Assembly: GCA_026982635.1 (NCBI GenBank)
Contig: JALSGR010000229.1
Location: 1 to 51,080 of the forward strand
DNA from: Methylothermaceae bacterium
GTDB lineage: Bacteria > Pseudomonadota > Gammaproteobacteria > Methylococcales > Methylothermaceae
Length of the DNA: 51,080 bases
Reading direction: 5' to 3'
Shown here piece after piece: positions 1 to 51,080 of this stretch. The notes below the pieces were generated by a model. The model was not told the origin of the DNA. It was given only the letters and a program-made list of their open reading frames with translations, and made no database searches. Each line of letters begins with the position of its first letter. Position 1 is the stretch's first letter. Made by a program: the position numbers and the translations under genes.

Positions 1-5
1 GCCGC

Positions 6-761
6 ATGAACGCCCTGGTGATCGCCGCACGCGAACTGCGCAGTCTGTTCCTGTCGCCGCTGGCTTGGTGCATCCTGGCCGTGGTGCAATTGTTGCTGGC
101 CTACATCTTTCTGGCCCAGATCGAATATTTCCAGATGCTGCAGCCGCGCCTGGCCATCTTGAGCGACAGCCCCGGGGTGACGGATCTGATCGCCGTTCCC
201 CTGTTCGGCAACGCCGGCGTCATCCTGCTGCTGGTGGTGCCGCTGCTGACCATGCGCCTCATCGCCGAGGAGCGCCGCAACCGCACCCTGAGTCTGCTGT
301 TCAGCGCCCCGGTCTCGGTGGCCGAGATCGTGCTGGGAAAATATCTGGGGATTCTGGCCCTGTTGGGCATCATGGTGGCCATGATCACCGCCATGCCCCT
401 GTCGCTTTCCCTGGGCACCCATCTGGATTGGGGCAAGCTGGCCGCCTGCGTGCTGGCGCTCTGCCTGCTCCTGGCCGCCTTCGCCGCCATCGGACTGTTC
501 CTCTCCACCCTGGCGGCCCAGCCGGCGGTCGCCGCGGTGGGCAGCTTCGGCGTCCTGCTGCTCTTGTGGATCATCGACTGGAGCGTCGCCATCGGCACGG
601 AGAATGAAAAGGTCCTGGGCTACCTGTCCTTGTTGCGCCATTACGAGAACCTTACCAAGGGCCTGGTGAGCACCGTCGATGTCAGCTACTTTCTGCTGCT
701 GATCGCGACGTTTCTGATCTTGAGCATCCGCCGCCTCGATTACGACCGGTTGCAAAAATGA
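6..761 (+). CDS. ABC-2 type transporter permease (GldF-like)
   Basis: About 6 hydrophobic segments; ARELRSLF and LTMRLIAEERRNRTL motifs; overlaps the start of the next gene. Confidence 0.85.
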   Translation: MNALVIAARELRSLFLSPLAWCILAVVQLLLAYIFLAQIEYFQMLQPRLAILSDSPGVTDLIAVPLFGNAGVILLLVVPLLTMRLIAEERRNRTLSLLFSAPVSVAEIVLGKYLGILALLGIMVAMITAMPLSLSLGTHLDWGKLAACVLALCLLLAAFAAIGLFLSTLAAQPAVAAVGSFGVLLLLWIIDWSVAIGTENEKVLGYLSLLRHYENLTKGLVSTVDVSYFLLLIATFLILSIRRLDYDRLQK

Positions 762-2107
762 AGATCGACCGCCACATTCACCGGCAGATCCGGCTGCAAC
801 ACCTGATTTTCACCGCCCTGTTCCTGACCCTGGTAGGGCTGCTGGCATGGTTGTCGCAGCGCTATTACACCGAATGGGACTGGACGGCGGCGGGACGCCA
901 CACCCTGTCGGAAGCCAGCCGCAAGGTCCTGCGGACTCTGGAAGGGCCGGTCACCGTCACCGCCTACGCCCGGGAGGACAATCAGCTGCGCGAACGCATC
1001 CGCGAGCTGGTGCTGCCCTATCAGCGCAGCAAGGCCGATCTGAAACTGGTGTTCGTGAATCCGGATCTACATCCGGAAAAGGTGCGGGAACTGGGGATCA
1101 CCATGGATGGGGAACTGGTCATCGACTATCACCAACACACGGAAAAAATCCACGACCTGAGCGAAACCGCCCTGACCAACGCCTTGGTGCGCCTGGCGGG
1201 AAGCGGCGAACAGAAAGTCGTCTTCGTCACCGGTCACGGTGAACGCAGCCCCGAAGGGGATGCCAACTTCGATCTGGGACGGTTCGGCGACAATCTGCGC
1301 CAACGGGGCGTGACGATCGTCACCTGGAATCCGGTCAAGGACCCGCAACTGCCGCAAGACGCTTCCCTGGTGGTGATCGCCAGTCCCCGGACGACCTACC
1401 TGCCCGGGGAAGTGAAATTACTGAAACAGTACCTGGAGAAAGGGGGCAACCTCTGGTGGATGGCGGAACCCGGCGACCTTCAAGGCCTTGAGCCTTTGGC
1501 GGAGGCCCTCGGGATCCGCTGGCTTCCCGGGGTGGTGGTCGATCCCACCGGCAGCGCCCTCGGCATCGGCGACCCGACCTTCGCCCTGGTGGTGGAATAC
1601 CCGCCCCACCCCATCACCCGCAACTTTCAAAATCTGACTCTGTTCCCACAGGCCCGGGCCCTGGCGCGCACGGACGACGAAAATTACGTCGCCGTCCCTT
1701 TCCTGCGCTCCCTGCCCCGGGCCTGGACCGAGCGCGGCCCGCTGGAAGGCGAGATCCGCTTCGATCCGGATCAGGGGGAACAGGAAGGCCCCCTGACGCT
1801 GGGTTTGGCTCTGACCCGGGAACGGGACCAGGATCGGGAGCAGCGGATCGTCGTCATGGGTGACGGGGACTTTCTCGCCAACACCTACCTCGGCAACGGC
1901 GGCAATCTCGATCTGGGCCTCAACATCGTCCAGTGGCTCAGCCACAACGACCGCCTGATCGACATACCCGCCAAAACCGCGCCCGACACCCAGTTGCAAT
2001 TGTCTTCCCTGGCGCTGGTGCTCATCGGCCTGGGGTTTCTCGTGGTGCTCCCCCTGACGCTGCTGAGCACCGGCCTGGTGATCTGGTGGCGCCGGAGGCG
2101 GATCTGA
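758..2107 (+). CDS. GldG-family ABC auxiliary component
   Basis: N- and C-terminal TM helices; WDWT..RHTLSEAS, TGHGE and GDGDF..N motifs. Confidence 0.85.
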   Translation: MKIDRHIHRQIRLQHLIFTALFLTLVGLLAWLSQRYYTEWDWTAAGRHTLSEASRKVLRTLEGPVTVTAYAREDNQLRERIRELVLPYQRSKADLKLVFVNPDLHPEKVRELGITMDGELVIDYHQHTEKIHDLSETALTNALVRLAGSGEQKVVFVTGHGERSPEGDANFDLGRFGDNLRQRGVTIVTWNPVKDPQLPQDASLVVIASPRTTYLPGEVKLLKQYLEKGGNLWWMAEPGDLQGLEPLAEALGIRWLPGVVVDPTGSALGIGDPTFALVVEYPPHPITRNFQNLTLFPQARALARTDDENYVAVPFLRSLPRAWTERGPLEGEIRFDPDQGEQEGPLTLGLALTRERDQDREQRIVVMGDGDFLANTYLGNGGNLDLGLNIVQWLSHNDRLIDIPAKTAPDTQLQLSSLALVLIGLGFLVVLPLTLLSTGLVIWWRRRRI

Positions 2108-2955
2108 TGAGCGGCTGGCGTCCGATCGTCGTTCTATTGGTGCTGGTGACCGGCCTGGGCGCGTGGGTCGCCTGGCTGCAAAGCCGCCCCGAGCCGGCGG
2201 AACCGAAACTGACCGATCTCGATCCCCAGGCGATCGCCCGGATCACGGTCAAATACCAGGACCAGGTACTTCGCTTTCAGCGCCACGACGACGGCTGGCG
2301 GATGGAGCAGCCCTACACGGCGCCGGCCGATCCCTACCGGATCGAACAAATCCTCGAGCTGCCACGGGCCAAAAGCCACGCCCGCTATGCCATCCCCCCC
2401 GACGACTGGCCCCGCTTCGGACTGGCTCCCCCGAAGGCGGAAATCGAGCTCGACGGCCATCGGTTTCGTTTCGGCCGGCAGAATCCCATCGACTTCCGCC
2501 GCTACGTGCAGGTGGACGAAAACGCGGTCCACCTGATCGACGACACCCTGTTCCACGCGCTCACTTCGCCGGCCAGCGACTGGCTGGACACCCGGCTGCT
2601 TCCGGCCGGTGCCGCCATCCGGGGCCTGACAGTGCCGGGCTGGCGAGTCCAAATGTCGGCCAAGGGAAGCTGGCGTTCGGAGCCGGAACTCGACCCAGCC
2701 GTATTGCAACGCTGGGTCGATGAATGGCGCAACGCCCGGGTGCTCCGCATCATGTCCCACCCGGCTCCGCCGCCCAAGGACAAACCGGCCATACGGGTCG
2801 AGCTGGAAGACGGCGCGCTGACCTTCGTCCTGCTGGAACGGGAACCGGAAGTGATCCTGTTGCGCCCGGATCTAAAGCTCGCCTACCACTTCTACCGCGA
2901 AACCGGGGTCCGTCTGCTACAACCGCCGGAAACCGAGCAAGCACCGGACGCCTGA
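2107..2955 (+). CDS. DUF4340 domain protein
   Basis: Start reassigned to ATG 2107 (TGATG overlap with upstream stop); N-terminal membrane anchor; GWRM..P..APAD and FGL..P motifs; usual third gene of this operon. Confidence 0.75.
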   Translation: MSGWRPIVVLLVLVTGLGAWVAWLQSRPEPAEPKLTDLDPQAIARITVKYQDQVLRFQRHDDGWRMEQPYTAPADPYRIEQILELPRAKSHARYAIPPDDWPRFGLAPPKAEIELDGHRFRFGRQNPIDFRRYVQVDENAVHLIDDTLFHALTSPASDWLDTRLLPAGAAIRGLTVPGWRVQMSAKGSWRSEPELDPAVLQRWVDEWRNARVLRIMSHPAPPPKDKPAIRVELEDGALTFVLLEREPEVILLRPDLKLAYHFYRETGVRLLQPPETEQAPDA

Positions 2956-3767
2956 TGCCGGAACTGCCGGAAGTCGAGACCACCCGCCGCGGCCTAGCGC
3001 CTTCCCTGCGCGGCCGACGCATGGTCGCCGTCCAGGTCCGTCAGCCGCGCCTGCGCCGGCCGGTCCCCCCGGACCTCGGCAACCGAGTGGGCGGCAAAAC
3101 GATTCAGGGGATCGAACGACGCGGTAAATATCTGCTTTTCAGCCTCGACGGCGGCACCCTCATCGTCCACCTGGGAATGTCGGGCAGCCTGCGCCTCGTC
3201 AGGCGAGCGACGCCCGAAAAACACGACCACCTGATTCTTTCCCTGGACGACGGCCGTCATCTGGTGCTGCGGGATCCCCGCCGCTTCGGCACCGTCCTCT
3301 GGTGGCAAGGTCCCGTCGACGAACACCCCTTGCTCAGGGATCTGGGAGTCGAACCGTTGGAGCGGGAATTCGACGCCGACTTCCTTTACCGTTCGACGCG
3401 CTCCAGCCGACGGCCGATCAAGAATCTCCTCATGGACCAGCGTCTCGTCGCCGGCATCGGCAACATCTACGCCAACGAGGCCTTGTTCCTCGCCGGCGTC
3501 CACCCTACCCGGCCAGCCGACTCCCTGGAGCGGGAGGAATGCGATCGCCTGGCCACCGCCATCAAGACGGTGCTCGCCCGGGCGATCGACGAAGGCGGCA
3601 CCACTCTGCGGGATTTCGTCAACGATCGAGGACAACCCGGTTATTTTCAGCTGACCCTGGGGGTGTACGGCCGGGCGGGACAGCCCTGCCCCCGCTGCCA
3701 CACCCCGATTCAGCGGCTGACACTAGGACAGCGAGCCACCTATTTCTGCCACCGCTGCCAGAAATGA
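2955..3767 (+). CDS. mutM: Formamidopyrimidine-DNA glycosylase
   Basis: MPELPEVET N-terminus, RRGKY, GIGNIYANE, C-terminal CPRC..CHRCQ zinc finger; TGATG overlap. Confidence 0.97.
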   Translation: MPELPEVETTRRGLAPSLRGRRMVAVQVRQPRLRRPVPPDLGNRVGGKTIQGIERRGKYLLFSLDGGTLIVHLGMSGSLRLVRRATPEKHDHLILSLDDGRHLVLRDPRRFGTVLWWQGPVDEHPLLRDLGVEPLEREFDADFLYRSTRSSRRPIKNLLMDQRLVAGIGNIYANEALFLAGVHPTRPADSLEREECDRLATAIKTVLARAIDEGGTTLRDFVNDRGQPGYFQLTLGVYGRAGQPCPRCHTPIQRLTLGQRATYFCHRCQK

Positions 3768-3768
3768 C

Positions 3769-4533
3769 TCAAAGCTGCAATTCTTCTTCCAGGGAAGGAC
3801 CCGCTTCCTCCTCGGGCGCTTGCTCGGGCACGACTCCCTGCAATAGATCGACACCCTGTTCCACTTCTTCGAGCTTGTCCTCGAAGCGGGCGCCGTGATC
3901 GATGCTGACCGTAGCGCCTTTCACCAGCGTCAACTTGTGTCCCGGGGCGACGAAGTTGATCACCAACCGGCCTTTCAGGGTACGGGGGCCGGCGATCAGA
4001 TAGCGTTTCTTGCCCTTGCTCTCGAAGATGGCGCTGTCGATGTCCTCACCCACCACCCGGTCGAACGGCTCGGCGATCCGATCCTCGGCGCCGCCCTGGG
4101 AAAAGATGCCGGTGAAGCGGACATGATTGCCGCTGGGAACGCCGACCCCGGTCGGCGGGGCGAAGAAACCGGCGATCTTGGCCCGCGCCATGACGTGGCC
4201 GTTGGGACCCGGCGGAAAGGTATGGCTGAACTCGATGACCACGTCGGACAACCCCTGGGAGGATGCGGTCGCCGCCGCCGTCCCACCTGCCGTGGCCACG
4301 AAGGTGACATTGTGTAAACTGATGATGTCGCGCCGGGCGTCGCTGAAGCAGATCTGCGGCACTTTGCCGATTTCATCGGCCTCGATCCGGACGCCGGGGT
4401 ATTCCCCCGCGATTTCGATGCAGGTCTGGCTTTCCTGTTGCGGAACCAGTTTCTTCCCCTGGATGACCACCTCGAAAGCGAAGCCCCAGGTGCTCCAGCC
4501 GAGCAAAACGGCACCCATTACGATCTGTCGCAT
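3769..4533 (-). CDS. Hypothetical exported protein
   Basis: Likely start MRQIV at 4533 gives a signal peptide ending GFA; two Cys; acidic C-terminal tail; no family recognised. Confidence 0.7.
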   Translation of the reverse strand: MRQIVMGAVLLGWSTWGFAFEVVIQGKKLVPQQESQTCIEIAGEYPGVRIEADEIGKVPQICFSDARRDIISLHNVTFVATAGGTAAATASSQGLSDVVIEFSHTFPPGPNGHVMARAKIAGFFAPPTGVGVPSGNHVRFTGIFSQGGAEDRIAEPFDRVVGEDIDSAIFESKGKKRYLIAGPRTLKGRLVINFVAPGHKLTLVKGATVSIDHGARFEDKLEEVEQGVDLLQGVVPEQAPEEEAGPSLEEELQL

Positions 4534-4641
4534 GCATCCCCCATTTTTAAGCTCACTTGCACCAGCTAAAACTATAGCATCATCCCCCCTGCGGCGGCAC
4601 CTCGACACCGAACCCGCCGCACCAATCCGCTTTCCAGAGAC

Positions 4642-4669
4642 GGAAAACGCCGGTCTTCCGGCGTTTTCC
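4642..4669. terminator. Inverted repeat downstream of sqr, probable terminator
   Basis: GGAAAACGCCGG-TCTT-CCGGCGTTTTCC. Confidence 0.7.
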
Positions 4670-4680
4670 TTCCGGTTCCA

Positions 4681-5898
4681 TCAGCTCAAAGGCCACATGG
4701 GCGTGTCGCCGCCCTTGAGGAGGACGTTCCAGTAGTACCAGGGAAGAAAATACTTCTTGAACCAGTACATGCTGCGACGTTCCTTGCTTTGATCGATGGG
4801 GAAGGTCTCTTTGGGCAGCAGGTTGTAGTCGAATTCGGCCAGCACCAGCTTGCCGTAACCGGTCGTCAAGGGACAGGAGGCGTAACCGTCGTAAGCGGCG
4901 ATGCCTTCGCCACCCCCCATGTCGGTGATCAGGTTGCTGACCACCACGTAGGTCTGGCTCCTGGCGGCCGCCGCGGTCTTGGAATTGGGCGTGTTGGTGC
5001 AGTCGCCCAGGCCATAGACGTCGTCATACTTGACATGACGCAGGGTATGCTTGTCGACGTTCATCCAGCCTGCCTCGTCCGCCAGAGGGGATTCCTTCAG
5101 AAACGCCGGCGGCCGCATCGGCGGCGTGACGTGGAGGAAGTCGAAAGCGTGGGTTTGCCGATCCCCGGTGGAAATGTGCTCGAAAGTGGCCTCCTTCTTG
5201 TCCGGATCGATGGCGACCAGATGATGCTGGAAATGGGTTTCGACCGCTTTGCGCTTCAGGACTTCGTTCAACGTCCTGGCATAGCGTTTGACCGGGAAGA
5301 TGCCGGGCGCGGCCGAAAAGAACAGAATCTTGCTCTTTCCCCGCACGCTGCGTTTGCGCCAGGCGTCGTCCGACAGGTACATGATCTTTTGCGCCGCGCC
5401 CGGACACTTGAAGGGGGGCTTGGGCTGGGTGAAGATCGCCGTGCCGCCGGAAAAGTTCTTGACCGCCTCCCACACCAGGGGGGCATAATCGTAATCGTAG
5501 ATGGATACGACGCCGATGTTACGCTGCAACGCATCCTGAAGGCCGGGGACGGCGTCCCAGGCGATCTCGATACCGGCGGCGACGACTAGATATTCGTAAG
5601 TGACCGTTTTGCCTGCGGCGGTCTTCAAAGACTTGTTTTCGGGATAGAATTCCGCCACCGCATCCTGAATCCAGGTCACGCCTTCGGGAATCACGTCCTT
5701 CATCGGCCGCCAGGTGGCTTTCGGCTTCATCTCGCCGGCGCCCACCAGGGTCCAACCCGGCTGATAGTAGTGCACGTCTTTCGGTTCCAACACCGCGACG
5801 TCGAGGGACTCGTCGATCTTTTTCAAATGGGCGGCGACAGCCAGACCCGCGGTTCCACCCCCGACGATGACCACCTTATGGGAGAGGGTTTCTGCCAT
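4681..5898 (-). CDS. sqr: Sulfide:quinone oxidoreductase, type II-like
   Basis: GGGTAG FAD motif, HYYQPGWTLVGAG, KCPGAAQK and YASCPLTTGYGKLVLAEFDY catalytic Cys motifs; AGGAGG RBS. Confidence 0.9.
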   Translation of the reverse strand: MAETLSHKVVIVGGGTAGLAVAAHLKKIDESLDVAVLEPKDVHYYQPGWTLVGAGEMKPKATWRPMKDVIPEGVTWIQDAVAEFYPENKSLKTAAGKTVTYEYLVVAAGIEIAWDAVPGLQDALQRNIGVVSIYDYDYAPLVWEAVKNFSGGTAIFTQPKPPFKCPGAAQKIMYLSDDAWRKRSVRGKSKILFFSAAPGIFPVKRYARTLNEVLKRKAVETHFQHHLVAIDPDKKEATFEHISTGDRQTHAFDFLHVTPPMRPPAFLKESPLADEAGWMNVDKHTLRHVKYDDVYGLGDCTNTPNSKTAAAARSQTYVVVSNLITDMGGGEGIAAYDGYASCPLTTGYGKLVLAEFDYNLLPKETFPIDQSKERRSMYWFKKYFLPWYYWNVLLKGGDTPMWPLS

Positions 5899-5989
5899 GG
5901 TTCAGCCTCCTGATGCTCGTTATATGAAATTTTATTCTTGATATAGAACGGAATTTGATAATACCCCGTCTTCCCACGACCGCCAAGTG

Positions 5990-6526
5990 TCACTCACGCA
6001 CCGGCCGCTTGTCCAGTTTACGCTGCAGGGTGCGCCGGTGCATTCCCAGGGCGCGGGCGGCGGCAGAGATATTGCCGCCGTGCTCCATCAGGACCTTCTG
6101 CAGATACTCCCATTCCAGGCGCTTGACCGACAGCGGCCGTTCCTTGATCGCCACGTTGGGATCCCCGTCTTCCTTGTGAAGGGCGGCGACCACCTCGTCG
6201 GCATCGGCGGGCTTGGTGAGGTAATGGGTCGCCCCGAGCTTGATGGCCTCCACCGCCGTCGCGATGCTGGCGTATCCGGTCAGGATCACGATCCGGGTGT
6301 TGGCGTCGAGCGCCTTGAGCGCCTTGACCAGGGCAAGCCCGGAGTCGTGGCCGATGCGCAAATCGATCACGGCGTACTCGGGAGTCAACTTCTCCGCCAG
6401 ACGCAAGCCCTCGTTCAGATTCAGCGCGACGCTGACCTCGAAGCCACGCTTGATCAGGGCGCGCTCCAACACCTGGCAAAACACCTCGTCGTCGTCGACT
6501 AACAACAATCGTGGATGGTCACTCAT
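5990..6526 (-). CDS. regA: RegA/PrrA/ActR-family response regulator
   Basis: LTGYASIATAVEAIKLGA..YLTKP and WEY...GNISAAARALGMHRRTLQRKL Fis-type HTH. Confidence 0.93.
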   Translation of the reverse strand: MSDHPRLLLVDDDEVFCQVLERALIKRGFEVSVALNLNEGLRLAEKLTPEYAVIDLRIGHDSGLALVKALKALDANTRIVILTGYASIATAVEAIKLGATHYLTKPADADEVVAALHKEDGDPNVAIKERPLSVKRLEWEYLQKVLMEHGGNISAAARALGMHRRTLQRKLDKRPVRE

Positions 6527-7844
6527 GTCTTTCCCGGCAATTCAACAAAGGCAAACGGATGCGGGTACAGAATCCACCCTGGGACAAACGCTCCATGTCG
6601 ATCTCCCCCCCCAGACGCTCGATGGTGGCGTAGGCCAGGAACAGGCCGACGCCCAAACCCTGTTTCTTGGACGCCACCGGCTGGCGTCCCAGTTGGCGGC
6701 GCAGATTGGGTTCGATCCCTGGCCCCTGGTCGATCACGACCAGCTCCAAACGCCGGCGATTCCACCAGGCCCGTAGGACGACCGGTTCGCTGGAGACATC
6801 GGCGGCATTGTTGAGAATGTTCAGCAGCGCATGGATCAAGGTGTGTTCCGCCAGGATTCGGGCCTGACCGTCGGTCTCGGGTGCGATTTCCAGCTGCAAC
6901 TTGCCATGCGGCCGCTGTTGGCGCCAGCGGCTGACCAACTTTTCGAGAAAACGCCGCACCTCCTCCATATGACCGGCTTCCGCCCGGACCTGCCCCGCCG
7001 AGGCGGACATGATCGACAACGCCGTTTTGCAGCGTTCGATCTGATCCTTGAAAATCAGCAACCGCTGGCGCAATTCGGCATGTTCCTCGCCGCCGTAATC
7101 CTCCAGCAGTTCCTGCAACAGGATCGCCATGGTTCCCAGGGGCGTGCCCATCTCGTGGGCCGCGCCCGCCGCCAGGGTTCCCAGGGCCACCAGGCGCTCG
7201 TCGCGCAGGGCCTGCTCGCGAATCTCGGCCAGTCTGCGCTCCCGTTCCCGCAGGGTGTTGGCCATCTCCACCACGAAGTAGGCCACCAGCCCGGCGCTGA
7301 AGACGAAACCCACCCAGGTTCCGAAGGCGTGGAGCTCGAAACGCTGTCGCTTTCCTGCTTCCGGCGGCAACAGGGTCGGATCGACCACTTCGGCGACCGG
7401 AATGGAGGGCAGCGGATGATAATGAAAGATCAGAACGGTATAGCCGCCGCAGGTCAACAGCATCATATACCAGGTGTAGCGCTGCGGCAGAACCGTGGCG
7501 GTAATGATCAAGGGCAGCAACAAGAACCAGGCCATGGGATTGGTGGCCCCGCCGGCGAAATACAACAAGGCCGTGATGATCACGGCGTCCAGACACAGAT
7601 GGGCGAACAACTCCCATTCCGCCACCGGATACTCGTGCTGCAGCCGATACCAGGTGAGACAATTCAAGGCCACCACCAGGGCGATGATGCCCCACAGGGG
7701 ATCGGTATTCAGGGGCACGCCGATTCCGTACACCGTCACCAGAATGATCACCACTTCGGCGACGATGAGAAGATTGCGCAGCACGAACAACCAATGGAGG
7801 TTCCGGCGGGCGGCCTCGGCGGAATGAAGCGGAATCTGCAGCAT
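6519..7844 (-). CDS. regB: RegB/PrrB/ActS-family redox sensor histidine kinase
   Basis: TM domain with GGATNP quinone-binding motif; AAGAAHEMGTPL H-box; DQIERC redox Cys; GLGVGLFL G2 box. Confidence 0.93.
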   Translation of the reverse strand: MLQIPLHSAEAARRNLHWLFVLRNLLIVAEVVIILVTVYGIGVPLNTDPLWGIIALVVALNCLTWYRLQHEYPVAEWELFAHLCLDAVIITALLYFAGGATNPMAWFLLLPLIITATVLPQRYTWYMMLLTCGGYTVLIFHYHPLPSIPVAEVVDPTLLPPEAGKRQRFELHAFGTWVGFVFSAGLVAYFVVEMANTLRERERRLAEIREQALRDERLVALGTLAAGAAHEMGTPLGTMAILLQELLEDYGGEEHAELRQRLLIFKDQIERCKTALSIMSASAGQVRAEAGHMEEVRRFLEKLVSRWRQQRPHGKLQLEIAPETDGQARILAEHTLIHALLNILNNAADVSSEPVVLRAWWNRRRLELVVIDQGPGIEPNLRRQLGRQPVASKKQGLGVGLFLAYATIERLGGEIDMERLSQGGFCTRIRLPLLNCRERHE

Positions 7845-7868
7845 CACTATCCGGGGTCTATCCCCTGG

Positions 7869-7914
7869 TGCGACAATTTGTCACATGGCGAAGTTCGCCA
7901 CGACCCACTAGACT
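7869..7914 (+). promoter_or_regulatory. RegA-type box 1 with -10 element
   Basis: TGCGACAATTTGTCACA (7869-7885), 23 nt, then TAGACT (7909-7914); fits the GCG(G/A)C-N5-GTCGC style of RegA/RegR boxes with one mismatch. Confidence 0.7.
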
Positions 7915-7920
7915 ATTGAT

Positions 7921-8004
7921 CAAGGTAATTGCTCGATTACCTCCTGTCTCACATCGATTTCCTCCTTGATGCGCAGGGAGTTCCTCTCCCTGCCGATTTC
8001 TTTT
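7921..8004 (+). ncRNA. Candidate sRNA 1 (~85 nt, anti-SD motifs)
   Basis: Hairpin AGGTAATT/GATTACCT; CCTCCT at 7940 and 7961; terminator GCAGGGAG-TTCCT-CTCCCTGC then CGATTTCTTTT; no credible ORF; ends inferred. Confidence 0.55.
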
Positions 8005-8021
8005 GCCCGGTTTTTGCCTCG

Positions 8022-8068
8022 ATGCGACAATTTGTCGCATTCCAATCACTCAAGATCGCTGCTATGCT
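8022..8068 (+). promoter_or_regulatory. RegA-type box 2 with extended -10
   Basis: Palindrome ATGCGACAA-T-TTGTCGCAT (8022-8040); TGnTATGCT with TATGCT at 8063-8068; same box-to-(-10) spacing as unit 1. Confidence 0.75.
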
Positions 8069-8074
8069 GCAATC

Positions 8075-8159
8075 GCGTTCGGCAAAACCGAACTGTTGCA
8101 TGACAGTAGTGCAATACTCCTCCTCTTTGACAGCAGGGAAAAATCCCTGCTGTTTTTTT
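8075..8159 (+). ncRNA. Candidate sRNA 2 (~85 nt, anti-SD motif)
   Basis: Hairpins 8077-8093 and 8094-8116; single-stranded CTCCTCCTCTTT; terminator ACAGCAGGGA-AAAA-TCCCTGCTGT plus T-run, oriented for + strand. Confidence 0.6.
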
Positions 8160-8643
8160 ATGGGTAGCCGATCGCCCGCAGCCCGGCCCGGGCGCACGCC
8201 ACGTCCAACATGGCTCCCGGCGCCCCGCCGACGCCGATACCACCGACAATGCGGTCGCCGGCCTTGATGGGAAGACCACCGCCGAGAATCAGGATATCCT
8301 CGCTCATGTCCCGCAACCCCTGAACCTGGGGCTTTCGGGCCAGCAACTGGGCCAGTTCGTGGGTGGGTTTGCGCAGACTCAAAGCGGTATAGGCCTTCCG
8401 ACGACTGCTGTGAACCGTATGGGGACCGGCATCGTCGTCCCGCAGCAAAACCTGCAGATTGCCGCCGACATCCACCACCGCCACGGAAACCGCATATCCC
8501 TGCTGGCGGCACGACCGCAACGCCGCCTGCGCCGCTTTCAGGGCCTCTGTCGTGGACAGACTGGCGTGTTCGGACAGTTTCGCCGCTTCAGCACCCACAA
8601 CGCCGATCAATCCCAACAGCAACAAACACCAACGGATTCTCAT
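8158..8643 (-). CDS. GlcG/HbpS-family heme-binding protein, exported
   Basis: Start MRIRW at 8643 with AGGAGG RBS; signal peptide; VSVAVVD.GG, RKAYTA, GGGLPI and GGIGVGGAPG motifs. Confidence 0.88.
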   Translation of the reverse strand: MRIRWCLLLLGLIGVVGAEAAKLSEHASLSTTEALKAAQAALRSCRQQGYAVSVAVVDVGGNLQVLLRDDDAGPHTVHSSRRKAYTALSLRKPTHELAQLLARKPQVQGLRDMSEDILILGGGLPIKAGDRIVGGIGVGGAPGAMLDVACARAGLRAIGYP

Positions 8644-9311
8644 GTCTCTTCCTCCTGCTCGTTTACCAAGTTCAATGCCCAGGCCCGGGCCAGGGTGGTC
8701 ACCAGCAACCGTCCCGCCTGTTCCGGCGACGCGCCATAGGCGAGAACCCCATCCGGATGGCCGGCCATGACGAGAACGGCCGCGACCGGCAGCGTCTCCA
8801 CCAGCCGTCGCACCGCCGTCGCCAGCGCAGGCGTGCCATAGGCCGCCGCCGGCGGCGTTTTCGGCAACCCCAACCGCTCGGCATGACGCCAGATGTCGGG
8901 ACAATGGCTGTGCATCACCACCTGAGCCCGGGGTGCGGCCTGATACACCGCCCCATGGGTCAACGACTCCGACGACGGCGGGTGAACCCCGCGGGCGACC
9001 ACCCGGTTCGCTTCGATGTCCGCCCGCTCCACCAGACAATAATGGTCCGGGGCCAGCAACGCCATCCCCCCGGTCTGGGTGGCGCTGATCACGAACCCGG
9101 AACCGAAACGCTGACTCAGGTTGCCATAGCTCGATCCCCCATAACGCCCGGGATCCTTTCCTACCAGACGCAGATGAAACAAAACGCGGCGCCAGGACTC
9201 CAACCGAGGGTAGCCGGCCCAGCGCGGCGCCGGCCCCGACCGGAAGTCCAGCCGATATTTGACGACCCCCTCCCGCTCCGCCGGGGAACCTTCGCAAGGC
9301 TTGACTGACAT
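8640..9311 (-). CDS. Class II aldolase/adducin family protein
   Basis: YGNLS, PSSESLTHGAVY, VMHSH and AGHPDG metal-binding motifs. Confidence 0.85.
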   Translation of the reverse strand: MSVKPCEGSPAEREGVVKYRLDFRSGPAPRWAGYPRLESWRRVLFHLRLVGKDPGRYGGSSYGNLSQRFGSGFVISATQTGGMALLAPDHYCLVERADIEANRVVARGVHPPSSESLTHGAVYQAAPRAQVVMHSHCPDIWRHAERLGLPKTPPAAAYGTPALATAVRRLVETLPVAAVLVMAGHPDGVLAYGASPEQAGRLLVTTLARAWALNLVNEQEEET

Positions 9312-9328
9312 CACAAATGAGCTAAGCT
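9301..9328 (+). promoter_or_regulatory. Probable sigma70 promoter for tRNA-Leu/tig
   Basis: TTGACT-N16-TAAGCT. Confidence 0.5.
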
Positions 9329-9378
9329 ACCAGGCTGCCGTCAGCATGGATTGAAAAGCGCAGGCCGGCAAGATTCGT

Positions 9379-9464
<86 letters not shown>

Positions 9465-9553
9465 TTAGCAACTTCGACCATCACCCTACCACAAGCCTCT
9501 TCCCGATTCATCAACAACCATCGTCAATCAAGCGCATTCGAGGTAAGCCCATT

Positions 9554-10861
9554 ATGCAGATTTCCGTCGAAAACACATCCGATGTTGGCCGCAAACTGAC
9601 CATCGAAGTCCCGGAAGACAAGATCCGGGAGGAAATCGAGGTCCGCCTGAAATCGTTGGCCCGTCGGGTGCGTGTGGACGGCTTTCGTCCCGGCAAGGCC
9701 CCTGCCCGCATCATCCGCCAGCGCTTCGGCAAACAAGTCCGCGAGGAAGTGATCTACGACCTGATCCGTTCCAGTTTTTCCGAAGCCGTCCAGGAACACG
9801 AACTCCGTCTGGCGGGGGAACCCCAGATCACGCCCAAGGAGATGGCCGAGGGGAAGGGGTTGATCTACGAAGCCCAATTCGAGGTCTATCCGGAAATCGA
9901 ACTGAAGCCCGTCGAAGAACTGGAAATCGCCAAACCGGTCTGCCAGATCACCGAGGAGGACGTGGCGGCCATGATCGAGCGGCTGCGGGAACAGAAGAAG
10001 ACCTGGCAGACCGTGGACCGCCCGGCCCAGAACGGCGACAAGCTGACCATCAGTTTCGAGGGGTTCCTGGAAGGCGAACCGATCGGGGAGAAAACCGAAC
10101 ATTTCGAGCTGGAACTGGGGAGCGGCAAAATGATCCCCGGTTTCGAGGATCGTCTGATCGGCGCCAAGGCGGGCGACCGGCTGGAATTCGAAATCACCTT
10201 CCCCGAGGATTATCACGACGACGAACTGGCCGGCAAGAACGTCCTGTTCAAGGTCGAGGTGGAAAAGGTCGAGGAAGGCCGCCTGCCTGACGTCGATGCG
10301 GCATTCGTCAAGGCGTACGGCGTCGAAAGCGGCGATGTCGAAGAGTTCCGCCGCGAGGTTCGGGACAACATGGAACGCCAGCTCGAGCGCGCGCTGAAAG
10401 AATTGACCAAAAACCGGGTGTTGGACGCCCTGTGGGAACACAACCCGATTCCGGTGCCGGAAGCCCTGATCAAACAGGAGATGCAGCGGGCGCTGGCTCC
10501 GCTGGCAGACGCCCTGAAGCAGAAGCCCGAACTGCTCCAGCAACTGCCTTTGGACAACCTGAAAGAAAGCGCCAGGAAGCGTGTCGCCCTGGGGATGCTC
10601 CTGGCGGAGATCATCCGCAGGAACGAACTCAAACCGGACCCGGAGAAGGTACGCCAGGCGGTGGAAGCGTTGGCCCAGAACTACGAAAATCCCCAGGAGG
10701 TGATCGACTGGTATTACGACAATCCGGAACAATTGGCCCAAATCGAAAGTCAAGTGCTGGAAGAACAGGCGATCGAGTGGGTGCTGGAACGGACCAGGGT
10801 GACGGAAGAACCGATAGATTTCCAGGAACTGATGAATCGGCAACAGCAGCAGGCTGGCTAA
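9554..10861 (+). CDS. tig: Trigger factor
   Basis: GFRPGKAP signature; FKBP domain (MIPGFE); upstream of clpPX. Confidence 0.97.
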   Translation: MQISVENTSDVGRKLTIEVPEDKIREEIEVRLKSLARRVRVDGFRPGKAPARIIRQRFGKQVREEVIYDLIRSSFSEAVQEHELRLAGEPQITPKEMAEGKGLIYEAQFEVYPEIELKPVEELEIAKPVCQITEEDVAAMIERLREQKKTWQTVDRPAQNGDKLTISFEGFLEGEPIGEKTEHFELELGSGKMIPGFEDRLIGAKAGDRLEFEITFPEDYHDDELAGKNVLFKVEVEKVEEGRLPDVDAAFVKAYGVESGDVEEFRREVRDNMERQLERALKELTKNRVLDALWEHNPIPVPEALIKQEMQRALAPLADALKQKPELLQQLPLDNLKESARKRVALGMLLAEIIRRNELKPDPEKVRQAVEALAQNYENPQEVIDWYYDNPEQLAQIESQVLEEQAIEWVLERTRVTEEPIDFQELMNRQQQQAG

Positions 10862-10864
10862 TCC

Positions 10865-11488
10865 ATGAAAGATTCCCAAGACATCCTCAATCAACTGGTT
10901 CCCATCGTCGTCGAACAGACCCCCCGGGGTGAGCGGGCCTTCGACATCTATTCCCGACTCCTCAAGGAACGGGTCATCTTCCTGGTCGGCCCGGTCGAAG
11001 ACCACATGGCCAACTTGATCGTGGCCCAGCTCCTGTTCCTGGAATCGGAGAACCCCGACAAGGACATTCACCTGTACATCAACTCGCCGGGCGGGGTGGT
11101 GACGTCGGGACTGGCCATCTACGACACCATGCAGTTCATCAAGCCCGACGTCAGCACCATGTGCATCGGCCAGGCGGCCAGCATGGGGGCGCTGCTGCTG
11201 GCCGGCGGCGCGCCGGGCAAACGTTACATCCTGCCCCATTCCCGGGTCATGATCCATCAACCTTTGGGGGGGTTTCAGGGCCAGGCCAGCGACATCGACA
11301 TCCACGCCCGGGAGATCCTCCAAACCCGCGATCGCCTCAACCGGATTCTGGCCAAACACACCGGACAACCGCTGGAAAAAATCCAGCAGGACACCGATCG
11401 AGACTATTTCATGAGCGGCCAGGAGGCCCTGGAATACGGCCTGGTGGACAAGGTCCTGACTTCGCGGGAGCGGCTCCAGGAAGGATAA
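10865..11488 (+). CDS. clpP: Clp protease proteolytic subunit
   Basis: [28 protein letters not shown]. Confidence 0.98.
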
Positions 11489-11585
11489 AGCGGAGGTTTG
11501 GCAATCGCGCCTGTAGGATATATGCTGTTAATGACCGTTCCAGGAAGGCGAGCAAACTTCTTTTCTTCACTTTTCGAGGTTTCCC

Positions 11586-12866
11586 ATGAGCGACGCTAAG
11601 CGCGGTAAGGATAGAGAGGGCAAGTTGCTGTACTGCTCCTTTTGCGGCAAGAGTCAGCACGAGGTCAGAAAGCTGATCGCCGGACCTTCGGTATTCATTT
11701 GCGACGAGTGCGTCGACCTGTGCAACGACATCATCCGCGAGGAGCTGCAGGAAGGGCCGGATCAGGGGGACGACCGCCTTCCCAAACCCAAGGAGATCAA
11801 AGCGGTTCTCGACGAATACGTCATCGGCCAGGAAGAGGCGAAAAAGGTTCTGTCGGTGGCGGTCTACAACCACTACAAGCGGTTGCGAACCCAGGGGCAC
11901 CGGAAGGACGACGTGGAACTGTCCAAGAGCAACATCCTGCTCATCGGCCCCACGGGCTCCGGCAAGACCCTGCTCGCCGAAACCCTGGCCAGATTGCTCG
12001 ACGTGCCCTTCACCATCGCCGACGCCACCACCCTGACCGAAGCCGGTTACGTCGGCGAAGACGTGGAGAACATCATCCAAAAACTGCTGCAAAAGTGCGA
12101 TTACGACGTGGAAAAGGCCGAGTCGGGGATCGTCTATATCGACGAAATCGACAAGATTTCCCGCAAGGCCGACAACCCGTCCATCACCCGGGACGTCTCC
12201 GGTGAAGGGGTGCAGCAGGCTCTGCTGAAACTGATCGAGGGCACCATCGCCTCGGTCCCCCCTCAGGGGGGACGCAAGCATCCCCAGCAGGAGTTTCTCC
12301 AGGTCAACACCGCCAACATCCTGTTCATCTGCGGCGGCGCCTTCTCCGGCCTGGAGCGCATCATCCGGCAACGTTCGGAAAAAGGCGGCATCGGTTTCTC
12401 GGCGGAAGTCAAGAGCAAGGATGAATCGCGCAACGTCGGCGAGATCCTCGCCGAGGTGGAAGCCGAGGACTTGATCCGTTACGGCCTGATTCCCGAGTTC
12501 GTCGGCCGTCTGCCCGTGGTGGCCACCTTGCGGGAGCTGGACGAGGATGCCCTAGTCCGCATCCTGACCGAGCCCAAGAACGCCCTGGTCAAGCAGTACC
12601 GCAAATTGTTCGAAATGGAAGGCTGCGAACTGGAAATCCGGGAGGACGCCCTCCGCGCCATCGCCCGCAAGGCAATGGAACGCAAGACCGGCGCCCGCGG
12701 CCTGCGCACTATCCTGGAATCGGTGCTGCTCGACATCATGTACGAGCTGCCCTCCAGCGAAAACATCACCAAGGTGGTGATCGACGAGAGCGTCATCAAC
12801 GGCGAAGCGAAGCCCTATCTGATCTACGAAAACAGCGGTGACAAACAACGGGCCTCGGCCCAGTGA
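11586..12866 (+). CDS. clpX: Clp protease ATPase subunit
   Basis: CSFC..CDEC zinc finger, [11 protein letters not shown] loop. Confidence 0.98.
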
Positions 12867-12874
12867 CACGCAAC

Positions 12875-12902
12875 CGGGTTCCGGTCCGCCGGCCGGAACC
12901 CG
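12875..12902 (+). terminator. GC-rich hairpin after clpX
   Basis: CGGGTTCCGGTC-CGCC-GGCCGGAACCCG; weak U-tract. Confidence 0.45.
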
Positions 12903-12924
12903 ATCCGGATTTTCCCCTCCAATC

Positions 12925-12953
12925 CTTGTAATCGGTCCGACGATCACCCATAT
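12925..12953 (+). promoter_or_regulatory. Sigma32 (RpoH) promoter of lon
   Basis: CTTGTA-N14-CACCCATAT versus consensus CTTGAA..CCCCATNT. Confidence 0.7.
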
Positions 12954-13007
12954 TTTATTCGTAAGGTGATCGTCAAACTCAATTCCGTCAATCAACCTGG
13001 ATCTCTC

Positions 13008-15401
<2,394 letters not shown>

Positions 15402-15435
15402 GGCCGTCACCGCTGAAAATAAGCTACCATGCGGC

Positions 15436-15464
15436 TTGACGGGGTTTTAGGGGACTGCTATAAA
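15436..15464 (+). promoter_or_regulatory. Sigma70 promoter of hup
   Basis: TTGACG-N17-TATAAA with TG extension. Confidence 0.65.
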
Positions 15465-15548
15465 TCCCACCAGATTTGCACTGCGGTACCACGCGGACAA
15501 ATTTGGATCCGGGCACTTTGAACCGAACGTTGTCTTAAGGGGGAATTC

Positions 15549-15821
15549 ATGAACAAATCCGAACTGATCGATGCGATCGCCGAAAGGGCCAATCTCACCA
15601 AAGCCGATGCGGCCAGAGCACTCGACGCCTTCATCGATACGGTCGCCGACGCCCTGAAGCAGGGGGAATCCGTCACCCTGATCGGTTTTGGCACCTTCAC
15701 CATCAAAGAACGCAAGGAGCGCCAGGGACGCAATCCCCGCACCGGTGAGCCGATGGTCATCAAAGCGGCAAAAATTCCTGCATTCAAGCCTGGCAAAACG
15801 CTGAAGGATGCGGTACAATAG
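15549..15821 (+). CDS. hupB: DNA-binding protein HU
   Basis: MNKSELIDAIA, GFGTF, GRNPRTG; follows lon. Confidence 0.95.
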   Translation: MNKSELIDAIAERANLTKADAARALDAFIDTVADALKQGESVTLIGFGTFTIKERKERQGRNPRTGEPMVIKAAKIPAFKPGKTLKDAVQ

Positions 15822-15834
15822 ATAGCTGTTGAGG

Positions 15835-15910
15835 GGGTGCTTAGCTCAGCTGGGAGAGCATCGCCCTTACAAGGCGAGGGTCGCAGGTTCAATCCCTGCA
15901 GCACCCACCA
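15835..15910 (+). tRNA. tRNA-Val(TAC)
   Basis: 76-nt cloverleaf, anticodon loop CTTACAA, CCA end. Confidence 0.97.
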
Positions 15911-15919
15911 GTCACCCAA

Positions 15920-15996
15920 GGAGCGGTAGTTCAGCTGGTTAGAATACCGGCCTGTCACGCCGGGGGTCGCGGGTTCGAGTCCCGTCCGCTCCGCCA
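15920..15996 (+). tRNA. tRNA-Asp(GTC)
   Basis: 77-nt cloverleaf, anticodon loop CTGTCAC, CCA end. Confidence 0.97.
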
Positions 15997-16002
15997 AACA
16001 TC

Positions 16003-16027
16003 AAACCCCGCGTATGCGGGGTTTTTT
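16003..16027 (+). terminator. Intrinsic terminator after the tRNAs
   Basis: AAACCCCGC-GTAT-GCGGGGTTTTTT. Confidence 0.85.
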
Positions 16028-16053
16028 GTGTTCACCGGCCAAGGAATACGCCC

Positions 16054-17934
16054 ATGCTGCAGACAATTCGTGACCGCGCCCAGGGCATCTTCGCCTGGAT
16101 CATCCTGATCCTCATCATCGTACCCTTCGCCCTATGGGGCATTCAAAACTACTTCAGCAGCGGCAAGGAGAAACCCATCGCCGTGGTGGGTGACCGGGAG
16201 TTTTTCGAGCGCGATCTGCTCCAGCTCTATGAGCAGCAGTATGCCCGCTTTTCGGGCCGCTACGATGAAGCGGAACTCAAACGCCAGGCCCTCGAACGCC
16301 TCGTCGATGACGAAGTGCTGTTCCAGACCGCCCGGGAAAAGCACCTGAGCGTCAGCGACGCCCAGGTGGCCCGGTTCATTCGCACCCTGCCCTTCTTCCA
16401 GACCGACGGCAAGTTCGACGAGGAAAAATATCAGCGTCTGCTGGCCGCTCAGGGACTGACGACCGCCGGCTTCGTCGCCCAGGTACGGCGTGCCCTGCTT
16501 CTGGAGCAACTGCGGCGCAGCGTGACCGACTCGGACTTCGCCACCGAACCGGAAGCCGAACGTTTCTACCGATTGCAAAATCAACAACGCACGATCGCTT
16601 ATGTGATTCTGCCTTTGCCTGACCAAACGGTCGAAGTCGACGATGCGGAAATCCGCGCCTATTACGAACAACACCGCGATCGCTTTCTCACCCCGGAACA
16701 GGTGACCATCGAATATGTCACCCTGTCCGTCGACGACATCGCCCGGACCATCCAACCCAGCGAAGCGGAACTGACGCGCTACTACGAAGAACAGCGCCAG
16801 GCGTTCGCCGTTCCGGAGCAGCGCCGCATTCGCCACATCCTCGTCGCGGTTCCGGAAAACGCCGATGAAAAAGCGAGGCAGCAGGCCCTGGCCAAAACCC
16901 GGGAAATCCGTCAGCGCCTCCTCGCCGGCGAGGATTTCGCCCAACTGGCCCGGGAATACTCCGACGATCCCGGCAGCAAGGCCAAGGGGGGGGATCTGGG
17001 TTTCGTCCGTCGGGGCGTGTTGGAGAAGCGCTTCGAAAAGGCGGCCTTTTCCCTGGCCGAAGGCGAAATCTCCGAGCCGGTCGAAACGCCGTTCGGTTAT
17101 CACATCATCCAGGTGACCGAGATCCGGCCGGCCAAGGTCAAACCCTTCGAGGCGGTAAAGCCGCAGATCCTGGAAGCGGTACGTCGCCAGGAAGCGGAGA
17201 ATCGCTTTTACCAACTCGGTGAGCAGCTGGCCCAGTTGGCCTATGAAAACCCGCAGAGCCTGGAACCCGCCGCCACCGCCCTCGGCCTGAAAATCCAGAG
17301 CGCAGGGCCGTTCAGCCGGGAAAAGGGGGAAGGGATCGCCGCCGATCCCAAAATCCGGAATGCGGCCTTCAGCGCCGAAGTCCTGGAGGGCAACAACAGC
17401 GAACCGGTGGAACTGGCGGACGGCCGCGTCGTGGTGCTGCGCGTCAAGGAGCACTATCCCGCCAAGCAGCGCCCTCTCGACGAGGTGCGGGACCAGATCG
17501 CCGCCGAACTGCGGCGGCAAAAGGCGGGCCGGCGACTGGCGCAACAGGCCGATGCCTGGCTGGCCGAACTGAAACAGGGCGCCAAACTGGAAGACATCGC
17601 CGCCCGGACGAAGGCCCGGGTCGAAACCGTGCGCTTGCGCCGCGAGGCACCGGAAGACCCGGAGGTAGCCGAACTCGTCGAACCGGTGTTCCAGGCCCCG
17701 AAACCGAGGCAAAATGCACCGGTCTTTCTGAAGGTGCCGCTGCACGACGGTCGGCAGGCGCTGATGGCCGTGACGGAAATCCAGGAAGGCAATTACGCCG
17801 ACCTGGACTCCCGGGAAAAACAGACCCTGCGTGACAATCTGGCCCGGCTATTCGGGCTATTGAGTTTCAAGGAATATCAGAAACAGCTGCGCCGCCGGAT
17901 CGAGGTCAAGATCGACTGGCCGCCGACCGAATGA
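16054..17934 (+). CDS. ppiD: Periplasmic chaperone / parvulin PPIase
   Basis: N-terminal TM, SurA-like domain, [18 protein letters not shown]; hup-tRNA-ppiD synteny. Confidence 0.93.
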
Positions 17935-17937
17935 GGC

Positions 17938-18726
17938 TCAGCCGAACAAGGCCTTGAGCTTCGCCCCCGGGTCCTCGGCGCGCATCAGGGCCTCGCCCAC
18001 CAGGAACGCATGGACCCCGTGGGCGCGCATGTAGGCCACGTCCGCCGGCGTGTGGATGGCGCTTTCGGTCACCACCAGCCGGCCTTCGGGAATCCGGGGC
18101 AGCAGGCGGATGGTGTTGTCGAGCGAGGTGGTGAAGGTCCGCAGATCACGGTTGTTGATGCCCAGAATGGCCTCGGGCAGATCCAGGGCCCGATCCAGTT
18201 CGCCCGCCTCGTGGACCTCCACCAGGGCAGCCATCCCCAGCTCCCGAATCAACTGATACAAATCCTTCAACAGGGCATCATCCAAGGCGGCCACGATCAA
18301 CAGCACCGCATCGGCGCCGATGGCTCGGGCCTCATAGACCTGGTAGGGATCGATGATGAAATCCTTGCGCAGGGTCGGCAATCCGGAAGCATCGCGGGCC
18401 AGTTGCAGATAGGCCTCCGATCCCTGGAAATAAGACCTGTCGGTCAGCACCGACAGGCAGGCCGCCCCGCCCTGGGCGTAACTGAGCGCGATCTGGCGCG
18501 GATCGAACGACGCCCGGATGATTCCCTTGCTGGGAGAGGCTTTCTTGACTTCCGCGATGACCGCCGCCTGACCGCGCTCGATCCGCCGCACCAAGGCCCC
18601 GGAGAAATCCCTCGGTCCGCCATGAGATTCGGCCAGCTCCCGGAGCTCCGCCTCCGGCAGACGCCGTTTGCGCGACGAAACCTCCTCCCGTTTGGTGGCA
18701 AGTATTCGTTGCAGTATGTCAGTCAT
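17938..18726 (-). CDS. trpC: Indole-3-glycerol phosphate synthase
   Basis: IAEVKKASPSKG, LRKDF, GINNRDL. Confidence 0.97.
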   Translation of the reverse strand: MTDILQRILATKREEVSSRKRRLPEAELRELAESHGGPRDFSGALVRRIERGQAAVIAEVKKASPSKGIIRASFDPRQIALSYAQGGAACLSVLTDRSYFQGSEAYLQLARDASGLPTLRKDFIIDPYQVYEARAIGADAVLLIVAALDDALLKDLYQLIRELGMAALVEVHEAGELDRALDLPEAILGINNRDLRTFTTSLDNTIRLLPRIPEGRLVVTESAIHTPADVAYMRAHGVHAFLVGEALMRAEDPGAKLKALFG

Positions 18727-19738
18727 GATCCCGACTCCATTCCACCAAAGCGTTCAATTTTTCCAACCCGGCCCCCGAGCGTTGCACCTGCGCCGCCTTC
18801 GCCACCCCGGCGGACAGACTGGGAGCCAGGCCGACGGCATACAGAGCCGCACCGGCGTTGAGCACCGCGATATCGGCAGCCGGCCCGGGCCTGCCCGCCA
18901 ACACCTGGCGCATCAAGGCCAGACTCGCGGCCACCGAATCCACCTGGATCGCCGCCAACGACGCCGTTTCCATACCGAACCGCTCCGGCCCGATGGTATA
19001 GGTCCGCACTTGGCCGGCATGCCACTCGGCCACCTGTGTCGGAGCTGCGATGCTGATCTCGTCCAAGCCATCCTCCGCATGCACCACCAGCACGCGGCGG
19101 CTGCCGAGTTCCCCCAGCACGCGGGCCACCGGTTCGAGATAGCGCCGGTCGAAGACGCCGATGAGCTGATGAGGGGCATCGGCGGGATTGAGCAGCGGCC
19201 CGAGGAGATTGAACAAGGTGCGAACCCCCAAGGCACGCCGGATCTCCGCTACCTGGCGCAGGACACCGTGATGGCGCGGAGCGTACAGGAAGCCGATCCC
19301 GATGGTTTCGATGCATTCCTTGACCTGGTCCGGCGTCAGATCGAGATTGACCCCGGCCGCCTCCAACACGTCGGCGCTGCCGCTACGACTGGAAACGGAA
19401 CGATTGCCGTGTTTGGCCACCCGGGCGCCGGCGGCAGCCACGATGAAAGCGGCGGTGGTGGAAACATTGAAGGTATCGCAGCCGTCCCCTCCGGTACCGC
19501 AGGTATCGATGAGATGGTCGGCATCGACTTCTATCCTCAGGGCATGGCGCCGCAACAACCGTACCGCGGCGCCGATCTCCGCGACGCTCTCGCCCTTGGC
19601 CCGCAACGCCACCAGAAAGCCGGCCGCCTGTACCGGGGACACTTCTCCGCCCAGGATGCCTTCCAGCACCCGGGTCATTTCCCCCTCGCTCAGATCGGCC
19701 GGCTCGAGCAGCCGGTTCAACGTGGTGCGGATATCCAT
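18719..19738 (-). CDS. trpD: Anthranilate phosphoribosyltransferase
   Basis: DTCGTGGDG..TFNVST, KHGNRSVSS; start MDIRT overlaps trpG stop. Confidence 0.96.
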   Translation of the reverse strand: MDIRTTLNRLLEPADLSEGEMTRVLEGILGGEVSPVQAAGFLVALRAKGESVAEIGAAVRLLRRHALRIEVDADHLIDTCGTGGDGCDTFNVSTTAAFIVAAAGARVAKHGNRSVSSRSGSADVLEAAGVNLDLTPDQVKECIETIGIGFLYAPRHHGVLRQVAEIRRALGVRTLFNLLGPLLNPADAPHQLIGVFDRRYLEPVARVLGELGSRRVLVVHAEDGLDEISIAAPTQVAEWHAGQVRTYTIGPERFGMETASLAAIQVDSVAASLALMRQVLAGRPGPAADIAVLNAGAALYAVGLAPSLSAGVAKAAQVQRSGAGLEKLNALVEWSRDHD

Positions 19739-20322
19739 CAGGACTGTAAAAAGTTGCGCAAGAGGTCGTGGCCGTGCTGGGTCAGAATCGATTCCGGGTG
19801 GAACTGTACCCCTTCGATCGGGTAATCCTTGTGGCGCACGCCCATGATCTCCTCGAAACCGCCCCGGCGGTCCTCGGTCCAGGCGGTGATTTCCAGGCAA
19901 TCGGGCAAGCTTTCGCGCTCGATGACCAGGGAATGGTAACGGGTCGCCTCGAAGGGATTGGCCAACCCCCGGAACACACCGACGTCGCGATGATGAATCC
20001 AGGAGGTCTTCCCGTGCATGATGCGCTTGGCGTGGACGATACGGCCCCCGAAGGCCACGCCGATGCTCTGATGCCCCAGGCACACGCCCAGAATCGGCAC
20101 CCTGCCCTTGAAATGGCGGATCGCAGCCACCGAGATCCCCGCCTCGTTCGGGGTACAGGGACCGGGAGAGATCAAGATCCGATCCGGCGCCAGGCGTTCG
20201 ATGTCGGCGAGCGAGACTTCGTCGTTGCGGACCACGATCACCTCGGCCCCCAGCTCTCCGAGGTACTGGACCAGGTTGTAGGTGAAGGAATCGTAATTGT
20301 CGATACACACCGTGCGGATCAT
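19738..20322 (-). CDS. trpG: Anthranilate synthase component II
   Basis: [28 protein letters not shown]. Confidence 0.96.
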
Positions 20323-21794
20323 GACAATCCCTCCACAGCCCGGGCGACCGCCCGGAACAGGGCCCGGCCCTTGTTCATGGTCTCTTCCCATTCCCTCTCC
20401 GGCACCGAGTCGTAGACGATGCCAGCGCCAGCCTGAACGTGCAGCTGACCGTCCTTAATCACCGCGGTGCGGATCGCGATGGCGGTGTCGAGATTGCCGG
20501 ACCAGCCGACATAACCGACCGCCCCCGAATAGATGCCGCGTTTGACCGGCTCCAGTTCAGCGATGATCTCCATGGCCCGGATCTTCGGCGCCCCGGACAC
20601 GGTACCGGCGGGGAATGTGGCCCGCAGGACGTCGAAGGCGTCCAGATCCGGTCGCAGCCGGCCGACGACGTTGGAAACGATGTGCATGACGTGGGAATAA
20701 CGCTCGATGATCATCCGGTCGGTCACCCGTACCGTGCCGATTTCCGCCACCCGCCCCACGTCGTTGCGCCCCAGGTCGATCAACATCAGATGCTCGGCCA
20801 GTTCCTTGGGATCGGCCAACAGTTCCCGCTCCAGGGCCAGATCCGCCGCCTGGGTCTCCCCCCGGGGACGAGTGCCGGCGATGGGACGGACGGTGACCAT
20901 TCCATCCTCCAGGCGGACCAGGATCTCCGGGGAAGAGCCGACGATGTGGAACTGCGCCAGGTCCAGGTGGTACAGATAAGGCGAGGGGTTGAGACAGCGC
21001 AGGGCACGATAGACACTCAAAGGCTCGCCGTGGAAAGGAATGGACAGGCGCTGGGACAGCACCACCTGCATCACGTCGCCTTCGACGATGTAATCCTTGA
21101 TGCGCCGCACCGCCTTCTCGAAGCCCTGACGGGTGAAACCGGAAACGAAGTCGCTCTCGTGAACCGGCGGCCCACCGGCCTGATCGGGATAAGGACAACT
21201 GGCACGCAGCCGGGACACCCAGCCGGCCAGCCGCGCCTCGGCCCGCGCCAGGGCGTCGGGTTCGCCCGGATCGGCATGAGTGATCAATTCCAGAGTGCCG
21301 GAAAGGTTGTCGAATACCAGCAGATCCTCGGAAACCATCAACAGAATGTCGGGGGTTCCCAGCGGGTCCGGCTTGTCCATGGCCGGGCGCAGCCGGGGCT
21401 CGATGTAGGCGATGGTTTCGTAACCGAAATAGCCCACCAGACCGCCACTGAAACGGGGCAATCCGGCGATCTGGGGAGTGCGATAGCGACCGGCGAACGC
21501 CCGGATCCAGGACAGCGGGTCGTCGCTGCGGACTTCCTCGGCGAGCCGATCACCGTGCCAAACCTGAATCCGATCTCCATAGACCTGGATGACACAGCGG
21601 GCGGGAAGACCGATGATCGAGTAACGCCCCCACTGCTCCCCCCCATGCACCGATTCGAAAAGGTAGGTGTAGGGCTGCGCCGCCAGTTTCAGGTAAGCGC
21701 TCAGCGGCGTGTCGAGATCGGCGAGGACCCGACGCCGGACCGGAATACGGTTGTAACCCTGGGCGGCGAGCGTCTGGAATTGTTTTGGCGTCAT
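20319..21794 (-). CDS. trpE: Anthranilate synthase component I
   Basis: [36 protein letters not shown]. Confidence 0.96.
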
Positions 21795-21851
21795 GAATTG
21801 GATCTGCGGGTGACCGAACCTTCGATCACCCGCCACTGTTTCGGTTCCCGG

Positions 21852-22535
21852 TCAGCCGGCTTCGGCAAGTCCCTTGGCGATTTCGGACCGCATGGCGTCG
21901 ATCACGGCCTTGTAATCCGGCTGGCCGAAGATCGCCGAACCGGCCACGAAGGTATCGGCCCCGGCGGCGGCCACCTTGGCGATGTTGTCCACCTTGATCC
22001 CGCCGTCCACCTCGAGGCGGATGTCACGGCCGCTGGCATCGATGATCTCACGGACCTTCTCGATCTTGCGCAGTACGTAAGGAATGAACGACTGCCCGCC
22101 GAAACCGGGATTGACCGACATCAGCAGAATCATGTCCACCTTGTCGATCACCCAGTCGAGATAATCCAGGGGGGTGGCGGGATTGAAAACCAATCCAGCC
22201 TTGCAACCGTGATCGTGGATCAACTGCAACGAACGGTCGATATGCTCGGAGGCTTCCGGATGGAAGGTGATGTAACTGGCCCCGGCCTTGGCGAAGTCGG
22301 GAATGATACGATCCACCGGACTGACCATCAGATGGACGTCGATGGGAGCGGTAATACCGTAATCCCTCAGCGCCTGGCAGATCATCGGCCCGAAGGTCAA
22401 GTTGGGCACGAAGTGATTGTCCATGACGTCGAAGTGGACCACGTCACCACCCGCCGCCAATACCTGCGCCACCTCTTCACCGAGGCGGGCGAAATCGGCC
22501 GACAGGATCGAAGGGGCAATCCAAGGTGTCTGCAT
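21852..22535 (-). CDS. rpe: Ribulose-phosphate 3-epimerase
   Basis: [31 protein letters not shown]. Confidence 0.97.
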
Positions 22536-22714
22536 ACCGGACTCCTAACGGGTTCTGCTGTTGGAAATGACTTAGTTTACCGGATTTGCCACCCGCTTTC
22601 AGCGCCCTGAACATCCCGCCTACCACCGGTCACTTCTGTCGGCGGGGAAAGGAAGGGACAGATGGTAAGATGCCCTTGTTTTTCGCCAACCCGACCCAAT
22701 ATCACCCAATGCTG

Positions 22715-22972
22715 ATGAAAAAGATCGTTATGTACACCAGTTCCCACTGTCCTTATTGCCTGATGGCAGAACGCTTGCTCGCCGCCAAGGGCGTCACCGC
22801 GATCGAGAAGATCCGCGTCGACTTGGATCCCCAGCGGCGGCGGGAAATGATGGAACGGACCGGGCGTCGCACCGTTCCCCAGATCTTCATCGACGACCTC
22901 CACATCGGGGGGTTTCAGGAGCTGGCCGCCCTGGACCATCAGGGGGAATTGGACCGATTGCTGCAAGATTGA
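22715..22972 (+). CDS. grxC: Glutaredoxin 3
   Basis: CPYC, TVPQIFI, HIGG; start 22709 or 22715. Confidence 0.9.
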   Translation: MKKIVMYTSSHCPYCLMAERLLAAKGVTAIEKIRVDLDPQRRREMMERTGRRTVPQIFIDDLHIGGFQELAALDHQGELDRLLQD

Positions 22973-22986
22973 GAAAGGAGAAAGCC

Positions 22987-23409
22987 ATGCATATCGTTTG
23001 CGGCCATTGTTTCACCACCAACCGGGTTCCGGGCGCGAAGCTCGGACACCAACCCTGCTGCGGCAAATGCCATCGGCCGCTACTGGACGGTCAACCGGTC
23101 GATTTGGACGAAGCCGATTTCGATCGGTTCGTCACCCATAACGACCTGCCGGTTCTGGTGGATTTCTGGGCCCCCTGGTGCGGGCCGTGTCGAATGATGG
23201 CGCCCGCCTTCGCTCAGGCGGCCTCGGCCCTGGCTCTGAAGGCACGCCTGGCCAAGGTGAACACCGAAGCCTGTCCACGCTTGGCCCAGCGCTTCGGTAT
23301 CCGCAGCATTCCCACCTTGATTCTGTTCAAGAAAGGACAGGAGAGCGTGCGCCTGTCCGGCGCGCTCAATGCCGCTCAAATCCAGCAATGGGTGGAAAGC
23401 CACATCTGA
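22987..23409 (+). CDS. trxC: Thioredoxin 2 (zinc-finger type)
   Basis: CGHC..CGKC followed by WCGPC; AAGGAG RBS. Confidence 0.93.
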   Translation: MHIVCGHCFTTNRVPGAKLGHQPCCGKCHRPLLDGQPVDLDEADFDRFVTHNDLPVLVDFWAPWCGPCRMMAPAFAQAASALALKARLAKVNTEACPRLAQRFGIRSIPTLILFKKGQESVRLSGALNAAQIQQWVESHI

Positions 23410-23415
23410 CGACGA

Positions 23416-23595
23416 TCACTCTTCTTCCAACGGTTCGAAATCGTCCTTGGTGACCCCACACTCGGGGCAGACCCAATCGTCAGGAATGTCCTCGAAACGG
23501 GTTCCGGGAGGCAGACCGCCGTCCGGATCCCCTTCGGCCTCGTCGTAGATGTAGCCACAAACCACACAGACGTATTTGCGATATTCCTCGATCAT
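23416..23595 (-). CDS. Rubredoxin
   Basis: CVVCGYIYD...[17 protein letters not shown]. Confidence 0.95.
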
Positions 23596-23631
23596 ACTTC
23601 CCTCATACAAGTCGCCAAGACGATGGGTGCC

Positions 23632-24447
23632 TCACTCCAGAACGATCAGGGCGCTGGGATGACGCACCAGGATGGAATAACGACGCCCCCGGCGCGAGGG
23701 CCAACCACGGACTTCGACCCGTTTTCCCAGATAACGTTGCAAATCGGGGAAATACGACAAGTTGCGCCGCGGTATCACGACCTCGACACCAGCTGAAAAC
23801 TGCAGCCGCAGGTACTTGCGCCCGGCTTTGAGCTTTCTCGGAACACCCACCAGACGTTGCCATCCGTGCAATTTCTTGCGCAGCAAGGTTTCGATGGGCT
23901 TGGGAGCATAGTAGGGCATCCCCCAAATGCCTCTCCGGGCGGATTCGGCCGCTTTCTGAGCCGCCAGGATCGACCGGGCGTATTTCAAATTGGGGGGATG
24001 GATGTTGGCGATCGCCCAACCGGCCTTCACCAGCGCCAGGTTCAGATGGAGCCCGTCACGGCGGAACAGATAGGCGAGGGTGCGCCCGTACTTGTCGTGC
24101 CGCTCCACGTCGTATTCCAGGCGTACCGGCCGACCGGCCGTCAGGGCTTTCAGCAAGGCCTTCGCCTCCTCACCACCCGGCTCCCCGCGTTTGCGTTCGG
24201 TTTCGATTTCCGGGGCATTGATGTTCAGCAAGCGGATCCTGCGGCCATCCTTCAGCAATACCGTATCGCCGTCATAGACGTGCTGCACCGGATAATAGGC
24301 GGGCTCGGGATGCAGCTCGACGATTTCGGCGCCGGGGACCGGGCGATCGCTGTAATGATATTGTCCCTCACGGTCGCGCCATTGAAAAACGGCCGCTTGT
24401 GCGGCCGTCATCCCCAGCAAGACCCCCCACAGAAGGATGCGGAGCAT
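23632..24447 (-). CDS. Exported thermonuclease-family (SNase) protein with DUF4124-like N-terminus
   Basis: Signal peptide; W.D.EG..HYSDRP; DGDT, IRLLNINAPE, DKYGRTLAY, A.RGIW. Confidence 0.88.
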   Translation of the reverse strand: MLRILLWGVLLGMTAAQAAVFQWRDREGQYHYSDRPVPGAEIVELHPEPAYYPVQHVYDGDTVLLKDGRRIRLLNINAPEIETERKRGEPGGEEAKALLKALTAGRPVRLEYDVERHDKYGRTLAYLFRRDGLHLNLALVKAGWAIANIHPPNLKYARSILAAQKAAESARRGIWGMPYYAPKPIETLLRKKLHGWQRLVGVPRKLKAGRKYLRLQFSAGVEVVIPRRNLSYFPDLQRYLGKRVEVRGWPSRRGRRYSILVRHPSALIVLE

Positions 24448-24457
24448 CGCTGCTTCT

Positions 24458-24808
24458 TCAGGTGGTCGAGGGTCTGGAAGCCCCCCCGTTCACTTCGGCG
24501 GCGATGGCCTCCAGTTGACGCAGTTGGGCATGACCGGCATTGGTCAGTTCGAGACCACCGTTCACGATGCTCCGATAGAGGCCGGGCATCTTGTAAACGA
24601 GATAGCACAGATAGCCGGTCACGATGGCGGCGATGGGAAACCCCGCCCAGGCCGGCAATCCCACCCCCCCCAGACCACGGGTCAGGAGGGTGAGCACGTC
24701 GAGGGGCAGCAGCAGAAAAGCACCGAAATAGGTCAGGACGAAGAAGGAATAAAGCAGCAGGACAAGAAATTCAAAAAGGCGGATCAAACCGAGATTGAGC
24801 CATTTCAT
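24458..24808 (-). CDS. Hypothetical membrane protein
   Basis: Two to three hydrophobic helices; GAGGG RBS-like site upstream. Confidence 0.7.
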   Translation of the reverse strand: MKWLNLGLIRLFEFLVLLLYSFFVLTYFGAFLLLPLDVLTLLTRGLGGVGLPAWAGFPIAAIVTGYLCYLVYKMPGLYRSIVNGGLELTNAGHAQLRQLEAIAAEVNGGASRPSTT

Positions 24809-24996
24809 CGTGGATAGTCACCCCTCAAAAAGGCGATTGATCGTCACCGGATGGTTGTTACATCCAGCCCCGCATAAATTAAATATTCTAGCATGCCCCT
24901 GCAAGAGCCGGGAATGGAAACGCCGAACCGAAATCCGCCCTTGAATTCAGGCCTGGCGTTTTCCTTTCCAGCCACGGATACTCCTTCCCGCTTCGT

Positions 24997-25026
24997 AAAA
25001 AAAACCGCGGACGATGCCGCGGTTTT
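24997..25026 (-). terminator. Intrinsic terminator of the fba cluster
   Basis: Minus strand AAAACCGCGG-CATCGT-CCGCGG-TTTTTTTT. Confidence 0.85.
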
Positions 25027-25051
25027 CCAAGGAAAAAATTGCCGGTGGCGA

Positions 25052-26116
25052 TCAACTCACCTTGGGATCCAATTCACCGGAAGCATAGCGCTGATACATC
25101 GCCTCCAGCGAAATCGGCTTGATCTTGGACGCCTGCCCCGCACAACCGAACGCCTCGTAACGGGCCTTGCAGATGTCCTTCATCGCCTGGGTGGCGACCT
25201 TGAAAATCTTGCGCGGATCGAATTCCTTGGGATTTTCCTTCAGGAACTTCCGCATGGCCCCGGTGGCGGCCATCCGCAGGTCGGTGTCGATGTTGACCTT
25301 GCGCACCCCGTGTTTGATGCCTTCGACGATCTCCTCCACCGGAACCCCGTAGGTCTGACCCATGTCACCACCGTATTCGTTGATGATTTCCAGCCAATCC
25401 TGAGGAACCGAGGAAGATCCGTGCATCACCAGGTGGGTGTCCGGAATCCGGGCGTGGATCTCCTTGATCCGGTCGATGGCGAGGATGTCTCCCGTCGGCG
25501 GGCGGGTGAACTTGTAGGCGCCGTGACTGGTGCCGATGGCGATCGCCAGGGCGTCCACCTTGGTCTTCTTGACGAAGTCGGCCGCCTCGTCCGGATCGGT
25601 AAGCAGCATTTCCTTGGTCAGCTTGCCTTCGGCACCAACGCCGTCTTCCTTGCCGGCCTGCATGGTCTCCAGCGACCCCAGGCATCCCAATTCCCCTTCG
25701 ACCGACACACCGCAGGCGTGGGCCATTTCGACGACCTTGGCGGTCACCTCCACGTTGTACTCGTAAGTGGCCGGGGTCTTGGCGTCCGGCATCAGGGAGC
25801 CGTCCATCATCACCGAGGTGAAGCCGGACTGGATCGAACGGGCGCACACCCCCGGATCGGCGCCGTGGTCCTGGTGGAGCACGATGGGAATGTCCGGCCA
25901 CTGCTCCACCGCCGCCAGAATCAGGTGACGCAGGAACGGTTCGCCGGCATATTTACGGGCCCCGGCCGAGGCCTGCATGATCACCGGGCTGTCGACCTCG
26001 GCGGCCGCCTGCATGATGGAATGGACCTGCTCCATGTTGTTGACGTTGAACGCCGGCACGCCGTAGCCGTTTTCCGCTGCGTGATCCAGGAGTTGTCGCA
26101 AACTGATCAATGCCAT
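25052..26116 (-). CDS. fba: Fructose-bisphosphate aldolase class II (CbbA-like), copy with canonical loop
   Basis: [49 protein letters not shown]. Confidence 0.96.
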
Positions 26117-26150
26117 TCAAATAGCCTCATTCATTAAACAATCAACCATG

Positions 26151-26182
26151 AAAACCCTCCGGACCCTTGCCGGATCCGGAGG
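26151..26182 (-). terminator. Hairpin between the two fba genes
   Basis: CCTCCGGA..TCCGGAGG followed by GTTTT on the minus strand. Confidence 0.5.
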
Positions 26183-26189
26183 AACGATG

Positions 26190-27236
26190 TCAGCCGACCC
26201 GCGGATCCAGTTCGCCGGAAGCATAGCGCTGATACATCGCCTCCAGCGAAATCGGCTTGATCTTGGACGCCTGCCCCGCACAACCGAACGCCTCGTAACG
26301 GGCCTTGCAGATGTCCTTCATCGCCTTGGTCGCGGCGGCGAAGATTTTGCGCGGGTCGAACTGCTTGGGGTTTTCCGCCAGGAACTTGCGCATGGCCCCG
26401 GTGGAAGCCAGACGCAGGTCGGTGTCGATGTTGACCTTGCGCACCCCGTGCTTGATGCCTTCGACGATCTCCTCCACCGGAACCCCGTAGGGTTGGCCGA
26501 TGTCACCACCGTATTCGTTGATGATCTTCACCCATTCCTGGGGAACCGAGGAAGATCCGTGCATCACCAGGTGGGTGTCCGGAATCCGGGCGTGGATCTC
26601 CTTGATCCGGTCGATGGCGAGAATTTCCCCGGTCGGCGGCTTGGTGAACTTGTAGGCACCGTGACTGGTACCGATGGCCACCGCCAAAGCGTCCACCTTG
26701 GTCTTCTTGACGAAGTCGGCCGCCTGTTCCGGATCGGTGAGCAGCATTTCCTTGTCGATCGCCTCACCCTTGTCGGTGACTCCTTTCTCCAAGGAACCCA
26801 GGCATCCCAGCTCACCTTCCACGGACACGCCGCAGGCGTGGGCCATTTCGACGACCTTGGCGGTCACCTCCACGTTGTACTCGTAAGTGGAAGGCGTCTT
26901 CATGTCCGGCATCAGGGAACCGTCCATCATCACCGAGGTGAAGCCGGACTGGATCGAACGGGCGCACACCCCCGGATCGGCGCCGTGGTCCTGGTGGAGC
27001 ACGACGGGAATGTCCGGCCACTGCTCCAGAGCGGCCTGCACCAGATGGCGGATGAAGTAGGGCCCCGCATACTTGCGGGCGCCGGCGGACACCTGCATGA
27101 TCACCGGGCTGTCGACCTCGGCGGCCGCTTCCATGATGGAATGGACCTGCTCCATGTTGTTGATGTTGAAAGACGGCACGCCATAGTCGTTCTCCGCTGC
27201 GTGATCCAGCAATTGTCTCAAGGTGATGAGTGCCAT
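26190..27236 (-). CDS. fba: Class II aldolase paralogue with altered catalytic loop
   Basis: Same metal-binding motifs as its neighbour; 6 aa shorter, with no EDG in the loop. Confidence 0.92.
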
Positions 27237-27257
27237 GACAGCCTCCTCCTGCTCAGG

Positions 27258-29264
27258 TTAGGACAGAACTTCTTTGACCGCCTTGACGACGTTGTCCACG
27301 GTGAAGCCAAATTCTTTCATCAGCACACCACCGGGAGCCGACTCGCCAAACCGGTCGATACCGAGCACCTTACCATCGAGGCCGACGTATTTGTACCAGC
27401 CGTCGGTCGCCCCGGCTTCCACCGCGACCCGGGCGGTGACGTCCGGCGGCAGCACCGCCGCCTTGTACTCGGCACTCTGGGCGTCGAAAACGTCCTCGCA
27501 GGGCATCGAGACCACGCGGATCTTCTTCCCTTCGTCGGCCAGGATCTTGGCAGCCTCGTCCGCCAGATGCACTTCCGAACCGGTGGCGATGATGATGGCG
27601 TCCGGCTTGCCATCGCAGTCCCGCAACACGTAGCCACCTTTGGCGATGGCTTCGATCTGCTCCGGCGTCCGCTCCAGATGCGGCACCCCCTGACGGGTCA
27701 GAGCCAGAGCGGCGGGGCCGTCGGTGCGGTTGATCGCCTCGCGCCAGGCCACGGCGGTCTCGACCGCATCGGCAGGACGCCACAGGTGCAGGTTGGGAAT
27801 CACCCGCAGCGAGACATGATGCTCCACCGGCTGATGGGTGGGGCCGTCCTCACCCAGACCGATGGAATCGTGGGTCAGGACGTAGATCACCGGCAGCTTC
27901 ATCAGGGCGGACATACGGATGCCGTTGCGGCAGTAATCGGAGAACACATGGAAAGTGCCCCCGAACGGCCGGAAGCCGCCGTGCAGACAAATGCCGTTCA
28001 TCATGGCCGCCATGCCGAATTCCCGCACCCCGTAGTGGACGTAATCCCCGTCCTCATGGGATTTGCCGGGATAGTTGTAATCCTTGCAACCTTTCCAGTT
28101 GGTCAGGTTGGAGCCGGTCAGATCGGCGCTGCCGCCGAAGAACTCCGGCAGATGGGGCGCATAGGCGTTCAGGGTGTTCTGGGAGGCCTTGCGGGTGGCG
28201 ACCTTTTCGGCCTTGGCGTTGACCTCGTCGATGTAGGCCTGGGCGACCTGAGGCCAATCGGCCGGCAGCCGACCCTCGAGACGGCGGACCAGTTCTTCGG
28301 CCAGATCCGGCAGTTCGGCCTTGTAGGCGGCCAGCTTGTCCTGCCATTCCTGCTCCCATTTGGCGCCCTTCTCCCGGGCGTCCCAACCGTCGTAGATTTC
28401 CTTCGGAATCACGAACGGGGGATGCGGCCATCCCAGCACTTCCCGCGCCAGGGCGATCTCGTCGTCCCCCAGCGGGGCGCCGTGGCATTCTTCCTTGCCC
28501 TGCTTGTTGGGCGAACCATAGCCGATGATGGTCTTGCAGCAGATCAGGCTGGGCTTGTCGGTCGTGGCGCGGGCCTCCTCGATGGCGGCCTTGATGGCGT
28601 CGGGATTGTGGCCGTCGACATCCCGGATCACATGCCAGCCATAGGCTTCGAAGCGCTTGGCGGTATCTTCGGTGAACCACCCTTCCACTTCGCCGTCGAT
28701 GGAGATGCCGTTGTCGTCCCAGAAGGCGATCAGTTTCCCCAATTTGAAGGTGCCGGCCAGGGCGCAAGCCTCGTGGGAAACGCCTTCCATCATGCAGCCG
28801 TCACCGAGGAAGACGTAGGTATAGTGGTCGATGATGTCGTGACCGTCACGATTGAACTGGGCGGCCAGCACTTTCTCCGCCAGCGCCATCCCCACGGCGT
28901 TGGCGATTCCCTGCCCCAGGGGCCCGGTGGTGGTTTCCACCCCGGGGGTGTAGCCGTATTCGGGATGCCCCGGCGTCTTGGAGTGAAGCTGACGGAAGTT
29001 CTTCAGTTCCTCCAGGGGCAGATCGTAACCGGTCAGATGCAACAGGGCGTATATCAGCATCGAACCGTGCCCGTTGGACAGGACGAAGCGGTCCCGGTTG
29101 GGCCACTTGGGATTGTTGGGATTGTGGCGCAGGTAATCGTTCCACAGGACCTCGGCGATGTCCGCCATACCCATGGGCATCCCCGGATGGCCAGACTTGG
29201 CTTGCTGGACCGCATCCATGGCGAGTGCACGGATGGCATTTGCAAGATCTCGGCGTGAAGGCAT
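27258..29264 (-). CDS. tkt: Transketolase
   Basis: [37 protein letters not shown]. Confidence 0.98.
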
Positions 29265-29353
29265 GATTCTTTCTCCTAATTGGTTCTCAAATTTGTTGTT
29301 CAGCTTCGATCAGGATCGCATCTTATAGCCGCCGCCTCGCGGGCGCAATCCCG

Positions 29354-30385
29354 TCAACCGGCCTGTTCCGCATCCCACTCGCGATGATAGGCCTCGATGG
29401 TTTCGAGATCCTTCCTGGCCCCGATGAACAGAGGAATGCGCTGGTGGATGTGGGTCGGCTCCAGGGTCAGGACCCGCTCGCGCCCGGTGGAAACGACCCC
29501 CCCGGCCTGCTCGATGATGAAACCGATGGGATTGGCTTCGTACATCAGGCGCAGACGGCCGGCCAACCCCTTTTTCTTCAGCTTCTCGTCCAGGGGATAG
29601 GTCCAGAAACCACCCCGCTGCAGGATGCGGTAAGCCTCGGCCACGAAAGAGGCGATCCAGCGCATGTTGTAGTCACGTCCCCGGGGGCCTTCCTTACCCT
29701 GGAGGCACTCCTCGATATAACGGCGCACGGGCGGTTCCCAGAAGCGCCAGTTGGACATGTTGATGGCGAATTCCTTGGCTTCCTCGGCGATCCGGATGTT
29801 GGATTGGGTCAGGAAGAACTCACCCACCCCCTGGTCCAGGGTGAAACCATGGGCCCCGTTGCCCGTGGTCAACACCAGGGTGACCGAGGGGCCGTAGACA
29901 CAGAACCCGGAGGCCACCTGAGCCGTTCCAGGCTGCAGGAAATGCTCCTCGGCCGGTTCGTCGACCCCTTCCGGACACCGCAGGATGGAAAAGATGGTGC
30001 CGATGCACATGTTGATGTTGATGTTGGAGGACCCGTCCAAGGGGTCGAAACAAACCAGGTATTTCCCCCGGTTGGCCTTCGGCACCACGATGATGTCGTC
30101 GTTCTCTTCCGAGGCCATGGCCGCCACGTGACCGCTGCGGCTGAGAATGGCGATCATGATGTCGTTGGAAAGCACATCCAGTTTCTGCTGCACTTCCCCC
30201 TGAACGTTTTCCTCGCCCACCTGACCCAGGTTACCCACCAGGGCACCGTAGCGGACCTCGCGGGCGATCGCTTTGCAGGCCCGGGCGATGTCGGAAATCA
30301 ACAAGGTCAGCTCGCCGGTGGCGCCGGCCACCTTGCGCTGTTCCTGAATCAAAAACTCCGTTAAGGAGACCCCTTGACCTTGCAT
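29354..30385 (-). CDS. fbp: Class 1 fructose-1,6-bisphosphatase (CbbF-like)
   Basis: NVQGE.QQKLD, ASEE, FDPLDGSSN, GRLRLMYEANP. Confidence 0.95.
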   Translation of the reverse strand: MQGQGVSLTEFLIQEQRKVAGATGELTLLISDIARACKAIAREVRYGALVGNLGQVGEENVQGEVQQKLDVLSNDIMIAILSRSGHVAAMASEENDDIIVVPKANRGKYLVCFDPLDGSSNININMCIGTIFSILRCPEGVDEPAEEHFLQPGTAQVASGFCVYGPSVTLVLTTGNGAHGFTLDQGVGEFFLTQSNIRIAEEAKEFAINMSNWRFWEPPVRRYIEECLQGKEGPRGRDYNMRWIASFVAEAYRILQRGGFWTYPLDEKLKKKGLAGRLRLMYEANPIGFIIEQAGGVVSTGRERVLTLEPTHIHQRIPLFIGARKDLETIEAYHREWDAEQAG

Positions 30386-30419
30386 AACATCTTCCTCCTA
30401 CATTAGATCGATAAAGGAC

Positions 30420-31892
30420 TCAGGCCGCCGTCGACAGCGCCAGGGCATCCTTGACCTTGACGATTTTCAGGGTATTGGTCCCACCGCTCACGCCGGTCAG
30501 ATCCCCCTTGGTGATCAGCACCCGGTCGTCTTCGGTCACCGCGTGGCAGCGCAGCAGCTCCTTCAGAGCTGCCTTGTTCTGAACCACGTGCTCCGTGGTC
30601 TCGCAGTGAAAATGGATGGGATAGACGCCCCGGTACAGGGTGACCTTGCGACAGGTGCGCAGATGACGGGTCATGGCATAGATGGGAATACCCGAACGGA
30701 TCCGCGACATCCACAGCGGCGTGGAGCCGCTTTCCGTCAGCGCGGCGATGGCCCGGACGGGCAGGTGGTTGGCCACGTACATGGACGCCATGGCGATGGC
30801 CTCGTCCACCCGTTTGAACTGGCGATCCATGCGGTGGGAGGAACGCCGCACCCTGGGGCTCTTCTCCGCTTCCCGACAGACCCGATCCATCGCCTTGACC
30901 GCCTCCACCGGATAGTTGCCCGAAGCAGTCTCCGCCGACAACATCACCGCATCGGTCCCGTCGAACACGGCGTTGGCCACGTCCAACACCTCGGCCCGCG
31001 TCGGCAGGGGGCTTTCGATCATCGATTCCATCATCTGAGTGGCGGTGATGACCACCCGATCCATGTCCCGCGCCTTGGAAATCAGATCCTTCTGCACTTG
31101 GGGCAGGCGGGCGTCGCCGATTTCCACCCCCAGATCCCCCCGGGCTACCATGATGACGTCAGACGCTTCGATGATCTCTTCCATCACACCGGGCTGAACC
31201 GCCTCGGCACGCTCGATCTTGGCGACGATGCCGGCCGCGCCACCGGCTTCCCGGAGCAGATGACGCGCCAGGTGGATGTCGGCGGCGCTGCGGGGGAAGG
31301 AAACCGCCAGATAATCGGCCTCGATCTCCACGGCGGTCTTGATGTCCTCCTTGTCCTTGTCGGTGAGGGCCGGGGCCGAAAGCCCGCCTCCCTGCTTGTT
31401 GATGCCTTTGTTGTCGGACAGCACCCCGCCGACCTCGACCACACATTCGACCCGGTCGCCCTCGATACCGTCCACCCGAAGGACGATGCGACCGTCGTCC
31501 AGCAGCAGAACGTCGCCCGGCTGAACGTCCTTCGGAAGATCGCGGTACACCAGCCCCACCTGGGTCTCGTCCCCCTGGTCCAGGGGGAAATCCGCGTCGA
31601 GGGCGAAGCGGGCTCCCTCCTGGAGCACCACCTTCCCCGTCTTGAAACGGCCGATCCGGATCTTCGGCCCCTGCAGATCCGCCAGAATGCCGACGTAATG
31701 CCCCTTGCCCTCGGAAATCTCGCGGACCAGACGGGCCCGGCGCCGGTGGTCGTCGGCGGTCCCGTGGGAGAAATTCAACCGAACCACGTCGACGCCGGCG
31801 TCGATGAGCTTCTCCAGCATCTCCGGCGTGTCGGTCGCCGGCCCCAGGGTGGCGACGATCTTGGTGCGTCTCGGCACGTAAATGTCAGCCAT
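30420..31892 (-). CDS. pyk: Pyruvate kinase
   Basis: RRTKIVATLGP, RLNFSHG, MVARGDLG, ATQMMESM. Confidence 0.98.
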   Translation of the reverse strand: MADIYVPRRTKIVATLGPATDTPEMLEKLIDAGVDVVRLNFSHGTADDHRRRARLVREISEGKGHYVGILADLQGPKIRIGRFKTGKVVLQEGARFALDADFPLDQGDETQVGLVYRDLPKDVQPGDVLLLDDGRIVLRVDGIEGDRVECVVEVGGVLSDNKGINKQGGGLSAPALTDKDKEDIKTAVEIEADYLAVSFPRSAADIHLARHLLREAGGAAGIVAKIERAEAVQPGVMEEIIEASDVIMVARGDLGVEIGDARLPQVQKDLISKARDMDRVVITATQMMESMIESPLPTRAEVLDVANAVFDGTDAVMLSAETASGNYPVEAVKAMDRVCREAEKSPRVRRSSHRMDRQFKRVDEAIAMASMYVANHLPVRAIAALTESGSTPLWMSRIRSGIPIYAMTRHLRTCRKVTLYRGVYPIHFHCETTEHVVQNKAALKELLRCHAVTEDDRVLITKGDLTGVSGGTNTLKIVKVKDALALSTAA

Positions 31893-31895
31893 GAA

Positions 31896-32909
31896 TCAGC
31901 GCGCCTCCATCATCGCCTTGGCGGTGTCGAGCATGCGGTTGGAAAAGCCCCACTCGTTGTCGTACCAGGCCAGCACCTTCACCAGGGTGCCGTCGATGAC
32001 CTTGGTCAAGGAGGATTCGTAGATGGAGGAATGGGGGTTGTGGTTGAAGTCCATCGACACCAAAGGCTCGTCGCTGTAGGCCAGGACGCCTTTCAACTCA
32101 CCTTCCGCCGCTTCCCGAACGAGGGTGTCGATCTCCTCCTTCGAGGTGGCCCGGGTCGCCTGGAAGGTCAGGTCCACCAGGGAAACGTTGATGGTGGGAA
32201 CCCGCACGGCGAAGCCGTCGAGCTTGCCGGCCAGTTCCGGCAATACCAGACCCACTGCCGCCGCAGCCCCCGTCTTGGTGGGAATCATGTTGTGGGCGGC
32301 GGCCCGGGCCCGGCGCAGGTCCTTGTGGAACACGTCGATGAGCCGCTGGTCGTTGGTATAGGAATGAATGGTGGTCATCAGACCACGTTCGATGCCGATC
32401 CGGCTATGCAGCACCTTGGCCAGCGGAGCCAGACAGTTGGTGGTACACGAGGCGTTGGAGACCACGGTGTCGGAAGCCTTGAGCGTCCCGTGATTGACGC
32501 CGTAGACCACGGTGGCATCCACGTCCTTGCCGCCGGGAGCGGAAATCAGCACTTTCTTGGCCCCACCCTGGAGATGGGCCGAGGCCTTCTCCTTGGAGGT
32601 GAACAAGCCGGTACATTCCATCACCACGTCGATGCCCAGCTCGCCCCAGGGAAGCTTGGCGGGATCGCGCTCCGCCAATACCTTGATCCGGTGCCCGTCG
32701 ACCACCAGGGTATCCCCTTCCACCGCCACGTCGAAGGGGAAGCGGCCGTGTACGGTGTCGTAGCGGGTCAAATGGGCGTTGGTCTGGGCGTCCGCCAGAT
32801 CGTTGATCGCGACGATTTCGAATTCACCGGTGCGCCCGGATTCGAACAGGGCCCGCAGCACGTTGCGGCCGATCCGGCCGTAACCGTTGATTGCCAGCTT
32901 GATAGCCAT
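31896..32909 (-). CDS. gap: Type I glyceraldehyde-3-phosphate dehydrogenase
   Basis: [28 protein letters not shown]. Confidence 0.97.
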
Positions 32910-33026
32910 GAAGTGTTACCCCCAAAATTTGATGGTTCTGAAACCGGTTGCCACCACCCTAGCGGGTGGAGATTCGATTGGTCAATTCGGAGAACTATAT
33001 CAAACCGGATGGAACCGCGTCCAGAT

Positions 33027-33950
33027 TCAGCCGGCGTCACGAAGGGCGGCGATCACCCGCTGGGCAACGTCCCCGCCGGGCTCGAGCCACAACGCGTCCT
33101 GCTCCCGGCGCAGCCAGGTCAGCTGCCGTTTGGCCAGTCGGCGGGTGGCGACGATCGCCTTTTCGATCATGGTGGCATAGTCGTACTCTCCCGCCAGCCA
33201 GGCCCAGACCTGACGATAACCGACGCTTCGGATAGCGGGAAGGTCGGGATGGAGATCACCCCGGCGATAGAGGGCTTCCACCTCGGCGATCAATCCGGCC
33301 TCTAACATCCCGTGAAAACGGCACTCGATCCGCCGGTGCAACTGCGCCCGGTCCTGAGGGGCCAGCACCACCTTGACGGGTCGGAACGACAGTTCTCCGG
33401 TCGTGGTCCGCCACCAGGCGCTCAAGGGTTTCCCTGTCAGTTGATAGACCTCCAGAGCCCGCTGAATCCGCTGGGGATCGTTGGGGTGGATCCGGGCCGC
33501 CGCCTGGGGGTCGACGGCGGCCAGCCGGCGGTGCAGCGCCGCCCAACCATGCCGGGAGGCCTCGGCGTTGATGCGCTCCCGCACTTCGGGATCCGCTTCC
33601 GGCATGGGAGCGATCCCCCGCAGCAGGGCATGGAAGTACAGCATCGTGCCGCCCACCAGGATCGGCAACCGCCCCCGGCGGGCGATGGCCTCGATCAGCG
33701 CCAGGGCGTCGCTGCGGAAGCGACCCGCCGAGTAGGACTGGGAGGGATCGAGAATGTCGATCAGATGATGGGGAATTCGGGCCCGGATCTCCCGGGACGG
33801 CTTGGCGGTGCCGATGTCCATGCCCCGGTACACCTGCCCGGAATCGACGCTGACGATCTCGCCGTTCAGACGCTGGGCCAGGGCGACGGCCAGATCGGTC
33901 TTGCCGGCCGCGGTCGGCCCCATGATCAAGAGTGCCAGCGGTTTTCCCAT
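33027..33950 (-). CDS. miaA: tRNA dimethylallyltransferase
   Basis: [26 protein letters not shown]; start MGKPL overlaps mutL stop. Confidence 0.96.
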
Positions 33951-35707
33951 CAGCGGCCGCGGCGGAAGAACCGGTCCAGGGCGGGAAAATCCAGCTTGAC
34001 CCACGTGGGACGACCGTGATTGCACTGGCCGCCCCGCTCGGTGCGCTCCAGCTCCCGCAACAGGGCGTTCATCTCCTCCCGGCCGAGCCGTTGCCCGGCC
34101 CGCACGGCGCTGTGGCAGGCCCGGGTGGCTAGACGCTCGTGGATTCGGCTTTCCACCTCGGCGGCGCTGTCGAGCTCCCGCAGCTCCGAGACCAGATCTT
34201 TCACCAGGGCCGCCGGATCGGCCTGCACCAACAGGGCGGGCAAGGCACGGACCACCACGGTTTCCGGACCCAGGACGTCCAGATCGACGCCGAGCCGGGC
34301 CAGACGGCTGCGATGTCGGTGAATCAGCTCGACATCACCGGAACTCAGGCGGATCTTTTCCGGCAGCAGAAGGGGCTGGCACTGGGGGGCGCCGCCGACC
34401 AACTGGCGCTTGAGCTTTTCGTAAAGGATGCGCTCATGGGCAGCGTGGGCATCGACGATCACCAGACCGTCCTCGGCCTCGGCGAGAATGTAGATACCGT
34501 GGAGATGGGCCACCGCATAACCCAAAGGGGGAACTTCCCGGGACGAAGCCGGAGCTTCCGGCGCCGCCTCTCGTTCCGATTCCGGTTCCCGCGCCGGACG
34601 CAGGGCTTCGTAGAAGGCGATGGCCTCGTTGACTTGAGCGGCCGCCGGCGGCCCGGACGGCGGAGGACAGACGGGCGCCGGCGGCGGTGTGATCCTCGGC
34701 CCCGGACGCGCCTTTCCGAGGGCCTGGTGCAGGGAACGGGCGACGAAATCCCGAACAGTGCGCGGATCGCGGAAACGCACCTCCAACTTGGCCGGATGGG
34801 CGTTGACATCGACCTGGGTGGGATCCAGCTCCAGATAGAGAACCGCGGCGGGCTGACGGTCGTGGGGCAACACGTCGCGGTAACCCTGGCGCAGGGCGTG
34901 GGCGAGCAGCTTGTCGCGCACCGGCCGGCTATTGACGTACCACCACTGCCGGTCCGCCTGGCGTCGGGCCACCGTCGGCAGCCCCATCCAGCCCCACAGG
35001 CGCACGCCGTCCTGTTCGAACTCGATCAACAACGACTGTTGCACGAACGCCTCGCCGAACAGCATCCCCACCCGGCGGGTCCAGCCCCGCTCCTCCCGGG
35101 CTGCGGGCAAATGCAACACGTCCCGCTGATTGTGGCGCAATCGGAAGGCGACCTCGAACCGGCTCAGGGACAGACGTTCGAGAAAGGTCTGGATGTGCCC
35201 GAACTCGGTCCGCTCGCTGCGCAGGAACTTGCGCCGGGCAGGCACGTTGTGGAACAGGTCGGCCACGGACACGGTGGTCCCCACCGGGTGGGCGACGGGA
35301 AGCGGCTCGCCCGAACGGCCATCCGCCGGAACCACGAGGCGCCAACCGCAGGGCTCGTCCGCCGTGCGGGAAACCAATTCCAGCCGCGCCACCGCCGCGA
35401 TGCTCGCCAGCGCTTCGCCGCGGAAGCCGAAGGTGCGCACCCGAAGCAGGTCGTCCAGGGTGGCGATCTTGCTGGTGGCATGACGGCTCAACGCCAAGGG
35501 GAGATCGTCGCGGGCGATGCCGTGACCGTCGTCGCGCACCCGGATCAGGGCGATACCACCGGACTCCACGATCACCTCGACGCGGCCGGCGCCGGCGTCC
35601 AGGCTGTTCTCGACCAGCTCCTTGACCACCGAGGCGGGCCTTTCCACCACCTCCCCGGCGGCGATCTGCCCCACCAACGGGGGCGGCAAGGGGCGGATCC
35701 GCCTCAT
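33950..35707 (-). CDS. mutL: DNA mismatch repair protein MutL
   Basis: [30 protein letters not shown]; endonuclease motif DAHAAHER and CNHGRP. Confidence 0.97.
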
Positions 35708-36996
35708 CCGCCGACCGGTATTCGGAGCACCTGCCCGGCCCGGACACGGGTACGGCTCAGGTCGTTGTAGCTCATCAACCGTTCGAGGCTGATTCCGTAA
35801 CTCTGGGCGATTTCCGAGAGGGTTTCCCCCTTGGCGATGACATGGCGACGCTCGGCCGCCAACAAAGTTCCCGGCGGGGCGTGGCGTTTGAAATAATCCC
35901 GCACCCCCCGGTGAATGGCCTTGGCCCAATACCACTGGTACTTGGCGCTCCGCAGCCGCCTTTCCTCCGCCGGATTGGAAATGAAGGCCGTCTCGACGAG
36001 AACCGAGGGAATGTCCGGGGATTTCAGCACCACGAAGCCGGCCTGCTGCACCCCGTGATGGTGAATGCGGCCGATGCGCCTCAATTCCTCCAGCACCTCG
36101 CGGGCCAGCCGGCGGCTGTATTCCCGGGTCCCGGTCAGGGAGAGATCGAGCAGCACCTTGGCCAGCACTTCGTCCTTGTCATCGAGGCTGACCCCCCCGA
36201 CCAGATCGGATGCGTTCTCCCGGGCGGCGAGCCAACGCGCCGCCTCGCTGGAGGCACCCCGCTCGGACAGGATGTAGACCCCGGCGCCGCTGGCCTTCGG
36301 ATCCCGGAAGGAATCGGCGTGAATGGAAATGAACAGATCGGCCCTGGCGCGGCGGGCCAGCTCGATGCGCTTGCGCAGCGGAACGTAGTAGTCCCCCTTG
36401 CGAATCAACACCGCCCGCATGCCGGGGGTGTCGTCGATCAATCTGGCCAGTTTCCTGGCGATGGCCAACACCACGTCCTTCTCCCGCGTCCCGTGACGGC
36501 CGATGGCACCGGGGTCCTCCCCGCCGTGACCGGGATCGATGGCCACCGTCACCTTGCGCAACTTGGCACGCCTCACCGGCGGAGACGGGCGCGGCGCGGA
36601 AGCCCCCTGGGCGGGATAAAGATCGACCACCAGACGGTGACCGTAACGGGCGTTGGGCGGCAGGGTGAACACCTTGGGCCGTACCGGGGATTTCAGATCC
36701 AGCACCAGGCGCAACACCCCGGGACGGGGCCTGCCGCTGCGAATCCGCCGCACGAACGGCGTGCCGTCATCGAAACGGGGCAACGGCGCCCTGAGTTTTC
36801 CACCGGCCAGGTCCAGCACCAACCGATCAGGATTGGCCAAATCGAAGACCTTGGGCTTGACGTCGGCGGAAACATCGAGGACCAGACGAAGGTGGTCCGG
36901 TGCGTTCCAGTGACGGATGCCGCGCACCTCGACACCGTAACAAGACTGGACGACGGCCAGCCAGGCGATCAACGCCAGAACCCATCTGCGCACCAT
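35704..36996 (-). CDS. amiB: N-acetylmuramoyl-L-alanine amidase (AMIN + Amidase_3 + LysM)
   Basis: Start MVRRW with GGAGG RBS; IDPGHGGEDPGA, SIHAD, LVETAFISN; C-terminal LysM. Confidence 0.9.
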   Translation of the reverse strand: MVRRWVLALIAWLAVVQSCYGVEVRGIRHWNAPDHLRLVLDVSADVKPKVFDLANPDRLVLDLAGGKLRAPLPRFDDGTPFVRRIRSGRPRPGVLRLVLDLKSPVRPKVFTLPPNARYGHRLVVDLYPAQGASAPRPSPPVRRAKLRKVTVAIDPGHGGEDPGAIGRHGTREKDVVLAIARKLARLIDDTPGMRAVLIRKGDYYVPLRKRIELARRARADLFISIHADSFRDPKASGAGVYILSERGASSEAARWLAARENASDLVGGVSLDDKDEVLAKVLLDLSLTGTREYSRRLAREVLEELRRIGRIHHHGVQQAGFVVLKSPDIPSVLVETAFISNPAEERRLRSAKYQWYWAKAIHRGVRDYFKRHAPPGTLLAAERRHVIAKGETLSEIAQSYGISLERLMSYNDLSRTRVRAGQVLRIPVGG

Positions 36997-37166
36997 AGCC
37001 ACCTCCGCGCGAGCAAGCCCATCCTTGTTCAATTATATGCCAACGTGCATACCGAATCGTGAACTTCACCAAAATATGTGGCCGACAAACCACAACACCC
37101 CCCAGCAGCCCCTTCCCCGCTCCCCTGGGGATTATTGACAGGTGCCGAGGTTTTCAAGGCAAACAC

Positions 37167-37234
37167 TTGTGTTGAACCGCGATCCAATTAGAATATCGGT
37201 TTTTGCAGGCAGCGTGCGGCTGCCTTTTTGTTTT
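37167..37234 (+). promoter_or_regulatory. argD promoter and terminator-like leader hairpin
   Basis: TTGTGT-N16-TAGAAT, then AGGCAGC-GTGCG-GCTGCCT-TTTTGTTTT. Confidence 0.45.
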
Positions 37235-37254
37235 CAAGTTCAGGTGATCCATCC

Positions 37255-38424
37255 ATGACTTCGGCTCTGATGCCCACCTACGCCCGCCTGCCGGTCGCCT
37301 TTCGGAAAGGCGAAGGAGCCTGGCTGTGGGACGACGAAGGCCGGCGCTACCTCGACGCCCTTGCGGGAATCGCCGTTTGCAATCTGGGACACGCCCATCC
37401 CGCCCTGACCAAGGCCCTGTGCCATCAGGCCGGCCAACTGTGGCACACCTCCAACCTGTATCACATCGAACTGCAGGAACGTCTGGCGAGCCGGCTGGCC
37501 GCCTTGAGCGCCATGGACAACGCGTTCTTCTGCAACTCCGGCGCCGAGGCCAACGAAGCCGCCATCAAACTGGCGCGGGCCTACGGCCGCTCCCGGGGGA
37601 TCGCACGGCCGCACATCATCGTCATGGAAGGCAGCTTCCACGGCCGCACCCTGGCCACGCTCACGGCGACGGGCAATCCCCGGGTCAAGGAGGGCTTCGA
37701 ACCTTTGGTCCCGGGCTTCATCCAGGTTCCCTACGACGACCTCGCCGCCGTGGAAGCACTGGCCGGGCGCGACGACATCGTCGCCGTCCTGGTGGAACCG
37801 GTGCAGGGGGAAGGCGGCATCCGTGTCCCGGCGGCGGACTATCTGCCCGGATTGCGCGCCATCTGCGACCGTCGGGGGTGGCTGCTGATGCTGGACGAAG
37901 TGCAGACGGGCATCGGCCGCTGCGGCCGTTGGTTCGCCCATCAACACTGGGACGTCGTCCCCGACGTCATGACCCTGGCCAAAGCTTTGGGCAACGGTTT
38001 TCCCATCGGAGCCTGTCTGGCCCGAGGGGCGGCCTCGCAGGTCCTCACGGCCGGAATGCACGGTTCGACCTTCGGCGGCAACCCCCTGGCCTGTCGGGTC
38101 GCCCTGGAAGTGTTACAGACGATCGAGAACGAGGATCTCTTGACCCACTGCGACCGACTGGGGCGAACCATTCGCCGCTCGTTGCGTGAACGCCTCGACG
38201 GTCATCCGCAGGTCAGGGAAGTGCGCGGCCTCGGTCTGATGCTCGGCATCGAACTGGCCAAACCCTGCGGCGATCTGGTGGGCAAAGCCCTGGAGCGCGG
38301 TCTGCTGATCAACGTCACCGCGGGCTCGGTGATCCGGTTGTTGCCGCCGCTGATCCTGGACCCGCCCCAGGCGGAACAGCTCGTGGAAATCCTCGTCGAA
38401 CTGATACAGGAATCATCGCCGTGA
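37255..38424 (+). CDS. argD: Acetylornithine aminotransferase
   Basis: [36 protein letters not shown]; upstream of argF. Confidence 0.94.
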
Positions 38425-39317
38425 ATGTACGCCATTTTCTCACCCTCACCGATCTGTCCCCCGACGAACTGCGCGCCCTGATCCACCGCGCCGGGGAACT
38501 GAAACGCCTCAAAGGCCCCTACGAACCGCTGAAAAACCGGCTGCTGGGCATGATTTTCGAGAAGGCCTCCACCCGCACGCGGGTCTCCTTCGAGGCCGGC
38601 ATCGTGCAGCTGGGCGGGGCGGCGATCTTCCTCTCCCCCCGGGACTCCCAGCTGGGTCGCGGCGAACCCCTCGAAGACACCGCCCGGGTACTGTCGCGAA
38701 TGGTCGACGTCATCGTGCTGCGCACCCACCGCCATCAGACCGTGCAACGGTTCGCTGAATTTTCCCGGGTTCCGGTCATCAACGGATTGACGGACCGCTT
38801 TCACCCCTGCCAACTGCTCGCCGACCTGCAGACCTGGTTCGAACACCGCGGCGACATTCGGGGACGCAAGGTCGCCTGGATCGGTGACGGCAATAACATG
38901 TGTCAGTCCTACATCAAAGCGGCCAAATTGCTGGACTTCCATCTGCACATCGCCTGTCCGCAAGGATACGAGCCGGAAGCCGAACTGCTCGCCTGGGCCG
39001 GCGAGCACGTCATCCTGGACCACGATCCGGCAGCGGCGGCGACCGATGCCGACCTGGTGGTCACCGACGTCTGGGCCAGCATGGGCCAGGAGGAGGAGCA
39101 GCAACAGCGCCTCGCGGCCTTCCGCCGCTTCCAGGTAACCCCGGAACTGATGGCACGGGCCCACGACGACGCCCTGTTCATGCACTGCCTGCCGGCGCAC
39201 CGCGGCGAGGAAGTCAGCGCCGAGGTCCTGGAAGGTCCGTGGAGCGTGGTCTGGGAGGAAGCGGAAAACCGCCTGCACGCCCAGAAGGCGCTGCTGGAAT
39301 TCCTGCTTTCCGGTTGA
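38421..39317 (+). CDS. argF: Ornithine carbamoyltransferase
   Basis: [20 protein letters not shown]. Confidence 0.97.
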
Positions 39318-39444
39318 ACCGACGCCGGCGCCCACCGGCCTGACGGCGATCGCCCTGCCACGCTTTCCCGGCCCCCGAAAAAGGGACCGGACAGGTGGTA
39401 AGATACGCATTCATAACATCGATTTTCCAGCCCGTGGAACCGTC

Positions 39445-40119
39445 ATGAAAATTTTTCTCCTGCTGCTCGTCAGCCTCGCCCTTCCCTGGGCCGAAGCCGA
39501 AGAGCCCGCCTACGTCACCGACCGACTGGAGGTCTATCTTCGCACCGGCAAAGGGATCAAATACAAAATTCTGCGTCAGGTGCGCAGCGGCACCCCGCTA
39601 ACCGTCCTGGCCAAGGATCCCAAGAGCGGCTACAGCCGGGTGCGGCTGCGGGACGGAACCGAAGGCTGGATACTGACCCGCTACTTGAGTTCCGAACCCA
39701 GCGCCCGCTGGCAGCTGAAACAGGCCCAGGAAAAACTGGAGCGCCTGAGCCGGGAGAACGCCCGCCTCAAGAAGGAACTGGATGCCTTGAAAAGCCAACA
39801 GGGCAGCTTGACGACCGAGAAGGAGAACCTGATCCGGCGCAGCGCCCAACTGGAAACCGAGTTGCAGCAGATTCGCCATGCGGCGGCCCATGCCCTGGAA
39901 ATCCAGGAGGAACGCAACCACCTCCGGGGTCGGGTCGCCGAGCTGGAGCGCCGCGTGCATCAATTGCAACTGGAGAACCAAGCGCTCACCCACGATCGGT
40001 CGCAGCGCTGGTTCCTGATCGGCGCCGGCGTGCTGGCCGGCGGCATTCTGGCGGGCCTGCTGCTGCCCCGCCTCACCTGGCGCCGCCGCCGCGGCTGGGA
40101 TTCGCTCAATTCCCTGTAA
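39445..40119 (+). CDS. TIGR04211-family SH3 domain protein (YgiM/HtrG-like)
   Basis: Signal peptide, SH3 (LRTG..EGWIL), coiled coil, C-terminal [11 protein letters not shown] plus basic tail. Confidence 0.88.
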
Positions 40120-40147
40120 CCACCGCAGAACACGGAGATCGACACCC

Positions 40148-41845
40148 ATGTCTGACAAGAAGCGGCCACATTCTTCCCAAATCGTCGACGGCGTCGAGCG
40201 GGCGCCCAGCCGCGCCATGCTCTATCCTTTGGGATTCCGGGACGAGGATTTCCAAAAGCCGCAAATCGGCATCGCCTCCACCTGGAACATGGTGACGCCG
40301 TGCAACATGCACATCAATCAGCTCGCCAACCACGCCATTCGCGGGGTGGAGGCCAACGGCGGCAAGGGCATCCTGTTCCACACCATCACCATCTCCGACG
40401 GCATCTCCATGGGTACCGAGGGAATGAAATACTCCCTGGTGTCCCGGGAAGTCATCGCCGATTCCATCGAAACGGTCATGGGATGCCAGGGATACGACGG
40501 CCTGGTGGCCATCGGCGGCTGTGACAAGAACATGCCCGGCTGCATGATGGCCATCGCCCGCCTCAACCGTCCGGCGGTGTTCGTCTACGGCGGCACCATC
40601 CTGCCGGGCTGCCTGGGCGAGAAAAAGCTCGACATCGTTTCGGTGTTCGAAGCAGTCGGCGCCCGGGCCAACGGACAGATCGACGATCGGACCCTGCACC
40701 AGATCGAATCCAACGCCATTCCCGGCCCCGGTTCCTGCGGCGGCATGTACACCGCCAACACCATGGCTTCGGCGATCGAGGCCCTGGGGATGAGCCTGCC
40801 GGGCTCCTCGGCCCAGGCGGCGATCTCCGAGGAAAAGCAACGCGACTGCGAGCGGGCCGGCGCCGCGGTGCTGCGGCTGCTGGAGGCCGACATCCGTCCC
40901 CGGGACATCATGACCCGCGAGGCTTTCGAAAACGCCGTCACCGTGGTCATCGCCCTGGGCGGCTCCACCAATGCCGTGCTTCATCTGCTGGCGATGGCGG
41001 ACGCCTGCGGCGTGGAACTGAAACTGGAAGACTTCAATCGGATCGGCCGCCGGGTGCCCGTACTGGCCGATCTGAAGCCCAGCGGGCGCTACCACATGGC
41101 CGATCTGATCGCCATCGGCGGCATCCAACCCTTGATGAAAACGCTGCTAGACGCGGGCCTGCTGCACGGGGATTGCCTCACCGTCACCGGCAAGACCCTG
41201 GCGGAAAACCTCGCCGACGTGCCATCCTATCCCGATGACCAGGACATCGTCCGCCCCCTGTCCAACCCCATCAAGAAAGACAGCCATCTGGTCGTCCTCA
41301 AGGGCAACCTGGCCCCTCAGGGGGCGGTGGCCAAGATCAGCGGCAAGGAGGGGCTGCGCTTCACCGGCACCGCCCGGGTCTTCGACTGCGAGGAGGAAGC
41401 GCTGCAGCGGATCCTGGACGGAACGGTGCAAAAGGGCGACGTGATCGTGATCCGCTACGAGGGGCCCAAGGGAGGTCCGGGAATGCGGGAAATGCTTTCC
41501 CCCACCTCCGCCGTCATGGGCAAGGGTCTGGGGAAGGACGTGGCCCTGATCACCGACGGCCGTTTTTCCGGCGGCACCCACGGCTTCGTCGTCGGCCACA
41601 TCACGCCGGAAGCCTACGTGGGCGGCCCCCTGGCCATCGTCGAGGACGGGGACACCATCACCATCGATGCGGAAAGTCGGGAACTCCGCCTTCACCTGGA
41701 ACCGAACGAGATCGAGGCCCGCCTGGCGCGTTGGCGTAAACCCGCGCCCCGCTACACCCGCGGCGTTCTGGCCAAATACGCCGCCCTGGTCAATTCGGCC
41801 TCCGAAGGCGCGGTGACCGACCGCAATCTGGAAGACAAACTGTAA
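40148..41845 (+). CDS. ilvD: Dihydroxy-acid dehydratase
   Basis: [36 protein letters not shown]. Confidence 0.97.
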
Positions 41846-41848
41846 CCA

Positions 41849-43153
41849 GTGATCGAGCCGGCCTCTTTCATCCGCTGGTTCCGCAGTGCCCTTCCCTACA
41901 TCCACTCCCATCGGGGGCGCACCTTCGTGGTCCATTTCGGCGGGGAGGCGATCGCCGATCCAGCCTTTTCCGGCCTGATCCACGATCTGGCCCTGCTTCA
42001 CGGCATGGGCGTCCGCCTGGTGCTGGTCTACGGCATCCGCCCCCAGATCGAAGCCCGGCTGCGGCAGCAGAATCTCGCCTGTCGTTATCACCGGGGGCTG
42101 CGGGTCACCGACGCGGCGGCGCTGGCATGCGTCAAGGAGGCCGCCGGCGAGGCCCGGCTGGAAATCGAGAGGCGCCTGTCCATGGGCGTGGCCGATTCCC
42201 CGATGGCGGGGGTGCGCCTGAGAGCGGCCTCCGGCAACTTCGTCATCGCCAAACCCCTGGGGGTCATCGACGGCGTCGACTTCGAGTACACCGGGGAAGT
42301 GCGCCGCATCGACGCCGACGCCATCGTCCATCTCCTGGAGCGGGAACTGGTGGTGCTGATCTCCCCCCTGGGATATTCCCCCACGGGAGAAGTCTTCAAC
42401 CTGCGTGCCGAGGCGGTGGCCACGGCCGTGGCCACCGCCCTGAAGGCGGACAAGCTGTTGCTGCTGGTGGAGGGCCCGTGCGATCTGGGGAAAGAGCGGG
42501 TGGCCCAGCTCACCTCCGCCGAAGCCCGGCAGCATCTGAATCGGGGAGCGTTTTCCGAAGAAATCGCCCCCCATGTGGAGGCAGCCGTGCGCGCCGTGGA
42601 GGGCGGAACCGAGCGGGTTCATCTGCTCGACCGCCATCAGGATGGCACCCTGCTGCTGGAGTTGTTCACCCGCGACGGGGCGGGCACCCTCATCTCCCGG
42701 CAGCCTTTCGAAACCCTGCGCCCTGCGACCCTGGCGGACATCGCCGGCATTCTCGAGCTGATCGAACCGCTGGAGCGGGAGGGGATCCTGGTGGCACGCT
42801 CCCGGGAAAGGCTGGAGATGGAACTGGAAGATTACTGCGTCATCGAACGCGACGGCCTCGTCATCGGCTGCGCCGCCCTGCATCCCTTCCCCGAGGTGAA
42901 GATGGGCGAACTCGCCTGCCTGGTGCTGCATCCGGACTACCGGGGAGAGAACCGGGGGCGACGGCTGCTGGAACACGTCGAACAGCGCGCCCGTACCCTC
43001 GGGTTGCAGCGTTTGTTCGTCCTCACGACCCGAACGAGCCACTGGTTCCTGGAACAGGGCTTCAAACCGGGGGATTTCACGGAACTGCCCCCGCAGCGGC
43101 GACGCCGTTACGACGCTCGGCGTAATTCCAAGGTGCTGTTCAAATGGCTGTGA
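41849..43153 (+). CDS. argA: Amino-acid N-acetyltransferase (N-acetylglutamate synthase)
   Basis: WFR...PYI..HRGRTFV, LELFTRDGAGT, GNAT domain, RNSKVL. Confidence 0.95.
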   Translation: MIEPASFIRWFRSALPYIHSHRGRTFVVHFGGEAIADPAFSGLIHDLALLHGMGVRLVLVYGIRPQIEARLRQQNLACRYHRGLRVTDAAALACVKEAAGEARLEIERRLSMGVADSPMAGVRLRAASGNFVIAKPLGVIDGVDFEYTGEVRRIDADAIVHLLERELVVLISPLGYSPTGEVFNLRAEAVATAVATALKADKLLLLVEGPCDLGKERVAQLTSAEARQHLNRGAFSEEIAPHVEAAVRAVEGGTERVHLLDRHQDGTLLLELFTRDGAGTLISRQPFETLRPATLADIAGILELIEPLEREGILVARSRERLEMELEDYCVIERDGLVIGCAALHPFPEVKMGELACLVLHPDYRGENRGRRLLEHVEQRARTLGLQRLFVLTTRTSHWFLEQGFKPGDFTELPPQRRRRYDARRNSKVLFKWL

Positions 43154-43968
43154 CCCTGGAACTGTCCTGTCCCCCCGACGCCCCGGTGACGCTGCTGCAG
43201 CTGTCCGATTGCCACTTCCTGGAGCGGCCCGGCGACACCCTGATGGGCGTGGATACCGAGCGCAGTTTCCGCCGGGTCCTCGCATCGCTGCAACGGCATC
43301 CCGACTGGCCGGCGGACCTGATTCTCCTCACCGGCGATCTGGTGCAAAAGCCATCGACCGCCGCCTACGAAAGGCTGTTTTCCCACCTGAAGACCATCGA
43401 CGTTCCCTGGGTGTGCCTGCCCGGCAACCATGACGATCCCGCCCTGATGCGGGCAATCCTGTGCCACACCGAAGCGCATTGCAGCAACCGCATTCTGGCC
43501 GGCCGGTGGCAGATCCTCTGCCTCGACAGCAAACGGCCCGGTTCCCATGGCGGACACCTGGCGCCGCAGGAACTCGCCTTCCTCGATCAGGCCCTGCGAC
43601 GAACCCACCGCCCCACCCTGATCGCCCTGCATCACCCTCCGGTACCCGTGGGCAGCGCCTGGATGGACGCCATGCAATTGGACAACAGCGAGGCCCTATT
43701 CGCCGTCCTGGCCCGTCACCCCCACATCAAGGGAATCGTCTTCGGCCACGTCCATCAGGTCTTCCATACCGACCACCACGGCATTCCCCTGTGGAGCGCT
43801 CCTTCCACCTGCTTCCAGTTCAAGCCGCATTCGACCGATTTCGCCCTGGACGAACGCCCACCCGGTTGGCGCTGGTTGACCTTGCATCCGGGGGGACGGA
43901 TCGAAACGCGGGCCGAATGGTTGGACGACCACCCACCCGCTCTGGATTTCTCCTCGTCGGGCTATTGA
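43144..43968 (+). CDS. cpdA: 3',5'-cyclic AMP phosphodiesterase
   Basis: SDCH, TGD, GNHD, HHPP, GHVH, PSTCFQF. Confidence 0.88.
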   Translation: MAVTLELSCPPDAPVTLLQLSDCHFLERPGDTLMGVDTERSFRRVLASLQRHPDWPADLILLTGDLVQKPSTAAYERLFSHLKTIDVPWVCLPGNHDDPALMRAILCHTEAHCSNRILAGRWQILCLDSKRPGSHGGHLAPQELAFLDQALRRTHRPTLIALHHPPVPVGSAWMDAMQLDNSEALFAVLARHPHIKGIVFGHVHQVFHTDHHGIPLWSAPSTCFQFKPHSTDFALDERPPGWRWLTLHPGGRIETRAEWLDDHPPALDFSSSGY

Positions 43969-43995
43969 CCGATTCTAACGTCGGCTCCAGGCGGC

Positions 43996-44439
43996 TCAGC
44001 GGAGCCTGAGGGTTTTGACCTGCGCGTCGATCCATTCGGAGGTCAAATAGCCGATGGCGCCGGCGACCTTGCCGATCCGGTCGTGCATCTCGCGCAGGGT
44101 GGCCACCTCGACCGGGGCCGGGCCGGTACCCGAAAACACGTTCCGATCCCACAGCCGGCGGAGCTGATACGGATAGACCCGGAGAACGTTCTTACAGAAG
44201 AGCAAATGGAGCGGATGATTGTCGGGAAGCACGAACACCCGGATGGGGGTGCCGTCGGGCCAGACGCGACGGCGCATCGCGAAGATGGCCCGCAGCTCGT
44301 TACGGGAGAGCGTCTCAATCACCACTTTGGGGTTGACCGCCACGACGACGGCTTGCGGCTCGACTGCATGACCGGTCACACCGACCAGAGCGATCAAAAG
44401 CGCGCTAACGAAGCACCAGAATTTCCGCCGTGCGGGCAA
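43996..44439 (-). CDS. Small exported PBP/PstS-like fold protein
   Basis: Signal peptide; LRAIF...WPDG.PI.VF, W.R.VFSG.G, GAIGY; start uncertain. Confidence 0.75.
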   Translation of the reverse strand: MPARRKFWCFVSALLIALVGVTGHAVEPQAVVVAVNPKVVIETLSRNELRAIFAMRRRVWPDGTPIRVFVLPDNHPLHLLFCKNVLRVYPYQLRRLWDRNVFSGTGPAPVEVATLREMHDRIGKVAGAIGYLTSEWIDAQVKTLRLR

Positions 44440-44485
44440 AGCCCCTCCCCTGAAGAACCGTTTGCGAAGAAAGCATTCCCTGAAA

Positions 44486-45007
44486 TCAGCGCTCCATAGC
44501 GGTCAGAAAACCCCGGGGATCGATGGGCACGGCCTCGGAGATCAGCAGCTGCCCCAATTCAGTCAGGGCCCGCCGATAAACTTCCCGCTTGAAATAGACC
44601 ACCTCTCTGATCGGATGCCAGTATTCGACCCAACGCCAGGCATCGAACTCCGGCTTGGCGCTCCGGTCCAGCCGGATCCGGTCTTCCGAGGCCCGCAACC
44701 GCAGCAAGAACCACAGTTGTTTCTGACCGATGCACAAGGGCAATGAATGACGGCGAATGTATCGTTTCGGCAAACGATAATGCAGCCAGTCCCGGGTGCG
44801 GCCGATCACTTCCACGTCGTCCCGCCCCAATCCCGTCTCCTCGTACAACTCCCGGAACATGGCGGCTTCGGGATTCTCGCGGGGCTTGATGCCGCCCTGG
44901 GGGAACTGCCAGGAGCGCATGCCGGCGCGCCGGGCCCAGAACACGTGCCCGGCGTCGTTGCAAAGGACGATACCGACATTCAGACGAAACCCCTTGCCGT
45001 CAATCAT
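44486..45007 (-). CDS. rppH: RNA pyrophosphohydrolase
   Basis: [19 protein letters not shown], Nudix [22 protein letters not shown]. Confidence 0.96.
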
Positions 45008-45108
45008 TGTCTGAGTGAAACATTGTTTTTGATGTTAAAATTCCGCCCTTTCGTTCACCTACCATAGAAGCATAACCTACACTCACCCGAAGTTTCAGGC
45101 AACTGCCC

Positions 45109-45807
45109 GTGATCTGCAATTCTAGCGCATCTCCCGCTCTGGCTCTTTTCGATCTCGACAATACCCTGTTGGGAGGGGACAGCGATTATCTCTGGGGACG
45201 ATTTCTGGTGGAACAGGGTCTGGTGGACGCGGCGGAATACGAGGCCGCCAATCGGCGCTTCTACGACGACTACCGCCAGGGTCGGCTCGACATTCACGCC
45301 TTTCTCCGTTTCGCCCTCAGGCCCTTGACCCAACACCCCCCAAACCGGCTCGAAGCCCTGCGGGAGCGCTTCGTCGAAGAAAAGATCGAACCGATTCTGC
45401 TGCCGGCGGCCCGCCGGTTGATCGAATGTCACCGGCGCCGGGGGGATCGGCTGGCCATCGTCACCGCGACCAACGCTTTCGTGACCGCCCCCATCGCCCG
45501 GCGCCTCGGTGTCGAGACGCTGATCGCCACGGAGCCGGAACGGATCGACGGCCGCTATACCGGCGAGGTGAAGGGCATTCCTTGTTTTCGGGAGGGAAAA
45601 GTGCTCCGGATTCAGCAGTGGCTAGGCGAGGCGACGGACCTGAGCTCGGCCGTGTTCTACAGCGACTCCCACAACGACCTCCCCCTGCTGAGTCGGGTGG
45701 GCTGCCCGGTGGCCGTGGATCCCGACGAACGCCTGGAACGACACGCCCGGGAACAGGGGTGGCCCATCCTGTCGCTGCGGCGGGGCCCCGAACCGGTGCG
45801 GCTCTGA
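45109..45807 (+). CDS. HAD-IB hydrolase (SerB-like, possibly histidinol phosphatase)
   Basis: FDLDNTL, TAT, GK, YSDSHNDLPLL; divergent from rppH. Confidence 0.88.
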   Translation: MICNSSASPALALFDLDNTLLGGDSDYLWGRFLVEQGLVDAAEYEAANRRFYDDYRQGRLDIHAFLRFALRPLTQHPPNRLEALRERFVEEKIEPILLPAARRLIECHRRRGDRLAIVTATNAFVTAPIARRLGVETLIATEPERIDGRYTGEVKGIPCFREGKVLRIQQWLGEATDLSSAVFYSDSHNDLPLLSRVGCPVAVDPDERLERHAREQGWPILSLRRGPEPVRL

Positions 45808-45808
45808 A

Positions 45809-46039
45809 TCATTTCCGGCGAATCCAGAAATGGAGCACACCGTCCTGCTCCCGTTGTTCTAGAATTTCATTGCCCGTTTGTTCGGCGAAGACCCCGAAAT
45901 CCAGCACCGAGGCGGGATCGGTGGCGACGACGTGAACGATCTGGCCGCTGGACATCTCGTTCAGCACCTTCTTCAGCCGCAGCAGCGGCAGGGGGCAATG
46001 AAGACCGCTGGTATCCAGTTCCCGGTCGGATTTCATCAT
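45809..46039 (-). CDS. tusA: TusA/SirA-family sulfur carrier
   Basis: LDTSGLHCPLP, ATDP. Confidence 0.88.
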   Translation of the reverse strand: MMKSDRELDTSGLHCPLPLLRLKKVLNEMSSGQIVHVVATDPASVLDFGVFAEQTGNEILEQREQDGVLHFWIRRK

Positions 46040-46077
46040 GCTAGAACCCAAAGGCGCCATTCATCAGCACAAACGTT

Positions 46078-47478
46078 ATGGACTATCTGCCGATCTTCCT
46101 GAAACTTCGTGACCGTCCCTGCCTCGTCGTCGGCGGCGGCGCGGTCGCCCTCCGTAAAGTGGCGCTGCTGCTTCGCAGCGGGGGCAGCGTCACGGCGGTG
46201 GCGCCCCGATTCCACCCGGAGCTGGAACGGTTGGCCGGCGGGCGGCTCCGGCTGCGCCGCAAACCCTTCGAAGCCGACGACCTCGCCGGTGCCCATCTGG
46301 TCGTCGCCGCTACCGACGATCGCCGCCTCAACCACGAAATCGCCACCCTGGCGCGGGAACGGGGCATTCCGGTCAACGCCGTCGACCAACCCGAAGACTG
46401 CGATTTCATCATGCCGGCCATCGTCGACCGTTCCCCCGTCATCGTGGCGGTTTCCAGCGGCGGCCGGGCCCCGGTGCTGACCCGGCTCATCAAAAGCCGG
46501 CTGGAAACCCTGCTGCCGGAGCGCATCGGCCAGTTGGCCGAGCTGGCGAGCCGGTTCCGCGACCGAGTCAAGCAGCGTATTATACCGGAACAGCGACGCC
46601 GCTTCTGGGAGCAGGTTCTGACCGGCGCGCCGGGCGAACTACTGCTCTCGGGACAGCATCGGGCCGCCACCGACGCCATGGCACAGGCGATCGACGCCGC
46701 CGGCGGCCAAGAGACACCACCCGGCTACGTCGCGCTGGTGGGGGCCGGCCCCGGCGATCCCGATCTGTTGACCTTCCGGGCCCTGCGCTTGTTGCAGGAG
46801 GCGGACGTGGTCGTCTACGACCGTCTGGTCTCCCGCCCCGTCCTCGACCTGATCCGTCGTGACGCCGAGAAAATCTATGCCGGCAAGGCGCGCGCCGACC
46901 ACACCCTGCCCCAGGAAAGCATCAATCAGCTGCTGGTACGGCTGGCCCGGGAGGGCCGGCGGGTGGTGCGCCTCAAGGGTGGAGATCCCTTCATCTTCGG
47001 GCGCGGCGGCGAGGAAATCGAAACCCTGGCGGAAAACGGCATCCCCTTCCTGGTGGTGCCGGGAATCACCGCCGCCTCCGGATGCGCCAGCTATGCCGGT
47101 ATTCCCCTCACCCACCGCGACTATGCCCAGTCCTGCCTGTTCGTCACCGGTCATCGCAAAGACGGTAGCGTCAACCTGGACTGGGACAAGATGGTGGTTC
47201 CTCGCCAGACGCTGGTGATCTACATGGGGCTGCTGGGACTGGAGGAAATCTGCCAGGCGCTGATCGAACACGGCATGACGCCGGAAATGCCCGCCGCCCT
47301 GATCGAGTCGGGAACCACCCCCCGGCAAAAGGTGATCACCGCCACCGTCGCCACCCTGGCCCAGGCGGCCCGGGACGCCGGCGCCTCCCCACCGACCCTC
47401 GTCATCATCGGCGAAGTGGTCAAGCTCCGCCATAAACTTGCCTGGTTCCAAGGAAATCCGTCATGCGAATCTGGTTGA
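46078..47478 (+). CDS. cysG: Siroheme synthase
   Basis: MDYLPIF, VGGGAVA; GAGPGDPDLLT, RLKGGDPFIFGRGGEE. Confidence 0.97.
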   Translation: MDYLPIFLKLRDRPCLVVGGGAVALRKVALLLRSGGSVTAVAPRFHPELERLAGGRLRLRRKPFEADDLAGAHLVVAATDDRRLNHEIATLARERGIPVNAVDQPEDCDFIMPAIVDRSPVIVAVSSGGRAPVLTRLIKSRLETLLPERIGQLAELASRFRDRVKQRIIPEQRRRFWEQVLTGAPGELLLSGQHRAATDAMAQAIDAAGGQETPPGYVALVGAGPGDPDLLTFRALRLLQEADVVVYDRLVSRPVLDLIRRDAEKIYAGKARADHTLPQESINQLLVRLAREGRRVVRLKGGDPFIFGRGGEEIETLAENGIPFLVVPGITAASGCASYAGIPLTHRDYAQSCLFVTGHRKDGSVNLDWDKMVVPRQTLVIYMGLLGLEEICQALIEHGMTPEMPAALIESGTTPRQKVITATVATLAQAARDAGASPPTLVIIGEVVKLRHKLAWFQGNPSCESG

Positions 47479-48419
47479 TCGCCATCCTTCCGCTCCTGCT
47501 GTATGGCTGTGACAACGGCCGACCGCCCGATAAAGACTGGCACCTGACCGATGGCGCCACCGCCGCAGCGGTGACCGCCAACCACGCTCTGCTCGTCACC
47601 ACCGACCACGGCGCGACATGGTGGCAACTGCGCCCGAAACGGCTGCTGCACACTTTCCGCCACGGTCCGGGTCAGTCACAAAATCTGATCGCAGCCGACG
47701 TGACCCCGGACGGTCACTGGGCCGTCACCGCCGACCGCGACGGTCTCGCCTGGTGGGACACCCGTGCCGGCAAGGCCCTGGCCTCCTGGGCCCTGGAAGG
47801 CATCCAGGCCGTCGCCCTCTCCCATGACGGCCGTTGGGCGCTGATCGGATTGCGGGACAGAGCGGTCTATTTCTCCCTGCCCCGGGGCAAGACCCGCCAT
47901 GCCTTTCCCCACGACCGGGCGGTGAAGGCCGTGGCCCTCGACGCCCGCGGGCGTTTCGCCCTGACCGGCGGCGACGACGGCATGGCGAAGCTGTGGGATC
48001 TCGAAACCGGCAAACTGCGCCACCGCTGGTCACATACCGGCAAAGTGGCCGCGGTCGCCCTGTCACCCCGAGGAACCTACGCCATGACCAGCGCTCTGTT
48101 CACCCCGATCCGTGTCTGGAAGACCGGCGACGGCAAGCTCAAGCGCAAACTGGGATCCCAATATCTCGCCGTCACCCGGGCCGTGTTTTCCCCCCGGGAG
48201 GGAATGTTGTTCACCGGCCATCCTTCCCAGGGCATTCGGCTCTGGAGCGTCAAATCCGGCCGGCTGCTGCGCCGCTTCACACCGGCCCGCTCGCATTTCT
48301 GGCGTCCCACCGCCAGTCCGGTGCTGGCCCTGGCGCTGGTCAAAAAGGGGAAATACCTGCTCAGCGCCACTTCCGACGGCTCGGTCCAGCGATGGCGCCT
48401 GCGCCGCAAAAAGCCGTAA
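47463..48419 (+). CDS. WD40-repeat lipoprotein
   Basis: Lipobox LLYGC; repeats ending WWD, LWD, VWK, LWS; stop codon lies inside the IS end. Confidence 0.85.
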   Translation: MRIWLIAILPLLLYGCDNGRPPDKDWHLTDGATAAAVTANHALLVTTDHGATWWQLRPKRLLHTFRHGPGQSQNLIAADVTPDGHWAVTADRDGLAWWDTRAGKALASWALEGIQAVALSHDGRWALIGLRDRAVYFSLPRGKTRHAFPHDRAVKAVALDARGRFALTGGDDGMAKLWDLETGKLRHRWSHTGKVAAVALSPRGTYAMTSALFTPIRVWKTGDGKLKRKLGSQYLAVTRAVFSPREGMLFTGHPSQGIRLWSVKSGRLLRRFTPARSHFWRPTASPVLALALVKKGKYLLSATSDGSVQRWRLRRKKP

Positions 48420-48530
48420 ACAACCCGTGACTGAAGTCGCAGGCTTTATTCTCAATGGATAGTGTGACTACCCATCGGAACATCAGGCGTGTTTACAGCC
48501 GCCCTTGGCGGGAGAGTGCTCCCGCCAATC
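48416..48530 (-). ncRNA. Predicted omega/reRNA scaffold (5' end uncertain; guide continues into 48415-48396)
   Basis: Hairpins 48505-48528, 48455-48475 and 48424-48443; GTAAACA/TGTTTAC complementarity to the element end. Confidence 0.7.
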
Positions 48531-49594
48531 CGGGCAAGGTTTCGACCGGCATTGCAGTCGGCGTGCGCCCGGAAACCACACGCACACTCGAAAAGATGTT
48601 TGACCCTTCTGCCCAAGCACCCACATTCGCTGCACGTCCGGCTGGTATAGGCCGGATCGACGTAAATCACCCGGATACCGACGGCGGCCGCTTTGTATTC
48701 GATCTGCTTTTGCAATTGCCGAAACGGCCATCGGTGCAACCTAGCCCGCACCCTTTTACCGGCCTTGATCCGGTCGCGGATATGGGTCAGATCCTCCAGC
48801 ACGATCACAGACGTTCGTGTGCCTGTGGCTTCCTCGACGATGGCTTTGCTGATTTGGTGGTTGACATGGGCATTCCGCCTTCCGCCCTTGTCAGAGACCT
48901 GCCGCAGCTTTTGGGCGGCGCTGCGGCTGCCGTTGGACTTGGCCTTCTGAAGACGGCGGATCAGGGCAAGGTGTTTGTCTTGGTGGTGACGCAATGGGCC
49001 ACCACCGAATACCTTGCCCGTACTGGTGGCAGCCAGATTGTTCTCTCCCACATCGACCCCCACTACCTGCCCATCGGTGACAGGATCGGAGTCCTCCAAC
49101 TCGACGACCAGGTTGAAATACCACTGTCCCTTGCGGCAAACCAGTTCCGCCTCCTTAGGGGTTCCCCTATCCAGCAGGCGTCGCTGATGTTCTCCCAGAC
49201 GCATCCCGACCCGAATACGGCCTTGCAGCGTGTAAAGCGAGAGCGTTTCCCCTGCGAGCGTGTAGGTCCGTTTGTCGAAGTGAACGCTGGCCCGGTCGAA
49301 ATGGAGTCTGGGGACCGGTTGATCCTTCCTGATCCGCCCCCGCTTTTTCTGGGACCGGTAGGCCTGGCACACGCTCCAGATGGCGTTGCAGCACATCTGC
49401 GATCCCAAGGGCGTTTGCCGCCGGAGCCGATCGTAGGTCAGGTTGTGCAACGCCACCCGGTTCCAGACCCGATGTTCGCAGACATAAGGCACCAGCAAAT
49501 TGCAGGCATCGGCGAAAGCTACTTGCAGGTCGGCAAGCCGCTTGGCCTGATCGGGCGTCACCGCCAGTTTGATCGAGGCGGTTCTAAGGGACAT
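48452..49594 (-). CDS. tnpB: RNA-guided endonuclease TnpB
   Basis: RuvC-I GVDVG, RuvC-II VLEDL, zinc finger CSECG..CACG, RuvC-III HADCNAGRNL. Confidence 0.95.
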   Translation of the reverse strand: MSLRTASIKLAVTPDQAKRLADLQVAFADACNLLVPYVCEHRVWNRVALHNLTYDRLRRQTPLGSQMCCNAIWSVCQAYRSQKKRGRIRKDQPVPRLHFDRASVHFDKRTYTLAGETLSLYTLQGRIRVGMRLGEHQRRLLDRGTPKEAELVCRKGQWYFNLVVELEDSDPVTDGQVVGVDVGENNLAATSTGKVFGGGPLRHHQDKHLALIRRLQKAKSNGSRSAAQKLRQVSDKGGRRNAHVNHQISKAIVEEATGTRTSVIVLEDLTHIRDRIKAGKRVRARLHRWPFRQLQKQIEYKAAAVGIRVIYVDPAYTSRTCSECGCLGRRVKHLFECACGFRAHADCNAGRNLARIGGSTLPPRAAVNTPDVPMGSHTIH

Positions 49595-49716
49595 TCAGCG
49601 CCTATTGGTTACAATATCCACCTTGTTACACAGGGTAGCAAACGCGGCTTGCCAAGCAAGCCGTTTACAATTCCTCCCGCGACTAAAGTCGCGGGTTTCC
49701 TTGCGAGGCTTCTATG

Positions 49717-49744
49717 AAAAAAGCCCGGTCTCCCGGGCTTTTTT
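49717..49744. terminator. Bidirectional intrinsic terminator
   Basis: AAAAAA-GCCCGG-TCTC-CCGGGC-TTTTTT. Confidence 0.9.
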
Positions 49745-49768
49745 CTCGTGTTCAGACGAATACGGCGC

Positions 49769-50191
49769 TCACTCGCACTTGCCCTTCAGCTTTTCCTTCA
49801 GGCTCTTGGGCTTTTTCACCTTGCCTTTCACCGTGCCGTCCGACAATCCCTTGAGGTAAGTATAGAGGGCGTCGAGAGCCTGTTCCTCGGTCATGCACGC
49901 TTTTTCCACCAGACCGATCTTCATGATCTGGGGTGCCATCGGGGTCATGATGGTACCCGCACGGCCTTCCTTCACCACCTTGAGGAATTCTTCCTTGCTC
50001 AGTTTCTTGATGCTCTCGGTCAGATCCGGGAACGGACGCACGTCGTGGCAGGTACCGCAACCGCGGCCGGCGGCGCGTTCATAGATCTTCATCCCCAGCC
50101 ACAGTTTTTCCTCTTCGGTGAATTCGACCGCCGAAGCTATACCGGCAGCCGCCGTCAAAGCCACACCGAGAACGAGATGACGCAATTTCAT
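49769..50191 (-). CDS. Periplasmic monoheme cytochrome c
   Basis: Signal peptide ending ASA; single CGTCH; candidate axial Met in IMTPM; AAGGAGG RBS. Confidence 0.9.
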   Translation of the reverse strand: MKLRHLVLGVALTAAAGIASAVEFTEEEKLWLGMKIYERAAGRGCGTCHDVRPFPDLTESIKKLSKEEFLKVVKEGRAGTIMTPMAPQIMKIGLVEKACMTEEQALDALYTYLKGLSDGTVKGKVKKPKSLKEKLKGKCE

Positions 50192-50308
50192 GGATGCTCC
50201 TCCTTATTTACGATCGTCGACATCAGGATAACGACCATTCTCTGAATCGCCACTGAACCCCCACGGCCGCTACCCCGAAAACGGAAACACATAAATTTCG
50301 AATTATAT

Positions 50309-50337
50309 AAAGACATCCTGGACGGCACCAGGATTTT
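50309..50337 (-). terminator. Probable terminator after prfC
   Basis: Minus strand ATCCTGG-TGCCGT-CCAGGAT-GTCTTT. Confidence 0.55.
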
Positions 50338-51080
50338 TTACAGCTCCCGCGTGGCCTTGAAACGCACCGCCGGCCAGCGTTCCTCGGCCAACTGGAGGTT
50401 GACCCGGCTCGGAGCCAGGTAGACCAGAAAACCGCCGCCGTCTTCGGCCAGATATTCGAAGTTCTTGCGTCGGAAGTTCTCCAGCTCCCGCGGATCGTCA
50501 CATTCGATCCAGCGGGCGGTGGCGACCTCGACCGGCTCGTAGGCGCATTCCACGTTGTATTCGTGTTTGAGGCGGAAGGCGGTGACGTCGAACTGAAGCA
50601 CCCCCACCGCCCCGAGGATGAGATCGTTGTTCCGCAGGGGGCGGAACACCTGGGTCGCCCCTTCCTCGCTGAGCTGGATCAGGCCCTTGTGCAGCGCCTT
50701 GGCCTTGAGAGGATCTTTGAGCACCACGCGGCGGAACAGCTCCGGGGCGAAATAGGGAATACCGCCGAACTTGAGCTTCTCCCCCTGGGTGAAGGTGTCG
50801 GCCACCTGGATGGTGCCGTGGTTGTAGAGACCGATGATTTCACCGGGATAAGCCTCCTCCACGTGGCGGCGGCTGGCGGCCTGGAAGGTCATGGCGTTGG
50901 CGACGTTGACGGTCTTGCCGGAACGCACGTGGTAGAGCTTCATTCCCTTGCGGTAGCGGCCGCTGCAGATGCGGAGAAAGGCGATGCGGTCGCGGTGCTG
51001 GGGATCCATGTTGGCCTGGATCTTGAACACGAAGCCGCTGAACTTGGGCTCGTCCGGCGCCACCACCCGCTCGACCGCCG
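50338..51080 (-). CDS. prfC: Peptide chain release factor 3 (3' part; truncated by window edge)
   Basis: [39 protein letters not shown]-terminal TREL. Confidence 0.96.

What the first reader, a model, noticed from the sequence alone, without database searches (positions are those of the whole stretch)
7869..8159. Tandem pair of RegA-box-driven anti-SD small RNAs divergent from regBA
Seen: the gap holds two units 154 bp apart with the same layout. Each has a near-identical palindrome (TGCGACAATTTGTCACA at 7869; TGCGACAATTTGTCGCA at 8023), exactly 23 nt of spacer, a -10 hexamer (TAGACT; TATGCT), then ~85 nt with 5' hairpins, a TCCTC..TTGA C-rich tract and a terminator sharing GCAGGGA/TCCCTGC followed by T-rich sequence on the + strand. 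Both flanking genes are on the minus strand, so these + strand promoters and terminators serve no protein gene. Known: RegA/PrrA/RegR bind GCG-N-GTCGC-type palindromes, and redox two-component systems drive sRNAs elsewhere (PrrA-PcrZ in Rhodobacter; ResD-RoxS and SrrA-RsaE with C-rich seeds in Firmicutes). Inference: two sibling sRNAs form a repressive arm of RegBA in this lineage. I do not recognise them as a described family.
Basis: partly seen in the sequence, partly recalled or inferred. Interest (0 to 1): 0.85.

Follow-up and report, generated by a model that had tools for sequence, protein, structure and literature searches.

The report
Small RNAs aimed at methane monooxygenase
Two predicted small RNA genes beside the redox-sensing regBA operon of a methane-eating bacterium belong to an undescribed family found across its order; one matches the start of the methane monooxygenase gene pmoB over 20 bases, so they likely let RegA turn down the cell's main copper enzyme.

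Summary
Two box + 23-nt + −10 + hairpin + C-rich seed + terminator units sit divergent from regB. Both are kept in 12 of 12 same-genus genomes with DNA there, and the promoter pattern occurs in 111 of 141 genomes of the order (control 0). The box tracks RegA: 39 of 43 box-positive against 6 of 37 box-negative genomes carry regA. New here is the target. Unit 1 pairs 20 bp over the ribosome-binding site and start codon of pmoB, ranking 1 of 2059 genes. Across 24 genera each genome's RNAs fit its own pmoB and pmoA better than other genera's (p 0.0015 and 0.0002), with compensatory changes; pmoC and seven control genes show no such signal. Unit 2 has no standout mRNA but a conserved 17-nt complementary RNA elsewhere, a likely sponge. 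Outside the order the box drives metal-uptake genes, some copper-specific. No Rfam family matches. Transcription, RegA binding and repression are untested; a published regA deletion raises pmoA/pmoB only about 1.3-fold. Best reading: a RegA-activated sRNA family that represses pMMO translation, possibly to spare copper or oxygen.

The parts
5990..6526 (-). regA, response regulator (predicted activator)
   Evidence: Best NCBIfam hit ActR/PrrA/RegA NF033791, E 1e-55, below the equivalog cut-off; receiver + Fis-type HTH
6519..7847 (-). regB, sensor kinase; start at 7847 (GTG) or 7844 (ATG)
   Evidence: Best NCBIfam hit ActS/PrrB/RegB NF033792, E 2e-66, below cut-off
7869..7885 (.). Box 1, RegA-type palindrome, centred about -44 of unit 1 and 22-25 nt upstream of regB
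   Evidence: 14/15 to the published RegA motif, 13/15 to RegR; conserved in 12 of 12 genus loci
7909..7914 (+). -10 hexamer of unit 1
   Evidence: 23 nt after the box (24 in three relatives)
7921..8005 (+). Predicted sRNA 1 (ends estimated)
   Evidence: Fold z -4.2; conserved
7930..7950 (+). 5' hairpin arm complementary to the pmoA SD and first codons (G000:C282:231-257)
   Evidence: Plain duplex rank 3 or 5 of 2147; rank 79 of 2059 once opening energy is charged
7952..7971 (+). Seed pairing 20 bp (2 G-U) with the pmoB SD, spacer and start codon (G000:C282:1026-1045)
   Evidence: Rank 1 of 2147 and 1 of 2059
7973..8005 (+). Intrinsic terminator 1, weak U-tract; read-through into unit 2 possible
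8023..8039 (.). Box 2, perfect palindrome
   Evidence: 15/15 to the published RegA motif, 14/15 to RegR
8063..8068 (+). Extended -10 of unit 2
8075..8160 (+). Predicted sRNA 2, three hairpins with a single-stranded seed
   Evidence: Fold z -5.8; 99% of cells paired in 11 genomes
8098..8108 (+). Conserved hairpin/loop complementary to the second site of the candidate sponge (G000:C158:2065-2075, -)
8115..8131 (+). C-rich seed; 17-nt perfect complement in the candidate sponge (G000:C158:2103-2119, -)
   Evidence: Only 17-nt complement in the genome outside the locus
8129..8160 (+). Intrinsic terminator 2
8158..8643 (-). Convergent HbpS-like gene (neighbour, varies outside the genus)
   Evidence: PF03928; start from own gene call

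Best explanation
The two units are likely RegA-activated, Hfq-type small RNAs that are predicted to block translation of particulate methane monooxygenase: unit 1 is complementary to the pmoB ribosome-binding site and start codon over 20 bases. Step 1 (inferred): phosphorylated RegA binds the palindrome at about -44 and activates a sigma-70 promoter lacking a good -35. Step 2 (predicted): 85-nt terminated RNAs are made with an exposed C-rich seed. Step 3 (complementarity and covariation shown, repression inferred): the seed covers the SD and start of pmoB, and a second arm or sibling covers pmoA, while pmoC is spared, so PmoA/PmoB synthesis is cut without shutting the pmoCAB promoter. Step 4 (inferred): unit 2 is a broader anti-SD sibling, held in check by a separately transcribed sponge RNA. 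Step 5 (least certain): the same box turns on regB and metal-import or copper-delivery genes, so the circuit would shift copper and oxygen from pMMO to respiration when electron flow to oxygen is limited.
For: Both units in 12 of 12 genus genomes with DNA upstream of regB; units in 10 of 17 other-family regB loci. Promoter pattern in 111 of 141 order genomes, reversed control 0; 138 terminated units in 82 genomes, 123 with a C/U-rich seed, median 93 nt. RegA in 39 of 43 box-positive and 6 of 37 box-negative class genomes; regB inside 11 of 29 box loci; the box faces regB itself at the same spacing in 7 order genomes. Unit 1 against 2059 own-called genes: pmoB -20.7 kcal/mol, next -14.1, mean -1.6, sd 2.5. 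Cognate versus non-cognate test on 30 genomes: pmoB p 0.0015 (0.017 within family, 24 genera), pmoA p 0.0002 (0.013, 23 genera); pmoC, atpE, atpF, atpH, atpA, groES, groEL and hemerythrin p 0.17-0.92. Helices of 12 bp or more: pmoB 14 of 30, the six atp/groE genes 0. pmoB was the best of 7-9 genes in 23 of 30 genomes. Lineage-matched changes in G005/G013, g12 versus g17, G116, g5 and g11. Seed-complement patterns hit only the sRNA and pmoB in 5 of 5 g12 and 5 of 5 g17/g38 genomes. Published regA deletion on methanol: pmoB 1.27x (BH p 0.007), pmoA 1.31x (0.004), pmoC 1.11x, mxaF 1.15x, mxaI 1.13x (not significant) (PMC13274454 Table S5 rows). hfq is present.
Against: No transcript, binding or repression was measured here. 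In families f3 and f8 and genera g13, g24, g30 and g18 the own pmoB fits no better than other genera's; three genus members (G007, G008, G011) pair only 8-10 bp. pmoB has a long SD, which favours any anti-SD seed. Unit 2 has no standout mRNA: pmoB ranks 30, hemerythrin 61. The pmoA arm is in a hairpin and drops to rank 79 with opening cost. The regA-deletion effect is small, from two replicates, not significant on methane (1.30x, 1.42x), and pmo transcripts fall about 6-fold on methanol with or without regA. That paper ties RegA to iron uptake, not copper. Only 4 of 76 box-driven proteins scanned pass a copper-specific NCBIfam cut-off, and 1 passes a siderophore-receptor cut-off. pMMO consumes quinol, so repressing it when the pool is reduced is not obviously useful. 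Structural covariation is weak (1 of 21 pairs; 59 of 500 shuffles as high). Patterns were built from the sRNA-pmoB overlap, so only their uniqueness is informative. Genomes are related; the permutation was at genus level, not on a tree.
Confidence: 0.66

Rival explanations
1. The RNAs are real and RegA-driven but act as broad anti-SD repressors of many strong ribosome-binding sites; pmoB is one target among many or a by-product of its long SD.
For: Unit 2 shows a flat target list, 26 genes below -10 kcal/mol. Several lineages pair only through the SD core. In g5 a secreted protein of unknown family has a longer match than pmoB.
Against: The lineage-matched signal is confined to pmoB and pmoA; unit 1's top hit is separated by 6.6 kcal/mol.
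Confidence: 0.15
2. The pairing tunes subunit ratio or processing of the pmoCAB message rather than lowering pMMO: binding between cistrons would set cleavage or stability.
For: pmoC is spared while pmoA and pmoB are matched; the regA-deletion effect on mRNA is small.
Against: The helices cover SD and start codon, the usual geometry of translational repression (established knowledge); mRNA rises slightly, not falls, without regA.
Confidence: 0.08
3. The boxes exist to autoregulate regB, and the divergent transcripts are by-products stopped by terminators that insulate the neighbouring gene.
For: Box 1 lies 22-25 nt from the regB start; the box faces regB in other genomes; terminator 2 abuts the convergent gene's stop.
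Against: Many units lie away from regB, in tandem arrays of 2-3. The seed is invariant while flanks drift. U-tracts are on the + strand. A complementary RNA is conserved in 13 of 14 genus genomes.
Confidence: 0.04
4. A regulator other than RegA, for example a metal-sensing factor, reads the palindrome.
For: 4 of 43 box-positive genomes gave no regA hit; G037 has a unit but no regB hit; published RegA motifs are degenerate; box-driven genes are mostly metal uptake.
Against: 39 of 43 versus 6 of 37 co-occurrence; physical linkage to regB in distant families; no box-promoter in three regB-less genomes.
Confidence: 0.05
5. The C-rich tracts are SD sequences of small genes on the minus strand, such as a short His/Cys peptide opposite unit 2.
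For: A TTG-started frame follows the minus-strand SD in 9 of 12 genus loci.
Against: Its length varies from 10 to 24 codons, the start is lost in G004 and G013, SD spacing is short, and promoter and terminator face the other way.
Confidence: 0.02

Closest known systems
PcrZ (PrrA-linked sRNA of Rhodobacter sphaeroides; abstract of PMC3672276)
   Same: A RegA/PrrA-family regulator drives a trans-acting sRNA.
   Different: No Rfam gathering-level match in the window. Targets there are photosynthesis genes in an incoherent loop; here pmoB/pmoA in gammaproteobacterial methanotrophs, in 1-4 copies, often beside regB.
PrrF1/PrrF2 and RyhB iron-sparing sRNAs (passages of PMC4211561)
   Same: Tandem siblings; predicted to repress a dominant metalloenzyme while uptake genes are switched on.
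   Different: Fur-repressed and aimed at iron proteins; these are predicted RegA-activated and aimed at a copper enzyme. No sequence match.
OmrA/OmrB, AbcR1/AbcR2, csRNAs (passages of PMC4211561), NmsRa/b (search listing PMC5362039)
   Same: 80-100-nt sibling sRNAs, often tandem; control by a two-component system or adjacent regulator and anti-SD seeds are recalled, not seen in the passages.
   Different: Different regulators, taxa and targets; the two units here share only seed and terminator.
ChiX/SroB (RF00368)
   Same: Unit 2 has a similar layout and seed (27.7 bits, E 0.12); ChiX also has a decoy RNA (recalled).
   Different: Below the gathering score of 44; ChiX is enterobacterial, constitutive and targets chiP (recalled).
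RegB/RegA of Methylomonas sp. DH-1 (PMC13274454; abstract, introduction, methods, part of results, discussion and supplement rows read)
   Same: Same two-component system in the same group of methanotrophs.
   Different: The main text has no occurrence of sRNA, small RNA, non-coding, motif, pmoA or pmoB; it reports feo as the direct target and leaves indirect effects unexplained.

Membership tests
Trans-acting anti-SD bacterial sRNA | Own promoter and intrinsic terminator in an intergenic region | tested here: met
   (sequence only)
Trans-acting anti-SD bacterial sRNA | Conserved single-stranded seed complementary to a target initiation region | tested here: met
   Unit 1 to pmoB; unit 2 has a seed but no standout mRNA
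Trans-acting anti-SD bacterial sRNA | No conserved reading frame | tested here: met
Trans-acting anti-SD bacterial sRNA | Conserved structure with covariation | tested here: inconclusive
   99% paired but 1 of 21 pairs compensatory; unit 1 alignment too gapped
Trans-acting anti-SD bacterial sRNA | Expressed, Hfq-bound, represses its target | not testable with these tools
   hfq present; function needs experiments
RegA/PrrA/RegR regulon | Site fits published motifs | tested here: met
   Box 2 15/15 RegA, 14/15 RegR; box 1 14/15 and 13/15; motifs are degenerate
RegA/PrrA/RegR regulon | Site co-occurs with regA | tested here: met
   39 of 43 versus 6 of 37
RegA/PrrA/RegR regulon | RegA binds and activates | not testable with these tools
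   Needs EMSA/ChIP and a mutant
ChiX/SroB RF00368 | Score at or above gathering threshold | tested here: not met
   27.7 versus 44 bits
Any Rfam 15 family | Gathering-level match | tested here: not met
   Window: only three tRNAs; 0 in 20 family loci; 0 for the sponge locus
Metal-sparing sRNA (RyhB/PrrF logic) | Represses an abundant metalloenzyme | tested here: inconclusive
   Complementarity to pmoB/pmoA shown; repression untested
Metal-sparing sRNA (RyhB/PrrF logic) | Induced by limitation of that metal | not testable with these tools
   Indirect only: box-driven MbnP, TonB copper receptor, HMA-DsbD-cupredoxin genes
sRNA sponge | Separate non-coding transcript with a long conserved complement to the seed | tested here: met
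   17 nt, invariant core in 13 of 13 aligned, own promoter and terminator
sRNA sponge | Lowers sRNA activity in vivo | not testable with these tools
   Needs experiments

The most novel reading that the evidence does not exclude
Gammaproteobacterial methanotrophs grafted a small-RNA arm onto a RegBA copper-supply regulon: a copper-sparing response, the copper counterpart of RyhB/PrrF, that throttles PmoB and PmoA translation while copper import and delivery to oxidases rise, tuned by a dedicated sponge RNA. It would be a missing post-transcriptional piece of pMMO control and of the copper switch.
Probability: 0.35. Interest if true: 0.95.

Novelty: new variant of a known kind. Interest (0 to 1): 0.86.

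Why it matters
pMMO is the main biological route of aerobic methane oxidation and the largest copper sink of these cells (established knowledge). No native RNA regulator of it turned up in the searches made. The finding names the RNAs, the promoter, the target bases and compensatory changes, so a reporter test in a tractable methanotroph is direct. It also gives a sharp RegA site for Gammaproteobacteria, and a handle for raising pMMO in methane bioconversion strains.

Tried and rejected
No RNA holder was listed for window 7400-8600; this is no evidence either way. Earlier scan notes: nothing. The generic sigma-70 scan found no promoter, as expected for activator-dependent promoters. A full interaction model with bulges timed out; a contiguous-helix model replaced it. 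Hemerythrin as a target: no cognate signal (p 0.17), rank 61, and it falls rather than rises in the regA mutant on methane (noisy). Missing pmoA in genus g16 looked like counter-evidence, but pmoB pieces were found in 4 of 5 genomes, in 3 at or near contig ends. pmoB starts could not be recovered for G001, G003, G006, G010, G012. No sRNA-like unit was seen behind the box in 29 loci outside the order. The extra g5 target stayed unnamed. No covariance model was built; the family is too heterogeneous for one alignment. Paper searches cover open-licence PMC and bioRxiv only. Table S5 of PMC13274454 was held cut and seen by row search; 3 of 11 parts of Table S6 were read.

Full report
Observation. 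The RNAs fold at z -4.2 and -5.8. With one mismatch allowed the palindrome occurs three times in the genome. The left neighbours are regB and regA (best NCBIfam families, both below the equivalog cut-offs); the right neighbour is a convergent HbpS-like gene. The genome carries pmoA, pmoB, pmoC and hfq. I infer the order is Methylococcales because like units occur in named Methylobacter, Methylomicrobium, Methyloglobulus and Methyloprofundus records.

Conservation. Of 14 genus genomes, 12 have DNA upstream of regB and all 12 carry both units; one contig ends there and one has no regB hit. Ten of 17 regB loci from other families carry one or more units, one has a box without -10, six have none. 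The exact promoter pattern occurs in 111 of 141 order genomes, the reversed control in none (150 of 219 matches were listed and I fetched part of them). Of 171 matches examined, 135 were auto-called with a terminator. A laxer rule, minus three false terminators I dropped by eye, gave 138 units in 82 genomes; one known unit (G013 unit 2) was missed. 123 of 138 have a C/U-rich seed before the terminator; family f8 mostly does not (2 of 5). Genomes carry one to four units, often in tandem and often away from regB. Unit 2's three helices are 99% paired in 11 genomes but too invariant to show covariation.

Who reads the box. Box 2 fits the published RegA motif 15/15 and RegR 14/15 (passages of PMC5506826), but these motifs are loose (passages of PMC4263372). 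The stronger test is distribution. In a class sample 48 of 401 genomes have the pattern, control 2 (the tally includes one unpublished genome, G177, not used further). RegA was found in 39 of 43 box-positive and 6 of 37 box-negative genomes, regB lies inside 11 of 29 box loci, and in seven order genomes the box faces regB at the same spacing. Three genomes without a regB hit had no match; G037, 90% complete, had one. Outside the order the box leads to proteins and no sRNA-like unit was seen in 29 loci. Of 93 downstream frames from the GTDB scan, the 48 longest were scanned: 20 TonB-dependent receptors, 2 MbnP, DUF1775, PepSY-TM, TonB, four unrelated, 19 unassigned. One passes the TonB copper-receptor cut-off, two MbnP, one the siderophore-receptor cut-off. 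A further 28 gave one MbnP and weak TonB hits. In this genome the only other perfect box drives an HMA-DsbD-cupredoxin protein, followed by what looks like a heavy-metal P-type ATPase (by eye). The regulon is metal uptake with a copper lean, not proven copper-specific.

The target. Against my own gene calls (2204 genes; starts approximate), the unit 1 linker ranks pmoB first of 2147 by duplex energy and first of 2059 with opening costs on both RNAs: -20.7 kcal/mol, next -14.1. The helix is 20 bp over SD, spacer and start codon. The 5' arm ranks pmoA 3 or 5 of 2147 by plain duplex but 79 with opening costs. In relatives the bases flanking the SD core differ by lineage and the RNAs follow: a spacer change in G005/G013 is matched (14 bp); g12 and g17 differ in the spacer and each has a 14-bp fit; in G116 the SD itself changed and one sibling matches it; g5 and g11 match on the 5' side (12 bp). 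At genus level, own pairs beat foreign pairs for pmoB (56 genomes, 24 genera, p 0.002; within family 0.019) and pmoA (p 0.0003; 0.042) but not pmoC (p 0.53). On a 30-genome panel the result held, while atpE, atpF, atpH, atpA, groES, groEL and hemerythrin (24 genomes) gave p 0.17-0.92; helices of 12 bp or more formed with pmoB in 14 of 30 genomes and with none of the atp or groE genes. Genome-wide, the seed complement hit only sRNA copies and pmoB in ten f10 genomes, and additionally one site in four of five g5 genomes, of which one was opened and is a gene start; the patterns were built from the overlap, so only the lack of other hits counts. Against: f3, f8, g13, g24, g30 and g18 show no own-target advantage, three genus members pair only 8-10 bp, and relatedness is only partly controlled.

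Published data. In Methylomonas sp. DH-1, deleting regA raised pmoB 1.27-fold and pmoA 1.31-fold on methanol (BH p below 0.01) but pmoC, mxaF and mxaI only 1.11-1.15-fold (not significant); on methane pmoA and pmoB rose 1.3-1.4-fold, not significant (PMC13274454 Table S5 rows). The direction and the sparing of pmoC fit; the size is small, and the 6-fold drop on methanol does not need regA. The paper links RegA to iron uptake and mentions no sRNA. I did not check DH-1's own sequence for the units.

Unit 2 and a candidate sponge. Unit 2 has no standout mRNA. Its only 17-nt complement in the genome lies in a non-coding stretch on contig C158 (about 1998-2150, minus strand), with a conserved sigma-70 promoter, A/AAC-rich tracts, a second site matching unit 2's middle hairpin, and a terminator. 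It was found in 13 of 14 genus genomes, with the seed complement invariant in the 13 aligned, and weakly in four genomes of other families that also carry the complement. Converging on it is a third RNA with the same seed under a promoter without the box. Neither matches Rfam at gathering level. I read it as a sponge; this is inference.

Mechanism. Shown: anatomy, conservation, box-regA association, complementarity and lineage-matched fit to pmoB and pmoA. Inferred: RegA activation, transcription, Hfq use, repression by SD occlusion, sponge action. Open: the signal. A reduced quinone pool activates RegB (PMC13274454); both oxygen and copper shortage would slow terminal oxidases and could produce it. 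Cutting pMMO would then free copper and oxygen for respiration. The objection is that pMMO also drains quinol. I put the core model at 0.66 and the copper-sparing form at 0.35.

Known relatives and novelty. No Rfam 15 family reaches its threshold in the window or in 20 family loci; ChiX is the nearest at 27.7 of 44 bits. It works like PrrF/RyhB and other tandem sibling sRNAs (passages of PMC4211561) and like PcrZ under PrrA (abstract), but is not a member of any. Ten literature searches listed no native sRNA acting on pmoCAB and no RegA-driven sRNA in methanotrophs; a 2026 review mentions only synthetic sRNAs (passages of PMC13348613). The library lacks most subscription papers, so absence is not proven. 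Verdict: real feature, new sRNA family of a known mechanistic kind, with a specific and testable link to methane monooxygenase.

Noticed in passing
G000:C158:1998-2150 (-); L396-L408: Conserved non-coding RNA with a 17-nt complement to unit 2's seed, a second matching site and A/AAC-rich tracts; likely sponge. A 16-bp RegA-like palindrome sits just upstream of its -35 in 8 of 13 genomes.
   Followed up: partly
G000:C158:about 1887-1982 (+): Third RNA with the same C-rich seed, convergent with the sponge, under a promoter without the box but with another conserved upstream motif; seen in 10 genus genomes and in G051, G067.
   Followed up: partly
G000:C132:3844-3889 (-); L345: Third perfect box drives an HMA-DsbD-cupredoxin gene followed by a probable heavy-metal P-type ATPase; a small HMA protein lies upstream.
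   Followed up: partly
L031-L151, L417-L446: The same box and spacing define a sharp RegA-type promoter before TonB receptors, MbnP, PepSY-TM and DUF1775 genes in Nitrosomonas, Nitrosospira, Gallionella, Herbaspirillum and others; G251 and G341 have 22 sites each.
   Followed up: partly
L204-L207, L433, L437-L440: regB starts 3-7 nt after the box-linked -10, suggesting leaderless, autoactivated regB.
   Followed up: no
L354:797-1492 (-): Secreted 232-aa protein of no known family whose start region pairs about 18 bp with the g5 sRNA.
   Followed up: partly
G000:C224:2968 onward (+); L389:1515-2117: Secreted Met/His-rich protein whose SD region matches unit 2 over 12 bp in G000 and G013.
   Followed up: no
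L447, L448, L451, L454: In several f10 genomes the box drives a 230-250-aa protein with an HEAGH metallopeptidase-like motif and no NCBIfam hit in the one scanned.
   Followed up: no
L193 (G038:C1:338350-338394): A box lies about 1.6 kb upstream of a pmoA-family gene, driving an unassigned secreted protein away from the monooxygenase operon.
   Followed up: no
G000:C16 (-) and C297: Two different pmoC starts exist apart from the pmoAB contig; the C16 copy encodes a divergent 273-aa PmoC.
   Followed up: no
L194, L192, L220, L219, L189: Family f8 units keep promoter and terminator but mostly lack the C-rich seed.
   Followed up: no
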